A stretch of 64,000 nucleotides of DNA from a bacterium (GCA_043811375.1 JBDRNJ010000019.1:1-64000), one strand, 5' to 3'; shown: positions 1-64,000, counted from the first letter of the stretch. Numbers and translations: made by a program. The notes: generated from the sequence alone by a model not told the origin.

Positions 1-8
1 GGTTCCGA

Positions 9-156
9 CAGGTCTTGCCGACGACGAAGTCGGAGGTATGACCTGGCGGTAACTCTGGAAGTGCTGAATAGACAATAGAATCGCTAAACTGTCAGTTCAC
101 ACGTTTGGTAAGCCAAACGCAAGAACTGACAGAACAATGAAGTGGGTTTTACCCAC
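9..156. repeat. Cluster of hairpins / REP-like palindromes upstream of the M50 gene
   Basis: CAGGTC..CCGAC-gacgaa-GTCGG..GACCTG (9-45); CTGTCAGTTC..CGTTTGG-taag-CCAAACG..GAACTGACAG (89-132); GTGGGT-ttt-ACCCAC (142-156). Confidence 0.5.
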
Positions 157-293
157 GAATGGGGTTTACCTGTAAACGGGGTTTTGTACAGTGGTGGAGC
201 TACAGCAGAAAGTCGACAAACAAAGCCAGGTAAATGTGGCTTGCCACTAGCATGCCACCTTGCCCGGCAGTATTGAGGTTCTTAGATTGACGC

Positions 294-2603
294 ATGTCCG
301 CTTATTACCGGTTACGCGACGATTTGGTCTGTTCGAAGGGAGTTGTCGACGGTAACACTGTCTATAATATCAAAGATCCCCGAACCGGCCGCTATTTCCG
401 TCTCCGGGAGCCGGAGTACTGGCTGGTTCGACAACTGGATGGCCACACCTCCTCTAAGATAATTGCCGATCGTTTCCGCCGAAAGTTCAACGCCCGGCTG
501 ACGGCGACCGATGTCGATCAGTTTGTGGCTCAACTGAGCGAGCTGCGGTTTCTGGATGACGGTCGCGCCGAACAGGAACTGTCCCGAAAGAGCTACCTCG
601 CCGGGCGTGGTGAATCACTGTTTGCCAGACTACTGTTTGTGAAGATCAGGGGTTTTAACCCGCAACTGTTGCTGGACCGACTGGTGAAAGTGTATCGCCC
701 TTTTCACCACTGGTTCTGGTGGGTGGTGCAACTGCTGATTGTAATCGTCGCTTTAGTCCTGCTGGCCGCCAATTTCCGGTATTTCAATGTAGACCTGTCA
801 ACTCTGTTACAACCCGGCTCGCTGGTGGCTGCAATACTGGCCGTGTTTGTGGTGGTCGCGCTGCATGAGTTTGCCCACGCCATTGTATGCCGTCATTACG
901 GAGGTGAGGTCCGGGAGATGGGCTTTTTGCTGTTGTACTTTCAGCCCTGCTTCTATACCGATCTTTCCGACGCCTGGCTCTTCGAGAAAAAAGCCCAGCG
1001 GCTGGTTGTCACCGCGGCCGGACCGCTTTTTCAACTGGTGCTGATGGCGCTGGCCGTTCTGATCTGGCGGGTGACTGTAATCGGTACGTTCATCAATGAA
1101 CTGGCACTAATCATAACGCTGGTCTGCTTGCTGACGGCCCTGTTCAATTTTAACCCTCTGATAAAGCTGGATGGATACTACCTGCTGTCGGACTGGGTGG
1201 AGATTCCCAACCTGCGCCGCCGGGCTTTTGATTACTTGTCCAATATGATCAAACGCCGGTTGCTGGGGTGGCCGATTGAACCACTCAGCGCGACCATTAA
1301 GGAAAAAAGAACTTATCTTCTATATGCCACCCTGGCGCTGTTTTACTCGGTCGGCCTTATCGGGTATGTGCTGGTCGTAGCGGCTCGGTTTCTGGTAGCC
1401 CACCTGGGCGCAGCGGGTTTAATGTTGTTGCTGGCGGTGTTATTGTTTACCTTGAGAACGGTTCTGGTCGGCTTTGGACGCGGCCTGGTGAAACATTTGT
1501 CATATATGAAGAGTTTGTGGAAAAAACCGTTGCGGCTGACGATACATATTGTCATCGCTGTCGCTGTTGTGGTCGTCGTGTTTGCACTGCCGGTTCCTCA
1601 CCGCGTATCCGGTGAGGTGACGGTCCGTCCGGTCGAAGAATTCACTCTGCTGCTGAATGAGTATGGCCTGCTGGAGCACAACTACCGTCGCGGCGGAGCC
1701 GATCCGGAAAGCCAGTCCGGCTACTTGCAGGTGACCACCACCGAAATGGCTGCTCTTGACCTGGTTCCGTTGGTCAGGGATGGCCAACAAGTGCGGTTGG
1801 GTGACACACTGGCGATAATGGTCTCAAACCAGGTAATCCAGGAGATTGCCGCCAATCAGGCCTTACTGGAAAAGTATAAAGGACAGCTGGCCCTGCTGAA
1901 AGCTCCTCCCAAAAAAGAGGCAATCGCCGAGGCTGAAAGCCAGGTAGCCGCCGCCCGGGCCGGCTATGACCAGTTTCAACGCGAGATGGATCGGATCGCC
2001 GAACTGGCCGAAAAGAACCTGTCCAGTCGCGAAGAACTGGAATCGGCTCGGTCGGCGGTGCAGATCGCTTCGGCCGAGCTGTCCAACAAAGAATCACGTC
2101 TGCAACTCCTTCTGGCCCCCCCCAGACCTGAAGAGATTGTGGTACTGCAGGCTGAGATTGAGAGACAAAAGGCACGGCTCGATTTTCTTAAAGCCCAGCA
2201 GGAAGCCCAGTCTATCATAACCCCTATCGAGGGAACAATTACAACTCACCATACCGGAGACGCCGTCCTGACGGTAATCAACAATCGTGTCATTGAACTG
2301 CTGACACCCGTCAGCGATTTCGATATCGGCCTGGTGGCAAAGGGCCAAACTGTTCGCTGCAAATTGCGTTCCTTTCCCGAACGAACATTCACCGGACGGG
2401 TCGTCCACATCCCCGGGAGCGCCCACACTGTTGACGGCAGCGCCAGGTTCATAGTGTCGATCGTCGTTGATAACACCGACGGCTTACTGTGCAATGGCAT
2501 GAGCGGATATGCCAAGATCGAGGTCGGCAAATCATCAATGGCAGGTCTGATTGTGCGCAAACTTGCGTCTGTTGTGCGCGTTGAATTCTGGTCGTGGTGG
2601 TAA
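294..2603 (+). CDS. PqqD/RRE-like domain + M50 (site-2) intramembrane zinc metalloprotease + HlyD-type membrane fusion domain
   Basis: N-terminal 'IKDPRTGRYFRL...LDG..DVDQFVAQLSELRFL' (PqqD-like pattern); HEFAH zinc motif; 'AAGP' and 'NFNPLIKLDGY' M50 motifs; TM helices; C-terminal lipoyl-like/coiled-coil/beta-barrel MFP ending 'GMSGYAKI'. Confidence 0.85.
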   Translation: MSAYYRLRDDLVCSKGVVDGNTVYNIKDPRTGRYFRLREPEYWLVRQLDGHTSSKIIADRFRRKFNARLTATDVDQFVAQLSELRFLDDGRAEQELSRKSYLAGRGESLFARLLFVKIRGFNPQLLLDRLVKVYRPFHHWFWWVVQLLIVIVALVLLAANFRYFNVDLSTLLQPGSLVAAILAVFVVVALHEFAHAIVCRHYGGEVREMGFLLLYFQPCFYTDLSDAWLFEKKAQRLVVTAAGPLFQLVLMALAVLIWRVTVIGTFINELALIITLVCLLTALFNFNPLIKLDGYYLLSDWVEIPNLRRRAFDYLSNMIKRRLLGWPIEPLSATIKEKRTYLLYATLALFYSVGLIGYVLVVAARFLVAHLGAAGLMLLLAVLLFTLRTVLVGFGRGLVKHLSYMKSLWKKPLRLTIHIVIAVAVVVVVFALPVPHRVSGEVTVRPVEEFTLLLNEYGLLEHNYRRGGADPESQSGYLQVTTTEMAALDLVPLVRDGQQVRLGDTLAIMVSNQVIQEIAANQALLEKYKGQLALLKAPPKKEAIAEAESQVAAARAGYDQFQREMDRIAELAEKNLSSREELESARSAVQIASAELSNKESRLQLLLAPPRPEEIVVLQAEIERQKARLDFLKAQQEAQSIITPIEGTITTHHTGDAVLTVINNRVIELLTPVSDFDIGLVAKGQTVRCKLRSFPERTFTGRVVHIPGSAHTVDGSARFIVSIVVDNTDGLLCNGMSGYAKIEVGKSSMAGLIVRKLASVVRVEFWSWW

Positions 2604-2702
2604 TTTTTTCACACTACCGGAAAAAGTTTCCCGCTTTAAGCGTGTGATCACATTGTTTTTTCGATTCGCATTAGAATAAGTGACCTTTTCGCATTCTATT
2701 CC

Positions 2703-2732
2703 TTGACGTCACCAAACTTCTCAGTATATTAT
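2703..2732 (+). promoter_or_regulatory. Putative sigma70 promoter for the small peptide ORF
   Basis: TTGACG (2703-2708) then TATATT/TATTAT 16-18 nt downstream in an AT-rich intergenic region; 5' hairpin AACCTTCCGC-ata-GTGGAAGGTT (2769-2791) follows. Confidence 0.55.
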
Positions 2733-2818
2733 TCGTTAGACAGTATGCATGTTCTTTGAAAACAAAATAACCTTCCGCATAGTGGAAGGTTTCACCTGCG
2801 CTTCCAAGGAGGTGTATC

Positions 2819-2911
2819 ATGGAGGATTACCAACTTAAGGTTGAAATCCTGGAAGCCAGGATTGCCCCGATCGGCTTGAGCCCGGGTGGTCAGTGGTGCA
2901 TTGGCCCGTAG
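2819..2911 (+). CDS. 30-aa putative precursor peptide MEDYQLKVEILEARIAPIGLSPGGQWCIGP (LExRIAP leader)
   Basis: Translated by hand (below ORF-track cutoff); perfect RBS AAGGAGGT at 2806-2813, 5 nt before ATG; followed by a terminator; adjacent to RRE-M50-HlyD gene. Confidence 0.8.
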   Translation: MEDYQLKVEILEARIAPIGLSPGGQWCIGP

Positions 2912-2929
2912 GGTAATCCTGAACAAGGA

Positions 2930-2970
2930 GGCAGGGCGGTGTAATAATCACCGCCCTGCCGTTTCCTTTT
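2930..2970. terminator. Intrinsic terminator between convergent peptide ORF and kinase
   Basis: Perfect 12-bp stem GGCAGGGCGGTG-taataat-CACCGCCCTGCC followed by GTTTCCTTTT; overlaps the kinase 3' end. Confidence 0.75.
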
Positions 2971-5953
2971 GTCCCAGAAGCGACGCCAGTCGTTTCACTT
3001 CGGCAATAAGGAACACGATCTCAGGTTTATTTTCAAACAGGTCTCTATCTGCTGTATCAGCTATAGCCGATCCCATCTTCCTGCACAGCCGCAGAGCGTT
3101 GCGGTAGCTTGCGAAACCCTGTTCATAATCGCCATCAGCTATATCGATTTGTCCCTGCAGAAGCCAGGCATTCATCATCTCAGGCAGCAGTCCTTTGTTA
3201 TTGGCAGTCATTCTCGCACGTGACAGGTATTCCCGGGCAATATCGGGTCGCCGACGAACCAGCATCAACCGCGCGGCGACGTTACACATCCAGGCCAGTT
3301 CGATATCTTCCGTTATTTCCTGAAGTTCCAGGAGCGGCACCTCGGCAATAGTATCGGCCGTATCCGCCTGATCCCGATCAAGCAGGCATTCGATAAGACT
3401 GAACCCGGCCAGCGTACTCTCTCGTTTCAAGCGCAGTTGGCTGACCAGGGAACGCGCCTGGTCGACGAGGTCAGTGTCGTGTGACAGTTTGGTCAACAGC
3501 AACAGGGCACCGAGCTGTCCGGACTTGTCGCCGGTTTCGCGGGCATCGGTCAGTGCCTGCCGGACCATTCGCCGGGCCTGTTCATTATCGCCTATAGTGC
3601 TCCTCAAGGCGGCCTGCTGAATCCCGAGCAGCACGCCCAGCAGTCGGTCGGCTTTTTCCTCAACGATCGTGCCGACAGCGGCCAGCCGCTCGGCGGCATC
3701 GGAAAACCGACCCATACGGGATAGAACTGTACCCATACTCAGGTTAAACACGCCCAGGTGGGGTCGGTCATCGAGAGACTCAGCCAGAGCCATCCCTTCC
3801 TTCAGATATCCCAATGATTTTCTCAGTTGCCCGGCAGTGATCATCACGGCGGTGAGGTTTTCGAGATTGTACAGAATTTCCTTCTTGCTGTCGATACGCC
3901 GATTGATCTGAAGCGATTTCTCAAGCATCGACAACGCTTCTTCGCCCTGCCCGTTAAGGCGATAGATATATCCGAGGTTATTTAACGACCGGGCGATTTC
4001 ACCATCATTACCGATCTCTGTCTTCAGCTCAAGCGACAGGCGCATCATGCGGCCGGCACGGCGATAGCGGCCCTGAATTGTGTAAACGGAACCGATATTG
4101 CTCAGTGTCGAGGCGATGTCGGCGACCGCATCCAGTTGGCGCTGGAGCTTAAGAGCACGGCGGTAATGGCGGATGGCGGCGTTTAGATCACCGGCCATCC
4201 AACATATATTGCCGAGGTTGTTTAAGGTATGCGAAATTTCCAGTTCGTCGCCCAACCGACGGTATACTTCCAGAGCTTTGTTAAGTGCTCGACGCCCGGC
4301 CGGGCAGTCCTGTTTTATTCGGTAGAGGTCGCCGAGATCCTTGTACGTTTCGCCCAGCAACTGATCCGGCAACAGTGATTGTGACAGCTCAATTATTCTG
4401 AGATAAGATTGCTCGGCCGGAGCAGTGTCTCCGTTTTGCTTGTGGATGTCTCCCTTAAGCATCATCAGATGGCGGGTTTTTGCATCCCGATCGGTCATCC
4501 CGGCATACTCGACAGCCCAGTTTATCAGGAACAGAGCTTCCTCTCCCCGACCCTGTCCCTGAAGCTCCCTGGCCGCCCGGCAGGCACATCTTTCGAGACC
4601 TTCCCAATCACCGGCTTGCAGGTACAGGCGAGCGGCTAATTCGCTCATACGGCTGCTTTCTGCCCGGGGGCCAAGCCCGGCTGAGTATTTCCTGACAAGG
4701 CGTGCACTGATAAGTGGCCGCAGCAGCACCGGCAAAAGTGGCGGGATATTATTCAATTCTTCATTCTCGACAAGCCCCGGGTTCCGGCAGACAGCGGTAT
4801 CGTTTAAGATGGCGGCCTTCAGCAGTCGCTTCCGGGTGCCGAATGATCTTCGGCTAAAATCGTTCAGCAGTCGACGTCGCAGGCAGGCGGGCCAGTAAAT
4901 GCGACCGCCGAAAGCAAACCCATCCCCGGTGTACTGCAGATTGCCCCTGATAAAATTGGCCGTCAGGATCAGCCGCAGAGTATCATCGCGACCGTTGCAC
5001 AACCGGTCAAGCTGTTCTCTTTGTCTATCGTCAACGATCAACAGCGGTCTGACGGCAGCGGTGCGATCGCAGCCGGAAGATATGAAATGTCCCGGGCGGA
5101 GCGCTTTCTCAAAGGGATAATCGGCTCCGGCCTGCCTCAGAAGCTGACAGACTTCCCAGCCGGATTGCAGTCGGTCGGTATCTTTCTTAGCCAGCAGTTG
5201 CGATACCAGATCAGCCAGCCGTCGGGGTACCTCCGGTCGGATGGTATTCAGCGGGGGGGGCTGGTGTTCCTGCACACGGCTACTGGTTCTGACTGGGTCA
5301 CTATCGTTATCCATAAAGGGATGTCTGCCGGTCAGTAACTGGTAGGCTATCACTCCCAACGCAAACAAGTCGGATTGGAAAGATGTCCTCCCCTCCACAA
5401 TGGTCTCGGGCGCCATGTAGCCGACGGTTCCCAGTCCTGCCCGGGCGTCGTCCGGTTCGTCACTGAACCGACCGAGGGAAAAATCCGACAGCTTGACATA
5501 GAACAGAGACCGGCGATTCTGGTTCTGCCAGTTCGGCGGCAGAAAGATATTGTGCGGCTTCAGGTCGCCATGGATGATGCCGTTGAGCCTCAGAAACTCC
5601 AGATCTACGGCAATAGCGGCCAGCAGATTCAGAGCCGGCGGGAGGTCCTCCAGCCGACCGCACTGGTCCAGGCTGGGACCGCTGCATAATTCCATCAGCA
5701 GGTATGGGGGTGAAACGGTAGAGACATCGAGCACTCGCACCAGGCCGGGGTAGTTGAGTTGTCCCACGAGCTTGTATTCTCTGGCGACTAATCCGGAAAA
5801 GACTGATTCCGAGTGGCCGGTATCCGCACGGGGATATTTCATGGCCAGATGACGTCCGTGTTTTTCCGAAGCAACCCTGACAACCTCGGCGGTCCCCCCC
5901 CGACCGAGAACGGCCAGAGGCCGCAGACCGGAAAGCTTAACCGGGAAGTTCAT
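2948..5953 (-). CDS. Hanks-type Ser/Thr protein kinase with C-terminal TPR array
   Basis: GRGGTAEV, AMK, HGDLKPHN, DFS (DFG variant), GTVGYMAPE, SDLFALG; multiple 'TLNNLG/SLNNLG' TPR repeats. Confidence 0.9.
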   Translation of the reverse strand: MNFPVKLSGLRPLAVLGRGGTAEVVRVASEKHGRHLAMKYPRADTGHSESVFSGLVAREYKLVGQLNYPGLVRVLDVSTVSPPYLLMELCSGPSLDQCGRLEDLPPALNLLAAIAVDLEFLRLNGIIHGDLKPHNIFLPPNWQNQNRRSLFYVKLSDFSLGRFSDEPDDARAGLGTVGYMAPETIVEGRTSFQSDLFALGVIAYQLLTGRHPFMDNDSDPVRTSSRVQEHQPPPLNTIRPEVPRRLADLVSQLLAKKDTDRLQSGWEVCQLLRQAGADYPFEKALRPGHFISSGCDRTAAVRPLLIVDDRQREQLDRLCNGRDDTLRLILTANFIRGNLQYTGDGFAFGGRIYWPACLRRRLLNDFSRRSFGTRKRLLKAAILNDTAVCRNPGLVENEELNNIPPLLPVLLRPLISARLVRKYSAGLGPRAESSRMSELAARLYLQAGDWEGLERCACRAARELQGQGRGEEALFLINWAVEYAGMTDRDAKTRHLMMLKGDIHKQNGDTAPAEQSYLRIIELSQSLLPDQLLGETYKDLGDLYRIKQDCPAGRRALNKALEVYRRLGDELEISHTLNNLGNICWMAGDLNAAIRHYRRALKLQRQLDAVADIASTLSNIGSVYTIQGRYRRAGRMMRLSLELKTEIGNDGEIARSLNNLGYIYRLNGQGEEALSMLEKSLQINRRIDSKKEILYNLENLTAVMITAGQLRKSLGYLKEGMALAESLDDRPHLGVFNLSMGTVLSRMGRFSDAAERLAAVGTIVEEKADRLLGVLLGIQQAALRSTIGDNEQARRMVRQALTDARETGDKSGQLGALLLLTKLSHDTDLVDQARSLVSQLRLKRESTLAGFSLIECLLDRDQADTADTIAEVPLLELQEITEDIELAWMCNVAARLMLVRRRPDIAREYLSRARMTANNKGLLPEMMNAWLLQGQIDIADGDYEQGFASYRNALRLCRKMGSAIADTADRDLFENKPEIVFLIAEVKRLASLLGQKETAGR

Positions 5954-7794
5954 TGACGCTTCTTGAGTGGTTTTTTCTTCTTGGGTCGAAAGCGTGGCAG
6001 GGTAATCGTGAACGTAGTGCCTTCACCGAGAGTGGATTGTGCCGTCAGTTCGCCATAGTGCTGCTCGACAATCTTCTTGCAGTTGGCCAGACCAAGACCA
6101 TGGCCGCCCTTCTTGGTCGTGAAGTGCATGGCGAAAATCCTGGACAGTGTCTCGGGTGACATACCGATACCGCTATCATCGATCGAGACGCTTATCTCTT
6201 CGTTTTCCTTGTCGTAGGCGACCGCGATACTGATATCTTTGGTGACCGGCTCATCGCTGTCGCCCTGCCGGGCGACTTTTTCATCGATGGCATCACCGGC
6301 ATTGTTCAGCAGATTCATCAGGACCTGTTGGATCAGACCGACATCAATCTCCAGATTGGGGATCTCTGAGTTCATATCGATATTGAAGTGCATCCGCTTA
6401 AAACGCGGCTGTACCCGCAGTGAAAACAACAGATCCTCGATCAGGTGTTTTATATCATAGCTGATGTACTCTGACTCCGGGCGTGAGAAATCCATCAGGT
6501 TGTCGACAAACCGCTTGATCTTGAAGATGTTTTCCGTGATCGATCTGCTGTTGAAGACCGCTTTGTCGTACTTCTGTCGTTCCACGTTGAGGGCCAGCAA
6601 CTCAGCATTGTTGGAGGCGATGGCCAGATAGTTGTTCAGCTCGTGCGCCACGGATGCGGCCATCTCTCCCTTGGCCACCAGTTTCTCCGAGAGGATGACG
6701 TACTTCTCCATGAGCACTTTCTCAGTGATATCCTCTACGGTCATTATCAAACCATCATGCCCGTTGAGCAGATCGGGCAAGGGAGAAATCTTGACCGACA
6801 GCGCTTTCTCGATGTAGCCGGTATTGTGAAAATAACGAGGTTCGGAGACTTCCTGCTGAGTAGTCAGGGCGATATCAGCCATAGCTTTCCAGCGTGCCTG
6901 CTCGCCGTTGGGCAGCAGGTCGAAGAAGCAGCAGGGCTCTTCGGTTTCACCGACCAGTCTGATATCTTCACGGTTCAGGTCGAAAATCTCCAGAGCGACC
7001 GAATTGACAGTAGCCAGACGACCACTGCTGTCGACCACGATAATCCCTACCGGTGACTTGCTGACTACCATCTCGTTGTACCGTTTGAGACTGAGCAGGG
7101 AATCGTACATGCTGGCATTATGCAGTGCCCGCGAGGCCATCTGAGCATACAGTTCAAACAGGTACAGATCAGACTTCAAGAACATCCTGGCCTGATTGGA
7201 GTTGTCGAGATAGATCACACCGATCACGCTGTCCTTGACCTTCAGGGGTACACACATAATCGATCGCAGGTGCATCTCGACCACTGACTGCTGCTGGGCG
7301 TACCGTTCATCTTCCAGAGCGTCGGAGGTGTAGATCGATTTCCCGCTGTACGCTACTTCAGAAGCGACCGTACGAGAGATTTTCAGATCCTCCTCAGGTG
7401 TCTCATCCCGACGGAGATTGTAAGCCGAACGAATCTGGAACTCATCTTTTTCGTCCAGCAGCATAATCAGCCCACGTTCAGCCTGCATCAACTCCACCGC
7501 TTTGTGCATAACAATTTGTAGCATGTCGTCCAGCACCAGCGAGGAGTTGACCGCCAGTGAGACTTCCAGCAGTGCTTTCAGGTCATGAGCTGTCCGTGAG
7601 GGATCCTGTGTCTGGTCATCCAGACGCGGATGAGTCCGGGCGACTTCGTCGAGGGTAGCCTCAAGGTCAGCGAATACATCCCTGGCCTTCATTTCAGATT
7701 CATGATCGACAGCACCGTCGATATCGGCCCGGTCCACCGGGGTACTGTCCGAATGTTCGTCACCGGTCAGTGGCTTGGAATTTATTTGTTTCAT
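5950..7794 (-). CDS. Cytoplasmic GAF-PAS sensor histidine kinase
   Basis: GAF 'SIMCVPLKVKDSVIGVIYLDN'; PAS-like middle; H-box 'VAHELNN', N-box 'NLLNNAGDA', G-boxes 'DSGIG','GHGLGL'. Confidence 0.9.
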   Translation of the reverse strand: MKQINSKPLTGDEHSDSTPVDRADIDGAVDHESEMKARDVFADLEATLDEVARTHPRLDDQTQDPSRTAHDLKALLEVSLAVNSSLVLDDMLQIVMHKAVELMQAERGLIMLLDEKDEFQIRSAYNLRRDETPEEDLKISRTVASEVAYSGKSIYTSDALEDERYAQQQSVVEMHLRSIMCVPLKVKDSVIGVIYLDNSNQARMFLKSDLYLFELYAQMASRALHNASMYDSLLSLKRYNEMVVSKSPVGIIVVDSSGRLATVNSVALEIFDLNREDIRLVGETEEPCCFFDLLPNGEQARWKAMADIALTTQQEVSEPRYFHNTGYIEKALSVKISPLPDLLNGHDGLIMTVEDITEKVLMEKYVILSEKLVAKGEMAASVAHELNNYLAIASNNAELLALNVERQKYDKAVFNSRSITENIFKIKRFVDNLMDFSRPESEYISYDIKHLIEDLLFSLRVQPRFKRMHFNIDMNSEIPNLEIDVGLIQQVLMNLLNNAGDAIDEKVARQGDSDEPVTKDISIAVAYDKENEEISVSIDDSGIGMSPETLSRIFAMHFTTKKGGHGLGLANCKKIVEQHYGELTAQSTLGEGTTFTITLPRFRPKKKKPLKKRQ

Positions 7795-7898
7795 AACACC
7801 ATAATTCTCATAGTAATACCTCTTCTCAAGTATATCGGTAAAATCACGACAGGACTTAGCCTGCAGATAATTGTCGCCTCAATCGGCGGTTACAAAAG

Positions 7899-8528
7899 TT
7901 AGTCTTCAGATCGAATCTCAGCCGGTGAAAAAGACCGGGTTTCGGCCGATGTTTCCTGGCTGCCGAAACCGGTCAGCCGCAGGAACTGCCGAAATAAAAA
8001 TTTGATGGGTGATTCCGCCGATTTTCCGGGTTTCGCTGCTAAGTTGAAATCAATCAATGCAATACAGGACAGCTCAAACCTGAGCCGGTAACGGTGATGC
8101 CGACTTAGCTGACGACTGTCTACAACCGATATCTGCACCGAATCAGCCAGGTACTGGTGCAGGAAAGCCAGTGAGGAAAACCGCTGCTCTTTTTCGGGAG
8201 AATGCTGACCTGGAGTCAGCCAGTAGTCATCGGTGGCCATACTGTATCCAATCCGGACTGAGCCGGTGATTCCGGTTATCTTTTCAGCACCCCGGAACCG
8301 CCTGGGCCGGGTGAGACCGACAGAATACTCAATGACGAAATCAATCCCTTCCTTGAGATGGTCGACTCGTCGGACTGAGAGAAACAGAGACAGGTCGAGC
8401 CGCACCATGAGGAGACCGTCACGCCGGAAGATGTCGTAGTCGACCGAGTCCGGCGCCTCAGATGCTGCACTGGAACCGACCGGCAGCATCATCATAGCCA
8501 GCAGGCTCAGACCCAGTCGTTTCAACAT
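7899..8528 (-). CDS. Exported protein, DUF4390-like
   Basis: Signal peptide; 'LKEGIDFVIEYSVGL.RPRRF' pattern resembles DUF4390, which usually neighbours NtrY/NtrX-type systems. Confidence 0.55.
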   Translation of the reverse strand: MLKRLGLSLLAMMMLPVGSSAASEAPDSVDYDIFRRDGLLMVRLDLSLFLSVRRVDHLKEGIDFVIEYSVGLTRPRRFRGAEKITGITGSVRIGYSMATDDYWLTPGQHSPEKEQRFSSLAFLHQYLADSVQISVVDSRQLSRHHRYRLRFELSCIALIDFNLAAKPGKSAESPIKFLFRQFLRLTGFGSQETSAETRSFSPAEIRSED

Positions 8529-8552
8529 TCGGGTCTGCCGGTAGGGATCGGT

Positions 8553-10316
8553 TCAGAACTTATGGTCAAACCGGACATAGACTTTGGGGGCATTGTCCGA
8601 TGAGCGATCCAGACGCCTGGCCAGGTTGACGCGCAGATCATCTCCGAGGAAAACACCGATCCCCAGACAATGCTTCACTTCAACATCGCGTTTTATCAGT
8701 TTGGTGCCGTCGGTGATCTGGGCGCCGTCCCAGAAAACAACCGCCGCCAGATCGGTTCGTGGAAAATCGATTCGGTATTCAGCGTTGGCCATCCAGAAAC
8801 GATTGCCCATAAACTCCTTGTGTTTATATCCCCGCAGGGTTCCCAAACCGCCCAGGTAGTAACGCTTGTACATGGGCAGATAGCCGTCGCTGCCGCCGTA
8901 CATGACCCGCAGCAACAGCATGACCCGGCGATGGACTTTCTGATAGCGGTTTACCGACAATCGATAGCGCCGGTAGTCAAAGTCACTGTTGAGATCACTA
9001 TCGGACCACTCCAACTCACCGGTGAGATGCCAGGCTGACTTCGCGAAGCTGCTTTCGGGGTCGCGGGTGTCGAATACGACGCGACCTGTCAGACAGGAGT
9101 TCTCGGTAGAGTCGATCTCAGCGATACTTTGCTGACGAAAACCACTTTCAACACGGCTGAAGTTGTCCGCAAACAGCTTATCCCCGCCCAGCAACGACCA
9201 CAGGTGCGGTTGAGCATCGAGGCATTTGGTTCGCTCGAAGCGATAACGGGTCTCAAGTGTGACCGTCGGCAACGGCTTGAAGTGCACGTAGGCCGAGCCG
9301 CCTTCGGCCTCGTAGTAATCCTTGAAGTCCTCAGTCACCAGCAGGGTGAACACCAGGTTTTCATCGTCGGACAGCAGCCAGTCATCACCGGAGGCCAGCC
9401 GTCGATAGAACGACCCGCCCACAGCCAGCGGCAGGCTCCTCAGGATACACTGCTGGAGGCCAAAGTCGTAACGCCACCGTTCCGATTCGAAAGCGTACCC
9501 GCCCAGCGCCCAAAACGACGGCAGCACCGAATCGCGATCATCAAAGCGCATACCACCATGAGGTGTGGCGCCATCGACACGGTTATAGCGAAAGGTACCG
9601 GAAAACGAAAGTGTTTTTTCCCGACTTCGAAACCGATGCCGGTGAACAGCACGGCGTTTCTTGTCGGAGTATATTTCTCCGTACACAGATGCGTCCCGGG
9701 CGATATCGATGCGACCGGAGATCGATACCACATCTCCCCTGGCCACGGCACCGGGGCCGACGTAGATGTCTCCAAACAACGAGATAACATCCTTGTTCAC
9801 CTCGCCGTACACTTCCACATCACCCCTGATCGAGAGAACCAGCCCGCGCACAAACTCATCCTCGTCAATAATCATCGTCCCCGAGAAATCAAGTCGGTCT
9901 CCCCGCCGGGCACGCTGGGCGGTGCTGCCGGCCGGGTCCCGGGTGAAAAATGTTACTACCACCAGTTTCTCATCATCGATGACCCGGACGTCGGATATGT
10001 TCTGATACGGGAACTGCCGGCCGTTGAAGGTTAACCCGTCCTCTTCAAACCGTACTTCGCTGCTCAGGGCAACCGAGGACTCACCGGTCTCGATTTCGCG
10101 ACGGAGATACTGTCGAGTGGATGATTTCTCTTCCTCAAACACCGTCACCGAGATTGTCTTGCGGTCAAAAGAGATTTCAAAATACTCGTGTTGCCGACTG
10201 GATGATTTATAATCTTTGTATTGCGGTTCATCACCAACCGCGTCGGGCACCGCCAGGAATGTCAGCAACAACAGTGCTATGATTCGAGTAAGACATATAG
10301 AGAACTTCGAACGCAT
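8553..10316 (-). CDS. Omp85/BamA-TamA family outer-membrane barrel with N-terminal bactofilin-like beta-helix
   Basis: Signal peptide (ATG 10316 with GGAGG RBS); 'YLGGLGTLRGY' Omp85 loop motif; C-terminal Phe; GDV/GEV repeats. Confidence 0.7.
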   Translation of the reverse strand: MRSKFSICLTRIIALLLLTFLAVPDAVGDEPQYKDYKSSSRQHEYFEISFDRKTISVTVFEEEKSSTRQYLRREIETGESSVALSSEVRFEEDGLTFNGRQFPYQNISDVRVIDDEKLVVVTFFTRDPAGSTAQRARRGDRLDFSGTMIIDEDEFVRGLVLSIRGDVEVYGEVNKDVISLFGDIYVGPGAVARGDVVSISGRIDIARDASVYGEIYSDKKRRAVHRHRFRSREKTLSFSGTFRYNRVDGATPHGGMRFDDRDSVLPSFWALGGYAFESERWRYDFGLQQCILRSLPLAVGGSFYRRLASGDDWLLSDDENLVFTLLVTEDFKDYYEAEGGSAYVHFKPLPTVTLETRYRFERTKCLDAQPHLWSLLGGDKLFADNFSRVESGFRQQSIAEIDSTENSCLTGRVVFDTRDPESSFAKSAWHLTGELEWSDSDLNSDFDYRRYRLSVNRYQKVHRRVMLLLRVMYGGSDGYLPMYKRYYLGGLGTLRGYKHKEFMGNRFWMANAEYRIDFPRTDLAAVVFWDGAQITDGTKLIKRDVEVKHCLGIGVFLGDDLRVNLARRLDRSSDNAPKVYVRFDHKF

Positions 10317-10343
10317 ACAAACCTCCGTTTTCTCCAACCACAA

Positions 10344-10360
10344 AACAAACTCCGTGCCAA
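10344..10360 (-). promoter_or_regulatory. Putative sigma54 (-24/-12) promoter
   Basis: Minus strand TTGGCACG-GAGT-TTGTT versus consensus TGGCACG-N4-TTGCW; directly downstream of a sigma54 activator gene. Confidence 0.65.
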
Positions 10361-10447
10361 CAAGTCAAGTTGTGAATCGGCACCGGTTTAGAGTAAACGA
10401 CACCTGAGCAACTGTGGGCTGCCTACACAGCACGGCACAGTTATCGT

Positions 10448-11791
10448 TCAATTCTGTTTGAGTCTCATATCCTTGATTTTCCGTGACAGGTTGGCCCGGT
10501 CGGTTTTGAGCAGGCGGGCTGTTTCGGAAATGTTGCCATTGGTATCAGCCAGCGTGCTTTGTATCAGGTACTTCTCAAAATCGGCCACTTTGTCGGCCAG
10601 AGACGTTGGCTGATCGCTGAGAGCGGGCTGGAAACCGGGCCGGGCGCAGGCATTCAGGCTTTCGGCATCGACAGTGCGGCCGGAGAAAAGAATAGTGAGC
10701 CGCTCGATGATGTTTTTCAGTTGGCGTACGTTGCCCGGAAAATCGAGACTAACCAGACAGGCCAGGGCTTCCGCCGAGAGTCGCGTAGTTCCGGCGGGAT
10801 CAAACCGCTTCAGAAATTCGCCGGTAAGCAGGGGGATATCATCACGACGTTGACGTAGTGGCGGCACGGTGATCTCAAAAACGGACACCCGGTAGTAGAG
10901 GTCCTGCCGAAACCGACCCTGTCCGACCAGGTCGGACAGGTTTTGGTTGGAGGCACAGATTACTCGCGCATCGACGGTCCGGGTCTGCTCGGAGCCGAGC
11001 ATCTGGATTTCGCCGGATTCCAGCACCCGCAGCAGCTTGGCCTGGCAATCCAGGGGCAGGTCGCCTATTTCATCGAGAAAGATTGTGCCGCCATCAGCCA
11101 GAGCAAACTTACCGGGATAGTCCCGCACCGCTCCCGTGAAGGCACCTTTGAGATGTCCGAACAGTTCCGATTCAAAAAGCGTGGGTGGGATTCCCGGGCA
11201 ATTGACTTTGACAAACGGCCCCTCCCGGCGGCCGCTCGCCAGATAGATACGTGCCGCCACCAGTTCCTTGCCGGTGCCGTTCTCGCCGGTAATCAATACC
11301 GTAGTATCGGTAGCCGCCACCTGAGCCACCGTTTGCAGCAATTTTCGCATCGGCGGGGAGTTACCGACCATCCGTGAGCGGCTGTCGATATCATCAACCA
11401 TCAGGTAACGTCGGCGTTCGGCGGCAGCGATCAGCAATGCCGACCGCACACCGGCCAGAAGGCGCTCCGCCGGCACCGGTTTCTCCAGATAGTCCAGGGC
11501 ACCCAGCTTAATTGCCTCCAGCGCCGTGGGGATATCGGTTTGACCGGATACCATCAGCACCACCGGCGGCCAGGGTTGTTGCCGCAGTCGCTTCAGGAAC
11601 GCATTACCGGACTCACCCGGCAGACAGATGTCGAGCAGTACCAAATCGTAGTTTGTCTGTCGACAGGCCGTTGTCGCTTCTTCTGCCGACCGGGCTGTGC
11701 CCACACGGTAGCCTTCATCGCCGAGCAGCGACGAGAAGGATCGCACAATACCGGGGTCATCATCGACTATGAGTATCTTCGCTGATGTCAT
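10448..11791 (-). CDS. Sigma54-dependent response regulator (REC-AAA+-HTH, NtrC/NtrX-like)
   Basis: REC 'ILIVDDD..LLD'; GENGTGKE; ESELFGH; GAFTGA; FLDEIG; Fis-type HTH. Confidence 0.95.
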   Translation of the reverse strand: MTSAKILIVDDDPGIVRSFSSLLGDEGYRVGTARSAEEATTACRQTNYDLVLLDICLPGESGNAFLKRLRQQPWPPVVLMVSGQTDIPTALEAIKLGALDYLEKPVPAERLLAGVRSALLIAAAERRRYLMVDDIDSRSRMVGNSPPMRKLLQTVAQVAATDTTVLITGENGTGKELVAARIYLASGRREGPFVKVNCPGIPPTLFESELFGHLKGAFTGAVRDYPGKFALADGGTIFLDEIGDLPLDCQAKLLRVLESGEIQMLGSEQTRTVDARVICASNQNLSDLVGQGRFRQDLYYRVSVFEITVPPLRQRRDDIPLLTGEFLKRFDPAGTTRLSAEALACLVSLDFPGNVRQLKNIIERLTILFSGRTVDAESLNACARPGFQPALSDQPTSLADKVADFEKYLIQSTLADTNGNISETARLLKTDRANLSRKIKDMRLKQN

Positions 11792-13224
11792 TGGCTGTCC
11801 TTTCGTCGTGGCAGGAGTATCGTCATCCGTGTGCCGTGTCCCCGGCGAGAGTTAATCAGCAATTGTCCGCCCATTTCACTGATCATCTTTTCGACTATGG
11901 CCAGCCCCAGACCGCTGCCTTTTTCCTTGGTCGTAAAGTACGGCATCGGCGCCGCCGCCATTTCATCGGGCGACATACCCCGGCCGGTGTCCTCGACAAT
12001 GATGGCGACGGCGTCCTGCTGCTGTTGCAGTTCGACGGTGATACGGCCTTGCTCCGGGGAAGCATCCCCGGCGTTTTGCAGCAGATTGTGCAGAGCTTCC
12101 CTCAGGTATGTCTGATCGGCGTCGACGGAAATTGTCTGTGACGGCAGTTGCAGAGAAAAGCGGTAAGCAGACAGCTGTTCATGATACAGACTGGCCAGCG
12201 ATTGCAGAAGCCGGTTTAGATTCAGGTGCCTCATATCAGGCGACGGCAGTTTAGCTAATTGTGAAAACCGATCGGCCAGTTGGGTCAGGTGTCGTATTTC
12301 CTGAGAGGCTGCCTGCAGGGCTTCCCGAGCCGGAGTCTGGGGACCGTCCAGTGATTTTTCAAGGCGATACAGCGAAATAAGTATTGGCTGCAGGGGATTT
12401 TTCAATTCATGAGCAAAGCGTCGAGCGACATGGCGCCAGGCGGCCACCCGCTCACTCTGCGCCAGACGGGTGGTAAGTCGGTCCAGACGCCGGGCCATGA
12501 TGTTAAAGCTGTCTATCAATTCCCGGATCTCTCCCTCACCGGTCGGGCCGACCTGGTGTTTGAAGTTCCCGGCGGCAATCTCACGGGAGGCCGCACACAA
12601 CTCGGTCAGCGGTCGGGTGACTTTGCCGGCAAAGCGCGCCGCCAGGAAGTAGGCCGCAGCGGCCGTCACCAAAACCAGGACAGCAAAAACCAGCAGCAAG
12701 AAAGACAGGTAGTGCGGGCGCAATTCTTTTGCCAACTGCCCGGATGCGTAATCACTCTGCACCGATGTCATCAATTGGGAGTATTGCTCGCTATGCACAA
12801 CTCCGGCGCAAAGCAATATCGTATCCGACAGTTGCCGACAGACAAATTGATACAGGCGGCCGTCGACCCGGGCGAACCCCTGCCGCCGATCACTCAGCAG
12901 TTCCAGTTCGTCGGCCAGCTTCCGGACCAGAGTCGTGTCACCGACCTGTACGCCGAGGTCCGCACCGGTCTGCCGAAACAGGAAGTCAAACAGTGGCGAC
13001 GGTCGACTGTTCTCTGTATTTTCCAGGAGACAGTTATCCAGTCGTTGAAAAAACAGATCGCTGTAATAGGTGTTCAAATCACGTGCGTAGCGGCTAGATG
13101 GTGAAGGCGGCAGGGAACTGGTTTCCACCGCCAGGTAATAACCGGCCAGCACCAGCCCCACCGCCGGCACCAGGGCAAAAAGCAGAAACAACCGAAAGAG
13201 TCTGGCAGCGAACTGTGACTTCAT
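11788..13224 (-). CDS. Membrane HAMP sensor histidine kinase (NtrY-like)
   Basis: Two TM helices, HAMP, 'ARRFAHELKNPLQPI', 'GSGLGL'; overlaps the response regulator start. Confidence 0.9.
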   Translation of the reverse strand: MKSQFAARLFRLFLLFALVPAVGLVLAGYYLAVETSSLPPSPSSRYARDLNTYYSDLFFQRLDNCLLENTENSRPSPLFDFLFRQTGADLGVQVGDTTLVRKLADELELLSDRRQGFARVDGRLYQFVCRQLSDTILLCAGVVHSEQYSQLMTSVQSDYASGQLAKELRPHYLSFLLLVFAVLVLVTAAAAYFLAARFAGKVTRPLTELCAASREIAAGNFKHQVGPTGEGEIRELIDSFNIMARRLDRLTTRLAQSERVAAWRHVARRFAHELKNPLQPILISLYRLEKSLDGPQTPAREALQAASQEIRHLTQLADRFSQLAKLPSPDMRHLNLNRLLQSLASLYHEQLSAYRFSLQLPSQTISVDADQTYLREALHNLLQNAGDASPEQGRITVELQQQQDAVAIIVEDTGRGMSPDEMAAAPMPYFTTKEKGSGLGLAIVEKMISEMGGQLLINSRRGHGTRMTILLPRRKDSQ

Positions 13225-13233
13225 AACACCCCG

Positions 13234-13800
13234 TCATTTACGATAACGGCGCGTGTAGTCGGCAAAAGCCAGGACATGAGATTCAAACGCGATGTCATCG
13301 GGAAGATCGTCAAACGGAAAAAAACGAACGTCGAGAGCGTCGTCGGCCGGCTTCATGGTGCCACCGACAACATCGGCCAGATAGAGTATCAACAGTGCGT
13401 TTGTTCGGGGGTCGTCATTGCCGGAGTACACGTCAAACAGCGACGTCAGGCGTATCTGCAGGCCGGTCTCTTCACCGACCTCCCTGACGGCCGTTTGCCG
13501 GGGGTGCTCATCCCATTCCATGAAACCGGCCGGTATACACCACCATCCGATACGCGGCATGTGGGCTCGTTTGACCAGCAGGATCCGGTCATCATCAACT
13601 ATGATAGCACCGACTGCCGGTACCGGGTTCTGATAAAAAACGAACCGGCAACTCTGATCCGGGCATATCATCCGTCGGCGATGATCGACTTCACTGACCA
13701 CCAGCGCTTGACCGCACAACGGACAGAAGCGGTAGCCACAGTGAGAATTTTTGCGTTCTATAAGCTTTTTCTCGTCGAAATCCTGTTGATGATTATCCAT
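13234..13800 (-). CDS. NUDIX hydrolase with N-terminal zinc ribbon
   Basis: FCPLCG..CPDQSC; Nudix box 'GFMEWDEHPRQTAVREVGEETGL'. Confidence 0.9.
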   Translation of the reverse strand: MDNHQQDFDEKKLIERKNSHCGYRFCPLCGQALVVSEVDHRRRMICPDQSCRFVFYQNPVPAVGAIIVDDDRILLVKRAHMPRIGWWCIPAGFMEWDEHPRQTAVREVGEETGLQIRLTSLFDVYSGNDDPRTNALLILYLADVVGGTMKPADDALDVRFFPFDDLPDDIAFESHVLAFADYTRRYRK

Positions 13801-16048
13801 GGCCGGCCACACTGTCGTTCATTTTGATGGTGATAATGGTCGTGTCGTCCCGCGGGGGATAAGTTGGATCATGACTGCGCACGTCGTTTAAGATCATGTC
13901 AATCAGGTTTTGCGGGGTCTGGTCACGGTGTTGCACCAGCATCCGGCAAATGCGCTCCTCGCCGTATTCCTGCTCATCGGTGTCCATAGCCTCCGACAGG
14001 CCATCGGTGAAAAGAAACAGCACGTCATGTGGCTGCAACTGTACATCGCAGGAAACATATTCCGTGTGGGGCAGGGCACCGATCACCATACCGCCCTCCT
14101 TGAGCAACTCGATCTCGCCGTTGCGGCGTATCAGGATCGGGTAGTTGTGACCGGCGTTGGCGTAGCAAAAACGACCGTGCCTGGTGTCCAGCTCACCGTA
14201 AAACAGGGTCGCATATTTTTCTGCCGAGGAAGAGCGCAGGATCTGCTGATTCATATTTTTCATCATGATGTTGATACGGCTGCCGTTGTTGACTTCGCTG
14301 CGTACCATGGCCTGAATCTGGGCAATCATAAGTGCCGCCGGCATCCCTTTGCCGGAGGCATCGGCGATTACCACCGCCATGGCATGATCGCTGATGGCAA
14401 TGAAATCATAGAAATCCCCTCCTACGGTCCGTGACGGCATGGAATGAGCGGCAACTGTAAACGACTCGATCTGCGGGGGCTTCGAGGGCTGCAGAGCCAG
14501 TTGAATCTGTCGCGCCATGTTCACTTCTTCCTGCAGGCGTATCCGCTCCAGGGAATCCACGTATAAGCGAGCATTGGTCAGAGCCGTAACGATCTGGTTG
14601 GACAGCACACCCAGCAGGTTGATATCTTCCGAAGAGTAGTGATAACCGGCGGCCTTGTCCGACAGAGCGACGAAACCCAGCAGGTCATTGGCATCCTTGA
14701 GAGGCAACACCAACCGAATACGATTCTCCGACAGGAATGCGGCCAGTTGTGAGCCTTCGGAGTAATCCGACAACGAATGCATGAACGTCGGAGTATCCAG
14801 CAGGTTGATACCCCGCAGCATCAGATCTTCACGAGCCAGCACTGTGCGCCGGGGACGGCCTTCCCCGGGCAGGATAGCGTACTCACCGACCGTATCGTCA
14901 AACAGCACGAAGTATACTCGTTCAACCAGCAGAGCCGTCTTCAGGGTTTCCTCGATTATCCGCAGCAGTTTCCTGGGATCGAAAAGGGAGATTACCTGGC
15001 GTGAGAACCTCTCCAGTACATTACGATGATCGCTGCGCGTGCGAATGAACATCGACTGAACGAGATTGTCGATCCAGTTGTTGATCGGTTGAAACAGCAG
15101 CAGGATAAGGATGATAAAGCCGTAGCCGACTACCTCGGCCTGGTCACCAAACAGAGGTCCCAGTATCTTCCTGGCTTGCACCACTACCAGGATATAGATG
15201 CCGACCAGCAGACCGGACATGATTGTGACCACGAATGACTGGCGGAAAACCAGGCGAACATCAAGGAATTGATGTCTGATGACGGCGAAGATAAGATATG
15301 CCGTCCATATCAGCAGAGCGACCAGAAACAATCCCAGTTTCAGGTCGTCTGAAATCTTCTCGGTCAACAGTAACGAAGCCACCAGGGTGGCTGTGTAAAG
15401 ACCGCCACCAGCACGAGTACCCCAAAGTACCAGGCGTGTCTGTGTTAACAGTCGCGGGTTGGTTACGAGTCGGCGACCGGACTCCAGGAAATAAAGAGCC
15501 AGAATCAGGTAGAACAGGTGAAAGACACTGAAGATGGCCAGTCGGTAGGTGTAAATAAGACCTATCAGTACAAATAATAGTGAGGTCAGCTTGGCCACCG
15601 GTTTGAGCAGCACACTGGAAAATCCTTCCTGGGCGGCGCTGGTCTCAAGAAACTGCACCGCGGCGGCGATCTTGTCGAAAAACAGGGCCAGGGCCACGTG
15701 CAGCAACTGGGGCAGGAAAATCAGGTATTTGACACGAAGGTGCTTAAACCCGCGCAGGCGATCGACGGGGAAAATCCAGGAAAAAAGCAGCATCAACGGG
15801 AAAACCAGATACCAGATATGCTGCAAGTGATATAGGGGCGACTCCTGCAAACTGCCGGTAGAGTCGGCCTGCTGCATGATGGTACCCAGGGCGACAAACA
15901 ACGGTCCCAGGCCGGCAAACAGCAACATGGCCCCCGTTACACGGTTCAACCGACTGGCAAAACTGTCCCGGGTAACCATGATCGCCAGAAAGATCAAAAA
16001 TCCCCCGGACAAGAAACATACTACTATTTTGACTAACTGCCAGTCCAT
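13793..16048 (-). CDS. Membrane-bound GAF + SpoIIE/PP2C phosphatase (RsbU-like)
   Basis: Multiple N-terminal TMs; GAF; VGGDFYD, ADASGKG, NAGH, FTDGLSE, DDTT. Confidence 0.9.
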   Translation of the reverse strand: MDWQLVKIVVCFLSGGFLIFLAIMVTRDSFASRLNRVTGAMLLFAGLGPLFVALGTIMQQADSTGSLQESPLYHLQHIWYLVFPLMLLFSWIFPVDRLRGFKHLRVKYLIFLPQLLHVALALFFDKIAAAVQFLETSAAQEGFSSVLLKPVAKLTSLLFVLIGLIYTYRLAIFSVFHLFYLILALYFLESGRRLVTNPRLLTQTRLVLWGTRAGGGLYTATLVASLLLTEKISDDLKLGLFLVALLIWTAYLIFAVIRHQFLDVRLVFRQSFVVTIMSGLLVGIYILVVVQARKILGPLFGDQAEVVGYGFIILILLLFQPINNWIDNLVQSMFIRTRSDHRNVLERFSRQVISLFDPRKLLRIIEETLKTALLVERVYFVLFDDTVGEYAILPGEGRPRRTVLAREDLMLRGINLLDTPTFMHSLSDYSEGSQLAAFLSENRIRLVLPLKDANDLLGFVALSDKAAGYHYSSEDINLLGVLSNQIVTALTNARLYVDSLERIRLQEEVNMARQIQLALQPSKPPQIESFTVAAHSMPSRTVGGDFYDFIAISDHAMAVVIADASGKGMPAALMIAQIQAMVRSEVNNGSRINIMMKNMNQQILRSSSAEKYATLFYGELDTRHGRFCYANAGHNYPILIRRNGEIELLKEGGMVIGALPHTEYVSCDVQLQPHDVLFLFTDGLSEAMDTDEQEYGEERICRMLVQHRDQTPQNLIDMILNDVRSHDPTYPPRDDTTIITIKMNDSVAGHG

Positions 16049-16076
16049 AGCCGACTATTCCCGGTAGAGTCAACCT

Positions 16077-16496
16077 CTACAGTTGTTTGGTAATAATCAC
16101 CGTAGTTCCCCGCCCGGAGGTCTCGATGACGACACTATCCATCAGGGAACGGACAATAAAGATCCCCCGACCGGCTTCTTTGAGCAGGTTTTCATCGGCC
16201 AGGGGATCGTCTATCGAGTCCGGGTCAAAACCGCTGCCCGGATCGGAAACACCTATCTTTATCAGACCGTCGGTTCTGTCAATAGTTACAACAATGGGTT
16301 GTTCGGGTAAGGAAGCACTGCCGTGAGCCACAGCGTTATTGATCAATTCGGAAACGGAGATGGCAATGTCGGCAATGGCCGATTCCTCGGCTCCATGCCG
16401 TCGCAGAAAACCCTCGACAAACTCATCAACATCGGTGAGGTATTTCAGGCTGGCCGGGATGGAGATCGAGTTGTCCGAGATAACAGGTTTGTCCAT
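16077..16496 (-). CDS. Anti-sigma factor / Ser kinase (RsbW-like)
   Basis: 'ISVSELINNAVAHG', 'DPGSGFD', 'GRGIFIVRSLMD'; start placed at MDKPV with AGGAG RBS. Confidence 0.9.
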   Translation of the reverse strand: MDKPVISDNSISIPASLKYLTDVDEFVEGFLRRHGAEESAIADIAISVSELINNAVAHGSASLPEQPIVVTIDRTDGLIKIGVSDPGSGFDPDSIDDPLADENLLKEAGRGIFIVRSLMDSVVIETSGRGTTVIITKQL

Positions 16497-16583
16497 CGGC
16501 TGAGAATCTCCTAAGAAGACAGGCAGGTCACCGGGGAGCCTTCCTGCCATGCAGATTTATTTTAGAACGGGAGCACAACATGC

Positions 16584-16922
16584 TCACTTGAGGGACGTTA
16601 CCGCTTCCCCTACGGAATCGTAGGTGTCGAATACTGTGACCAGCTTGGTGATGGTCAACAGAGACTGTATCTTGTCGGTAACATTGGCCAGCTTGAGTTC
16701 GCCGTCATTGTTGCGCAGGGTAGTGTAGCTGGATATCAGGATACCAAGTCCGGTTGAGTTCATCCAGTCAACCTGTGACAAGTCAATGACGACCTTTCTG
16801 TTGCCCGCCTCGATAATCTCATGCAGCTTGTCATGAAGTAGACTGGCGTCCGGGCCACCCATGATCTTGCCTTTGGGCTGCAGGATGATGACTCCATCCT
16901 GTTCACGGTCAGTAAGTTGCAT
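16584..16922 (-). CDS. STAS anti-sigma factor antagonist (RsbV-like)
   Basis: 'DLSQVDWMNSTGLGILI' STAS motif. Confidence 0.92.
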   Translation of the reverse strand: MQLTDREQDGVIILQPKGKIMGGPDASLLHDKLHEIIEAGNRKVVIDLSQVDWMNSTGLGILISSYTTLRNNDGELKLANVTDKIQSLLTITKLVTVFDTYDSVGEAVTSLK

Positions 16923-17335
16923 ATTGGTACTGCCTCCGAAATCAGGTTATTTCTGATACGTTGCTTTCAAATCCCAGGTTTCCATCCACTGATCGAGTCA
17001 ACCAGGTAATGTCGGATACCCAATACCGACCGACAGGAAACCTGCCTAAACTTTTAATCAGCCCAATATTGACGGGCAAGTCAAGGGGATTCTCGACCGG
17101 GGAAATGGTATGGGATCGACACGGCTTATATCTTACCGGTGGAATCGACCCGGATGATCAATTTCTCTGTGAAAGGATTACCCATGGCGTTGTTCAGTTA
17201 AAGTAAGCACCGATGATATTGATGTCCGGCCTGCTGCCGCGGCTGGGAGCGGTAATCACTTGAAAAAAGAGTAGCATACGCTATATTATCCCTAACTGAG
17301 TCGGTCTTACAGAACTACTACCGGGAAGGAACATT

Positions 17336-19561
17336 ATGTTTTTACAGCGCCCAATCGTCATGGTGGTCATTGTCATTTTATTGTCGTCCGGCACACTGAT
17401 GGCGCAGATCAGTGCCGGCGGCAGGCCGGTCAGCTTTGACGTGGTAACCCGATCCGATTTGCAAACCGTAACAATGCCGCCGGTCGACGTGGCAGCTTTA
17501 CTGGTTGAAGATTCCATAGAACAGTCCAAAGGTCTGCCGTATCGTTTTGGTGTCCCTTTTGAAGTCGATTACGATCTGCAAAGCCACGGCACCTGGGAGA
17601 CGCTTGACGATGGCGGCCGGTTGTGGCGCCTGCGCCTTGAGTGCCCGGGGGCTTTCTCAATCAACCTGGTTTACCGGCATTTCCGGCTGCCGCCGGGAGG
17701 ACGGTTGTTCATCTACAATGCCGACCGCAGCATGGTCATTGGCGCCTTTACCGAACAGAACAACAAGGAGTACCAACAGTTTGCCACCGGCCTGGTGGCG
17801 GGAGATGTGAGCATTCTCGAGTACTACGAACCTTCGCAAACGAAGACACCGGGGGTGATAAGCATCCAGCGCATAATCCACGGTTACAAGAATCTGTTTT
17901 CGTGGGATATTGCCAAAGACGCCGCCGGTTTTGGTGGTTCCGGCGCCTGTAACAACAACGTTAACTGCCCTGAGGGAGCCGAGTGGCAGGATGACAAGCG
18001 GTCGGTGGCCATGATACTCACATCCGGCGGCTGGCGTCTTTGCACCGGCGCCCTGGTCAATAACGTCCGACAGGATCAGACACCGTATTTTCTCACCGCC
18101 GATCACTGTCTGGGCGGTGAGCAGACCTGGGTGTTCATGTTCAACTATGAAAGCCCGTCCTGCAGCAACATAGACGGCCCCACCTGGATGACGGTCTCGG
18201 GGTCGACATTGCGAGCCAACAACTCGTATTCGGATTTTGCCCTGCTGGAATTGACGGAAATGCCGCCCGACTCCTACGAGGTATATTATGCCGGCTGGTC
18301 AGCCGTCAACAGTCCGGCGTCGTCATCGGTCGGCATTCACCACCCGTCCGGCGATATTAAAAAAATCTCTTTTGACTACGATCCGGTGACAACATCGGGG
18401 GTATTCTGGCAAATCGGCCAGTGGGAGGACGGCACGACGGAGCCGGGCTCCAGCGGTTCACCTCTTTTTGACTCGACCAGTCACCGTATTATCGGTCAAC
18501 TCTGTTGCGGCACGGCCTCCTGTCAGAGCCTCACCTCCGACTACTATGGCAAGTTTTCCCTGTCGTGGAACAACGGCGGCAGTTCTTCGACCCAACTGAA
18601 AGACTGGCTGGACCCTGACAATACCGGGACTTTGTCTCTTGACGGTTCGATGGAACCTAAGGGAGTATCGTTTACCGCCGATGCCACGGTCGGCTGGGTG
18701 CCGCTGGAGGTACAGTTTACCGGGTCATCTTCCCTGCCCGTGGATGCCTGGACCTGGGATTTCGGTGACGGGGACTCGGCCCTGGTTCAATCGCCGAGTC
18801 ACATCTATAACGAAGCCGGAATGTACGATGTCACCCTGCAGATTATTTCCGGCAGCGATACTCTCAACCAAGTGCGCACCAACTACGTAGCAGCCCTGGC
18901 CGACACCCTGCACAGCAACGACACCAGTGTCACACCCGGCAGCACGATGGTATTGACCATAATGGCCCGCCACAACGTTCCGGTGAACCTCTTCCGGCTG
19001 CCCCTGCAGTGGAGCGGAACGCTTGACGTCACCTACGATTCGTTTTCGACGGTCGGCTGTCGGACCGATTACTTTGCCGTGCAACAGTATGCCCATTTCA
19101 ATCCGGCCGGTAAAGAGGCTACTATCAAATTACAGGCTTCATCCAGCGGTACATTGTCCGAACTGTCGCCCGGCTACGGTCCCATCGCCAAATTGTACCT
19201 GGGTATTTCCGGATCAGCCAGCCCGGGTCAGAGCGTTCTGATAGACATGACCGGTTACAGCAGCTATGAGCCGGAATTCAGCGGCAGCCGACTCGACTAT
19301 CGACCGGAAATCGTCTCCGCTACTCTGGCCTACCTCACCTGCTGTGTGGGTGTGCGGGGAAACGCTGATGGCGACATCGCCGATGAAATCAATGTTGGCG
19401 ATTTAACGTACTTAATAGCCTACCTGTTTTCCGGCGGGCCGGTTCCGCCCTGCGAACAGGAGGCTGACGTCGACAGCTCCGGTGATATCATCGTGTCCGA
19501 TATTTCGTACCTGGTGGCATACCTGTTTAAGGGTGGACCGTCTCCTTACCCTTGCCCGTAG
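17336..19561 (+). CDS. Secreted trypsin-like (lysyl endopeptidase-like) protease with PKD, cohesin-like and dockerin-like domains
   Basis: Signal peptide; TADHC / DFALL / GSSGS catalytic triad; PKD 'WTWDFGDG'; C-terminal 'CCVGVRGNADGD..DLTYLIAYLF.GGP'. Confidence 0.85.
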   Translation: MFLQRPIVMVVIVILLSSGTLMAQISAGGRPVSFDVVTRSDLQTVTMPPVDVAALLVEDSIEQSKGLPYRFGVPFEVDYDLQSHGTWETLDDGGRLWRLRLECPGAFSINLVYRHFRLPPGGRLFIYNADRSMVIGAFTEQNNKEYQQFATGLVAGDVSILEYYEPSQTKTPGVISIQRIIHGYKNLFSWDIAKDAAGFGGSGACNNNVNCPEGAEWQDDKRSVAMILTSGGWRLCTGALVNNVRQDQTPYFLTADHCLGGEQTWVFMFNYESPSCSNIDGPTWMTVSGSTLRANNSYSDFALLELTEMPPDSYEVYYAGWSAVNSPASSSVGIHHPSGDIKKISFDYDPVTTSGVFWQIGQWEDGTTEPGSSGSPLFDSTSHRIIGQLCCGTASCQSLTSDYYGKFSLSWNNGGSSSTQLKDWLDPDNTGTLSLDGSMEPKGVSFTADATVGWVPLEVQFTGSSSLPVDAWTWDFGDGDSALVQSPSHIYNEAGMYDVTLQIISGSDTLNQVRTNYVAALADTLHSNDTSVTPGSTMVLTIMARHNVPVNLFRLPLQWSGTLDVTYDSFSTVGCRTDYFAVQQYAHFNPAGKEATIKLQASSSGTLSELSPGYGPIAKLYLGISGSASPGQSVLIDMTGYSSYEPEFSGSRLDYRPEIVSATLAYLTCCVGVRGNADGDIADEINVGDLTYLIAYLFSGGPVPPCEQEADVDSSGDIIVSDISYLVAYLFKGGPSPYPCP

Positions 19562-19706
19562 CGAACTCGACTGTGTATCCGGTATCTTTGATCGACCTCG
19601 ATGGTGGCTGCCTGCCGCCATCGAGATCATTTATTCCTTGACTATCGTTGTATAAGTATTGAATATATGATTCGAGTAAACCGCTACTTGAAATAAGGAG
19701 TCTGTT

Positions 19707-20417
19707 GTGAAAAAGCTGATTTTAGCTTGCCTTATAGTAGCTCTGGCGGCGCCGGGCCTTCAGGCACGAAAGAAGAAAGATCAAGCCGGAAATGTCCAGG
19801 ACAAAGTTTTCACGGATAATAAGTATAACTTCAGCATTTCCATCAACGAGGGCTGGAAATACAAGATCCAATCCGACAAAAGTAACTTCCGACTGGTTCT
19901 GTCGCAGAAGAATTTCGAGATTCCCGCCGACTACATGGACGCCCAGGATTACACCAAGGTCCCCCGGATTGTCTTCTATGCCGACACCACCAATATGAGC
20001 GCCATGGCGTTTTTGGATTCGTTGCTGAGCGGCACCTATTCCTCCTACCAGAAGAAGGAAATCCTTAAAGAGTTTGAAATCCTCAATGATCAAGCCATTG
20101 AGGATGGCGCAACGCGTGAAAAAACCGTCACCACGAAGCGAACCACGCTGTCCGTGGGAGGGCAGGCGGGAGCGATCTGGCAGGGCCAATCCGATTACAG
20201 GAAACCGATACCCCACCCCAGCGACGTAAACAAGGGTATGATGGTCTCCGCAGCCTACGGCGGCGGGATTGTCATCGCCCGGAATGACAACATCGTGGTG
20301 CTCTGCCACGTCATCTGCGAATTGGACTACTTCGACGATATCATGAAAGAGATGGTGGAAATAGTTACTTCTATCACCTGGGCCGGCGACACACCCGAGA
20401 AGAAGGAGAAACCCTAA
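19707..20417 (+). CDS. Exported hypothetical protein
   Basis: AAGGAG RBS, GTG start, signal peptide, 236 aa. Confidence 0.75.
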   Translation: MKKLILACLIVALAAPGLQARKKKDQAGNVQDKVFTDNKYNFSISINEGWKYKIQSDKSNFRLVLSQKNFEIPADYMDAQDYTKVPRIVFYADTTNMSAMAFLDSLLSGTYSSYQKKEILKEFEILNDQAIEDGATREKTVTTKRTTLSVGGQAGAIWQGQSDYRKPIPHPSDVNKGMMVSAAYGGGIVIARNDNIVVLCHVICELDYFDDIMKEMVEIVTSITWAGDTPEKKEKP

Positions 20418-20489
20418 GGCGCTTCAAACCCGACGGGCATTCTCGATGCTGCCGGATCCGGCGAAGAAAAATGATATTGTGGAGGATCT

Positions 20490-20861
20490 ATGTGGATACT
20501 GAGGGCAATCGTGGTAGCGTTGGTTGTTGTCTGCGTGGTGGCTTTCGCCCTGTACAATGCCGGTTCCGGCCAGGCGGTGGCCATTGACCTGATTTGGGTC
20601 AAGTATGTTGACGTTCCCCTGATTACGGTCGTGTTCTGGTCCTTCGCCGCCGGTGTCGTGGTATCGCTGGCGTTGTTCATATCGGTGTATATCAGACTAT
20701 CGGTGCAACTGCACTCGACGCGCAAGCAAGCCCGGGGGCTGGAGGGTGAAGTTACAATCCTGAGGAACCGGCCCATTGAAGAGTCCGCCGACGTGCTGGC
20801 TCATCCCGAGAAACGGACCGGTGCCGCCGGTTCACATTTCGGAGCGAGTGAACAGCCATGA
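20490..20861 (+). CDS. LapA-family (lipopolysaccharide assembly) membrane protein
   Basis: Two TMs, 'FALYN..VPL..F..G' pattern, C-terminal coiled coil; precedes a LapB-like TPR gene. Confidence 0.7.
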   Translation: MWILRAIVVALVVVCVVAFALYNAGSGQAVAIDLIWVKYVDVPLITVVFWSFAAGVVVSLALFISVYIRLSVQLHSTRKQARGLEGEVTILRNRPIEESADVLAHPEKRTGAAGSHFGASEQP

Positions 20862-21955
20862 CACAGTACTTGCTGGTGTTTCTGACCCTGCTGGCAGGGG
20901 CGGTGGCATTTTACCTGATCTATGAGCGGTATTTCAGCAATCCCGTCAAGCCGGTATCGTCGTTGTACATGGCAGCGTTGCGGGATCTTCTGGATGGTGA
21001 ACAGGCGTCGGCGTTCGCCAAGTTACGCCAGGTGGTGGCTGAAGACTCCACCAATCTGGATGCCTATCTGAGGCTGGGACAGATACTCCGCGAAAACAAT
21101 AAAACTCAACAAGCCATACAGGTACATAAGGATTTAACCCTGCGCAGCGATCTGTCCGTGAGCGACAAGTCGACAATCCTCAAACAACTGACCCTTGATT
21201 ACAAAGACCTCAACGACCCGGACATGGCCGAAGCTGCTTTGCGCGAGTTGGTAAGTATCGATTCACGGAACTACTGGGCGCATGTCAATTTATTGGAATT
21301 GTACCAGCAGGCACACAAGTGGGAAGAGGCCTACGACGTCGCCAACACGATCCTGAGACTGGAAGGCAACAAATCGAAACGACCCCTGGCCATGTTTAAG
21401 CATCGTCTCGGACAACAGTCGTACCGCAAAAAAGAGTATCACAAAGCCAGAGTGCTCTTCAAGGAGGCTATCGGGCTGGACCCGTCATTTGTGCCGGCCT
21501 ACCTGGCGGTTGGTGACTCCTATTATGAGCAGGACCGCCCGGATGACGCCGTCAATTTCTGGAGCAAACTCATTTCAGCGGTGCCCGATCAGGGTCATCG
21601 AGTGATCGAACGACTTAAAAAGACATTGTTTGATCTCGGTCGCTTTGGCGAAATTGCCGAGATATGCGAACGGATACTGAAAGATTCACCCCGAAACGTT
21701 CAGGCTCGTCTGACGCTGGCGGAGTTCCATGAAAAAAAGGGTGATCTTGACGCCGCCGAAGAACTCCTGGCTCAGATCGTCGATGACTCCCCGGATGACC
21801 TGCACTCGATTGTCGAGTTGATCAGAGTTTATCTGGAAAAGAACGATACCCGCAAAATCCGGGAGCTGTTCCGCACGCTGGAGCAGCGACGGGAAAGACA
21901 ACTCAGTCGCCAGAAAGACGAGTGGACCGATGCTGAGCCGGTCGGCATCGTCTGA
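20858..21955 (+). CDS. LapB-like TPR protein (no C-terminal rubredoxin motif seen)
   Basis: N-terminal TM; 'AYLRLGQILRE...AIQVHKDL' typical of LapB; TPR repeats. Confidence 0.7.
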   Translation: MTQYLLVFLTLLAGAVAFYLIYERYFSNPVKPVSSLYMAALRDLLDGEQASAFAKLRQVVAEDSTNLDAYLRLGQILRENNKTQQAIQVHKDLTLRSDLSVSDKSTILKQLTLDYKDLNDPDMAEAALRELVSIDSRNYWAHVNLLELYQQAHKWEEAYDVANTILRLEGNKSKRPLAMFKHRLGQQSYRKKEYHKARVLFKEAIGLDPSFVPAYLAVGDSYYEQDRPDDAVNFWSKLISAVPDQGHRVIERLKKTLFDLGRFGEIAEICERILKDSPRNVQARLTLAEFHEKKGDLDAAEELLAQIVDDSPDDLHSIVELIRVYLEKNDTRKIRELFRTLEQRRERQLSRQKDEWTDAEPVGIV

Positions 21956-21983
21956 CGAACCGGCAACCTGGAATTGTGTTTCA

Positions 21984-22982
21984 ATGACAATGAGATGGTT
22001 GGTATTGGTAGCGGCAGTTGTTGTCCTGGCCGCACCCGCATCGGCGGAAAGTATCTATAGCCTTATCGCCAGGGGTGATCTTGACGCCGCCCGCGACTCC
22101 CTCTCGAAAGCATCCACGGCATCGCTGCGCGACGGCAATCGTCTCTTCTACATGAGTCTGCTGGAACCCAACGGGGTCGAGGCGGCTCGTCTGATGGAAG
22201 CTGCCCTGCTGGCTTCAGTATCCCCGTCGCACCGCGAAGAAATCTATTTCCGTCTGGCCCAGTACCATTTTCTGCAGGGTAACATTCAGAGACTCCACCA
22301 ACTGGTGACCGAGTACGGCACTCTGTGGGAAGCGGGAAAATTCCGTGGCGAGATGCTGCGGTTGTCGGCCTGGCTGGATGAGAAAGCCGGGGAGTATGAA
22401 TCGGCGGTTCGCCAGTCCGACCGTTACCTGCTGGAGTACTCCGAGGGCTATGCCCGGCAATGGGGATTGCTGGACAAAGCCCGTATAATGCTCAGCTTCG
22501 GCAAGAAAATCGGAGCCGCCAAACTGCTGCGAGAGTTGTCACGCGAAAAATCCGGACCGGGTGTTTCCCAGGCATTGTTCCTGCTGGCTCAAAATGCAAT
22601 TGATGCCTCACGAACCGATGATGCCGTGTTTTACTTCAATGTTCTGCGCGAGGGTTACCCGGAGGCCGTAGGCCTGGATATTCTGATTGACCGCATGTCC
22701 GGTATGACATCGCCGGATGCCGATGACGCCGCCGCCGAAAAACTGACCGGCACCTTCTTCTCCGTAAAGGTAGGCGTTTTTGCCGAGCACCGCAATGCCG
22801 AGAGCCAGGCCAGGAAGTTCTCCACCTACGACAAGAAAGTTGATGTTAAAACCAAGACCATTTCCGACAAGAAGTATCGAATCGTGTACGTGGGACGTTT
22901 TCAGACCTACGATGAAGCCCTCGCCTTCAAGGAGACACTCGAGGCCAATCACAAGGAGGTCTTCCAGGTTGTGGCTCGATGA
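21984..22982 (+). CDS. Exported TPR + SPOR domain protein
   Basis: Signal peptide; C-terminal 'SVKVGVF...NAE...YRIVYVGRFQTYDEA'. Confidence 0.8.
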   Translation: MTMRWLVLVAAVVVLAAPASAESIYSLIARGDLDAARDSLSKASTASLRDGNRLFYMSLLEPNGVEAARLMEAALLASVSPSHREEIYFRLAQYHFLQGNIQRLHQLVTEYGTLWEAGKFRGEMLRLSAWLDEKAGEYESAVRQSDRYLLEYSEGYARQWGLLDKARIMLSFGKKIGAAKLLRELSREKSGPGVSQALFLLAQNAIDASRTDDAVFYFNVLREGYPEAVGLDILIDRMSGMTSPDADDAAAEKLTGTFFSVKVGVFAEHRNAESQARKFSTYDKKVDVKTKTISDKKYRIVYVGRFQTYDEALAFKETLEANHKEVFQVVAR

Positions 22983-25582
22983 GCAAGTCCGCTGACAAAT
23001 CTTCCTTTACCCCTCTGATGCGACAGTACCATGCTGTCAAAGAGAAGCATCCCGACAAAATCCTCTTTTTCCGCATGGGTGACTTCTATGAGATGTTCGG
23101 TGATGATGCCGTCAAGGCGGCACCGATACTGGGCATCGCCCTGACCTCCCGCTCCCACGGCAGTTCCGAACGTATTCCTCTGGCCGGAGTACCTTATCAT
23201 TCAGCCGATAAGTACCTGTCCAAACTGCTGGCCGGCGGCCTGAAAGTGGTCGTGGTGGAACAGGTGGAAGACCCGAAGACAGCTCGTGGCATCGTCAAGC
23301 GCGAGATCGTGGAAATCCTGACGCCGGGCACTACTACTGTCGATACTCCCGATAGCGACCATCGCTCGATCTGGCTGACGGCACTATGTCTATCAGGAAA
23401 CAGAACAATGGGGCTGGCGGCGCTCGATCTGTCAACCGGCTTATTTCTGGTCGACGAGGGATCGACCGAAGAAATGATGGAGCGGCTGCTGGTGATGGAA
23501 CCCTCGGAGATACTGGTTCCGGAAGGATGGCAGGAAAACAATGCGGCAACCCTGGCTGACCTGGACAACGGCAGCTTCCGTGTTACTCTCTTTGGCGAGT
23601 GGAATTTCAACTACAAAACTGCCCGGCGGGACCTGAACCGGCATTTCGGCACCTCTACCCTGGACGGATTCGGGTTAGCCAGTCAGCGGCCGGCCGTAGC
23701 GGCAGCCGGAGCCATTTTACGCTACCTGCATGAAAACCACCGCGACCGCCTGGATCACATCCATAAACTGACGAAGTTTGACCGCGATGAGTTCATGATG
23801 CTGGACTACAGCACGGTCCGCAACCTGGAACTGCTGAAAAACATTGCCGGCGGCAGTGAAGAGCACTCGTTGTTTTCTGTCGTGAATCTGTGCCACACGG
23901 CTGCCGGTGCCCGACGTCTTCAGGGGAGCCTGTTGCGGCCGTTTCGATCCCGAAGCCGGATAGAACTGCGCCAGTCGGGGATTGCGGAACTCGTCAAAAA
24001 CCGGGAACTGGCAACTCGTATCCGGGAACAGACGAAACACCTTCCTGACCTGGAAAAGCTGGCCGGTAGACTGGGGATTGGCAAGATCAACCCCCGCCAG
24101 ATGGCCGGTGTCAAGGAGGCTCTGATAATCGCTCGCAGTATCAGGACCATCCTGGCTGATGTCTTCAGCCCTCACTTGAGCCGACTGGCGGTATCGTTGC
24201 CGGACTGTGCCGATATCGTTTTGCACCTCGACGAAGCCCTGGTCGATGAACCTCCCCTGGTAGCCAGTAAGGGAGGTCTCTTCAAACGCGGTTTCTCACA
24301 ACAACTGGATGAACTAAACGACTCCATTCGAGGGGCACGATCATACATCGGCTCGCTGCAGAAAACGGAGAGAGCGCGGACCGGTATCAACAGCCTGAAG
24401 GTCGGGTTCAACAAGGTGTTCGGGTACTACATCGAAGTCACCAAAGCCAACCTTGAAGCCGTCCCCGAAGAGTACCTGCGAAAACAAACATTGGTCAATG
24501 CCGAGCGGTTCATTACACCCGACCTCAAAGAAAAAGAGGAACTGATCCTTGGCGCCGAAGAGAAGATCTTTGCCCTGGAGGAACAGCTCTACCGGGAATT
24601 GACGGACTATCTCAGCACCCGAATTGCCGACATCATGCACACCGCCGAATTGCTGGCTGAACTGGATCTGGTAACGTCGCTGGCTCAACTGGCCGTGCAG
24701 AAGAGTTATTGCCGACCGGAAATCTTTGAGGACACGCGGCTGGTTATCGTCAATGGCCGGCACCCGGTGATCGAAACGGTCCTGCCGCCCGGTACGTTCG
24801 TTGCCAACGACACTAACCTGACCTCCGACGGCGGCGATATTCATATTCTTACCGGTCCCAACATGTCCGGCAAATCGACTTATCTGCGGCAGATCGGCCT
24901 GATTGCGATACTGGCCCAGATCGGTTCTTACGTACCGGCCGACCGAGCCGAAATCGGCCTGGTGGATCGTGTCTTCACGCGTGTCGGCGCCCTGGACAAC
25001 CTGGCTCGCGGGCAGTCCACGTTCCTGGTGGAGATGGTCGAGACGGCCAACATCCTGCACAACGCCTCAAAACGATCGCTGGTGCTGTTGGATGAAGTCG
25101 GCCGGGGGACATCTACTTTCGACGGCCTGTCGGTGGCGTGGGCGGCGGTGGAGCATATCAACGAGTCAATCGCCTGTAGGACTATCTTCGCCACTCATTA
25201 CCACGAACTGACGGGAATGGCCGAGCTGTGCGAGCGGGTTCATAATTACCAGGTAGCCGTCAGGAAATGGGAAGACAAGGTGATTTTCCTGCACCAGATA
25301 ATCCCCGGCGGCTGCGACGACTCCTACGGTATCGAGGTGGCCAAGCTGGCGGGGTTGCCCCGAACCACGGTCAACCGCGCCAAACAGATCCTGCGGCTGC
25401 TGGAGTCGGGGAAGTTTACACAAAGCGAACTGGGTAAGGGGATATACAAAACGAAAGTACAGACCTCCCTTTTTGACAAGCGCCCTTCAAAGGTAGAGGA
25501 AAAGCTGAAAGAGATTGACCCGGACAACATGACGCCGATAGAGGCGTTGGATTTGTTGCGGCAGTTGAAGGAGGAGTTGTAG
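22979..25582 (+). CDS. mutS: DNA mismatch repair protein MutS
   Basis: TPLMRQY, FRMGDFYEMF, GPNMSGKSTYLRQ, DEVGRGTS, FATHYHEL. Confidence 0.98.
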   Translation: MSKSADKSSFTPLMRQYHAVKEKHPDKILFFRMGDFYEMFGDDAVKAAPILGIALTSRSHGSSERIPLAGVPYHSADKYLSKLLAGGLKVVVVEQVEDPKTARGIVKREIVEILTPGTTTVDTPDSDHRSIWLTALCLSGNRTMGLAALDLSTGLFLVDEGSTEEMMERLLVMEPSEILVPEGWQENNAATLADLDNGSFRVTLFGEWNFNYKTARRDLNRHFGTSTLDGFGLASQRPAVAAAGAILRYLHENHRDRLDHIHKLTKFDRDEFMMLDYSTVRNLELLKNIAGGSEEHSLFSVVNLCHTAAGARRLQGSLLRPFRSRSRIELRQSGIAELVKNRELATRIREQTKHLPDLEKLAGRLGIGKINPRQMAGVKEALIIARSIRTILADVFSPHLSRLAVSLPDCADIVLHLDEALVDEPPLVASKGGLFKRGFSQQLDELNDSIRGARSYIGSLQKTERARTGINSLKVGFNKVFGYYIEVTKANLEAVPEEYLRKQTLVNAERFITPDLKEKEELILGAEEKIFALEEQLYRELTDYLSTRIADIMHTAELLAELDLVTSLAQLAVQKSYCRPEIFEDTRLVIVNGRHPVIETVLPPGTFVANDTNLTSDGGDIHILTGPNMSGKSTYLRQIGLIAILAQIGSYVPADRAEIGLVDRVFTRVGALDNLARGQSTFLVEMVETANILHNASKRSLVLLDEVGRGTSTFDGLSVAWAAVEHINESIACRTIFATHYHELTGMAELCERVHNYQVAVRKWEDKVIFLHQIIPGGCDDSYGIEVAKLAGLPRTTVNRAKQILRLLESGKFTQSELGKGIYKTKVQTSLFDKRPSKVEEKLKEIDPDNMTPIEALDLLRQLKEEL

Positions 25583-25638
25583 GGCAGGTCCGGTACGGAC
25601 CTGCCACCAATCGTCGGGAGACGGGGCTCCTACTCTAC
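25579..25638. repeat. GTAG-type REP-like palindromic element
   Basis: GTAG-GGCAGGTCCG-gta-CGGACCTGCC...CTAC; shares GTAGGGCAGGTC with the elements at 39048 and 40153. Confidence 0.65.
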
Positions 25639-25684
25639 AAACTAAGACTTGCGTTGAGATATATCAATGTGTTTTCTTGCCGGT

Positions 25685-27277
25685 ATGGTTGAAAACTGTC
25701 TTTATTTCGGTGATAACCTTGATATACTTCGTCATCACATAAAAGACGAGTCGGTCGATCTCGTTTACCTTGATCCCCCGTTCAATTCCAACCGTGCCTA
25801 CAATGTGATCTTTCAAGACAAAACAGGCAAGAAGGCCGCAGCCCAGATTCGAGCTTTCGAGGATACCTGGTGGTGGAGTGACGAAACGCAGGCCGCTTAT
25901 GATGAAATGTTAAGCGGCGATTATCCTGTCCAATTAAAGGACATGCTTATGGCGTTCCGTGAGTTCATGGGGCCAACCAATATGATGGCCTACCTGACGA
26001 TGATGGCAATTCGGCTGTTTGAACTACACCGGGTGCTCAAACCAACCGGGTCGCTTTATCTTCACTGTGATCCGACAGCTGGTCATTATCTTAAAATTCT
26101 TCTTGATCAGGTTTTTGGAATTAAAAACTTTCGCAACGAGATCGTGTGGAAGAGGACCAGCGGACACAGTGATAAGAAGGGGTGTGGTAGTACACATGAT
26201 ATTCTGTTCTACTACACGAAAAGTGATTTATTTACATGGAATAGAATATTCCAGGACTATTCGGAAGAATACATACGAACTCATTTTAGGAAGGACGAAG
26301 ATGGCCGGGTTTTTCAAGATTATGATTTGACAGCCGGTGGTTTGTCGGGTGGAGGTTACGGCTATGAATGGAAAGGAATAACGCGAACATGGCGTTGTCC
26401 ATTAGACACCATGAAGAAATACGAAAAGGAAGACCGGCTTTATTATACACGCTCCGGCCTAGCTCGTTACAAACGCTACTTGGATGAAATCCCTGGTACA
26501 CCGCTCCAGGATGTCTGGAGCGATATTCCACCTGTGAATCCAGCATCGAAGGAGAAGTTGGGTTATCCCACTCAAAAACCACTTGCACTTCTTGAAAGGA
26601 TCGTTATATCCTCTTCGAATGAAGGTGACGTTTTGCTCGACCCCTTCTGCGGCTGTGGCACTACAATAGCAGCAGCAGAAAAGCTGCGTCGCAAATGGAT
26701 CGGGATTGATATTACATATCTTGCTATTGCCCTCATTAAGAAAAGGATTCTTGAACATTTCCCTGACTGCAAGTTTGAGATAATCGGTGAGCCAAAGTCG
26801 ACCGACGATGCTAAGGCGCTATTCAAACAGTCGCCATTTCAATTTGAAAGCTGGGCGGTATCGTTCCTTGGAGGGCAACCGTTCAAAAGCACCGGCGGAG
26901 GCGACACCGGCATAGACGGCTTCCTGTACTTCCAGGATTACAAGAAGAAGTATCACAAAGTGATTATCGAAGTAAAAGGCGGTAAATATCAGCCGCGTGA
27001 TATCAGAGCTTTAGCCAGAGTGATGGAGCGTGAAGGTGCTCCGCTGAGTATTCTCATTGCCTTACAACCTCCCACTGCCGGCATGAAGCGTGAAGCCACT
27101 ACGCTTGGTAAATGGCAACTACCCGGACACGACAAAGAATTTCCGGTTCTACAAATTGTTACGATTGATGAACTTTTCAAGGGCAAGCTACCTAAACTGC
27201 CTGACACAAGTAGTACCTTAAAACGTGCTCAGCAAATGGTAAAAGAAAATCATCAGAACCATCTTGATCTCAAGTAA
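25685..27277 (+). CDS. N6/N4 DNA methyltransferase fused to a C-terminal Mrr-like PD-(D/E)XK domain
   Basis: 'VDLVYLDPPFNS', 'YPTQKP', 'LDPFCGCGTT'; C-terminal 'DTGIDG..IIEVKGG'; visibly AT-richer than flanks. Confidence 0.85.
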   Translation: MVENCLYFGDNLDILRHHIKDESVDLVYLDPPFNSNRAYNVIFQDKTGKKAAAQIRAFEDTWWWSDETQAAYDEMLSGDYPVQLKDMLMAFREFMGPTNMMAYLTMMAIRLFELHRVLKPTGSLYLHCDPTAGHYLKILLDQVFGIKNFRNEIVWKRTSGHSDKKGCGSTHDILFYYTKSDLFTWNRIFQDYSEEYIRTHFRKDEDGRVFQDYDLTAGGLSGGGYGYEWKGITRTWRCPLDTMKKYEKEDRLYYTRSGLARYKRYLDEIPGTPLQDVWSDIPPVNPASKEKLGYPTQKPLALLERIVISSSNEGDVLLDPFCGCGTTIAAAEKLRRKWIGIDITYLAIALIKKRILEHFPDCKFEIIGEPKSTDDAKALFKQSPFQFESWAVSFLGGQPFKSTGGGDTGIDGFLYFQDYKKKYHKVIIEVKGGKYQPRDIRALARVMEREGAPLSILIALQPPTAGMKREATTLGKWQLPGHDKEFPVLQIVTIDELFKGKLPKLPDTSSTLKRAQQMVKENHQNHLDLK

Positions 27278-27288
27278 TCAGGTATCCC

Positions 27289-27317
27289 AGGTCGAAACCA
27301 CAGGGGTGTCGACCTAC
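27289..27317. repeat. REP-like hairpin ending in CTAC
   Basis: AGGTCGA..TCGACCT-AC directly after the MTase gene. Confidence 0.45.
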
Positions 27318-27328
27318 AAGTTAGTACC

Positions 27329-29191
27329 ATGAATCACCCCTCACCCGACACAACTGTCCCCATAATCAGACCGCTGCCGATCGGCGTCATCAACAAGATC
27401 GCCGCCGGTGAAGTGGTCGAACGTCCGGCCTCAGTCGTCAAGGAACTGGTTGAAAACGCCATCGACTCCGGCGCCGGTCGCATCGATATCATTATCGAGA
27501 AATCCGGCACCAAGCTGATTAAGATCGTCGACAACGGCTTCGGCATCGACGAACAGCAGATCGAGATCGCCTTCTCCCGCCACGCCACCTCCAAGATATC
27601 CAGTTTCGATGATCTGAATCAGTTGCTGTCGTATGGTTTTCGTGGCGAAGCACTGCCGTCGATAGCATCGGTGTCACGCCTGCGCATGGTATCCCGGACG
27701 GCAACTGCTGCATCGGGCACGGAAATCATCTTTGAGGGTGGTGTCCTGCACTCCAAAGAGCCGGTGGCCGCCCCCCCGGGAACGGTGGTAGAGGTGGAGA
27801 ACCTGTTCTACAATACCCCCGCCCGGCGGAAGTTTCTCAAGACGGAAACGACCGAAGCTCGCCACATCTCGCGTCTGGCCACCGCCCTGGCTATCGGGCG
27901 CTGCGATATCGGCTTCTCACTGACCATGAACAACCGCAATCTGTTTGCTCTGACGGCCGGTACTTCACTGACGGAGCGGGTGTCGGAACTATTGGGCAAC
28001 AACGAGACGTTCCTGACGGTGTCCGGTTCGGCCGGTCCGGTAGCGGTCAGTGGGTGCGTTGCCGCCCCTGACCTGGCGCAGAACAACCGTTACGGTCAGT
28101 TTATTTTCGTCAACGGTCGCTTCATTCATTCACCGACCCTGTCTCATGCCCTGGCCGCCGGCTATGGTGAACTGCTGCCGCGCGGTCAATTCCCGGTGGG
28201 CGCTCTGTTGCTGACGGTCGACCCATCTGAAATCGATGTCAATGTCCATCCCGCCAAAACCGAAGTACGCCTGTCTCGTGATCGCGAGATTCACGACGCC
28301 ATCTGCCGGATAATTCAGCAAACCCTGCGAAATGCAGCAACAATCCCAACGTTTCAGACCGACAAGTCGGCACCATTGCCTCCACGGGCGGAAGCCGCCG
28401 CTCCGGACACTCCGGATCGGACGTGCCAATCATCCGGACTTATACCTGGTGTGCAGCCCCGCCAAGAGTTTAACCGCACGGCCTTTGAAGAACTTTGCCG
28501 GACTTCGACCGGTCGCACCGACAACGACGATCTGACTGCCCGTGTGGACAAAGAAACAGGGGAAGTGCTCGCTACCGACCAGGAACCGGCATCGAGATCG
28601 GCGCCAGCTGCCAACCTTCCGGAAGGTTTGCGCCTGGTCGGGTGCTTCGCCGAACTGTACCTGTTGGTGCAATGGGCCGACGATCTCTACATCATAGACC
28701 AGCACACCGCCCACGAACGAGTGTTGTACGAAGAGATGCTGCCGCTGGTTGAGCGGCAGGGCGTATCGGGGCAGAACCTGCTGTTTCCGGTCCAGGTTGA
28801 ACTGACCCCGGAGCAGTGGTCGATTTTCGAAGAAGCCGGCGATCTCCTGGACGGGTCCGGATTCACCGCCAACGCTTTCGGCGGACGCACGGTAAACATA
28901 GAGGCCATCCCTGCTATCCTTTCGAGAAAACCACCGGAAAAAACATTTCGGCAGATCATCGATGATCTCGCCTCTCTGAAAAAGGGAGGCCACGACCTGA
29001 AGAAAGCGATAGCCCAGTCGCTGGCCTGCCGGGCGGCGGTGATGGCCGGTGACCGTCTCAACGACGACGAAGCCGTTGTTCTGGTGTCGCGATTGATGGC
29101 CTGCCGGGACCGCTACAGTTGTCCTCACGGTCGCCCGACCTTTGTCAAGATCACCCGCCATGACCTTGACCGGCAGTTCAAACGTGCCTGA
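27329..29191 (+). CDS. mutL: DNA mismatch repair endonuclease MutL
   Basis: IAAGEVVERPASVVKELVEN, GFRGEAL; endonuclease motifs DQHTAHER, ACR, CPHGRP. Confidence 0.98.
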   Translation: MNHPSPDTTVPIIRPLPIGVINKIAAGEVVERPASVVKELVENAIDSGAGRIDIIIEKSGTKLIKIVDNGFGIDEQQIEIAFSRHATSKISSFDDLNQLLSYGFRGEALPSIASVSRLRMVSRTATAASGTEIIFEGGVLHSKEPVAAPPGTVVEVENLFYNTPARRKFLKTETTEARHISRLATALAIGRCDIGFSLTMNNRNLFALTAGTSLTERVSELLGNNETFLTVSGSAGPVAVSGCVAAPDLAQNNRYGQFIFVNGRFIHSPTLSHALAAGYGELLPRGQFPVGALLLTVDPSEIDVNVHPAKTEVRLSRDREIHDAICRIIQQTLRNAATIPTFQTDKSAPLPPRAEAAAPDTPDRTCQSSGLIPGVQPRQEFNRTAFEELCRTSTGRTDNDDLTARVDKETGEVLATDQEPASRSAPAANLPEGLRLVGCFAELYLLVQWADDLYIIDQHTAHERVLYEEMLPLVERQGVSGQNLLFPVQVELTPEQWSIFEEAGDLLDGSGFTANAFGGRTVNIEAIPAILSRKPPEKTFRQIIDDLASLKKGGHDLKKAIAQSLACRAAVMAGDRLNDDEAVVLVSRLMACRDRYSCPHGRPTFVKITRHDLDRQFKRA

Positions 29192-30101
29192 ACCGCAACC
29201 GATACCGATCATCTGCGGGCCGACGGCAACGGGCAAGACCTCTATAGCGGTGGAGTTGGCGGCCTCGTTCCCGCTGGAGATAGTCTCAGCCGATTCCCGC
29301 CAGATCATCCGCCGGCTTGATATCGGCACCGCCAAACCGGATTGCGACGAACGCCGCCGGATCGTATTCCATCTTATCGATCTGATCGAACCGGGTGAAC
29401 GCTACAGCGCCTTCCACTTCATGGAAGATGCCCGGCAGGCGATTGAGGAAATCCTCAGCCGTGGCCGCATACCGGTCGTAGTCGGCGGCACCGGTTTCTA
29501 CCTCCGGGCTCTGACCGAAGGCATATCTGAGATTGAACAGGATGACATGGCGGTGCGTCAACGATTGGAAGATGATATGCAGCAACACGGTCAAACAGCA
29601 CTGTATGAACGACTGGTGCAGATCGATCCGGTTGAGGCTGCCCGGCTGCATCCCAATAACCGGGTGCGGGTCATCCGGGCGCTGGAGGTTTACTATCTCA
29701 CCGGCAGGACCAGGACGGAATTGGCTGCCAAAAACAGCGGCCATAAAAACCGGTTTGATTACCGGTATTTCTGCCTCATGCCGGACCGGCAGCAATTGTA
29801 TCACGATATCGAGACACGCGTAGACCGGATGATGTCGGCCGGGCTGCTTCAGGAAATCACGGCCCTGGTTGATGAAGGGATGCACGACCAGCTTGAGAGA
29901 GCAGCCGTCATCGGCTACAGCGAATTGCTGGATCACATCGACGGTCACACATCGCTGGAGGAAGCTGTCAGCCGTATCAAACAGAATACCCGTCGTTATG
30001 CCAAGCGGCAAATGACGTGGTTCCGCAACCAGATTGAGGGCAGTTTTTGTAGTGATCGCGACAGTTTGAGCAGGAATGTGGCGGCGGCGCTGTCACAATA
30101 G
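29184..30101 (+). CDS. miaA: tRNA dimethylallyltransferase
   Basis: GPTATGKT, SADSRQ, DIGTAKP, VGGTGFY, TRRYAKRQMTWF; GTG start overlapping mutL stop. Confidence 0.95.
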   Translation: MPEPQPIPIICGPTATGKTSIAVELAASFPLEIVSADSRQIIRRLDIGTAKPDCDERRRIVFHLIDLIEPGERYSAFHFMEDARQAIEEILSRGRIPVVVGGTGFYLRALTEGISEIEQDDMAVRQRLEDDMQQHGQTALYERLVQIDPVEAARLHPNNRVRVIRALEVYYLTGRTRTELAAKNSGHKNRFDYRYFCLMPDRQQLYHDIETRVDRMMSAGLLQEITALVDEGMHDQLERAAVIGYSELLDHIDGHTSLEEAVSRIKQNTRRYAKRQMTWFRNQIEGSFCSDRDSLSRNVAAALSQ

Positions 30102-30255
30102 GAGAGAGGTAGCAAAAAAACTTGACAATTTGGTCATTATGCGATATTTGGCAACAAGTTAGACGCGAGTTCCGTACGTAAAGAACGTTGTTGGTAAAAC
30201 CGATAAAACTGCAGGAAGCAAGAAACGGACTCCTTTTTACCGGGTACAAAGAAGT

Positions 30256-32502
30256 ATGACAACAAGATCCTTGGCATCATTGACAGTTTTTGGGGTGATA
30301 ATGCTGGTTTCAGCCGTTTTGACCGGATGCGCCGGACGAGCCGGCATGGATGGTCCGGTTCTGTACGGTGAACGTGACATGGAGAAAGCCGTTGAAGACT
30401 CCGCAGCCGTCACCGGCAACGAGGTTTCCCCCGACCAATTATCGCAACCGTCGACCATACCGTCGGATAGCGGTACCTCGGCCGACCGTACGCAATCAGA
30501 AGCAGCCGACAGCAACTTTCAACAAACAACGAATACGGTCGACGAAACTGCTTTTTTCGGGGAATTCTCCTACTCAGCGGTAGATCCTGATGATTCGGCA
30601 ACGGCTGTGGATGACGACATCTGGCGACTGCTGGAACTGGCCGAGGAGTACCAGGCGATGGGTGCTATCGCCAACCGGGAAGCGGCCTGGGAAGAAGCCC
30701 AGTACTATTTTGAACAGGCGCTCAAAACTCTGGCAGCACTGGATATCGAAGTCGATTCGCTGCCCACTCCGGAAGCTGAGAAACACGCCGCTATCCTGGA
30801 CAATACTGTCGCCGAGTACCGGGTGGCGCTGCGATCACTGGGACACCTGTCAGAGGACGTTACTACATCGGTGATAGTGGAAAGGTTCGGCGATCTGATC
30901 AACAATCTCGAGCGCGACACCATGATCGTCTACAACCAGGAAGCTCCGGCTATCACTTACGACATCCCGATCGTGCTGAATGACCGGGTTAAGAAGTCGA
31001 TCATATACTTCCAAACGGTGGCGCGGGATGCTTTCAATAAGTATCTGCGCCGGTCGCGGAAATACACTCCCATGATGAAGCGGATGCTAACGGAACATGG
31101 CCTGCCGCTGGACCTGATTTATCTGTCACTGATCGAATCGGGTTACAACCCGCGCGCCTATTCGTGGGCTCGGGCCTCGGGACTGTGGCAGTTCATCAGT
31201 TCCACCGGCCGCATGTACGGTCTTAATCGTAATTGGTGGATGGACGAGCGCCGGGATCCGATCAAATCTACCGATGCCGCTTGCCGACACCTCAAGGACC
31301 TGTACAACGAGTTCGGCTGCTGGGAACTGGCTATGGCCGCCTATAACGGCGGCTCCGGTCGAGTTCGAAAAACCATCAAGCAGCAGAAAACAATCGATTT
31401 CTGGAAAATGTGGCTGAAGCGGCAGACGATGGACTACGTGCCGCTGATAATGGCCGCGACCGTTATCGCCAAAGATCCGGCTAAATATGGTTTTGATGAA
31501 ATCGAATTTGAACCGGAAATAGTCTGGGACGAGGTCGTTGTTGACCGCTGCCTGGACCTGTCGGTGGTGGCCAAAGCGGTCGACTGTTCACTGCAGGAAA
31601 TGAAAGATCTCAATCCGGAACTACTGCGCAAGTACACTCCGCCCAACGCCAAGAAGTACACGCTTAAGATTCCCCAGGGAACAAAAACGGAATTCCTGAA
31701 GGCTTATCCCTCGATGCCCTCACCCAAAGAGACCAGCTGGGTAAGGCATAAGATCAAGAAAGGCGAAACGGTCAGCACTCTCGCGTCCCGGTATGGTGTT
31801 TCTCAATTCGCCATCTTCGAGGCCAACAATCTGAGCCGTCGCTCCCGGATATATGCCGGTAAGACGCTCATTGTTCCGGTGCCGCTGGATCGTGAATACC
31901 AGGCGGCAACCAACCAGGAAAAAGGTGACTACAAAGCCAGGAACTCGATCTACACGGTGCGGTCCGGGGACACCATGTGGGATATCGCCCGGGCTTTCGG
32001 AACATCCGTCAGCGCCCTGCGCCGAATCAACTATATCGAGCGCGGTTCGCGCATCTATGTCGGTCAGAAACTGAAACTCCCCTCCAGCGCTACGCGGCTG
32101 GCAAATAAAAATGTGCCTGACTCCAAGTCATCCGGCTCTACGGCCAGTGTCGACAAGTCATCGAACAAATCCGGAAGTGAGACGAGTCGGACCGGCAAGG
32201 GAACTTACAAAGTCCGCCAGGGTGATACACTTTGGGATATCGCCCGGCGTTTCGGTACTACCACCGCCGGTATTCGCCGTCTCAACGGTCTGGGTCGGTC
32301 CAGCCGTATCTACCCCGGGCAGATCCTGGCTGTCAGCGCCAGTAACGATCTCGAATACGTTGTTCATAAGGTACAGCGAGGCGAGACACTGGCGCGTATT
32401 GCCCGCAAGTACCGAACGAGTATGACCAGGATTATGGCCAACAACGATATCTCCGATCCGGACCTGCTGAGGGTCGGCGAAAAACTCAAAATCTACCAAT
32501 AG
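30256..32502 (+). CDS. Lipoprotein lytic murein transglycosylase (MltD-like) with four LysM domains
   Basis: Lipobox LTGC; SLT 'IESGYNPRAYS..ASGLWQF', 'AAYNGG'; four LysM repeats. Confidence 0.9.
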   Translation: MTTRSLASLTVFGVIMLVSAVLTGCAGRAGMDGPVLYGERDMEKAVEDSAAVTGNEVSPDQLSQPSTIPSDSGTSADRTQSEAADSNFQQTTNTVDETAFFGEFSYSAVDPDDSATAVDDDIWRLLELAEEYQAMGAIANREAAWEEAQYYFEQALKTLAALDIEVDSLPTPEAEKHAAILDNTVAEYRVALRSLGHLSEDVTTSVIVERFGDLINNLERDTMIVYNQEAPAITYDIPIVLNDRVKKSIIYFQTVARDAFNKYLRRSRKYTPMMKRMLTEHGLPLDLIYLSLIESGYNPRAYSWARASGLWQFISSTGRMYGLNRNWWMDERRDPIKSTDAACRHLKDLYNEFGCWELAMAAYNGGSGRVRKTIKQQKTIDFWKMWLKRQTMDYVPLIMAATVIAKDPAKYGFDEIEFEPEIVWDEVVVDRCLDLSVVAKAVDCSLQEMKDLNPELLRKYTPPNAKKYTLKIPQGTKTEFLKAYPSMPSPKETSWVRHKIKKGETVSTLASRYGVSQFAIFEANNLSRRSRIYAGKTLIVPVPLDREYQAATNQEKGDYKARNSIYTVRSGDTMWDIARAFGTSVSALRRINYIERGSRIYVGQKLKLPSSATRLANKNVPDSKSSGSTASVDKSSNKSGSETSRTGKGTYKVRQGDTLWDIARRFGTTTAGIRRLNGLGRSSRIYPGQILAVSASNDLEYVVHKVQRGETLARIARKYRTSMTRIMANNDISDPDLLRVGEKLKIYQ

Positions 32503-32515
32503 TAACGGAGAATCT

Positions 32516-33418
32516 GTGGCCAGGAAAAGGGATGTTGTTGTCGGGGTTATAATTGCCCTGGTATTCCTGTTTGCTCTGGGCTTCATGGGGCTGATGTTTA
32601 TCGGCCTGCTGACGCCGGAGACTGATATCGGTTTTGCCGGACTGGGCGGTAATATTGGTGTCGTGGAGATGTTTGGGCCTATGACCGAAGAATCCGGGCG
32701 CCCCGTCATCCAACAGCTTGATCGCTGGGCGGACAGTCGGTCGATTAAGGCTATTGTCGTTCATATTAATAGTGGCGGCGGCGAAGTCGCCATAAGTCAG
32801 GAAATCCACACTGCCATCCGTCGGGCTTCGGAACAAAAACCGGTTGTGGCCGCCATGGCCGCCGTGAGTGCCTCGGGCGGTTACTACATTGCCTGTGCCG
32901 GCGATCGTATCATAGCCAATCCGGGCACTATCACCGGCTCAATTGGCGTCAGAATGGGGTTTATGACGTTCCGGGGACTGATGGAAAAACTTGGCGTCGA
33001 ATCCGAAACGATTAAATCCGGTGAGTTCAAGGATGTCTGCAGTTTCAGTCGCTCTATGACCAAAAAAGAGGAATTGATGCTGCAATCAGTGGTCATGGAT
33101 GCCTATGAGCAGTTTGTCCAGGCGGTCTCAGAAGGACGCGGTATGGACAAGGAGGAAGTCTACCCGCTGGCCAATGGGTCCATTTTCACGGGGTTGCAAG
33201 CCTGGAATCTCGGACTGGTTGACACTTTGGGTGGATTGCAGGAGGCTGCCGAATTAGCTGCCGAACTGGCCGGAATCGAAGGCGAACCGCAGATAGTCAG
33301 ACCGTACAAGAAAAAGAAACTGACTCCCTTTGATTTGTTGGGCCGATTTTTTGAAAACGTCTCATCGACGGTGACCGATGATGTTTGTGGTCCCAAGCTG
33401 CTTTATCTCTACCGGTAG
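32516..33418 (+). CDS. sppA: Signal peptide peptidase SppA (36K type)
   Basis: INSGGG, SASGGYYIA, TGSIGV, KSGEFKD. Confidence 0.92.
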   Translation: MARKRDVVVGVIIALVFLFALGFMGLMFIGLLTPETDIGFAGLGGNIGVVEMFGPMTEESGRPVIQQLDRWADSRSIKAIVVHINSGGGEVAISQEIHTAIRRASEQKPVVAAMAAVSASGGYYIACAGDRIIANPGTITGSIGVRMGFMTFRGLMEKLGVESETIKSGEFKDVCSFSRSMTKKEELMLQSVVMDAYEQFVQAVSEGRGMDKEEVYPLANGSIFTGLQAWNLGLVDTLGGLQEAAELAAELAGIEGEPQIVRPYKKKKLTPFDLLGRFFENVSSTVTDDVCGPKLLYLYR

Positions 33419-33615
33419 TTTTTTTTTAGATTTTGTCCGAAAAACTGTAGACAAGTCGTATTTTTTGCTTTTTCTTAGCCAGCGAGTTTTGTATCTTTTC
33501 CTGCCCCAAAGGGTTAACGAGCATGGTCGATGGCGACCGGCCCTTAGGTGCAGTAACGGAGTTTGAAGAAAAGTGAGAAGTTTGATAGACACTCGTATTG
33601 TCCAGGGAGGATGTT

Positions 33616-33900
33616 TTGACGAAGGCTGATTTGGTCGAGAGAGTGGCCGAGAAAACCGGCCTTACCAGAACCGACGTGGCGGTCGTAGTGGACTCACTAC
33701 TTGATGTGATCAAGAAGTCTCTCGAGAGTGGGCACAACATCGAAGTCAGAGGGTTTGGCACCTTCAAAGTCAAATTGCGTAAAGCGCGCAAGGCACGCAA
33801 CCCGCGCACCGGTGAAGTGGTTCCGGTGCCCGACAGAAAGGTCCCGGTCTTCAAACCGTCCAACGAATTTAAGAACATGATCACCAAGCTGTCAATCTGA
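33616..33900 (+). CDS. HU/IHF family DNA-binding protein
   Basis: MTKADLV..., GFGTF, RNPRTGE, FKPS; TTG start after GGAGG. Confidence 0.93.
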   Translation: MTKADLVERVAEKTGLTRTDVAVVVDSLLDVIKKSLESGHNIEVRGFGTFKVKLRKARKARNPRTGEVVPVPDRKVPVFKPSNEFKNMITKLSI

Positions 33901-33929
33901 GTGATCGCAGCTACTGTTACGGAGGATTG

Positions 33930-34025
33930 ATGCCGAGCGGGAAAAAGCGCAAACGATTAAAAATCAAAACCCATAAGGCCAAGAAACGTCGACGCGCCAA
34001 TCGACATAAGAAGAAGAAGGTTTAG
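33930..34025 (+). CDS. 31-aa basic protein, bS22/mS38 (AURKAIP1/COX24-domain) small ribosomal protein family
   Basis: Hand translation MPSGKKRKRLKIKTHKAKKRRRANRHKKKKV; GGAGG RBS; matches the MPSGKKRKR..THK.KKR.R.NRHKKK pattern. Confidence 0.85.
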   Translation: MPSGKKRKRLKIKTHKAKKRRRANRHKKKKV

Positions 34026-34076
34026 TCGCTGATTGTCTGCAGCAACTGCAGACGACAACCAATCTCTTTTTAATGG

Positions 34077-34110
34077 TCGCTGCCATACCGTCCGGTGTGG
34101 CAGCGATTTC
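34077..34110. terminator. Terminator-like hairpin between convergent genes
   Basis: TCGCTGCCATACC-gtcc-GGTGTGGCAGCGA-TTT; second hairpin GTCTGCAG-caa-CTGCAGAC at 34035-34053. Confidence 0.6.
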
Positions 34111-34153
34111 AATCTGTGGTAAACGACCGATTCGTTGTCCCCCGGGAATCGAC

Positions 34154-35602
34154 TTATCCTGTAGAAGATCGGTCCGACCGGTTTTGATCACCGACCGTGG
34201 TCCGGCTGCTGTTCCAGGCGGCGTTGAGCCCAAACAGCAGCGCCAGGATATAACCGCCCTGTCCCCATGTCCAGGCTCGCATATAGAGCATCGTCAGAAA
34301 ACAGACGAACATGGCCATGAAGAGTGCTGCCGAAACCTGGCTGTCGACCGAACTCGATCGAGTCTTAAACGCCCGCCAGCCGGTTCGCAACCCTTTGACA
34401 AACAGTGCTACCAGAGCCGCCGTTCCCAATAGTCCGGTTTCTGCCAGGTAATGCAGCAAAACATTGTGAGCCGACATCCCTTTCACCAAGTACCACAATG
34501 GCTCCAGCCTGATTTCCGGTACTACCTGGTGGACCAGGCGCATATTGCCTATCCCTATTCCCGTTACCGGATTGGCCAGGAAAGCCTTGAAGGCAGCCAG
34601 CCACAGCACCAGCCTTCTGGCCACGGTGCCCTGGGGTTCATTGATGGAGGCTATCAGTTCTTCAATACGGCCGAGGGTGTTGACGAATAAAGATTCTTCC
34701 ATAATCAGTAATCCCCCGGCCAGAAGTAATACCGGAGCCAGAACCTGTTTGACCACCCGAGTAATCCGGACAGTACCCTCACGAGACGATTTGCGGTAGG
34801 CAACCACCAGCAGCACCGGCACGGCAATTACCACCGCCACAAAAGGAGCGCGTGACTGGGTGGCGAAGATTCCCAGTCCGCAGGCAATGCTCATCAGACC
34901 ATAGGCGGTGCGGGCCAATCTCGATTCCGACCAGACTAAAAACGCCAGCGCCATCGGTAAGGCCGTCATGGCAAAGTACTGAAGAGCCAGGCCGGTGATA
35001 CCGAAGAAACGAACCTGTCCCCCCAGCAGCGCGAACTGCACAAAGGCCACTATCGACAGAAGCGATGCCTGCACCAGGTAAAACAGCAATAGCCGACGAA
35101 CACCAATCTTCAGGCCGTAGAGGAAAGCCAGCCTGAAGGCCAGGTAGACGCAGATAATTCGTAGTGATGGGATTACTGAAAGCCTGATGTCGTAAGCGAA
35201 CAGGGCCGACACCAGTGTCGCCAGAATAAGCAGGGCAAAAACAAGATCATAGCCGGAAGCACGGACCAGGGTCCGACCACGCAGTAGAAAATCCAGAACG
35301 GTTGCCCCCAGTGTCAGGGCAAAGACCACGTCAAAAGGATGGATCCAAAACAGGCTGAGACGGTACGGTAAAAAAACGGAGATCGAAGCCAAAAAGACAA
35401 GGTAGGCAATCGTCGGCGACACCAACAGCATCACCGCCGCCAGAGCACCCAGATAACAAGCCACCAACGGCAGCCCCCAGTCAAACGTCAACAGCAGGAT
35501 CGGAGACAACAACGCCAGCACCCCCAGGGCCGGAACCGCACCTGACAATTGCCGGTCGGCGATCAGGGTACTGTTATCACTCTGATAACCGGATACGTTC
35601 AT
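34154..35602 (-). CDS. O-antigen ligase (Wzy_C) family membrane protein
   Basis: Many TMs; 'TQSRA', 'R..LW..A..AF..NPVTGIG.GN', 'AHNVLLHYLAETGLLG'. Confidence 0.85.
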   Translation of the reverse strand: MNVSGYQSDNSTLIADRQLSGAVPALGVLALLSPILLLTFDWGLPLVACYLGALAAVMLLVSPTIAYLVFLASISVFLPYRLSLFWIHPFDVVFALTLGATVLDFLLRGRTLVRASGYDLVFALLILATLVSALFAYDIRLSVIPSLRIICVYLAFRLAFLYGLKIGVRRLLLFYLVQASLLSIVAFVQFALLGGQVRFFGITGLALQYFAMTALPMALAFLVWSESRLARTAYGLMSIACGLGIFATQSRAPFVAVVIAVPVLLVVAYRKSSREGTVRITRVVKQVLAPVLLLAGGLLIMEESLFVNTLGRIEELIASINEPQGTVARRLVLWLAAFKAFLANPVTGIGIGNMRLVHQVVPEIRLEPLWYLVKGMSAHNVLLHYLAETGLLGTAALVALFVKGLRTGWRAFKTRSSSVDSQVSAALFMAMFVCFLTMLYMRAWTWGQGGYILALLFGLNAAWNSSRTTVGDQNRSDRSSTG

Positions 35603-35724
35603 CTCAGTCGATCTTCATAATGTAATCCGTCCATAAACGACGGTTGTAACATCCGGTCAGGCTCCGCTGTCTTGTTCGTGATGACGTCCTGAGGTTTTCT
35701 AAAAAGGTGATGATTACAGCCCGC

Positions 35725-35816
35725 GCAGGGTGGGGCTTGTCTCCCACCAATAAAAGTGGCGATGCCACTGACTTGTCACTGGCGATGCCGACGGCGGACA
35801 TAAAGCCCGCCGCTAC
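35725..35816. repeat. REP-like palindrome cluster
   Basis: GGTGGG-gcttgtct-CCCACC; GTGGC-gat-GCCAC; GGCGG-acataaagc-CCGCC-GCTAC. Confidence 0.45.
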
Positions 35817-35932
35817 GCGATTTAGAGTAGTAGTGGCCTGCCACCCCGCTGTCACGCGGAGTTGGCGAATCGCTTTTTTAAATGATATGGAACCTGACAT
35901 GACCTGAAATGACCTTTTGGGACAACCTCTCC

Positions 35933-36361
35933 TCAGGTGCTGTCGGACTGCGGTCGACCGACCTCGAACCGTTTGACCAGCCAGAGATCGTGCCGGTAGA
36001 CAAAAGTAAACACCACCGGCCGATCGGATTCACCGGTGCCGTCCATAATATAGCAATCCACGCGCGCTCTATCGCTGGTGTAGGCAATATCACAATTACC
36101 GAATCGATCAAAAGCAAACGTACCTTGCGGACCATAAACAAATCGCAACAACGAATCCGAATTCTGCCTGTAATCGAACACCTCCGGCGACAGCAGGGAA
36201 TCGATAGCAGCTCGGTTCTGGGTCTTGACCGCTTCCTGTAAACGGTACACCTGGTGTTTCAAAAGAGGTATGTGGTCGCGCGAGGGCAATTCCTCACCGC
36301 ACCCGCTGAGGAGTTGTATTGTCATCGTCAACACTGTCAATGCCGGTAAAAGATGCTTCAT
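35933..36361 (-). CDS. Hypothetical lipoprotein (possibly NTF2-like)
   Basis: Lipobox LSGC; translationally coupled to upstream gene. Confidence 0.7.
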   Translation of the reverse strand: MKHLLPALTVLTMTIQLLSGCGEELPSRDHIPLLKHQVYRLQEAVKTQNRAAIDSLLSPEVFDYRQNSDSLLRFVYGPQGTFAFDRFGNCDIAYTSDRARVDCYIMDGTGESDRPVVFTFVYRHDLWLVKRFEVGRPQSDST

Positions 36362-36362
36362 T

Positions 36363-37799
36363 TCAGCCTGAATCCTTCACACCTTCCAGCTTGAACTGCC
36401 CGTTGCCGCGGCGTGCGAGAACTCCTTTGTCGACCAGTACCTTGAGAGTGCGGGTGGCCACCAGGTTCCAGAACCAGTAGCGTTCACCTAACGACAGCAT
36501 CTCGTGACCGTATTTAACAGCTATATCGCGCATTCGGAAGTAGTTGTCGACCAGCAGCGAATCTGTTCCGACACTGAGCGTTTGCAGCATCGGTCGCGCC
36601 AGGGTGGTATCAAACATAAAGTTTTCCGGGTTGTATTTCGGCTGGTGACGCCAATACACACGATGTCCCAGCCTGGCTTTCAGAATGAAATTTTCGCCGC
36701 AATTCATAGTCGGTATCTCATCACCGAAGTATATCTGGTAGGCCTGGCCTGCTGGAAAGAACGCATAGAACTGGGTACCGTTGAACACGTCGCCGCCGCG
36801 TACCAGGTACATGTAGCTGGGGATATGAGCGTTGCAGGGGTCGGTACCGTGATATATCTCCAGCGAAGCCGAGCGGGTGATGAAATTGCGACCCAGTTCA
36901 AACCACAGTAACAGGGCCGAAACTACCGGATACGGGCGATGCAGCACACCCCCGGCATCCAGAAAGGCGTTGCTGTCGGCATTTATTGCTTCGGCGGCAA
37001 TCAGACTGTCCAGTACCCGGCGGTACTGCCCCATATTGATCTCGATCAGGACGGCCAGCGAGTCCGCTACTGCCATAGCCAGCTCCCGGCCCTCCTCGGC
37101 CTCCGCCACCGTTATGACGGGGAAAGCCACGACCGGTGCACCATCCTCATCCCGCAGATATCCCTTTTCGGTCATCAGTCTGATCATTTCCTGCACGTAA
37201 TCGATCTCGGTCATGGCCATCTCAGCTATCTCCTCGGGAGACTTGCCCTCACTGAGCAACAGCGGCAGCAGGCGAGCGAACTCGTTGTCAAAATCCGGGT
37301 GCTTTTCTACCATTGGCGGCATGGTTGACTTTTCGTCAACATAAGCAGCCAGCGCCGGTGGAACATGAAAATGGACCGTAAACGGCTGCTCGAAGAACTT
37401 CTGGTAGGGCAGCAGCAGATCAAGCGTATCCGCCACATCCCATAGAGACACTGTCACGGTCGCCTCACCGAAGTTGCCGGGCACATATACGGTGGGGCGA
37501 ACCGCCGTTGTCGCCCGGGGTTCGATGATGTAGTGTGATTTGGTGCGGCGATCCGGCAGCAGATATGATCCGCTGCATTGAACCTCGACTTGAGCCGTGA
37601 TGAATTTTACCTCATCGGAGTGATTGGTGACATCAAAAGCAGTCGGCCGCCAACCCCACTTGATCGAAGTCAGGTCAATCTCACCGACCGTCAAATCGGG
37701 ACTTACCGGCGGTGATAGTTCCTGAGCAGACAAACCACCGGTCAGAACCAGCCAACATGAAAGTGCAAGGGCTGTCTTAACTGCGAGCATTCTCGGCAC
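36363..37799 (-). CDS. Exported hypothetical protein
   Basis: Signal peptide ending LSA-QE; 478-aa ORF overlapping the end of rlmN. Confidence 0.75.
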   Translation of the reverse strand: MPRMLAVKTALALSCWLVLTGGLSAQELSPPVSPDLTVGEIDLTSIKWGWRPTAFDVTNHSDEVKFITAQVEVQCSGSYLLPDRRTKSHYIIEPRATTAVRPTVYVPGNFGEATVTVSLWDVADTLDLLLPYQKFFEQPFTVHFHVPPALAAYVDEKSTMPPMVEKHPDFDNEFARLLPLLLSEGKSPEEIAEMAMTEIDYVQEMIRLMTEKGYLRDEDGAPVVAFPVITVAEAEEGRELAMAVADSLAVLIEINMGQYRRVLDSLIAAEAINADSNAFLDAGGVLHRPYPVVSALLLWFELGRNFITRSASLEIYHGTDPCNAHIPSYMYLVRGGDVFNGTQFYAFFPAGQAYQIYFGDEIPTMNCGENFILKARLGHRVYWRHQPKYNPENFMFDTTLARPMLQTLSVGTDSLLVDNYFRMRDIAVKYGHEMLSLGERYWFWNLVATRTLKVLVDKGVLARRGNGQFKLEGVKDSG

Positions 37800-38838
37800 T
37801 CCTTGTTTTCTGATGCCGCCCGGCTAACTGCCCACAGGCGGCCTCAATGTCAATTCCCCGGCTTCGGCGCACCATAACGGCGGGAGCCCGGGGATAAAGC
37901 TGCTGGGCGAACCACTCCACCTGTTGATCCGAGGGACGTTCAAACTTGAGCCCGGGGACCGGATTGTACGCCAGTAGATTAATTTTACACGGTATCCCCC
38001 CCACCAGACGACTGAGAGCCTCAATATCTTCCCGGCTGTCGTTGAAATCTTTGAAGAGTATATATTCGAAAGTTACCCTGGTGGCCGTTTGCTGAGTATA
38101 GTATTTGACGGCCGCCATCAACTGATCCAGTTGATGCGTTTTCGCCACCGGTATGATAGCCGCCCGTTTCTCCTGAGTGGCGGCGTGAAGACTGACCGCC
38201 AGTCGTGTTTTCAGCCCGCTGTCGGCCAGCCGCCTGATACCGGCCGGGATACCGACTGTCGAAACGGTGATCTTGCGGGCGCTGTGGTTCAGGCCGATTT
38301 CATCCCTGATAATCCTGACGGCCGCCGCCATGTTGTTGAAATTGAGCAGCGGCTCGCCCATCCCCATCATAACCACATTGGTGAAAGCCTGGTCGCCGTC
38401 CAGTTGGAGGACAGAGATCAACTGTCCGACAATCTCCCCTACGGTCAGATCCCGCAGCAAACCCATGGTTCCGGTAGCGCAGAAGCGGCAGCCCAAACCG
38501 CACCCGGCCTGCAATGATATGCACACTGTCCGACGGCCACTCTCATCGGGTATAAGTACGGTTTCAATCGGGTGGCCATCGTGCAGGCTAAACAGCAACT
38601 TCCGTGTCCCGTCCGACGACACCGCCCGGTGCTCCGGTTCGGGACAGTAGAAGGTGTATTTTTCATCGAGCCGGCGGCGCAGGTCCCGGGAGAGATCGGA
38701 CATCAGGTTAAAATCGTACTGGCGAACATGATAGAGCCATTTGAAGAGCTGTCGTCCCTTGAAGCGCTTTTCGCCCCATGAGGCCATCAGCTCCTCCATC
38801 TGATCCACGGAATACCCCAGCAGGTTCTCTTTACACAT
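37777..38838 (-). CDS. rlmN: 23S rRNA (A2503) C2-methyltransferase RlmN
   Basis: CISLQAGCGLGCRFCATG, MGMGEP, SLHA, AACGQL. Confidence 0.97.
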   Translation of the reverse strand: MCKENLLGYSVDQMEELMASWGEKRFKGRQLFKWLYHVRQYDFNLMSDLSRDLRRRLDEKYTFYCPEPEHRAVSSDGTRKLLFSLHDGHPIETVLIPDESGRRTVCISLQAGCGLGCRFCATGTMGLLRDLTVGEIVGQLISVLQLDGDQAFTNVVMMGMGEPLLNFNNMAAAVRIIRDEIGLNHSARKITVSTVGIPAGIRRLADSGLKTRLAVSLHAATQEKRAAIIPVAKTHQLDQLMAAVKYYTQQTATRVTFEYILFKDFNDSREDIEALSRLVGGIPCKINLLAYNPVPGLKFERPSDQQVEWFAQQLYPRAPAVMVRRSRGIDIEAACGQLAGRHQKTRSAENARS

Positions 38839-38909
38839 AGACCTGTAATTTAGCCTAAAAACGAACTTTAGCAAGGTCTGTCATTGAGAGAGTAACCACG
38901 GGTATCGCC

Positions 38910-38938
38910 TTGACAGAGCCGGTGTGGGCAGCTATTAT
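38910..38938 (+). promoter_or_regulatory. Sigma70 promoter of tRNA-Pro
   Basis: TTGACA-17 nt-TATTAT, 12 nt upstream of the tRNA. Confidence 0.8.
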
Positions 38939-38950
38939 CATGGGTGGTAA

Positions 38951-39024
38951 CGGGGTGTAGCGCAGTCAGGCAGCGCGCTTGCTTTGGGAGCAAGATGTCG
39001 GAGGTTCAAATCCTCTCACCCCGA
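38951..39024 (+). tRNA. trnP: tRNA-Pro (TGG), CCA not encoded
   Basis: Acceptor CGGGGTG/CACCCCG, anticodon arm CTTGC-TT-TGG-GA-GCAAG, T-arm GGAGG-TTCAAAT-CCTCT. Confidence 0.95.
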
Positions 39025-39047
39025 TTTTGTCTCGATTGTGTGGCAGC

Positions 39048-39115
39048 AGTCCTGTAGGGCAGGTCTGTCTTCAAACCTGCCACTTTTTCCAAAGGGCGGA
39101 TTCGCCCTACGACGC
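39048..39115. repeat. GTAG REP-like element, copy A
   Basis: AGTCCTGTAGGGCAGGTCTGTCTTCAAACC...GGCGGATTCGCCCTACGACGC; direct repeat of 40153-40232. Confidence 0.8.
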
Positions 39116-39180
39116 TCATGGGGATTACACAGACCAGCCTGCGACACGTCTATTAGCCAGGATCACTTAAGGAGGCCATT

Positions 39181-40110
39181 TTGTCAATGACCAGAGCCGT
39201 TCTCTTCGCAATCATGGGATTGCACTGTTTTGTAGCAGCGCAAGAACCCCGGCCCGATGTGGAGATCACTCGCTTTGCCTTGAATCCATCTTACGGCATT
39301 TCCAAGTCAGTAGATCTGGTGTCAGGGAATATGAATAAGTATCTGCTCCTGAAATTCGACAGTGAACGTGTTAGTGAAAACGAATTCATTATAATCGATT
39401 CGGTTGTATCAACCAGCAAGCCACAGTTGTGCGACTCAAACGCAGTGTCATTTATCGCTACCCATGGTACGGATTCTGCGATGCTAATCGTCGTAGATTT
39501 CGACACGTTAACAAAACTGGATACAATCGTCACCTATCCAGTTGAAGATTTGAGGTCAAAAGTCAGTTATAGGAGGGGACAGAACCATCTCTACAATCTA
39601 GACGGTTACCTGTTCTATAGGCCCGATTCGCTGTTGTTTTGGCGTGTTCCCGTCGGGAGGTATTCGATCATAGAAACCGGCAGAGTAACAGCAGACCGGT
39701 CGTACCTCTATGAGGATTGGTGTATGCTGTGTGACTTACCGGTGTTTATCGGAGACTTTTCTATGGCACTGTGGGCACGGGGACAACGCTTCCCGACGAT
39801 TGGCGAACAAACGCCAATAATCGCGTACGATTTTGAGCAGGATTCCTGCTACGTGCTGCGGTTTGTTACCGGCAATTGCTGGTCGCCACAACTGTTACAT
39901 AGAGATGATCAACTGTTCTGCTTCTGCGATGGGCCAGGCAGTAAGTGGAGCTTCTGTATCGTGGAAGACTCGATCCCCAGGCCATTGCACTCTATTGGAT
40001 ACCCCGTGCAGTTCGGTGAATGTGTATTATATCACGACTCTGTTGTGATCAGGACAGAAAGCAATTGTGACAAGGACTACGGGATACAAACTCACGTGAT
40101 ACTCAGATGA
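39181..40110 (+). CDS. Exported hypothetical protein (Cys-containing, beta-rich); cargo of cassette 1
   Basis: AAGGAGG RBS, signal-peptide-like N-terminus, AT-richer than core genes, bracketed by REP-like copies. Confidence 0.65.
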   Translation: MSMTRAVLFAIMGLHCFVAAQEPRPDVEITRFALNPSYGISKSVDLVSGNMNKYLLLKFDSERVSENEFIIIDSVVSTSKPQLCDSNAVSFIATHGTDSAMLIVVDFDTLTKLDTIVTYPVEDLRSKVSYRRGQNHLYNLDGYLFYRPDSLLFWRVPVGRYSIIETGRVTADRSYLYEDWCMLCDLPVFIGDFSMALWARGQRFPTIGEQTPIIAYDFEQDSCYVLRFVTGNCWSPQLLHRDDQLFCFCDGPGSKWSFCIVEDSIPRPLHSIGYPVQFGECVLYHDSVVIRTESNCDKDYGIQTHVILR

Positions 40111-40152
40111 TCCATCCGTTCGAGGCGTTGATTTTTCTCGTCTGGTCAGCTT

Positions 40153-40232
40153 AGTCCTGTAGGGCAGGTCTGTCTTCAAACCCGCAATTATTTCCAAAAG
40201 GCGGATTCGAAGACGGATCCGCCCTACGACGC
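40153..40232. repeat. GTAG REP-like element, copy B
   Basis: AGTCCTGTAGGGCAGGTCTGTCTTCAAACC...GGCGGATTCGAAGACGGATCCGCCCTACGACGC. Confidence 0.8.
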
Positions 40233-40246
40233 AGTGTAATGGCCCC

Positions 40247-40310
40247 GTCAGGCGGCGCGCTTGCTTTGGGAGCAAGATGTCGGAGGTTCAAATCCTCTCA
40301 CCCCGATTTT
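40247..40310 (+). repeat. 5'-truncated tRNA-Pro copy (att-like direct repeat)
   Basis: GTCAGGCGGCGCGCTTGCTTTGGGAGCAAGATGTCGGAGGTTCAAATCCTCTCACCCCGATTTT: the tRNA from the D-loop onward with one mismatch. Confidence 0.9.
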
Positions 40311-40606
40311 GAATATCCGCTGTTATCCTCCAGGAAACCAAAGAAACAGACTTGATTGCCAGGGGTTTCCCCAGTCACCGCTCCTTCGCTGCAGACGGTA
40401 AGGGGCGGTAGAATACGGTAAGATACGGCCAATAATAGCACAAATTCAGCATAGCTGATAACCAGGTTGAAATCGCTCTACTCCTGAGACTCAGAGCCAG
40501 TTTGCTCACGATTTGGATGTGGTCATACGTTGTCCGGGAATCAATTGTGCAAATCCATCGTTCACGGTATATTCCCTTTTAATGTGAGAACTGACAAAAG
40601 ACACGA

Positions 40607-40897
40607 ATGATGATCACAGCACAGCGACACAGATTATGGATTATGGTTCTCACCATTCTCTGGCTTATTCTCATAGGCTGGTTGCTGCACCATACCGCGG
40701 AAGGACACCATGGTGAAGACCATAACAACTGTCCTCTGTGTCTTGCAGCAGTAGGAATGCTTCTTGCTGCCGCAGCAGTCATTCTGCGGTTAGGGCTGGT
40801 TCTCATAGGTTTCTTATGCCACCACGAGCGATCGATTTGCTCTGTTCTGCTCTTTGTAACGCGGGGACGTAGCCCTCCTATTCCCAGTAAACTCTAA
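40607..40897 (+). CDS. DUF2946-like leader protein (TM, His-rich, CxxC, C-terminal RSPP)
   Basis: 'HHTAEGHHGEDHNNCPLC...RGRSPPIPSKL' directly upstream of a His-rich OM protein. Confidence 0.7.
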   Translation: MMITAQRHRLWIMVLTILWLILIGWLLHHTAEGHHGEDHNNCPLCLAAVGMLLAAAAVILRLGLVLIGFLCHHERSICSVLLFVTRGRSPPIPSKL

Positions 40898-40979
40898 GCG
40901 CCTGAATCGCCATAGGCGGCGCCAAACGTTACCAGTTCACTTGCCACTGAAGGCAAGCAATCATCATCAGGAGGATAGC

Positions 40980-42143
40980 ATGGCTATACGAACATTGGTG
41001 GTGTTTCTGTGTGTGTGCTTCGGTTGCGTCGCACACGAACAGACCACAACAAATCCAGATATATCAGCAACCGGAGACTTCCGAGTCTTCAGTCATAACG
41101 ATAAACTTCGCACCGATGAGGCCGAGGAACTGAATCTTGCTACTCCGGATTTCGAGCTGGATATCGCCGGAAATCTCAATCCGAATGCGCGTGCTGACGC
41201 CGTTATAGCCTGGCACGGGGAACACAATGCCGAAATCGAAGAGTTGTTCGTGACCATCGAGAGTGGATTACCCCTGGGGGCAAACCTTCGTGTTGGTAAG
41301 CACCTGCTCGAGTTCGGAAGATTGAATCCTGTTCACCCTCATGCGTATTCATTCATCAAACGACCCCTGCCGCATAAAATGTTCTTCGGCGAGGAGGGAC
41401 TTGCCGATGTAGCAATCCGCAGCGGCTTCCTCCTGCCGACAGGAGATGCCAACACCGAGACAATAGTGGGGCTCCTCAAAGGGGATGCCTTTGCTTCCCA
41501 TGAGCACGGGCACGAAGAAGAAAGTGAAGAGCACCCGTACGAAGAAATGGCGGAGCCTAAGCGGGGTCTCGGCTTCTTCGGTCGAGCTACCACTTTTTTT
41601 ACTGTGAATAAATCAGCAAATCTGGCTTTTGGCAGTTCGGTCGTCAACGCCGTGCATGGCTTTCACGAGTATGAACACGAAGAGGGTGCCGTGAACCATC
41701 ATGAGGCACCGGACGAGCTTCGAGCGTGGTTGTTGGGCGGCGATGTGAAGTACAAGTACAGACCGAATCGAAACACAGCACTCCAGATTGAAGCTGAAGG
41801 GATTGTCCGAATTGCAGAACAGGGTGAGGTGATTGATGATCTTACCTCGTATGGTGGTTACGGTTACATCGACTACCGATTCCGCCAGCAGTACAACCTT
41901 GGCGGCATCTTTGAATGGATTCGAGTCGAAGAACTCCATGAGGAGGAGGGCACTGAAGAACACGAGATTCACCGCACAGATACCTGGCGGGCCGGTCTGT
42001 TTGTAGGCTGGTCGCCGATCGAAGAGACCAGTCTGGTCCGACTTGCCGGACACTGGACAGAACCGGGGTACGGCGATGGTTTCTGGGAAATGACCCTGCA
42101 GCTCGTGGTGAGCCTCGGATCTCATAAGCCACACGATTTCTAG
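40980..42143 (+). CDS. His/Glu-rich outer-membrane beta-barrel, putative metal (Zn/Ni/Co) uptake protein
   Basis: Signal peptide; 'NPDIS..GD', 'FGRLNPVHPH', His-Glu loops, C-terminal 'LGSHKPHDF'; GGAGG RBS. Confidence 0.7.
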   Translation: MAIRTLVVFLCVCFGCVAHEQTTTNPDISATGDFRVFSHNDKLRTDEAEELNLATPDFELDIAGNLNPNARADAVIAWHGEHNAEIEELFVTIESGLPLGANLRVGKHLLEFGRLNPVHPHAYSFIKRPLPHKMFFGEEGLADVAIRSGFLLPTGDANTETIVGLLKGDAFASHEHGHEEESEEHPYEEMAEPKRGLGFFGRATTFFTVNKSANLAFGSSVVNAVHGFHEYEHEEGAVNHHEAPDELRAWLLGGDVKYKYRPNRNTALQIEAEGIVRIAEQGEVIDDLTSYGGYGYIDYRFRQQYNLGGIFEWIRVEELHEEEGTEEHEIHRTDTWRAGLFVGWSPIEETSLVRLAGHWTEPGYGDGFWEMTLQLVVSLGSHKPHDF

Positions 42144-42162
42144 GTGGGCAGGTGAAGAGCAT

Positions 42163-42420
42163 AATATAAGTATTACAAGTACTATTCATAACCTACTGCT
42201 GCCATCTTAGCTGTTTGGTTTTTTCGAATTGGCAGCAGGCAACTTCCTAACGTTTTGGCTTGACATACCAACCGGCGCCACGGTCGTCGCCATATTGGGT
42301 GCGTTACTACTGCTGTTCTTCTCTGTGCGATGGATAGCCAGTAAGAGGCTAAGACGGATCACGAGACGGTACAACTCCGCCGACCCGACCATTGATAGCG
42401 ATCAGGTTTGGCACACTTGA
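42163..42420 (+). pseudogene. C-terminal remnant of a metal ABC transporter permease (ZnuB/MntB-like)
   Basis: Frame reads ..LLLPS*LFGFFELAAGNFLTFWLDIPTGATVVAILGALLLLF; D-x-P-T-G motif of ABC-3 permease last helices; in-frame TAG at 42208. Confidence 0.5.
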
Positions 42421-42450
42421 CGTAACTCCCCAATCAGGAATGGGGTATAT

Positions 42451-42474
42451 AGGTTCAAATCCTCTCACCCCGAT
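42451..42474 (+). repeat. 3' fragment of tRNA-Pro (att-like core)
   Basis: AGGTTCAAATCCTCTCACCCCGAT identical to tRNA 3' end. Confidence 0.85.
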
Positions 42475-42870
42475 AGATTTGTCTCCCCTATTCCTTTCAT
42501 TATTGGTGGTTTTCATTGAGAATAGGCAGTGACTCACTTGGACGGATTTTTCGTTGGATTGCTCGCGGAAGATTGGCTGTCTGACGGTGCTCCATTGGCA
42601 GGTGGATGACGTATCGCTTACGACTGGCGAGGGCTGCCGGACGTTCCAAAGCTTCAGGATACATCATGATCGAGCATGCCTGAAAGTTGGCGGGAGGGGA
42701 GGTCATCCGGCATTGCCGCTGATCCAAGGTCAGGGATCGGTAGACCGTATCTCACCGATTGATTTCGTGGAACATCAGCGCCCCCGTTGAGTTAAAGATA
42801 CATTGGTGTTGCGTCCGGGCCGGCCTTGAGATATATTCACGACGGCCTTCACTGCTTTCAACGAGGTAAC

Positions 42871-44232
42871 ATGACACGACTGCGAACAGCCTTAAGACGA
42901 TTTTCCGCTATCATCTTCATCCCGTTTCCGTTTGCCCTTTGCCTGCTTCTGGCGGCGTGCTCGGGCAATCCTGATGGAGGTTCGGGAGGAGCCAATGCGC
43001 GCCTGATGCCGGCGGTGGAGGCAGTGCAAGCCAGGTACGGCAGCCTTCCTCTGACCGAGCGCCTGAGCGGCCTCGTTCGGGCCAGGAACCAGGTGGAGTT
43101 GTATCCCCAGATCAGCGCGGCGGTGGTTCAGGTATATGTCCAGAACGGTGATCCGGTGAAGTCCGGGGATCCGCTGGTACGGCTACGCGATACCGAGTTA
43201 CGGGAGCGACTCAAGCAGGTCGAAGCGAATTATCAGATCACCGTGGCACAGGCCAGGCAGGCCGATGCCGATATGCAGCGGATTCAGGCGGAACTGAATC
43301 GCAGCACCAACCTTGCCCAGAAAGACCTTATAAGCCCGACCGAATTCGAGACCATGCAGACTCAGGCAATAGCCGCTGAGGCCGAAGCTGAGCTGGCGCG
43401 GGCGCGAGTGGAACAGGCGCAGGCCTCCGTTGATGAACGAATAGAGGCATTATCGCGAACGGTCGTTCGGGCTCCGGTCGATGGTACGGTCGGCAATCGC
43501 AACGCCGAAGTCGGCATGCTGGTCACCCCGAACACCAAGCTGTTTACGCTTGGGCAGCTCGATTCCATTCGCGTTGAAGTGATACTCACCGACCGCATGC
43601 TTTCATACATCAAAGAAGATCAGCGATCCGAAATTTCTTCGCCGAGTATCCCCTTTGGTTCGATTGATGCTCCGGTTGCACGCATTTCCCCATTCCTGCA
43701 TCCGGTCACCCATAGTACGATTGCCGAGATTGATCTGGTCAACCTCGAAGGCGCTCTGAATCCGGGAATGTTTGTTTCAGTAGACATATTTTATGGCGAA
43801 AGCGAAGTGGCCACGTTGGTCCCACTGAGCTCCCTCTGGGAAAATCCGGCCACGGTAAGCGTCGGAGTGTTTGTCACCCGCGACTCGTTGACAGGCGAAC
43901 CGGTTGCCGTGTTCGACGATCCACGCGGCGGTTCACTCACTGATCCGGTTTCTTTTGAGTTTGTGCCGGTTGAAGTAATCGCCCAAGGTCGAATGAACGC
44001 CGGGGTGCGAGGCCTCGACCCGGGAAGCTGGGTAGTGACGATCGGCCAGAATTTGCTGGGCGCTGATACCGCACAGGCGCGAGTGCGGCCGGTCAACTGG
44101 GATTGGGTTGAGAAACTGCAGCAGCTTCAGCGCGAAGACTTGCTGGAGGAGATCATACAGCGCCAACAGACGGGTGCCGGCGATACTACTCTGATCGGCA
44201 TGACACCGGCCGGTTGCCGGGACGCCGCATGA
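42871..44232 (+). CDS. RND efflux periplasmic adaptor (MFP)
   Basis: Lipobox LAAC; 'VQNGDPVKSGDPL', 'RAPVDGTV', 'LNPGMFV'. Confidence 0.9.
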   Translation: MTRLRTALRRFSAIIFIPFPFALCLLLAACSGNPDGGSGGANARLMPAVEAVQARYGSLPLTERLSGLVRARNQVELYPQISAAVVQVYVQNGDPVKSGDPLVRLRDTELRERLKQVEANYQITVAQARQADADMQRIQAELNRSTNLAQKDLISPTEFETMQTQAIAAEAEAELARARVEQAQASVDERIEALSRTVVRAPVDGTVGNRNAEVGMLVTPNTKLFTLGQLDSIRVEVILTDRMLSYIKEDQRSEISSPSIPFGSIDAPVARISPFLHPVTHSTIAEIDLVNLEGALNPGMFVSVDIFYGESEVATLVPLSSLWENPATVSVGVFVTRDSLTGEPVAVFDDPRGGSLTDPVSFEFVPVEVIAQGRMNAGVRGLDPGSWVVTIGQNLLGADTAQARVRPVNWDWVEKLQQLQREDLLEEIIQRQQTGAGDTTLIGMTPAGCRDAA

Positions 44233-47200
44233 ACATTACCAGAATAGCTGTCAAACGTCCCATTGCCACTTCTATGGTGTTTCTTATCATCATTGTGCTC
44301 GGCATCATGGGATTCAGGTTTTTGCCGGTTGATCTGTTGCCGCCGATCGAGTACCCGATGCTCAGTATCTCCACCAGCTATCCCAACGTTGGGCCGGAAG
44401 AAATTGAGACAATTATCACGGACCGGGTGGAAAACGCCGTCGCCGTCGTGCCCAACCTTACGGAAGTGCGTTCGGACTCCGAAGAGGGGCGGAGCCGGGT
44501 AAGGCTTGAGTTTGCACAGGGCACTGATATCGATGCCGCAGCCAACGATATCCGGGCGGCGCTTGATAGGATCCGTGATGATTTCCCCCCCGAAGTCGAG
44601 CCGCCGCGGCTGTGGAAATTCGATCCTGATAATTTCCCGGTTCTTATTATGGGGGCGCAGTCGCACCGTTCGATGGATGAACTGACGCTCATTCTCGAAA
44701 GAGAGATTACCCAGCGTTTCGAACAGATTCCCGGAGTCGGTTCGATCGATGTCTGGGGAGGCATATATCGCGAAGTCCAGGTTCGGCTCAAACGCGACCG
44801 CCTTGCGTCCAGCCATCTCACCGCGGCCGATGTACGCGCGGCGCTGCAACGCGAAAATGTTACCCTGCCCGGCGGCGACATGCGCGAAGGGATCAGCGAC
44901 ATGTATATCCGTACCCGGGGCGAGTACCAATCTCTCGACGAGATCGCCAACACGATCATTACAGTGATCGACGGCTACCCGATTCGGGTGCGCGATGTCG
45001 CCGATGTAGTGGACGGCTTCCAGGACATCAACCGCATCGTACAGATCGACGGCCGGCCAATGGTTCGCCTGGGGATTCGCAAGCAGTCAGGGGCCAACAC
45101 GGTCGCAGTAGCGCAACAGGCACGCGCGGTGATGGAACAGATCAATCGGGAGCGTGAAGATATCGATCTAGTGCTCGTCATCGATCAGAGCGATTTCATC
45201 CAGAACTCTATTGACAACGTCAAACGGTCGGCCCTTTTCGGTGGGCTCCTCGCGATCTTCATACTCTATCTTTTCTTGCGCAACGGTTCGACCACGTTCA
45301 TCATTGCAGTGTCAATTCCGATCTCGATTATCGCTACCTTCGGATTGCTGTTCTTCAATAATCTCACTCTGAATCAGATGAGTTTCGGCGGACTGGCTCT
45401 GGGGATAGGGTTAATCGTCGACAGTGCCATTGTGGTGCTCGAGAATATCGTCCGCTTGCGAGAAGGCCGTCACACACTCGAGGAAAGCGCCCTCACCGGT
45501 ACCAAGCAGGTAACCGGCGCTATCATCGCATCGACTCTTACGACTACTGTCATCTTTCTGCCGGTGGTTTTCATGCAGACCATATCCGGCATGCTCTTTC
45601 GAGAACTGGCGCTAGTAGTGGTGTTCGCCCTCTTGTGTTCCTTGTTGGTGGCGCTAACGCTTGTGCCGATGCTCGCCAGCCGATATTTGACGGTTCCGGC
45701 CGGCGGTCGCAGCGACGAGGATCGCGTATTGCGCATCGGCAAGTGGTTCGAACGTCTCGAAGGCCGGTATGCGGGTCTACTCGATAAAGCAATGCGACAC
45801 AAGAAAATCGTTTTCGGCGTTACGGCATTGCTGTTGACCGGGACCCTGTTGTTGTGGCCGCTGTTGCCGGTAGAGCTGGCGCCGCAAACCGATGCTGATG
45901 AGATCGGTATTGACCTGGAGATGGCTCAAGGGACCAATATCGCCGTGGTCAATCGCTACCTGAGCGAGTTGGAGCAGATCGTGCGTGACGTCGCTCCGAT
46001 GGATCAGATCCGCCATATCACCACCCAGATTCGTCCGGGGAATGCCGAAGTGGAAATCTCGCTGAAGAACGCCGAGGAACGCTCGATCAACAGTTTCGTT
46101 TTGGCCGACCGCCTTCGTCGCGAGGTCTCGGGTAAGATTCCTGGTGCTAACATCCGGGTCTCGGCACAATCAGGGCTGTGGATGCTGCGTCGATTGTTCG
46201 GTTCGGGGGGAGCCGAGGCGGTACAAATCGAACTGCGCGGCTACGACCTGGCGATGGCCGACCTTTTAGCTACAGACATCAAGCAGATTGTCGAGCGCAT
46301 CCCTGAGGTGGCCGACGTTCGGACCAGCCGACGTGAGGGAAGACCGGAACAGAATCTAATCATCGATCGCGAGAAGATCGCCGATCTGGGTCTGTCGGTG
46401 AACCAGATCGCACAGATAATCCAGACAAATGTCGGCGGCAGTCGCGCCGGAGTCTTTCGTGAAGGTGGCGAGGAATTCCCTATCACGGTGCGCCTGCAGC
46501 CGAAAGACCGCCTGACCACCAGCGACTTGAGCAACATAACCGTACGCAGCAACAGCGGCGATATTATTCCCGTGTCGTCGTTGGTGCAAACCCAGCGACG
46601 GCGCAGCCCGACCGAGATCGAGCGCATCGACGGGCAGCGTGTAACCTACATAACCGCCAACCTTGAAAGTGGCGCGGCTCTTGGGGATGTTGTCGAAAAA
46701 CTGCAGAAGGCCGTTCAGACGGTGGCCCTGCCCAAAGGATTCTCGGTCTTGTTCGGTGGCGAATATGAGGAGCAGCAGCAGGCGCAGACCGATTTTCTCT
46801 TGTCGGTCTTAATGGCCGTTGTTCTCATTTACATGGTGATGGCGGCGCAGTTTGAACGATTTCTGGATCCGCTAATCGTGATGGTCTCGGTGCCTCTGGC
46901 CATTATCGGTGTCGTACCCACTCTCTTGCTGACCGGCACGACCCTGAACATACAAAGTCTAATGGGTATCATCATGCTCATAGGCATTGTGGTCAACAAC
47001 GCTATTGTCCTGGTCGACTATATCAATTTGATGCGCCGTGAGCGCAATCTCGATATCACCGCCGCCGTCATGCAGTCGGCGCGACTACGCCTGCGGCCGA
47101 TCCTGATGACCACGTGCACGACGGTGCTGGCGATGCTGCCGCTGGCGTTTGTGCTGGGTGCGGGAGGCGAAATCCAGGCGGCGCTGGCGCGGGCGGTCAT

Positions 47201-47294
47201 TGGCGGCCTGACAGTGTCATCCCTCATAACCTTGATCCTCATCCCGGTCACGTACACCAGCGTGCACAATCTACTAGCCAGAGTCCGCTCCTGA
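44229..47294 (+). CDS. RND efflux permease (AcrB/HAE1 family)
   Basis: 'AVKRPIAT', 'GLIVDSAIVVLENI', 'GIVVNNAIVLVD', 'RLRPILMTT'. Confidence 0.95.
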   Translation: MNITRIAVKRPIATSMVFLIIIVLGIMGFRFLPVDLLPPIEYPMLSISTSYPNVGPEEIETIITDRVENAVAVVPNLTEVRSDSEEGRSRVRLEFAQGTDIDAAANDIRAALDRIRDDFPPEVEPPRLWKFDPDNFPVLIMGAQSHRSMDELTLILEREITQRFEQIPGVGSIDVWGGIYREVQVRLKRDRLASSHLTAADVRAALQRENVTLPGGDMREGISDMYIRTRGEYQSLDEIANTIITVIDGYPIRVRDVADVVDGFQDINRIVQIDGRPMVRLGIRKQSGANTVAVAQQARAVMEQINREREDIDLVLVIDQSDFIQNSIDNVKRSALFGGLLAIFILYLFLRNGSTTFIIAVSIPISIIATFGLLFFNNLTLNQMSFGGLALGIGLIVDSAIVVLENIVRLREGRHTLEESALTGTKQVTGAIIASTLTTTVIFLPVVFMQTISGMLFRELALVVVFALLCSLLVALTLVPMLASRYLTVPAGGRSDEDRVLRIGKWFERLEGRYAGLLDKAMRHKKIVFGVTALLLTGTLLLWPLLPVELAPQTDADEIGIDLEMAQGTNIAVVNRYLSELEQIVRDVAPMDQIRHITTQIRPGNAEVEISLKNAEERSINSFVLADRLRREVSGKIPGANIRVSAQSGLWMLRRLFGSGGAEAVQIELRGYDLAMADLLATDIKQIVERIPEVADVRTSRREGRPEQNLIIDREKIADLGLSVNQIAQIIQTNVGGSRAGVFREGGEEFPITVRLQPKDRLTTSDLSNITVRSNSGDIIPVSSLVQTQRRRSPTEIERIDGQRVTYITANLESGAALGDVVEKLQKAVQTVALPKGFSVLFGGEYEEQQQAQTDFLLSVLMAVVLIYMVMAAQFERFLDPLIVMVSVPLAIIGVVPTLLLTGTTLNIQSLMGIIMLIGIVVNNAIVLVDYINLMRRERNLDITAAVMQSARLRLRPILMTTCTTVLAMLPLAFVLGAGGEIQAALARAVIGGLTVSSLITLILIPVTYTSVHNLLARVRS

Positions 47295-47330
47295 GCCGTG
47301 GTCGGCAGCTATTATCATGGGCGGTAACAA

Positions 47331-47404
47331 CACGGTGTAGCGCAGTCAGGCAGCGCGTTTGCTTTGGGAGCACGATGTCGGAGGTTCAAATCCTCTCACC
47401 CCGA
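47331..47404 (+). pseudogene. Degenerate full-length tRNA-Pro(TGG) copy with duplicated upstream leader
   Basis: Differs from 38951-39024 in acceptor stem (CACGGTG) and anticodon stem (TTTGC/GCACG); 47293-47327 resembles 38916-38950. Confidence 0.8.
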
Positions 47405-47484
47405 TTTTGAATGCCCGCAAATCCGTAATCCCGCGCACCACCGGTCGATTCCGGCCAGAGGTCAATACAGACTGCCCCCCCGAC

Positions 47485-48843
47485 TCAGGCGATCCAGATG
47501 CTCTTGATATTGACAAACTCCCTGATGCCGTAATGAGACAATTCCCGCCCGTAGCCGGATCGTTTGATGCCGCCAAATGGCAGCCGGGGGTCGGATTTGG
47601 TCATGCCGTTTATAAACACCGCCCCGGTTTCGATACGGCGAGCTACTTCCTCGGCCTTTTTCAAATCCCGCGACCAGACGGAACCACCCAGTCCAAATAC
47701 AGAATCATTGGCCACGGCTATCGCTTCCTCTGTGTCCCTGACCGAGATAATGGCCGACACCGGCCCGAAAGTCTCCTGTTCGTAGACGGGCATTCCCTTT
47801 TTTACGTCGGCCAGGACGGTCGGCAGGTAGTAAGCGCCCGGACGGTCAGCTCGTTTGCCGCCACAGAGCAATCGTGCTCCCAACTGGATTGACTGCTGTA
47901 CTTGTTCGTCGAGTTCTGCCATCAGGTCCTCACGAGCCATCGGTCCTACCTGGGTAGCCTCGTCGAGCGGATCGCCTATCCGCAGCGATTGCATGATCCG
48001 GGTCTGCTCTTTCTGGAACTGCTCCACTAACGGCTCGACTACAATGAACCGTTTAGCGGCGATACAGCTCTGGCCCTGGTTAATCATGCGGGCCGTGGCC
48101 GATGTAGCCACGCACTGCGGCAGGTCGGCATCCTCCAGGACCACAAACGGATCCGATCCGCCCAATTCCAGGACGGTTTTTTTCAGTTCCCGGCCGGCTG
48201 TTGCGGCTACCTGCATTCCGGCCGGTTCGCTGCCGGTGAGGGTTACTGCCTTTATCAACGGGTTGGTAATGACGTTTTCGACCTGACCGGCCGAGATGAG
48301 CAGAGCCTTAAACAGATGGGGCGGAAAGCCCGCCTCACGAAAGATTTCTTCAATAGCCAGTGCGCATCCGGGCACATTGGAGGCATGTTTGAGAATCCCG
48401 GCGTTACCGGCCATCAGGGTCGGAGCGGCAAAGCGCATCACCTGCCAGAAAGGGAAATTCCAGGGCATGACGGCCAGCACCACGCCCAACGGTTCGAAAG
48501 CGACCAGGCTGCGGCTGGCATCGGTTTCGATCATTTCATCGGCCAGGAATTTCTCGGCATGGTCGGCGTAGTAATCACAGACCCAGGCGCACTTTTCGAT
48601 CTCGGCCCGCCCTTCCCTGATCGTCTTGCCCATTTCCAGAGACATCAGCCGGGCGTACTGGTCAGTTTCACGGCGCTGATACTCCGCAGCCCGGTGCATC
48701 AGTTCACTGCGATGGGTAAATGTGGTCCGGCGCCACCGGCGAAAGGCTTCATCGGCTTCAGAAATAGCACGGGTAATTTGTTTCGAGTCAGGCTCGGCGT
48801 ATTCCCGAATAAGCTCTCCGGTGGCCGGATTGATCGCTTTCAT
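47485..48843 (-). CDS. NAD(P)-dependent succinate-semialdehyde dehydrogenase family aldehyde dehydrogenase
   Basis: MPWNFPFWQ, LTGSE, LELGGSD, GQSCIAAKRF, ETFGPV. Confidence 0.92.
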   Translation of the reverse strand: MKAINPATGELIREYAEPDSKQITRAISEADEAFRRWRRTTFTHRSELMHRAAEYQRRETDQYARLMSLEMGKTIREGRAEIEKCAWVCDYYADHAEKFLADEMIETDASRSLVAFEPLGVVLAVMPWNFPFWQVMRFAAPTLMAGNAGILKHASNVPGCALAIEEIFREAGFPPHLFKALLISAGQVENVITNPLIKAVTLTGSEPAGMQVAATAGRELKKTVLELGGSDPFVVLEDADLPQCVATSATARMINQGQSCIAAKRFIVVEPLVEQFQKEQTRIMQSLRIGDPLDEATQVGPMAREDLMAELDEQVQQSIQLGARLLCGGKRADRPGAYYLPTVLADVKKGMPVYEQETFGPVSAIISVRDTEEAIAVANDSVFGLGGSVWSRDLKKAEEVARRIETGAVFINGMTKSDPRLPFGGIKRSGYGRELSHYGIREFVNIKSIWIA

Positions 48844-48844
48844 T

Positions 48845-50512
48845 CTATCCTCCCGGGGACGGAAACCGGAACGGTTCACAGAGATTGCGTTCCAGTTTCC
48901 GGCTGAGATCATAGTTTACTTTCGATTGTATGGGCACTTCAATCAGGCAAAGTTCCTGGCTGGTTATGGCTTCTTTCAGGTTCGATTGAAGTTGCTCCAG
49001 ATTCTGCGGGGCATAGCCTTTGATACCGAAGCTCCGGGCGTATTGCATGAGATCGGGATTGGTCAGTTTGGTTCCAAAGGTGCGGCCGGTGTGATTGAAT
49101 TGTTTCCAGGAAATCAACCCATATTCGTTGTCGTTAAAAACGATAATGGTGAAGCCGACACCGATCCGCCGGGCGGTCTCAATTTCCTGAGAGTTCATCA
49201 GGAAACCACCGTCACCCATCACCGCCACCACCTGCTTGTCCGGACAGGCCAACTTGGCGGCGACCCCACCCGGCAAGGCAATGCCCATACTGGCCAGGCC
49301 GTTTGACATGATAACGGAGTTGGGCTCGTAGGTCGGGTAGTTGCGGCCGATCCACATTTTGTGACTGCCGACATCGGAGATAAGAATGTCACCGGGATTC
49401 ATAACATCACGGATGATGTGAAGGACTCCCGGAACCGTGAACTCATCTCCCGGGGACAATCGGTAGGATCGGATATCAATTTCGATCTGTTTTCGCAGTG
49501 GCCAAAACCAGCCGGTATCAAAAACAAGGTGCTCCTTTTTGACCCGTTCCGTCAAGGCCGATAAGGCACCGGAGACGTCGCTGACAATTTCAACTGTCGG
49601 CTGGTAGAAGTCGTATACCTCGGCGGGAAGAAAATCTATGTGCACGATCTGCCTGCTGCTGTCGTGGTTCCAGAACTCGGGCGCATATTCAGCAATATCA
49701 TAGCCGACAGTCAGAATCAGGTCTGCCCGGTCGATGGCACCGTTGACGTAGTCACGTGTCTGCAACCCGACTGCGAACAGAGAATGCTCATCACGGTCCG
49801 AGACAGCCCCCTTGCCCATGAACGTTGACACCACCGGTATGTAGGCAGCGGCCACCAGAGCGCGTAATTGCCGGGAAGACCTTTCGCGGATAGCACCGTT
49901 GCCGGCCAGGATCAACGGCCGCTTAGATTGGGACAGAAGCTGCATGGCGGCGCTGACGGCCTGCGAATCAGGAGCGGCCCGGCGCACCGGCCTGGGCGTT
50001 ATCGGCTGGTGAGAACAATCCAGCCGGGCAATATCCTCGGGGAGTTCAAAATGCGTGGCTCCCGGTTTTTCCATCTCAGCCAGCTTGAAAGCTTTGCGGA
50101 CGACTTCGGTGACAACCTGCGGGTTCTGAATACTGGCGTTCCATTTCGTGATCGGTTTGAACATGTTGATGATGTCGATTTTCTGGTGGCTTTCCTTGTG
50201 CATTCGGTCCGAGGCGGCCTGACCGGTAATGGCTACTACTGGTGCCTTGTCAAGGTGAGCATCGGCCACACCGGTAACTAGATTGGTGGCGCCCGGTCCC
50301 AGAGTGGACAGGCAGACTCCGGCCCGACCCGTCAGGCGACCGTACACATCGGCCATAAACGAGGCTCCCAGCTCCAGGCGGGTGGTGATAAACCGGATGT
50401 CGGATGTCTCCAGTGACAAAAGCAGATCTTCGTTCTCTTCACCGGGAATACCGAAGACATACTTGACACCTTCGCCTTCAAGGCAGCGGACGATCAGATC
50501 AGAGACTTTCAT
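48845..50512 (-). CDS. Acetolactate synthase large subunit-like ThDP enzyme
   Basis: FGIPGEEN, TLGPGATN, GDGGFLMN..N ThDP motif. Confidence 0.9.
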   Translation of the reverse strand: MKVSDLIVRCLEGEGVKYVFGIPGEENEDLLLSLETSDIRFITTRLELGASFMADVYGRLTGRAGVCLSTLGPGATNLVTGVADAHLDKAPVVAITGQAASDRMHKESHQKIDIINMFKPITKWNASIQNPQVVTEVVRKAFKLAEMEKPGATHFELPEDIARLDCSHQPITPRPVRRAAPDSQAVSAAMQLLSQSKRPLILAGNGAIRERSSRQLRALVAAAYIPVVSTFMGKGAVSDRDEHSLFAVGLQTRDYVNGAIDRADLILTVGYDIAEYAPEFWNHDSSRQIVHIDFLPAEVYDFYQPTVEIVSDVSGALSALTERVKKEHLVFDTGWFWPLRKQIEIDIRSYRLSPGDEFTVPGVLHIIRDVMNPGDILISDVGSHKMWIGRNYPTYEPNSVIMSNGLASMGIALPGGVAAKLACPDKQVVAVMGDGGFLMNSQEIETARRIGVGFTIIVFNDNEYGLISWKQFNHTGRTFGTKLTNPDLMQYARSFGIKGYAPQNLEQLQSNLKEAITSQELCLIEVPIQSKVNYDLSRKLERNLCEPFRFPSPGG

Positions 50513-50782
50513 GTTTATTCTCTCGCTGGAAGATGCCACCAAACGCTACACCACATGTTTCTATTGGTTCCATAACCGGAGCCCGCAGGTCTTTACTCCC
50601 CATACGTCTGATATGGTTGCTGTTGTTATCGTTCATGCCATCGTTATCCGTCTCCGACAGCGTAGCTGCCGGGTACATGCTCCTGTCACTCATAAGATAG
50701 CCTTCCGATAACTATCCGGTAAAGACAAAAAAAGAGCCGGCCGGTTTCGCCCGGTGTAGTTGACGCGCCGGAATCTCATCCG

Positions 50783-53209
50783 TCAGACTGAATCGATCGG
50801 ATCGGACCGGCGTCGCCAACGGCAGTAGCCTACTACAACTATTGCAGCCAGTAACCCGGCGATAGTCAACCGTCCTGACCAGCGATTGAGAGCCGAATCG
50901 TACACCATCACGACCCGGTGGTTTCCGGAGGGAACCGCTACCGCCCGGAAGGCACCGTAGGCACGGTGGATGGGACGCCTGACGCCGTCCACACAGGCAC
51001 GCCAGGCGGGAAAATAGGTGTCGGACAGAACCAGCAGTTGGTTGGTGGCTGAGACAACGTTGATTTCCAACGAATCCATGTCATAGTAGATTATCTCAGC
51101 CCGATAACTGTCCGGGCTGCAAGGGGAGATCGTCAGCTCCGGCTCCTCCTCCAGCAACACCAGCTTGCGAAGATTGTCACTTCCCTTGAGGACCAACTCA
51201 TGTATCGCCTTTCGATCCGGAACTACCTTATAGGCACCCGCCAGGTAAGCATGGGGGAAGCAGTTCCTGTTTCCGAGGACTATGTATTCCGCCGCAACGC
51301 CGAGTGTATCCAGGGGAATCGGCCCCAGAATGTCCGGTGGCAGGTGGTGTCCCTGCCGGCAAATGATGTAGCGAGTGGCGGTCAGGTTCGCCAGACGAGG
51401 ATTGAGATAGTTGCTGCGGTGGTAGCCTCCGATCAACTCATAGAACCAGATCAATTCCTTGCCGTGGGGAAAGGTGGTACTCCTGATTCCGTAATAGCCA
51501 AGTTGAAAGCCTCCCTCCCAGATACCGTACGAAACTGTGCGTCCCGGCTCCTCCTGGCTGCGCAGCACGTCGATTACCGGATGCGGACCGAACCGCCGGT
51601 CGGCATCAAACACGTATAGCAACTGCTCGTTGAAACGGCAGTTCGCAAATGTGACCACCAGCGGCAGTATCCACAGCAAGTGACGTAACCTGGGGGCGGA
51701 CAGGACTATTCTGACAACCACCGCCGCAATTCCGGCGTAAACCAGCGCCAACCAGAGACCGGTTTTGAGGTGTGGCAGGTTAGCCAATGCGAATGACCAC
51801 TTGCCGGCTGCTGCCGACTCCATCGGCAGGGCTGCCAGGTTAAATATCCGGCAGTACCAGCGCAACATCTCCTCCCCACTGATAGTAAAACTGATTGCCG
51901 CCAGCAGCAGGATGAAGGGGACAGCCCTCAGTACGAACGCCAGGGTCCACTGCCTTGATGATCCGAGGGCTCCGGGGGAGACGGCCCGGTCACGAACGTT
52001 CTCTATGCCCATCCCGCCCAGCACGGCCACACAGAAAACGAAAACAAACATAGCCGTCGAGGGACCGGCCATGGACGATAAGAAAGGAATCACAGCAATG
52101 ATCAGTGCAAAGAAGGGGGTGGAAGGACCCAGGGCATAGAGGAAAACCAGGCTCGCCAGCGCTCCCCAGAAGTACTTCTCTGAACGACCACGGGTCAGAA
52201 ATGCCAGCAGGGCCATGAACAGAACGACAATCCCAGCGCTTTCCGAGGTTCTCTTGAACGTATTCTTGCCCCAGTACAGCCGTTGGCCATTGGCCAGATC
52301 GGTGCCGCTGAACTCGGGGACAAGTTGCGAAACCGCCTCCTCGGCACGCAACGAGTACTGTGAGGCAAACTCAAACCCGGCGTGGACAGAGGCCCGGGGT
52401 GAATAATTCAAGAGATATCGAGCACTCGGCAATAACTGGACCGACGAAATCATAAGCCCCAACAGCACACCGAAAACCAGCAGTGCCGCCGGCCGTATCA
52501 GCGACTTGACGGTCCAACTCTGCAAGAATAACCGGCCAAGTTTGTAGACAGAGAATAAAGCCACCACCCAGAGAACGTAGTAGGCCATCTGCAGATGCGG
52601 AGTGAGAATAATAACGGCCAGGACCAGTCCAAACCAGACGGCGTCCTGCAACCGGTACCGTCTGAGAAGCCGATCAAGAAACAGCATCAGCAGCGGAAAC
52701 CAGGTAGCCACGTATAGTTTACCATCGTGACCTTCCGCCGTCCAACTGAACAGACAGGGCGAAAGAGCGTAGGCCAGTCCGGCGAAGACAGCTCCTAACC
52801 TCGATAGATTGAATTGTCGCGCCGCCAGGTACATAAAAACCCCGGCCAGGAAGTAGTGCAGCATGAAATTGTAAGCAGTCGTTCGGAAAACGTCACCGCA
52901 GAAATCGATAAACGTCAAAGGATAATAGATGCCGCCGTGAATGGCGTCTACAAAGGGAAGGCCGCAGCAGATAAAGAAGTTCCAGCCCGGCACGGAATAA
53001 TGACTGAGCAAGTACTCCTTCAACAGTGTGCGGTAGAAGACTCCAAACCCGACGACATCGTGCGACGCGATCATGTAGTCGGAGAAGATGAAGTCACGAA
53101 AGATAAAAACCAGGGATGCGACCAAAACAGCCGCATAGAGTGTGATCAAGCACTGAGGTTTATCCAGAAAACGCAGCACCCGGGTGGTGGGTGATATGTT
53201 ATCAGCCAT
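50783..53209 (-). CDS. YfhO-family (GT-C-like) membrane protein
   Basis: 'PGWNFFICCGLPF', 'HLQMAYY', 'LVLSDTYFPAWRA.VDG', many TMs. Confidence 0.8.
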   Translation of the reverse strand: MADNISPTTRVLRFLDKPQCLITLYAAVLVASLVFIFRDFIFSDYMIASHDVVGFGVFYRTLLKEYLLSHYSVPGWNFFICCGLPFVDAIHGGIYYPLTFIDFCGDVFRTTAYNFMLHYFLAGVFMYLAARQFNLSRLGAVFAGLAYALSPCLFSWTAEGHDGKLYVATWFPLLMLFLDRLLRRYRLQDAVWFGLVLAVIILTPHLQMAYYVLWVVALFSVYKLGRLFLQSWTVKSLIRPAALLVFGVLLGLMISSVQLLPSARYLLNYSPRASVHAGFEFASQYSLRAEEAVSQLVPEFSGTDLANGQRLYWGKNTFKRTSESAGIVVLFMALLAFLTRGRSEKYFWGALASLVFLYALGPSTPFFALIIAVIPFLSSMAGPSTAMFVFVFCVAVLGGMGIENVRDRAVSPGALGSSRQWTLAFVLRAVPFILLLAAISFTISGEEMLRWYCRIFNLAALPMESAAAGKWSFALANLPHLKTGLWLALVYAGIAAVVVRIVLSAPRLRHLLWILPLVVTFANCRFNEQLLYVFDADRRFGPHPVIDVLRSQEEPGRTVSYGIWEGGFQLGYYGIRSTTFPHGKELIWFYELIGGYHRSNYLNPRLANLTATRYIICRQGHHLPPDILGPIPLDTLGVAAEYIVLGNRNCFPHAYLAGAYKVVPDRKAIHELVLKGSDNLRKLVLLEEEPELTISPCSPDSYRAEIIYYDMDSLEINVVSATNQLLVLSDTYFPAWRACVDGVRRPIHRAYGAFRAVAVPSGNHRVVMVYDSALNRWSGRLTIAGLLAAIVVVGYCRWRRRSDPIDSV

Positions 53210-53340
53210 CAAGCGTCCACCCCTCATCCGACCGGAACCGGGCGTCCATCACTGTCCCCGGTTCACCTGACAGATACACTTCCCCTCGACGCCGGCACAA
53301 AATGACCTCGCTAGTCTGTTATCAACCTTTCTCCGAAGTT

Positions 53341-54663
53341 CTATATACCGCTAAACTGGATATCCGTAAAGTACATACTGGGGCGGCGCCAGGATGAGTA
53401 AACCCAGGGATCGTTGCCCATCGCCACCAGCTTGTCCCACAGTTCGGCTGAGTTTCCGGAGATGTTCATTTCATTGACCGGCCGGACGATTTGGCCGTCC
53501 TCGATGTACAAGCCCATGATGCCGTAGGAGAAGTCGCCGGTAGTCGAATTACTGTTGCCGCCTATGAAAGTGTTGATCAGTATACCCTTCTTCATTCCCT
53601 TTACGAGATCATCCAGTGACTTGTCACCGTATTCGAAAACCAGGTTGGTTGAACCGCCGGTGGTGGGTTCCATGCCGAGTTTGCGGCCATAGTACCAGTC
53701 AATGTAGTACGACTTCAGCACACCCTTGTCGATCATCACGCGTCGTTTGGTCGCCATCCCGTCACCATCGTACAGGCGGGAACCGATGCCGGTTTCGATA
53801 AACGGATCATCGATTATGGTCAGTTTTTCCGAGCCGATCTTCTGATCCAGTTTGCCGTCCAGAAACGATCTTTTCTGCTGCAAGGCGCTGCCCTGCATCG
53901 GCTCGTTGAGTGCGCTCAGCAGCCTGCCGCCGTTCCGGTTGGTGACAATCATGTCGAACTTTCCGGATTCCATTTTAACCTGGCCGATTTTTGTCAGCGC
54001 TCGTTTGACGGCGGACTTACCCATTACTTCCGGCGCCGGCAGATCCTTGCGAAAACGCACCGTACGCCAGTCCCAGTCCTGGGGACGACCGCCGCCGTCA
54101 TCACTGACGGTAACTTCCGCTCCGGCCGAGAAGGAAGTACCGCGACGAACACCCTCGAAGCCGTTGCTGTGGACTTTGACTGTCTCGTAGAACGAGTCGG
54201 AAAATCCTGCCGTACATGATATGATGCGGTCGCTCTGAGCCTGCGCGGTTTCTTCTATGGCCTGAGCGAACTTGACCCTGGCCTCGGAGGACAGCCCCTC
54301 GTAGGAGTCGTCGAATATCCGCAGGTCCGTTTCCTTGCGGCCGGCATAGTATTTGGGATCCGGGAGCGATCGGAAAGGATCTTCGCCGAGGTACCCGGTC
54401 ATAGCCACTGCTTCGCGTATAAAAGTATCCAGCCGTTCCCGGCTGAGGTCATTGGTGGAGTGATTCGAGTAACGATTCTTGGCGTAGACCGTCATACTGA
54501 GTGAGTTCTGGGTCGATTCTTTCAATTCCTCCAGTTTGCCGTCGCGAAAGCCGACTTCGATGTCGCGGCTGTTGGCTATATTGACGGCCAGGTCATCGGC
54601 GCCGCTTTTCTTCGCCTCGGCGATCACCCAGTGAGCCAGCTTGAGTTTCTCCTGCTTATTCAT
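53341..54663 (-). CDS. pmbA: PmbA/TldE family protein
   Basis: 'DGDGMAT', 'NSTTGDFS.G', 'PVNEMNISGN'; downstream of tldD. Confidence 0.88.
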   Translation of the reverse strand: MNKQEKLKLAHWVIAEAKKSGADDLAVNIANSRDIEVGFRDGKLEELKESTQNSLSMTVYAKNRYSNHSTNDLSRERLDTFIREAVAMTGYLGEDPFRSLPDPKYYAGRKETDLRIFDDSYEGLSSEARVKFAQAIEETAQAQSDRIISCTAGFSDSFYETVKVHSNGFEGVRRGTSFSAGAEVTVSDDGGGRPQDWDWRTVRFRKDLPAPEVMGKSAVKRALTKIGQVKMESGKFDMIVTNRNGGRLLSALNEPMQGSALQQKRSFLDGKLDQKIGSEKLTIIDDPFIETGIGSRLYDGDGMATKRRVMIDKGVLKSYYIDWYYGRKLGMEPTTGGSTNLVFEYGDKSLDDLVKGMKKGILINTFIGGNSNSTTGDFSYGIMGLYIEDGQIVRPVNEMNISGNSAELWDKLVAMGNDPWVYSSWRRPSMYFTDIQFSGI

Positions 54664-54724
54664 AACTCTAACCCTGTTTTCGTTGTTGAGTATTTTGAGA
54701 GGACAATCCTGATTACTGAGAGGT

Positions 54725-56266
54725 TCATGAATCTACTCCTCCCACTGTGATCGAGGATACCTTGATTGTAGGCAGACCAAATCCGACCGGTGCCCACTGG
54801 CCGTTCTTACCACAGGAGCCGCCACCCGCCATCAGTTCCGGATCGTCACCGACCATGACGACTTTGGTCAGCACCTCCGGACCATTGCCGATGATATTGC
54901 ATTCCTTAATGGGACGGGTCAGTTTTCCGTTTTCGATCAGCGAGCCTGATTTGAGATAAAAGGTGAAATCACCTGCGCCGATATGCACCTCGCCATTGGA
55001 GAAAGATTCAGCATAGATGCCTTTCCTGACGCTCTGAATGATCTCTTCCCGGGTGTGCGGTCCCGCCTCCATGTAGGTATTGCGCATACGCGGCATCGGC
55101 GCGTGGCGGAACGACTGTCGCCGCCCGCTGCCGGTCGGGTTCACCTGGTAGTGTTTGGCACTGATGCGGTCATGAAGGTAGCTTTCCAGGATGCCATTTC
55201 TAACGAGATACGTTTTCTGGCTGTCGTTGGCTTCGTCATCGACATTGATACTGCCGCGCATATTGGGATTGGTGCCGTCATCGACAATCGATACAAAGTT
55301 TTCTGCCACCGGTTTACCTATCTTGTCGGCAAAGATAGATACTCCCTTGCGATTGAAGTCCGCTTCCATACCGTGTCCGATAGCCTCGTGCAACAGTATA
55401 CCGGAATTGCCCGGCGATAGGACCACCTCCATCTCACCGGCTTCCGGTTTGACGGCATCAAAAAGATTGATCGTCCGTTCGACGGCAGTACCCGCCAGAG
55501 TGTCGAGTATCGGAGGTGTGAAATAATCGATACCGTGACGGCCACCCATGTTGTAGCCACCCTCTTCACGTCGACCGTCTTGTTCGGCGTTGACCGTGAC
55601 AAATACTCTGGTCATCGGTTGGAAGTCGCAGACCATCCTGCCGTCCGAGGTGGCGACAAGAATGTAGGATGTCTCGTCGGAGAACCAGATCTGGGATTTT
55701 ATAATACGCTTGTCCAGCGCCCAGACCTTGTCGTTGAGTTTCTGTAAATAGGGAACCTTCCGGTCAATACCGACATCCTCCCAGGACGTCTTGATCTGAT
55801 AGTAGTTCGGTGTCTGGTGGAGCTTGAGTTCCACCGGCGGCGTCCCGCGTGACTGGGCGGCAATATTGGATGCCGTCCGAGCCGCCTTTTCCATCGCTGC
55901 TGTCGTTATCTCTTCGGTAAAGGAGTAGCCGACGCTTTCGTCCTCGATGACTCGTATGCCGACACCAAAGTCGACATTGGCATAGGCGCGGTCGACTATC
56001 TTGTCCTCCAGGCCGATCCAGTTGGTAATTTTATGCTGGAAGAATACGTCACAGTAGTCTCCGCCTCGCTCCAATGCGGCTGCCATAACCCGGTGGATAT
56101 CGGCCTGATCGACACCAAAGTGTTGCAGGTACTTATGGAGCTTGTCTCCCTTGGCCGGTCCGTTCACAGCCGCCAGTGGGTTGGCCCTGAAAATGATCGG
56201 GATACTGGCCAGGGCCAGACCCTGAGCGCTCATTTTTACGAATTTTCGGCGCGTAATAAGGTTCAT
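54725..56266 (-). CDS. tldD: TldD family metalloprotease with twin-arginine-like N-terminus
   Basis: HEAIGHGME.D, PRMRNT, CGKNGQ; N-terminus TRRKFVK + hydrophobic segment. Confidence 0.9.
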   Translation of the reverse strand: MNLITRRKFVKMSAQGLALASIPIIFRANPLAAVNGPAKGDKLHKYLQHFGVDQADIHRVMAAALERGGDYCDVFFQHKITNWIGLEDKIVDRAYANVDFGVGIRVIEDESVGYSFTEEITTAAMEKAARTASNIAAQSRGTPPVELKLHQTPNYYQIKTSWEDVGIDRKVPYLQKLNDKVWALDKRIIKSQIWFSDETSYILVATSDGRMVCDFQPMTRVFVTVNAEQDGRREEGGYNMGGRHGIDYFTPPILDTLAGTAVERTINLFDAVKPEAGEMEVVLSPGNSGILLHEAIGHGMEADFNRKGVSIFADKIGKPVAENFVSIVDDGTNPNMRGSINVDDEANDSQKTYLVRNGILESYLHDRISAKHYQVNPTGSGRRQSFRHAPMPRMRNTYMEAGPHTREEIIQSVRKGIYAESFSNGEVHIGAGDFTFYLKSGSLIENGKLTRPIKECNIIGNGPEVLTKVVMVGDDPELMAGGGSCGKNGQWAPVGFGLPTIKVSSITVGGVDS

Positions 56267-56466
56267 GGCATACTCCTATAGAGATATTATTTCATCTAAA
56301 GTACTGATTTATTGGGCATACTGAAAGGAACTTTAATGGCATATCATTATTACGGAGAGCGTGTGATACTGGTTTCAGAATTATTCTGGTATGAATGTGA
56401 GGACTAGGAGAGACGGAAACTTCCGGCAAACGGAGTTTGTGGCCGAAAGCTCGCTCAGAAAAGACA

Positions 56467-56506
56467 AAAAAACACCCCCGGAGTACCACTCGTACGCACC
56501 CGGGGG
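56467..56506 (-). terminator. Intrinsic terminator for the minus-strand ArsR unit
   Basis: Plus strand AAAAAAA-CA-CCCCCGG..GTAC..GTAC..CCGGGGG; hairpin followed by T-run on the minus strand. Confidence 0.6.
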
Positions 56507-56540
56507 ATTGTCAACCAGATAACAAGCAGGTAGTTTCAGG

Positions 56541-56609
56541 TCATACCCGGGACCGATTTCGGCAACCCTCGCTGCAATGGGCCGCCCTGGGAATAGTAAA
56601 GCGTCGCAT
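56541..56609 (-). CDS. Putative 22-aa peptide MRRFTIPRAAHCSEGCRNRSRV
   Basis: Hand translation; AAGGAAGGAG RBS 6 nt before ATG; lies between Cys-rich ORF and terminator. Confidence 0.35.
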   Translation of the reverse strand: MRRFTIPRAAHCSEGCRNRSRV

Positions 56610-56674
56610 GAGGTTCTCCTTCCTTCATTAAATTACTGCCACCATTGGCGGAGCTTTTGTCAACATTACGGTCC

Positions 56675-56848
56675 TTACTTCTTATTGGTGTCGGTTGAGC
56701 AACAATCCGACTGCGACCGACAGCAACAGGCGGTAAACATCGGCAGACAGCCGCAAGACATCATCTCCTTAAAACTTTTGCCGGTCACCTCAAGACGGAA
56801 ACCGTCTTCCGTCTCGGTCAACGTGATCTTACCCAGTTCCTTTTCCAT
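56675..56848 (-). CDS. 57-aa Cys-rich protein (putative metal/metalloid binder)
   Basis: GAGGAGGTGA RBS; C-terminal SCGC..ACCC..DCC; downstream of ArsR. Confidence 0.75.
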   Translation of the reverse strand: MEKELGKITLTETEDGFRLEVTGKSFKEMMSCGCLPMFTACCCRSQSDCCSTDTNKK

Positions 56849-56880
56849 CGCTCTCACCTCCTCTCAATCGTTTCAGTTTG

Positions 56881-56910
56881 TATATGTTTATATGCGCATA
56901 TGCACATATA
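56881..56910. promoter_or_regulatory. Palindromic operator, likely ArsR/SmtB box
   Basis: TATATGT-tt-ATATGCGCATAT-gc-ACATATA, 30-bp imperfect inverted repeat between arsR and Cys-rich gene. Confidence 0.65.
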
Positions 56911-56937
56911 TGTTCCCAAATTTTTTTTAGAGTCCGG

Positions 56938-57243
56938 TTATTTTTTTCGGCTTTTTTTCCCGGAGGGCACTCTGATTTCGAGGCAGTCGCAGAAACCGGA
57001 GCAGCAATTTTTGACCGAACTCTTGTTAAGGCTGTAAAATACCTGTTGCCCATCGCGGCGATCGACCACCACTTCGGCCTCTCGGAGAATAGCCAGGTGG
57101 CGGCTGATGGTTGGCTGTGACAGGCCGATTTCGACAACTACTTCACCGACCGTCATTTCCCCCGATGACAGCAGAGCCAGTATCTTCAGTCGGGTTTGAT
57201 TTCCAAACGCTTTGAAGTATTTGCTGAATAGTCGTTCGTCCAT
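56938..57243 (-). CDS. ArsR/SmtB family metalloregulator
   Basis: 'FKAFGNQTRLKIL', 'SQPTISRHLAILRE', 'RRDGQQVFYSL'; C-terminal CC..FCDC. Confidence 0.92.
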   Translation of the reverse strand: MDERLFSKYFKAFGNQTRLKILALLSSGEMTVGEVVVEIGLSQPTISRHLAILREAEVVVDRRDGQQVFYSLNKSSVKNCCSGFCDCLEIRVPSGKKSRKK

Positions 57244-57632
57244 AAGAGCACCTTAGAGCCGGCCATGAATTCCTGTGGTCCATACATATTTATATATTTA
57301 TATCGGTTGATGTTTCCCCTGTCAAAGGTTTTCTCGAGTGCGGGCATTACTAAAAGGCTTGGTTACGGATCATAACCGACAATCAGCCTGACGATATTCC
57401 CCGGATCAACCACGGTGTCGTTAGTCTCGACAAGCCTAATCTGGTTACGACCGGTCCTCTTCCTCACCCATAACAGGCAACTGATACCGGCACTATCAGC
57501 ACGACGGCGGCCGCGTTGCCTCTCCGGAAACTGATTGACATATTCTAAGAACGATATATCTTAAGGGTTGAAACTGATTGCCGGGTCGACCCGACGAGAC
57601 AACCGACTTACCAAGCTGCTGGAGGCAGGATT

Positions 57633-58883
57633 GTGAAAAACATGCCTGATGAGGGCGACATTTCAAACACACCATTCGAATCATCTGACAGTAGTTTGAT
57701 ATACCTGGACAACGCTGCCACGTCCTGGCCCAAGCCCGAACAGGTCTACTCCTTCATGATCGACTTCTACCGCCGCTGTGGTGTCAATCCGGGCCGCAGC
57801 GGTTTTGATAAAGCTATCGAGGCCGGAAATATCGTGGAAGACCTGCGTGGACGCCTGACGAAGTTCTTCGGCGGTGATGAAATGCATCCGGAGCGTCTCT
57901 GCTTCTCATACAACGCCACCGACTCTCTCAATCTCATCATCCAGGGTCTGCTGTCTGAAGGCGACCATGTGATTACCACCAACCTCGAACATAATTCGGT
58001 CATTCGTCCGATTAACCATCTGGTTCGTGACGGTGGCGTCGAAGCCACTTTCGTGCCGTTTGACAGTGAGGGGTTCATAGAACCGGACGAGATCAAAAAA
58101 GCCATCAAAGCCAACACCAAATTGGTGATGGTCAACCACGGCTCCAACGTGCTGGGAACCGTTCAGCCGGTAGCAGAAATCGGCCGCATCTGCAAAGAAC
58201 GGGAGGTTCTGTTTGGGGTCGATGTTTCACAGACAGCCGGCATGGTACCCATCAATATGGCCCTGATGAACATCGATGTTCTGGCTTTCACCGGCCACAA
58301 GAGCCTGATGGCTTCAACCGGCATCGGCGGACTATACGTTGTCCCCGGTGTTGAGATACGCCACAGCCGCAGCGGCGGTACCGGGGTGCGGTCGGCCTAT
58401 CCGTATCACCTCGACGAATACCCTTTTCGGATGGAATACGGAACGCCCAACATGCTGGGCATCGCCTCCCTGTGGGCCGGTCAGGAATGGCTTGCCGAGC
58501 AGGGTGGTGTAGAAGCGATCCACGCCCGTGAGATGGCACTGGCCCGGAAACTTATCGACGGCTTCAACAAAATCGACGGTGTTATCACCCATTGCTGCGA
58601 CAGCCTGGAGAATCATCTGGCCACGGTCTCCATGAACATTGAGGGACTGGAAGCAGGCGACGTGGGCATCATGCTCGACGTTGACTTCGATATTGCCACT
58701 CGGACCGGCCTGCACTGTGCACCGCTGGTGCATCAACAGATAGGCACGCTGGCTGGTCACGGTTCCGTCAGATTCGCTATCGGTCCGTTCAACACCGAGG
58801 AGCACATTACCGCGGCCCTTGCCGCCACCGCTGAGGTTGCTGAGCGGGCCAGGAAAATGTCACGCGTGGGGACACCCAGGTAA
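57633..58883 (+). CDS. Cysteine desulfurase-like aminotransferase class V
   Basis: YLDNAATS, EHNS, TGHKSL (PLP Lys), RTGLHCAP. Confidence 0.9.
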   Translation: MKNMPDEGDISNTPFESSDSSLIYLDNAATSWPKPEQVYSFMIDFYRRCGVNPGRSGFDKAIEAGNIVEDLRGRLTKFFGGDEMHPERLCFSYNATDSLNLIIQGLLSEGDHVITTNLEHNSVIRPINHLVRDGGVEATFVPFDSEGFIEPDEIKKAIKANTKLVMVNHGSNVLGTVQPVAEIGRICKEREVLFGVDVSQTAGMVPINMALMNIDVLAFTGHKSLMASTGIGGLYVVPGVEIRHSRSGGTGVRSAYPYHLDEYPFRMEYGTPNMLGIASLWAGQEWLAEQGGVEAIHAREMALARKLIDGFNKIDGVITHCCDSLENHLATVSMNIEGLEAGDVGIMLDVDFDIATRTGLHCAPLVHQQIGTLAGHGSVRFAIGPFNTEEHITAALAATAEVAERARKMSRVGTPR

Positions 58884-58910
58884 AGCACGCTCTGCAGATA
58901 ACACTAACCT

Positions 58911-60251
58911 CTAACTGACAATATGTTCCCGGGATATCTGCCGACCGTACAACAGGTCATCACCCCAAACCGAGACTGTCCGGGCCAAAGATGAGCGCTT
59001 GATACCGGCTCGGACCAGATTGTGCATAATTGTCGGGGGATGGCTGAAGGGGCAGACTTTCATGCACAGGCCGCAATCGGTGCCGACCACGCGCCAGTAA
59101 TGAAAACAACGCTCAACATCAAGTTGCCACTTGCGAACTCCACGGACGACGGTGGTAGAGCCTTCAGGAATCGCGCGGGGTGGGCAGTTGACGGCACACT
59201 TTTGGCAACGACGACAAAAGTCCTGAACTCCAAAGGCGATGGGTCGGTCGGGCACCAGCGGCAGATCGGTGGTGACGGCGCCCAGGCGGATACGGGCACC
59301 GAACCGAGGTGAGATCAGATAACCCAGGCGTCCCAGCTCGCCCAGACCGGCGTCTTGCGCCACCGCCGGCAGGATGATCTGGTAGTTGCTGTCGGAAATG
59401 TGCGCCCGGGCCGGATAACCAAAATTGCGGATGTACGCCGCCAGTCTCACGGAAATCTGAGCTGCGAGCAGATACTGCCGGGCAGATTCCTCCACGATCG
59501 GCATCTCCGGCGCCTTACGCACTATTTGGTAAGCCATTTCCAGCGAGAATACGATGGCAAAACGATGTCGATTGTCGATTGGGGCACCCCACGGCTCCGG
59601 ACCACGACCGACGTGCGAGTAGAGGTGCATCGGGTTCAACCGCGCCACACCAACTTCGTCGGCGCCCAGCCGAAGAACGAACTCTTTGATTTCCGGAGTT
59701 ATGCGGTCGGGATCAACTTCGTGAGTCTCCTGCCGAACCTCGCCATCCACTTGAGATGTCATGCTGCGGATATCCGCAAATACTGACTTGACTCTCCGAG
59801 CCGTATCCGGATTGTAGAAACGACCCCCGGGCTGGAGTATTGCCGGCAGTTGCCGCCAACGATCATCTATCTTTTTTTCCTCCGGGTGCGTTGAATAGTA
59901 CTGTCGATATTTCTCGGAATCGGGAAGGTACTCCTCGCGGGCAAACATGGTATCGCGCTCGTCAACGCGTTCATTGACCCCGGTGCCGTCGAGGACCGTT
60001 ATGGGACCGGTGGGGATGAACCAGAGGATAACTGCCGCAACCATCAAGACCATCACAGAAACCCGGACCCAATCCGGCGTCGGCAACCATACGGTCAGAC
60101 TATACCAGACTCCGGCAGCAATCAACATCAGCACCAGACTGATGACCGCCGCTCGCCTTTCCCGCTCCCAAATGGAACTGATGCCATACATGGCCAGTCC
60201 GACCACTATCATCCCACCAACCGGCAGGAACAGTATTTCGATCAGGTTCAT
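58911..60251 (-). CDS. Membrane-anchored reductive dehalogenase / QueG-like cobalamin, 2x[4Fe-4S] protein
   Basis: N-terminal TMs; 'LGADEVGV', 'DAGLGELGR.G', 'TTDLPL', FCRRCQKCAVNCP and C..YW..DCGLCMKVCP. Confidence 0.75.
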   Translation of the reverse strand: MNLIEILFLPVGGMIVVGLAMYGISSIWERERRAAVISLVLMLIAAGVWYSLTVWLPTPDWVRVSVMVLMVAAVILWFIPTGPITVLDGTGVNERVDERDTMFAREEYLPDSEKYRQYYSTHPEEKKIDDRWRQLPAILQPGGRFYNPDTARRVKSVFADIRSMTSQVDGEVRQETHEVDPDRITPEIKEFVLRLGADEVGVARLNPMHLYSHVGRGPEPWGAPIDNRHRFAIVFSLEMAYQIVRKAPEMPIVEESARQYLLAAQISVRLAAYIRNFGYPARAHISDSNYQIILPAVAQDAGLGELGRLGYLISPRFGARIRLGAVTTDLPLVPDRPIAFGVQDFCRRCQKCAVNCPPRAIPEGSTTVVRGVRKWQLDVERCFHYWRVVGTDCGLCMKVCPFSHPPTIMHNLVRAGIKRSSLARTVSVWGDDLLYGRQISREHIVS

Positions 60252-60384
60252 CTTCTGTTCTCACTTGATATTATGTCAGAATACTACACAGCATTGACGA
60301 TGGCAAGCAAGCCCACTCACCCGGGAGCCGGCAGCAGATAGATTGCCTACTAAGACAACGCTCGGTGATTCCGATAAACTCAAT

Positions 60385-60843
60385 ATGACTAAAACAACTG
60401 AACTACCCGAATCGTTTGCCGTTGACCACCGGCAGATGTCGGCTTCGCAGGTAAGGAAAGCCGTTGTTCTTACCGGCCCGGGCGGGGATCGGATAAGCAA
60501 GTTCGATCTCCGGTTCGTCAGACCCAATAGCGCGGCGCTACCCACGTCAGCCATGCACACGCTGGAACACCTGCTGGCTTCTTACCTGAGAGAATACCTC
60601 TAAGGCGTTATCGATCTGTCACCAATGGGTTGCCGGACCGGGTTTTATTTGACGGTATGGGGAACTCCCGACACCGAGTCGATCCGAACGGCACTGAAAG
60701 AGTCATTGCGGAAAGTGGTACAAACTGAATGGTCGAACGTGCCCGGTGTCTCTGAGGTGGAATGCGGCAACTACCGGGATCATTCCCTATTTTCGGCACA
60801 GGAATATGCCCGGCAGATTCTAAAGGGATTTCAAAAAACATGA
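60385..60843 (+). pseudogene. luxS: S-ribosylhomocysteine lyase LuxS interrupted by one in-frame TAA (60601-60603)
   Basis: ESFAVDH, FDLRF..PN, HTLEH before the stop; GVIDLSPMGCRTGFY and CGNYRDHSL after it in the same frame. Confidence 0.9.
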
Positions 60844-61577
60844 CTGGTCTGATCGGCGCTATGGCCGAAGAAATTGAGTTGTTCCGCATGAACCTGGAGG
60901 CGGCCGGGTCACAAACATACGCTCGCATGGAGTACCTGACCGGGCAGATTAAAGGTCAGGAAGTAGTGTTGCTTAAGTCGGGGATCGGCAAAGTCAACGC
61001 CACTATCGGAACCCAGGTCATGATCGACCGGTTTGATATCGAGCAGATCATCTTCACCGGCCTGGCCGGAGCATTGGTGCCGAATCTCAATCGCGGCGAC
61101 ATGGTGGTGGCCAACCATGTGGTGCAGTACGATTTTGATTTGACCGCTTTCGGTCGCCGACACGGGGAATTGCCAGACGTCGGCCGCCTGATCGAGGCCG
61201 ACCCGCGTCTGGTCAAGCTGGTCTGCTATGGTTTTGACGATATCTTCAAATTGAAAAGGGGTGCGCCCCGGTTGCAGGTTGGTACCATTGCTTCCGGCGA
61301 CCGGTTCGTGTCGGACCCACGCAAAATTGAATGGTTGCAACGCGAGTTTGGCGCTGTAGCCACTGAAATGGAAGGCGCCGCCGTCGGCTACACCTGTCTC
61401 GTCAACGAAGTACCGTTTGTGGTTCTGCGGACTATCTCTGACACCGCCGGCACCACCGCTCCGGAAGAATTCGACAAATATCTGACTCAGGCCTCGCATA
61501 ACTCGTTTCGAGTGGTCAGCACTATCCTCGAAGTGATGTCCCACCGCGCCGCCGTGGAGACAGCCGGCAACAATTGA
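60840..61577 (+). CDS. mtnN: 5'-methylthioadenosine/S-adenosylhomocysteine nucleosidase
   Basis: IGAMAEE, SGIGKVNA, SGDRF, EMEGAA, RTISD; ATGA overlap with luxS. Confidence 0.93.
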   Translation: MTGLIGAMAEEIELFRMNLEAAGSQTYARMEYLTGQIKGQEVVLLKSGIGKVNATIGTQVMIDRFDIEQIIFTGLAGALVPNLNRGDMVVANHVVQYDFDLTAFGRRHGELPDVGRLIEADPRLVKLVCYGFDDIFKLKRGAPRLQVGTIASGDRFVSDPRKIEWLQREFGAVATEMEGAAVGYTCLVNEVPFVVLRTISDTAGTTAPEEFDKYLTQASHNSFRVVSTILEVMSHRAAVETAGNN

Positions 61578-61764
61578 CGCTACGGCCGTCTCCGGTATCA
61601 TCAACTCTCAACTCCCCTGGTCGCGCAGCACCTCAAAATAAAAGTTGAACCCTACTCACGGTCCTGATAACTTCCGGTGACGGAACAGTAGTTCAAAACC
61701 CCGGTGGTTTTGACTTCTTGTCCTGAAAGCAAATGAACAAACATACACCATCAAAGGAGTGATG

Positions 61765-62361
61765 ATGAAAAAACTGTTGATCTTAGTCATGCTGGCGGCC
61801 CTGGTGGCCGGATGCGGCGGCGGAAAGACCGTCACCCGACTGGATACTGAGTCGGTGACTGACTTAAGCGGCAAGTGGAACGATACCGACGCTCGCCTGG
61901 TTGCCGAAGAAATGATTTCCGACTGCGTGTCGCGGGCCTGGCTGACCGGTTTTGCCGCCGCCCAGAGCAAGAAGCCGGTGGTCACGGTAGGCACTATCCG
62001 CAATATGACCAGCGAACATATCAATATGGAGACCTTTATCTCCGATTTTGAACGCGAGCTGATCAACGCCAACCAGGTGCGGTTCGTGGCCAGCCATGAG
62101 CAACGTGCCGAAGTGCGCGAAGAACGCTTCGAACAGGCGGAGTTCGCCTCCAAGGAGACCGCCAAACGCTTGCACGATGAACTGGGCGCCGATTTCATCC
62201 TGCAGGGCGCGGTCAAGACTATCACCGACCAGGAAGGCGGCAAGCAGGTAGTGTTCTACCAGACCGACCTGGAACTGGTTAATGTCGAAACGATGGAGAA
62301 GGTCTGGATCGGCACCAAAAAGATCAAGAAGGGTATCGCCCAGGGCAAGACCAAGTGGTAG
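61765..62361 (+). CDS. LpoB-like lipoprotein (penicillin-binding protein activator family)
   Basis: Lipobox VAGC; 'DLSGKWNDTD', 'N.TSEHI', 'GADFIL.G'. Confidence 0.75.
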   Translation: MKKLLILVMLAALVAGCGGGKTVTRLDTESVTDLSGKWNDTDARLVAEEMISDCVSRAWLTGFAAAQSKKPVVTVGTIRNMTSEHINMETFISDFERELINANQVRFVASHEQRAEVREERFEQAEFASKETAKRLHDELGADFILQGAVKTITDQEGGKQVVFYQTDLELVNVETMEKVWIGTKKIKKGIAQGKTKW

Positions 62362-62367
62362 TCGGCT

Positions 62368-63768
62368 GTGGCCGGTAGTATAGCCATACGAAAGCTTCTG
62401 GCGGCACTGCTGGCGCTGGTCGTTCTGGCAGGATGCGGTTCGGTCGCTACTCGCAAGAAGTTCTACGAGCCGATCACGGCCGAACTGCGCGCCGGCAACA
62501 CCACCGGTGCGGTGCAGATGCTGGAGACGGCCAATGACAAGAAGAAGTACGCCCAGAAAGACCGCCTGCTGTATTTCGTTGATGCCGGTTTGCTCAACCA
62601 TTACTCCGGGGAATTCGAGACCAGCAATGCCAAACTGCACCTGGCCGAGGAAGCTGCCGAGGAACTGTTCACCAAAAGCATCTCGCGGGCGGCGGTATCG
62701 CTGCTTTTGAACGACAACGCTTTGGAGTATTCCGGCGAAGATTACGAAGTCCTTTACACCAATCTCATCAAGGCGCTTAACTATATTGCCCTGAACCAGT
62801 TTGATGAAGCCTTTGTCGAGATTCGGCGTGCCAACCTGAAACTGGAACTGCTCGAACAAAAATACGCCGATGCCGCCGCCGAACTTCAGCGCGGTTCTCC
62901 CGATGATACCGACCGGGTCGAACTCGTCTACAAAGTCAGTGAGACCCGCTTTCACAACGATGCCTTCGCCCGCTACCTGAGTATGCATATCTATGCTGCC
63001 GACGGCAAGATGGATGACGCTCGTATCGACTACGATTTCCTGCAGCAGGCGTTCCGGACGCAGCAGCACATATATGATTTTGAGCCGCCGGATGTGAAGT
63101 ATTACTCGGAAGACAGGGCGATCCTGAGTGTAGTCGGCCTGGCCGGACTGGCGCCGGTGAAGGAAGCTCTCTCGCTACGAATCAGAACCGATAAAGACCT
63201 CGGACTGGTGCAGGTTCTCTACGACGGCGGGGACAATGCCGGCGCCGAGTACGGTCACCTGCCGGTCCCGGTTAAAGCGGATTACTATTTCAAGTTCGCT
63301 ATCCCAAAAATCGTGCCGCGACCATCGTTAATAAATGAAATCAAAGTGCTGGTCGACGGCGAACCCATCGGTCGATTGCAGCTTCTGGAAGATGTCGCGA
63401 AGGTGGCCGAGGAAACTTTTACGGCTCGGAAGTCGCTCATCTACGTTCGTTCAGTAGCCCGCGCTATCGCCAAAGGTCTGGCGGCTCACCAGCTCAAGAA
63501 GAAAGCCGATACCGGCGGCCTTACTGGCTGGCTGAAAAAAGCGGCCATTGATGTCGGTACCGACCTGATCGAGAACGCCGACTTGAGATCAAGTCAGTTT
63601 CTGCCCGGGATGATTTATGTCGGAGATTTCGAAATCGATCCGGGCACACATCGTGTGGCTATCCAATTCTACGATGCGACGGGCGATCTCGTGGGAGAGA
63701 CTACCTATGACGCCTATGAAGTCGTCAGCAACGGGTTGAACCTGATCGAAGCGTTTTCCGTCCAGTGA
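62368..63768 (+). CDS. COG3014-like TPR lipoprotein
   Basis: Lipobox LAGC; 'NDNALEYSGEDYE', 'ADLRS..FLP'; usual neighbour of LpoB-like genes. Confidence 0.7.
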   Translation: MAGSIAIRKLLAALLALVVLAGCGSVATRKKFYEPITAELRAGNTTGAVQMLETANDKKKYAQKDRLLYFVDAGLLNHYSGEFETSNAKLHLAEEAAEELFTKSISRAAVSLLLNDNALEYSGEDYEVLYTNLIKALNYIALNQFDEAFVEIRRANLKLELLEQKYADAAAELQRGSPDDTDRVELVYKVSETRFHNDAFARYLSMHIYAADGKMDDARIDYDFLQQAFRTQQHIYDFEPPDVKYYSEDRAILSVVGLAGLAPVKEALSLRIRTDKDLGLVQVLYDGGDNAGAEYGHLPVPVKADYYFKFAIPKIVPRPSLINEIKVLVDGEPIGRLQLLEDVAKVAEETFTARKSLIYVRSVARAIAKGLAAHQLKKKADTGGLTGWLKKAAIDVGTDLIENADLRSSQFLPGMIYVGDFEIDPGTHRVAIQFYDATGDLVGETTYDAYEVVSNGLNLIEAFSVQ

Positions 63769-63811
63769 GTACCGGCCTGTCGTCTTCTCGGCATTGTGTC
63801 ATCAGCCAGTA

Positions 63812-64000
63812 TCAGCAGGGAGGTGGTGGCGAGCCGCCCTGGAACAGGTAGGCTACGAGATAAGTAAGGTCGCCGACATCGACACCACCATTGGCGTCAA
63901 CATCACCCTCGTCAGTACATGGAGGTGGATTACCTCCCTGGAACAGGTACGCTACCAACCGGGTCAGGTCACCGACATCCGTACTACCCGTGTTGTCAAC
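63812..64000 (-). CDS. 3' end of a secreted protein with a C-terminal dockerin-like repeat (partial)
   Basis: Hand translation VDNTGSTDVGDLTRLVAYLFQGGNPPPCTDEGDVDANGGVDVGDLTYLVAYLFQGGSPPPPC*. Confidence 0.85.
   Translation of the reverse strand, partial: VDNTGSTDVGDLTRLVAYLFQGGNPPPCTDEGDVDANGGVDVGDLTYLVAYLFQGGSPPPPC

Follow-up and report, generated by a model that had tools for sequence, protein, structure and literature searches.

The window, a stretch of 64,000 nucleotides at the start of contig C19, carries three neighbouring genes, encoding an RRE-M50-HlyD fusion protein, a short precursor peptide and a Ser/Thr kinase with a long TPR superhelix, which are gained and lost together and which form a real, highly conserved and apparently undescribed module. 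The signalling mechanism is a prediction: the three genes probably constitute a peptide signalling circuit, in which leader-guided cleavage, export and uptake of the peptide would be followed by its binding to the TPR region and by a relay from the kinase to a neighbouring GAF-containing histidine kinase. We infer that the host phylum is Zixibacteria; 251 genomes of the phylum were surveyed, 95 of which belong to the window's own family (f1). Bases 1-141 of the window are a dispersed repeat, and Rfam gave no match for positions 1-3100 or for the repeat upstream of the fusion gene.

The fusion gene (294-2603, plus strand) encodes 769 residues, and its assignment draws on Pfam and NCBIfam matches, alignment, an AF2 model and Foldseek. 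The protein comprises an RRE domain (aa ~1-90), an M50 protease with the motifs HEFAH (aa 191-195) and NPLIKLDG (aa 287-294), and a HlyD/MacA-type adaptor (aa ~433-749). Both this open reading frame and that of the peptide (2819-2911) are present where the first-pass annotation had placed them, with the sequence as quoted, and its proposal of a PqqD/RRE-like N-terminal domain was borne out: Pfam PqqD matches aa 28-87 just over the cut-off (23.5 versus 23.4 bits), 17 of 29 N-terminal domains of fusions match this family, and the AF2 model (pLDDT 83) folds aa 12-83 into three strands plus a trio of helices, ahead of a helical membrane part and then a beta/hairpin adaptor. In a PDB sequence search, the N-terminal domain reached PqqD only at E 0.18. 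The union of protease and adaptor in one chain, likewise claimed earlier, is supported by matches to Peptidase_M50 (aa 180-258) and HlyD_3 above the Pfam cut-offs and by the zinc-ligand motifs: across 32 orthologues H191, E192, H195, N285, P288, D293 and G294 show no variation. With the entire fusion as query, Foldseek showed MacA/EmrA adaptor matches only, so that the RRE and M50 folds are without confirmation by structure search. The best NCBIfam match was daptide_HExxH (E 1.5e-68; 231.7 bits, under the cut-off of 300), accompanied by a weak match to NF058609 (Epipeptide EpeP/YydH-type M50). Of 61 relatives, 53 have a full-length fusion, and the N-terminal half was detected in 210 of the 251 genomes. 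Neither an ABC exporter nor any other energising one is linked; TolC-type proteins are encoded elsewhere in the genome.

Downstream of the fusion gene, the 30-residue open reading frame (2819-2911, plus strand), identified by its reading frame, alignment and profile, is a real gene. Its leader (aa 1-17) occupies positions 2819-2869 and is followed by the conserved core IGLSPGGQ (2870-2893) and then by a variable tail. The signals reported previously were all recovered: a sigma70-type promoter-like site, TTGACG-16-TATATT (2703-2730, plus strand), whose position is conserved in the alignment, a hairpin in the 5' UTR found by folding (2769-2791, plus strand), the ribosome-binding site AAGGAGGT (2806-2813, plus strand), and a terminator-like hairpin with a 12-bp stem (2930-2960), here flagged as bidirectional, which lies in the gap between the peptide and kinase genes and overlaps the kinase stop codon. 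The short gap between these two genes, with its shared terminator, could by itself preserve their adjacency. Folding of positions 2737-2972 gave z = -6.2, and close relatives have similar 5' UTR hairpins with altered sequence, as judged by eye; the 5' hairpin had no match in Rfam.

The expectation that a short LExRIAP-type precursor would be conserved beside the fusion was confirmed by the peptide profile, which matches 206 of the 251 genomes, mostly in single copy, and of the 28 best fusion loci with downstream DNA, 26 carry a matching small reading frame there. All 43 aligned precursors share the leader residues L/E/L/E, and the core Ser-x-Gly-Gly is conserved at 90% or more. The invariant Leu is encoded by all six codons, the core Ser (present in 42 of the 43 copies) by both AGY and TCN codons, and third codon positions vary most (majority-base fractions of 0.80, 0.84 and 0.53 for the three positions), with pN/pS = 0.34 among copies. 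A promoter-like site precedes 39 of the 43 (against 11% of shuffles), and AGGAGG stands ahead of 42, with the starts as called. The 13-residue Gly/Pro/Trp/Cys core that had been put forward as the product is unsupported, because the conserved core extends over only some 7-8 residues ending in GGQ; the Trp and Cys lie in the variable tail and are not conserved, and about half of the orthologues stop at or shortly past GGQ. The peptide had no relevant Pfam or NCBIfam family (low-complexity matches only), the ESM Atlas returned only unnamed clusters below 0.9, and a second leader-bearing reading frame was not found in the window's genome.

The first-pass annotation described a two-gene system and overlooked the convergent kinase-TPR gene (2948-5953, minus strand), which is lost together with the peptide and fusion genes. 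Domain matches, the AF2 model (pLDDT 90.9), Foldseek and co-loss characterize its product as a Ser/Thr kinase (aa ~10-274), a helical linker and a long TPR superhelix. The catalytic residues of the kinase are invariant among orthologues, some of which retain a Walker A motif in the linker, and the TPR region (aa ~485-800) contains an Asn ladder (N578, N579, N582, N619, N658, N659, N684, N696 and N699) conserved in 51 orthologues. In Foldseek the kinase part resembles PknB, and the best TPR matches among those listed were peptide-bound LGN and TSK. The kinase-TPR protein is likely to be the receptor. Its gene was detected in 192 of the 251 genomes (E 1e-30), which is an undercount because families f9, f14 and f19 carry divergent kinase copies right beside the peptide. 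The peptide cores of f9 and f14 are of a GxGS type, against GGQ in f1.

Behind this gene lies a GAF-PAS histidine kinase (5950-7794, minus strand; domain matches and GAF comparison), which had been left unlinked to the system, and the two genes now provide the best functional evidence. In 53 loci bearing the kinase the GAF domain is 50-76% identical to that of the window, while in all nine kinase-less loci it is either deleted or only 11-30% identical; the PAS and His-kinase parts persist in eight of these nine. S140, T142, S157 and S170 of the histidine kinase do not vary between loci that have the Ser/Thr kinase. The GAF domain thus tracks the kinase-TPR gene, and because its decay follows kinase loss, the histidine kinase is taken as the kinase's partner and likely represents the output of the circuit.

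A hand tally of the 95 f1 genomes gave 73 with both peptide and fusion, 19 with neither and three discordant. All three genes are missing in 14 f1 genomes, and in the seven of these that were inspected the CLC channel gene lies immediately next to that of the histidine kinase. Omp85 and DUF4390 are kept in all seven loci, as is the response regulator in the six whose stretch covers it, so that the deletion ends at the kinase gene and spares the rest of the kinase operon. The three genes are likewise absent from families f13 (0/5) and f17 (0/2). As the genes are neighbours, one deletion could remove them all. On the Omp85 tree the losses need four changes, three of them forced by well-supported branches; in the AU test one single loss clade was not rejected (p-AU 0.18).

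In loci picked around matches rather than at random, 68 of the 77 scorable genomes have the peptide and kinase genes tail-to-tail, and in nine the two are not adjacent; two further genomes are unscorable, their kinase gene running to the contig end. Of 74 genomes, 55 have the peptide downstream of their fusion; among the 19 with a fusion that is not adjacent, 16 still have the peptide next to the kinase. Families with a relocated fusion retain it in trans. Partial states also occur. Genome G247 has lost fusion and peptide and keeps the full kinase-TPR gene together with the GAF domain (67% identity), a receptor-only state; in G112 fusion, peptide and TPR are gone, and a 319-aa kinase remnant and a GAF at 50% remain. 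Genus g60 has lost the kinase, and its peptide and fusion persist, the peptides having a changed core and 4-7 copies. Two genomes (G180 and G201, 83-84% complete) carry peptide and kinase without a detected fusion.

Other neighbours were considered as further parts. In relatives the gene upstream of the fusion encodes a CLC channel or an FAD oxidase, or else is variable. The suggestion that tailoring enzymes might lie upstream of position 1 was not sustained: the usual CLC and FAD-oxidase genes persist where the system has been lost. In the window's genome the CLC and FAD-oxidase genes are found mid-contig elsewhere, and they were rejected as system parts. Omp85, DUF4390, the NtrC-type regulator and the NtrY-type kinase outlast loss of the system and were for this reason dismissed as dedicated parts. 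The Opp binding protein (PF00496) had no match in the window's genome and was found in only nine of 61 relatives. An OPT-family transporter is present in 36 of 37 genomes and is not co-lost with the system, so that re-import has no dedicated evidence.

By likeness to the daptide protease MpaP, the RRE domain would bind the leader and the M50 domain would cut after Ala-Pro; the conservation common to several phyla ends at AP, which would fit cleavage after Pro. The HlyD part, together with a TolC-type channel encoded elsewhere, may then release the 7-8 residue core ending in GGQ, a length that agrees with known pheromones. Because Opp is mostly missing, the near-universal OPT-family transporter is proposed as a possible route of re-entry. 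In the cytoplasm the core would bind the TPR groove and set the activity of the kinase, which in turn would act on the GAF domain of the neighbouring histidine kinase. The peptide had been suggested as a minimal signal or toxin; the signal role has support, and the toxin role has none.

Homologues of the fusion occur in Acidobacteria, Rokubacteria, Gemmatimonadota, Planctomycetes, Verrucomicrobia and Bacteroidota, in an estimated ~1700 stretches, of which 80 were examined. A leader-only profile recovered short leader-bearing reading frames from 23 of 31 of these loci at a threshold of 9 bits and from 14 at a threshold of 14 bits, with none in reversed controls, and a pattern scan added four loci. 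The cores are longer and diverse, and the leader-bearing reading frames near fusions have tails of 10-116 aa. Neighbouring genes include a lanthipeptide dehydratase (L205), an RRE-sulfotransferase (L220) and FemAB-like enzymes (L184 and L227), and a kinase-TPR pair stands beside one fusion locus (L223). Seventeen precursors from these phyla had no relevant Pfam or NCBIfam family, with low-complexity matches only.

The co-loss data are also compatible with a module in which the uncut precursor is an intracellular ligand, removed when the fusion cuts or exports it, so that the TPR-kinase would read envelope or export status rather than cell density; FlgM and ExsE are precedents for such secretion-coupled internal sensing. 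The rarity of Opp, the lack of any importer that tracks the system, the housekeeping-type promoter of the peptide gene and the two genomes with peptide and kinase and no detected fusion are all consistent with this. However, the intact receptor and GAF of G247, in which no peptide gene was found, are better explained by listening to neighbours, and the RiPP-like cores that go with this leader-fusion pair in other phyla are diverse, in keeping with export of a product; sensing of this internal kind is considered unlikely. It is improbable, too, that the kinase-TPR protein is a tailoring enzyme, whose TPR docks the precursor and whose kinase phosphorylates the core Ser before the phosphopeptide is exported. 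Such a role would account for a Ser present in all but one of the aligned copies and drawn from both codon families, for the invariant active-site residues and for the change of the Ser position in g60, where the kinase is lost. Yet cores free of Ser and Thr lie beside kinases with intact catalytic motifs (G050 and G084), G247 retains the kinase although it has no peptide, G112 retains a kinase remnant that lacks the TPR, and the decay of the GAF domain after kinase loss points to the histidine kinase as the partner.

Finally, the peptide and fusion might be no more than a minimal export pair, either bacteriocin-like or dependent on distant enzymes for modification, that stands by chance beside a separate kinase operon. 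A single event can delete adjoining genes, the peptide-fusion pair survives in g60 without the kinase, and in other phyla the pair adjoins tailoring enzymes and mostly no such kinase. Against this, the peptide stays with the kinase rather than with the fusion in the great majority of rearranged genomes (16 of 19), the rearranged families keep the fusion in trans, and the deletions reach no further than the kinase gene, leaving the remainder of its operon in place. Moreover, the peptide is single-copy and phylum-wide, with a short neutral core and no linked immunity or tailoring gene, and bacteriocins are unlike this; a chance association is considered highly improbable.

Cytoplasmic peptide-pheromone receptors have been described for Firmicutes. 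The peptide signalling circuit proposed here, extended to its widest form, would be a phylum-wide ancestral pheromone system of diderm bacteria, with a one-chain RRE-protease-adaptor exporter, a TPR-gated Ser/Thr kinase feeding two-component signalling, and receptor-only 'listener' lineages, while the pairing of the LE(E/A/Q)RIAP leader with the fusion would be a general ABC-independent export route of unexplored RiPP clusters in Acidobacteria, Planctomycetes, Gemmatimonadota and others; we consider the chances of this wider proposal evenly balanced. If true, it would represent a new signalling architecture, assembled from RiPP parts (the RRE and a daptide-like protease), with the signal read by a Ser/Thr kinase that feeds a histidine kinase. 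The circuit could offer a handle on the growth or behaviour of an uncultured lineage, and the leader-fusion pair flags many unannotated precursor peptides in other phyla.

Several known systems share parts of this module, and no description of the leader or of the module as such was found in the mainly open-access literature searched. LEPR-XLL proteins are associated with M50/HlyD loci and have a short N-terminal LExR-type motif like that of the window's peptide. Their family (NF012209) had no match in the window's genome, and, unlike them, the leader-bearing reading frames near fusions are all short-tailed, none being a giant secreted protein. The Epipeptide system EpeX/EpeP (YydF/YydH) also employs an M50 protease, thought, in one account (PMC10885120), to cut and export a ribosomal peptide; in contrast to it, the window's system is without a radical SAM epimerase, has RRE and HlyD fused to the protease, and has another leader and core. 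On the output side, cyanobacterial cbSTKIII/HstK dual kinases (PMC2176072) combine a Ser/Thr kinase, a GAF domain and a His kinase within a single polypeptide, and thus couple the same domain set, a likeness of domain content. Here, in contrast, two genes in reverse order are involved, with a long Asn-ladder TPR and a tie to a peptide gene. In a search for a fused kinase-TPR-GAF-HK form, a weak test, five long TPR proteins were matched, none with a His kinase domain.

The RRNPP(A) systems (Rap/Phr, PlcR/PapR, Rgg/SHP) resemble the module in that a short propeptide gene adjoins the gene of a cytoplasmic TPR receptor, and also in a short mature peptide and M50-type processing (Eep in Rgg/SHP), both of which are predicted here. 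Receptor genes lacking a pheromone gene are discussed for RRNPP (PMC9765709). Those systems, however, are described in Firmicutes and depend on export by Sec/signal peptidase or Eep and on Opp uptake, whereas the window's system belongs to a diderm phylum, has an acidic leader presumably read by an RRE, carries a HlyD adaptor and mostly lacks Opp. Its likely output is a Ser/Thr kinase and a histidine kinase rather than a DNA-binding or phosphatase domain; no RRNPP structure was among the top 50 Foldseek matches listed for the kinase-TPR protein, the N-terminal domain of which is a PknB-like kinase.

In daptides, as in the window's fusion, an RRE is fused N-terminally to an intramembrane M50 leader peptidase. 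The daptide report gives the leader motif as ELExMEAP, with P at -1, and proposes that MpaP cuts after the Ala-Pro of this similar leader (10.1101/2023.03.08.531785). The window's leader, described earlier as daptide-like, matches this motif in part, with L at -7, E at -6 and A-P at -2/-1, and departs from it at -3, -4 and -8. Unlike the daptide protease, the window's fusion falls short of the family cut-off (231.7 against 300) and has an extra HlyD adaptor; the cores are of 7-8 aa, and no listed core ends in the Thr that is invariant at the C terminus of the hydrophobic daptide core. Counterparts of the tailoring enzymes DapB/C/D/M are not conserved neighbours in 40 wide loci; a decarboxylase, aminotransferase, methyltransferase or ABC exporter is likewise not conserved alongside, and a kinase-TPR gene is linked here instead. 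The module would work like an RRNPP system and be processed like a daptide, yet it stands outside RRNPP, daptides and LEPR-XLL proteins alike.

Outside the Zixibacteria, the same leader and the RRE-M50-HlyD fusion protein were found together with a variety of partners, including a lanthipeptide dehydratase (L205:1865-5811), an RRE-sulfotransferase (L220:1036-2536), FemAB-like genes (L184 and L227) and a kinase-TPR pair (L223:1316-5966), and these loci are candidates for undescribed RiPP clusters. A protein of ~335 aa encoded directly after the fusion also recurs outside the phylum (L184:8550-9557 and six additional loci), for which no match was detected in Pfam or NCBIfam. Precursors with Asn/Gly/Pro-rich cores (e.g., of the GNPGNNNPP type) occur in L183, L192, L199, L208, L218, L228, L229 and L230, with several cores in each locus, and these are nearly identical between Acidobacteria, Gemmatimonadota and Planctomycetes.

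Tandem arrays of 5-7 precursors, whose core (S-R/K-Y-G...) is unlike that of the window's peptide, were observed at L130:7606-9348 (genome G151) and at L107 and L112 (genome G124). Both genomes have lost the kinase-TPR, the proposed receptor, and no receptor or enzyme was seen close to the arrays. Two tandem precursor genes, each preceded by a promoter-like site, are located at L056:7332-7911 (G038). Putative CsrA-like GGA(T/C)G motifs were noted in the 5' UTRs of the peptide genes of families f2 and f3 (L051-L055, L059, L061, L063 and L070), at a comparable spacing to the start across loci; the 5' UTR of the window's copy lacks the motif.

In the window, two genes named by sequence motifs (13793-16550) open the same-strand run that holds the kinase operon: one is anti-sigma-like, and the other encodes a membrane protein of 751 aa whose C-terminus is PP2C/SpoIIE-like and which may serve as a counter-phosphatase. 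Elsewhere, a DNA methyltransferase-like ORF, named by its DPPF motif (25667-27277), is inserted between mutS-like and mutL-like genes. Positions 1-141 form the end of a dispersed non-coding repeat (~160-185 bp), which accounts for the contig break at this point; near-identical copies lie on contigs C20, C88, C56, C4 and C24, and an Rfam search gave no match.

The same assembly encodes an OPT-family oligopeptide transporter (G000:C74:10463-12205), a possible re-entry route. Such transporters were present in 36 of 37 genomes, versus just 9 of 61 for the binding proteins of Opp, the re-import system of RRNPP signalling.
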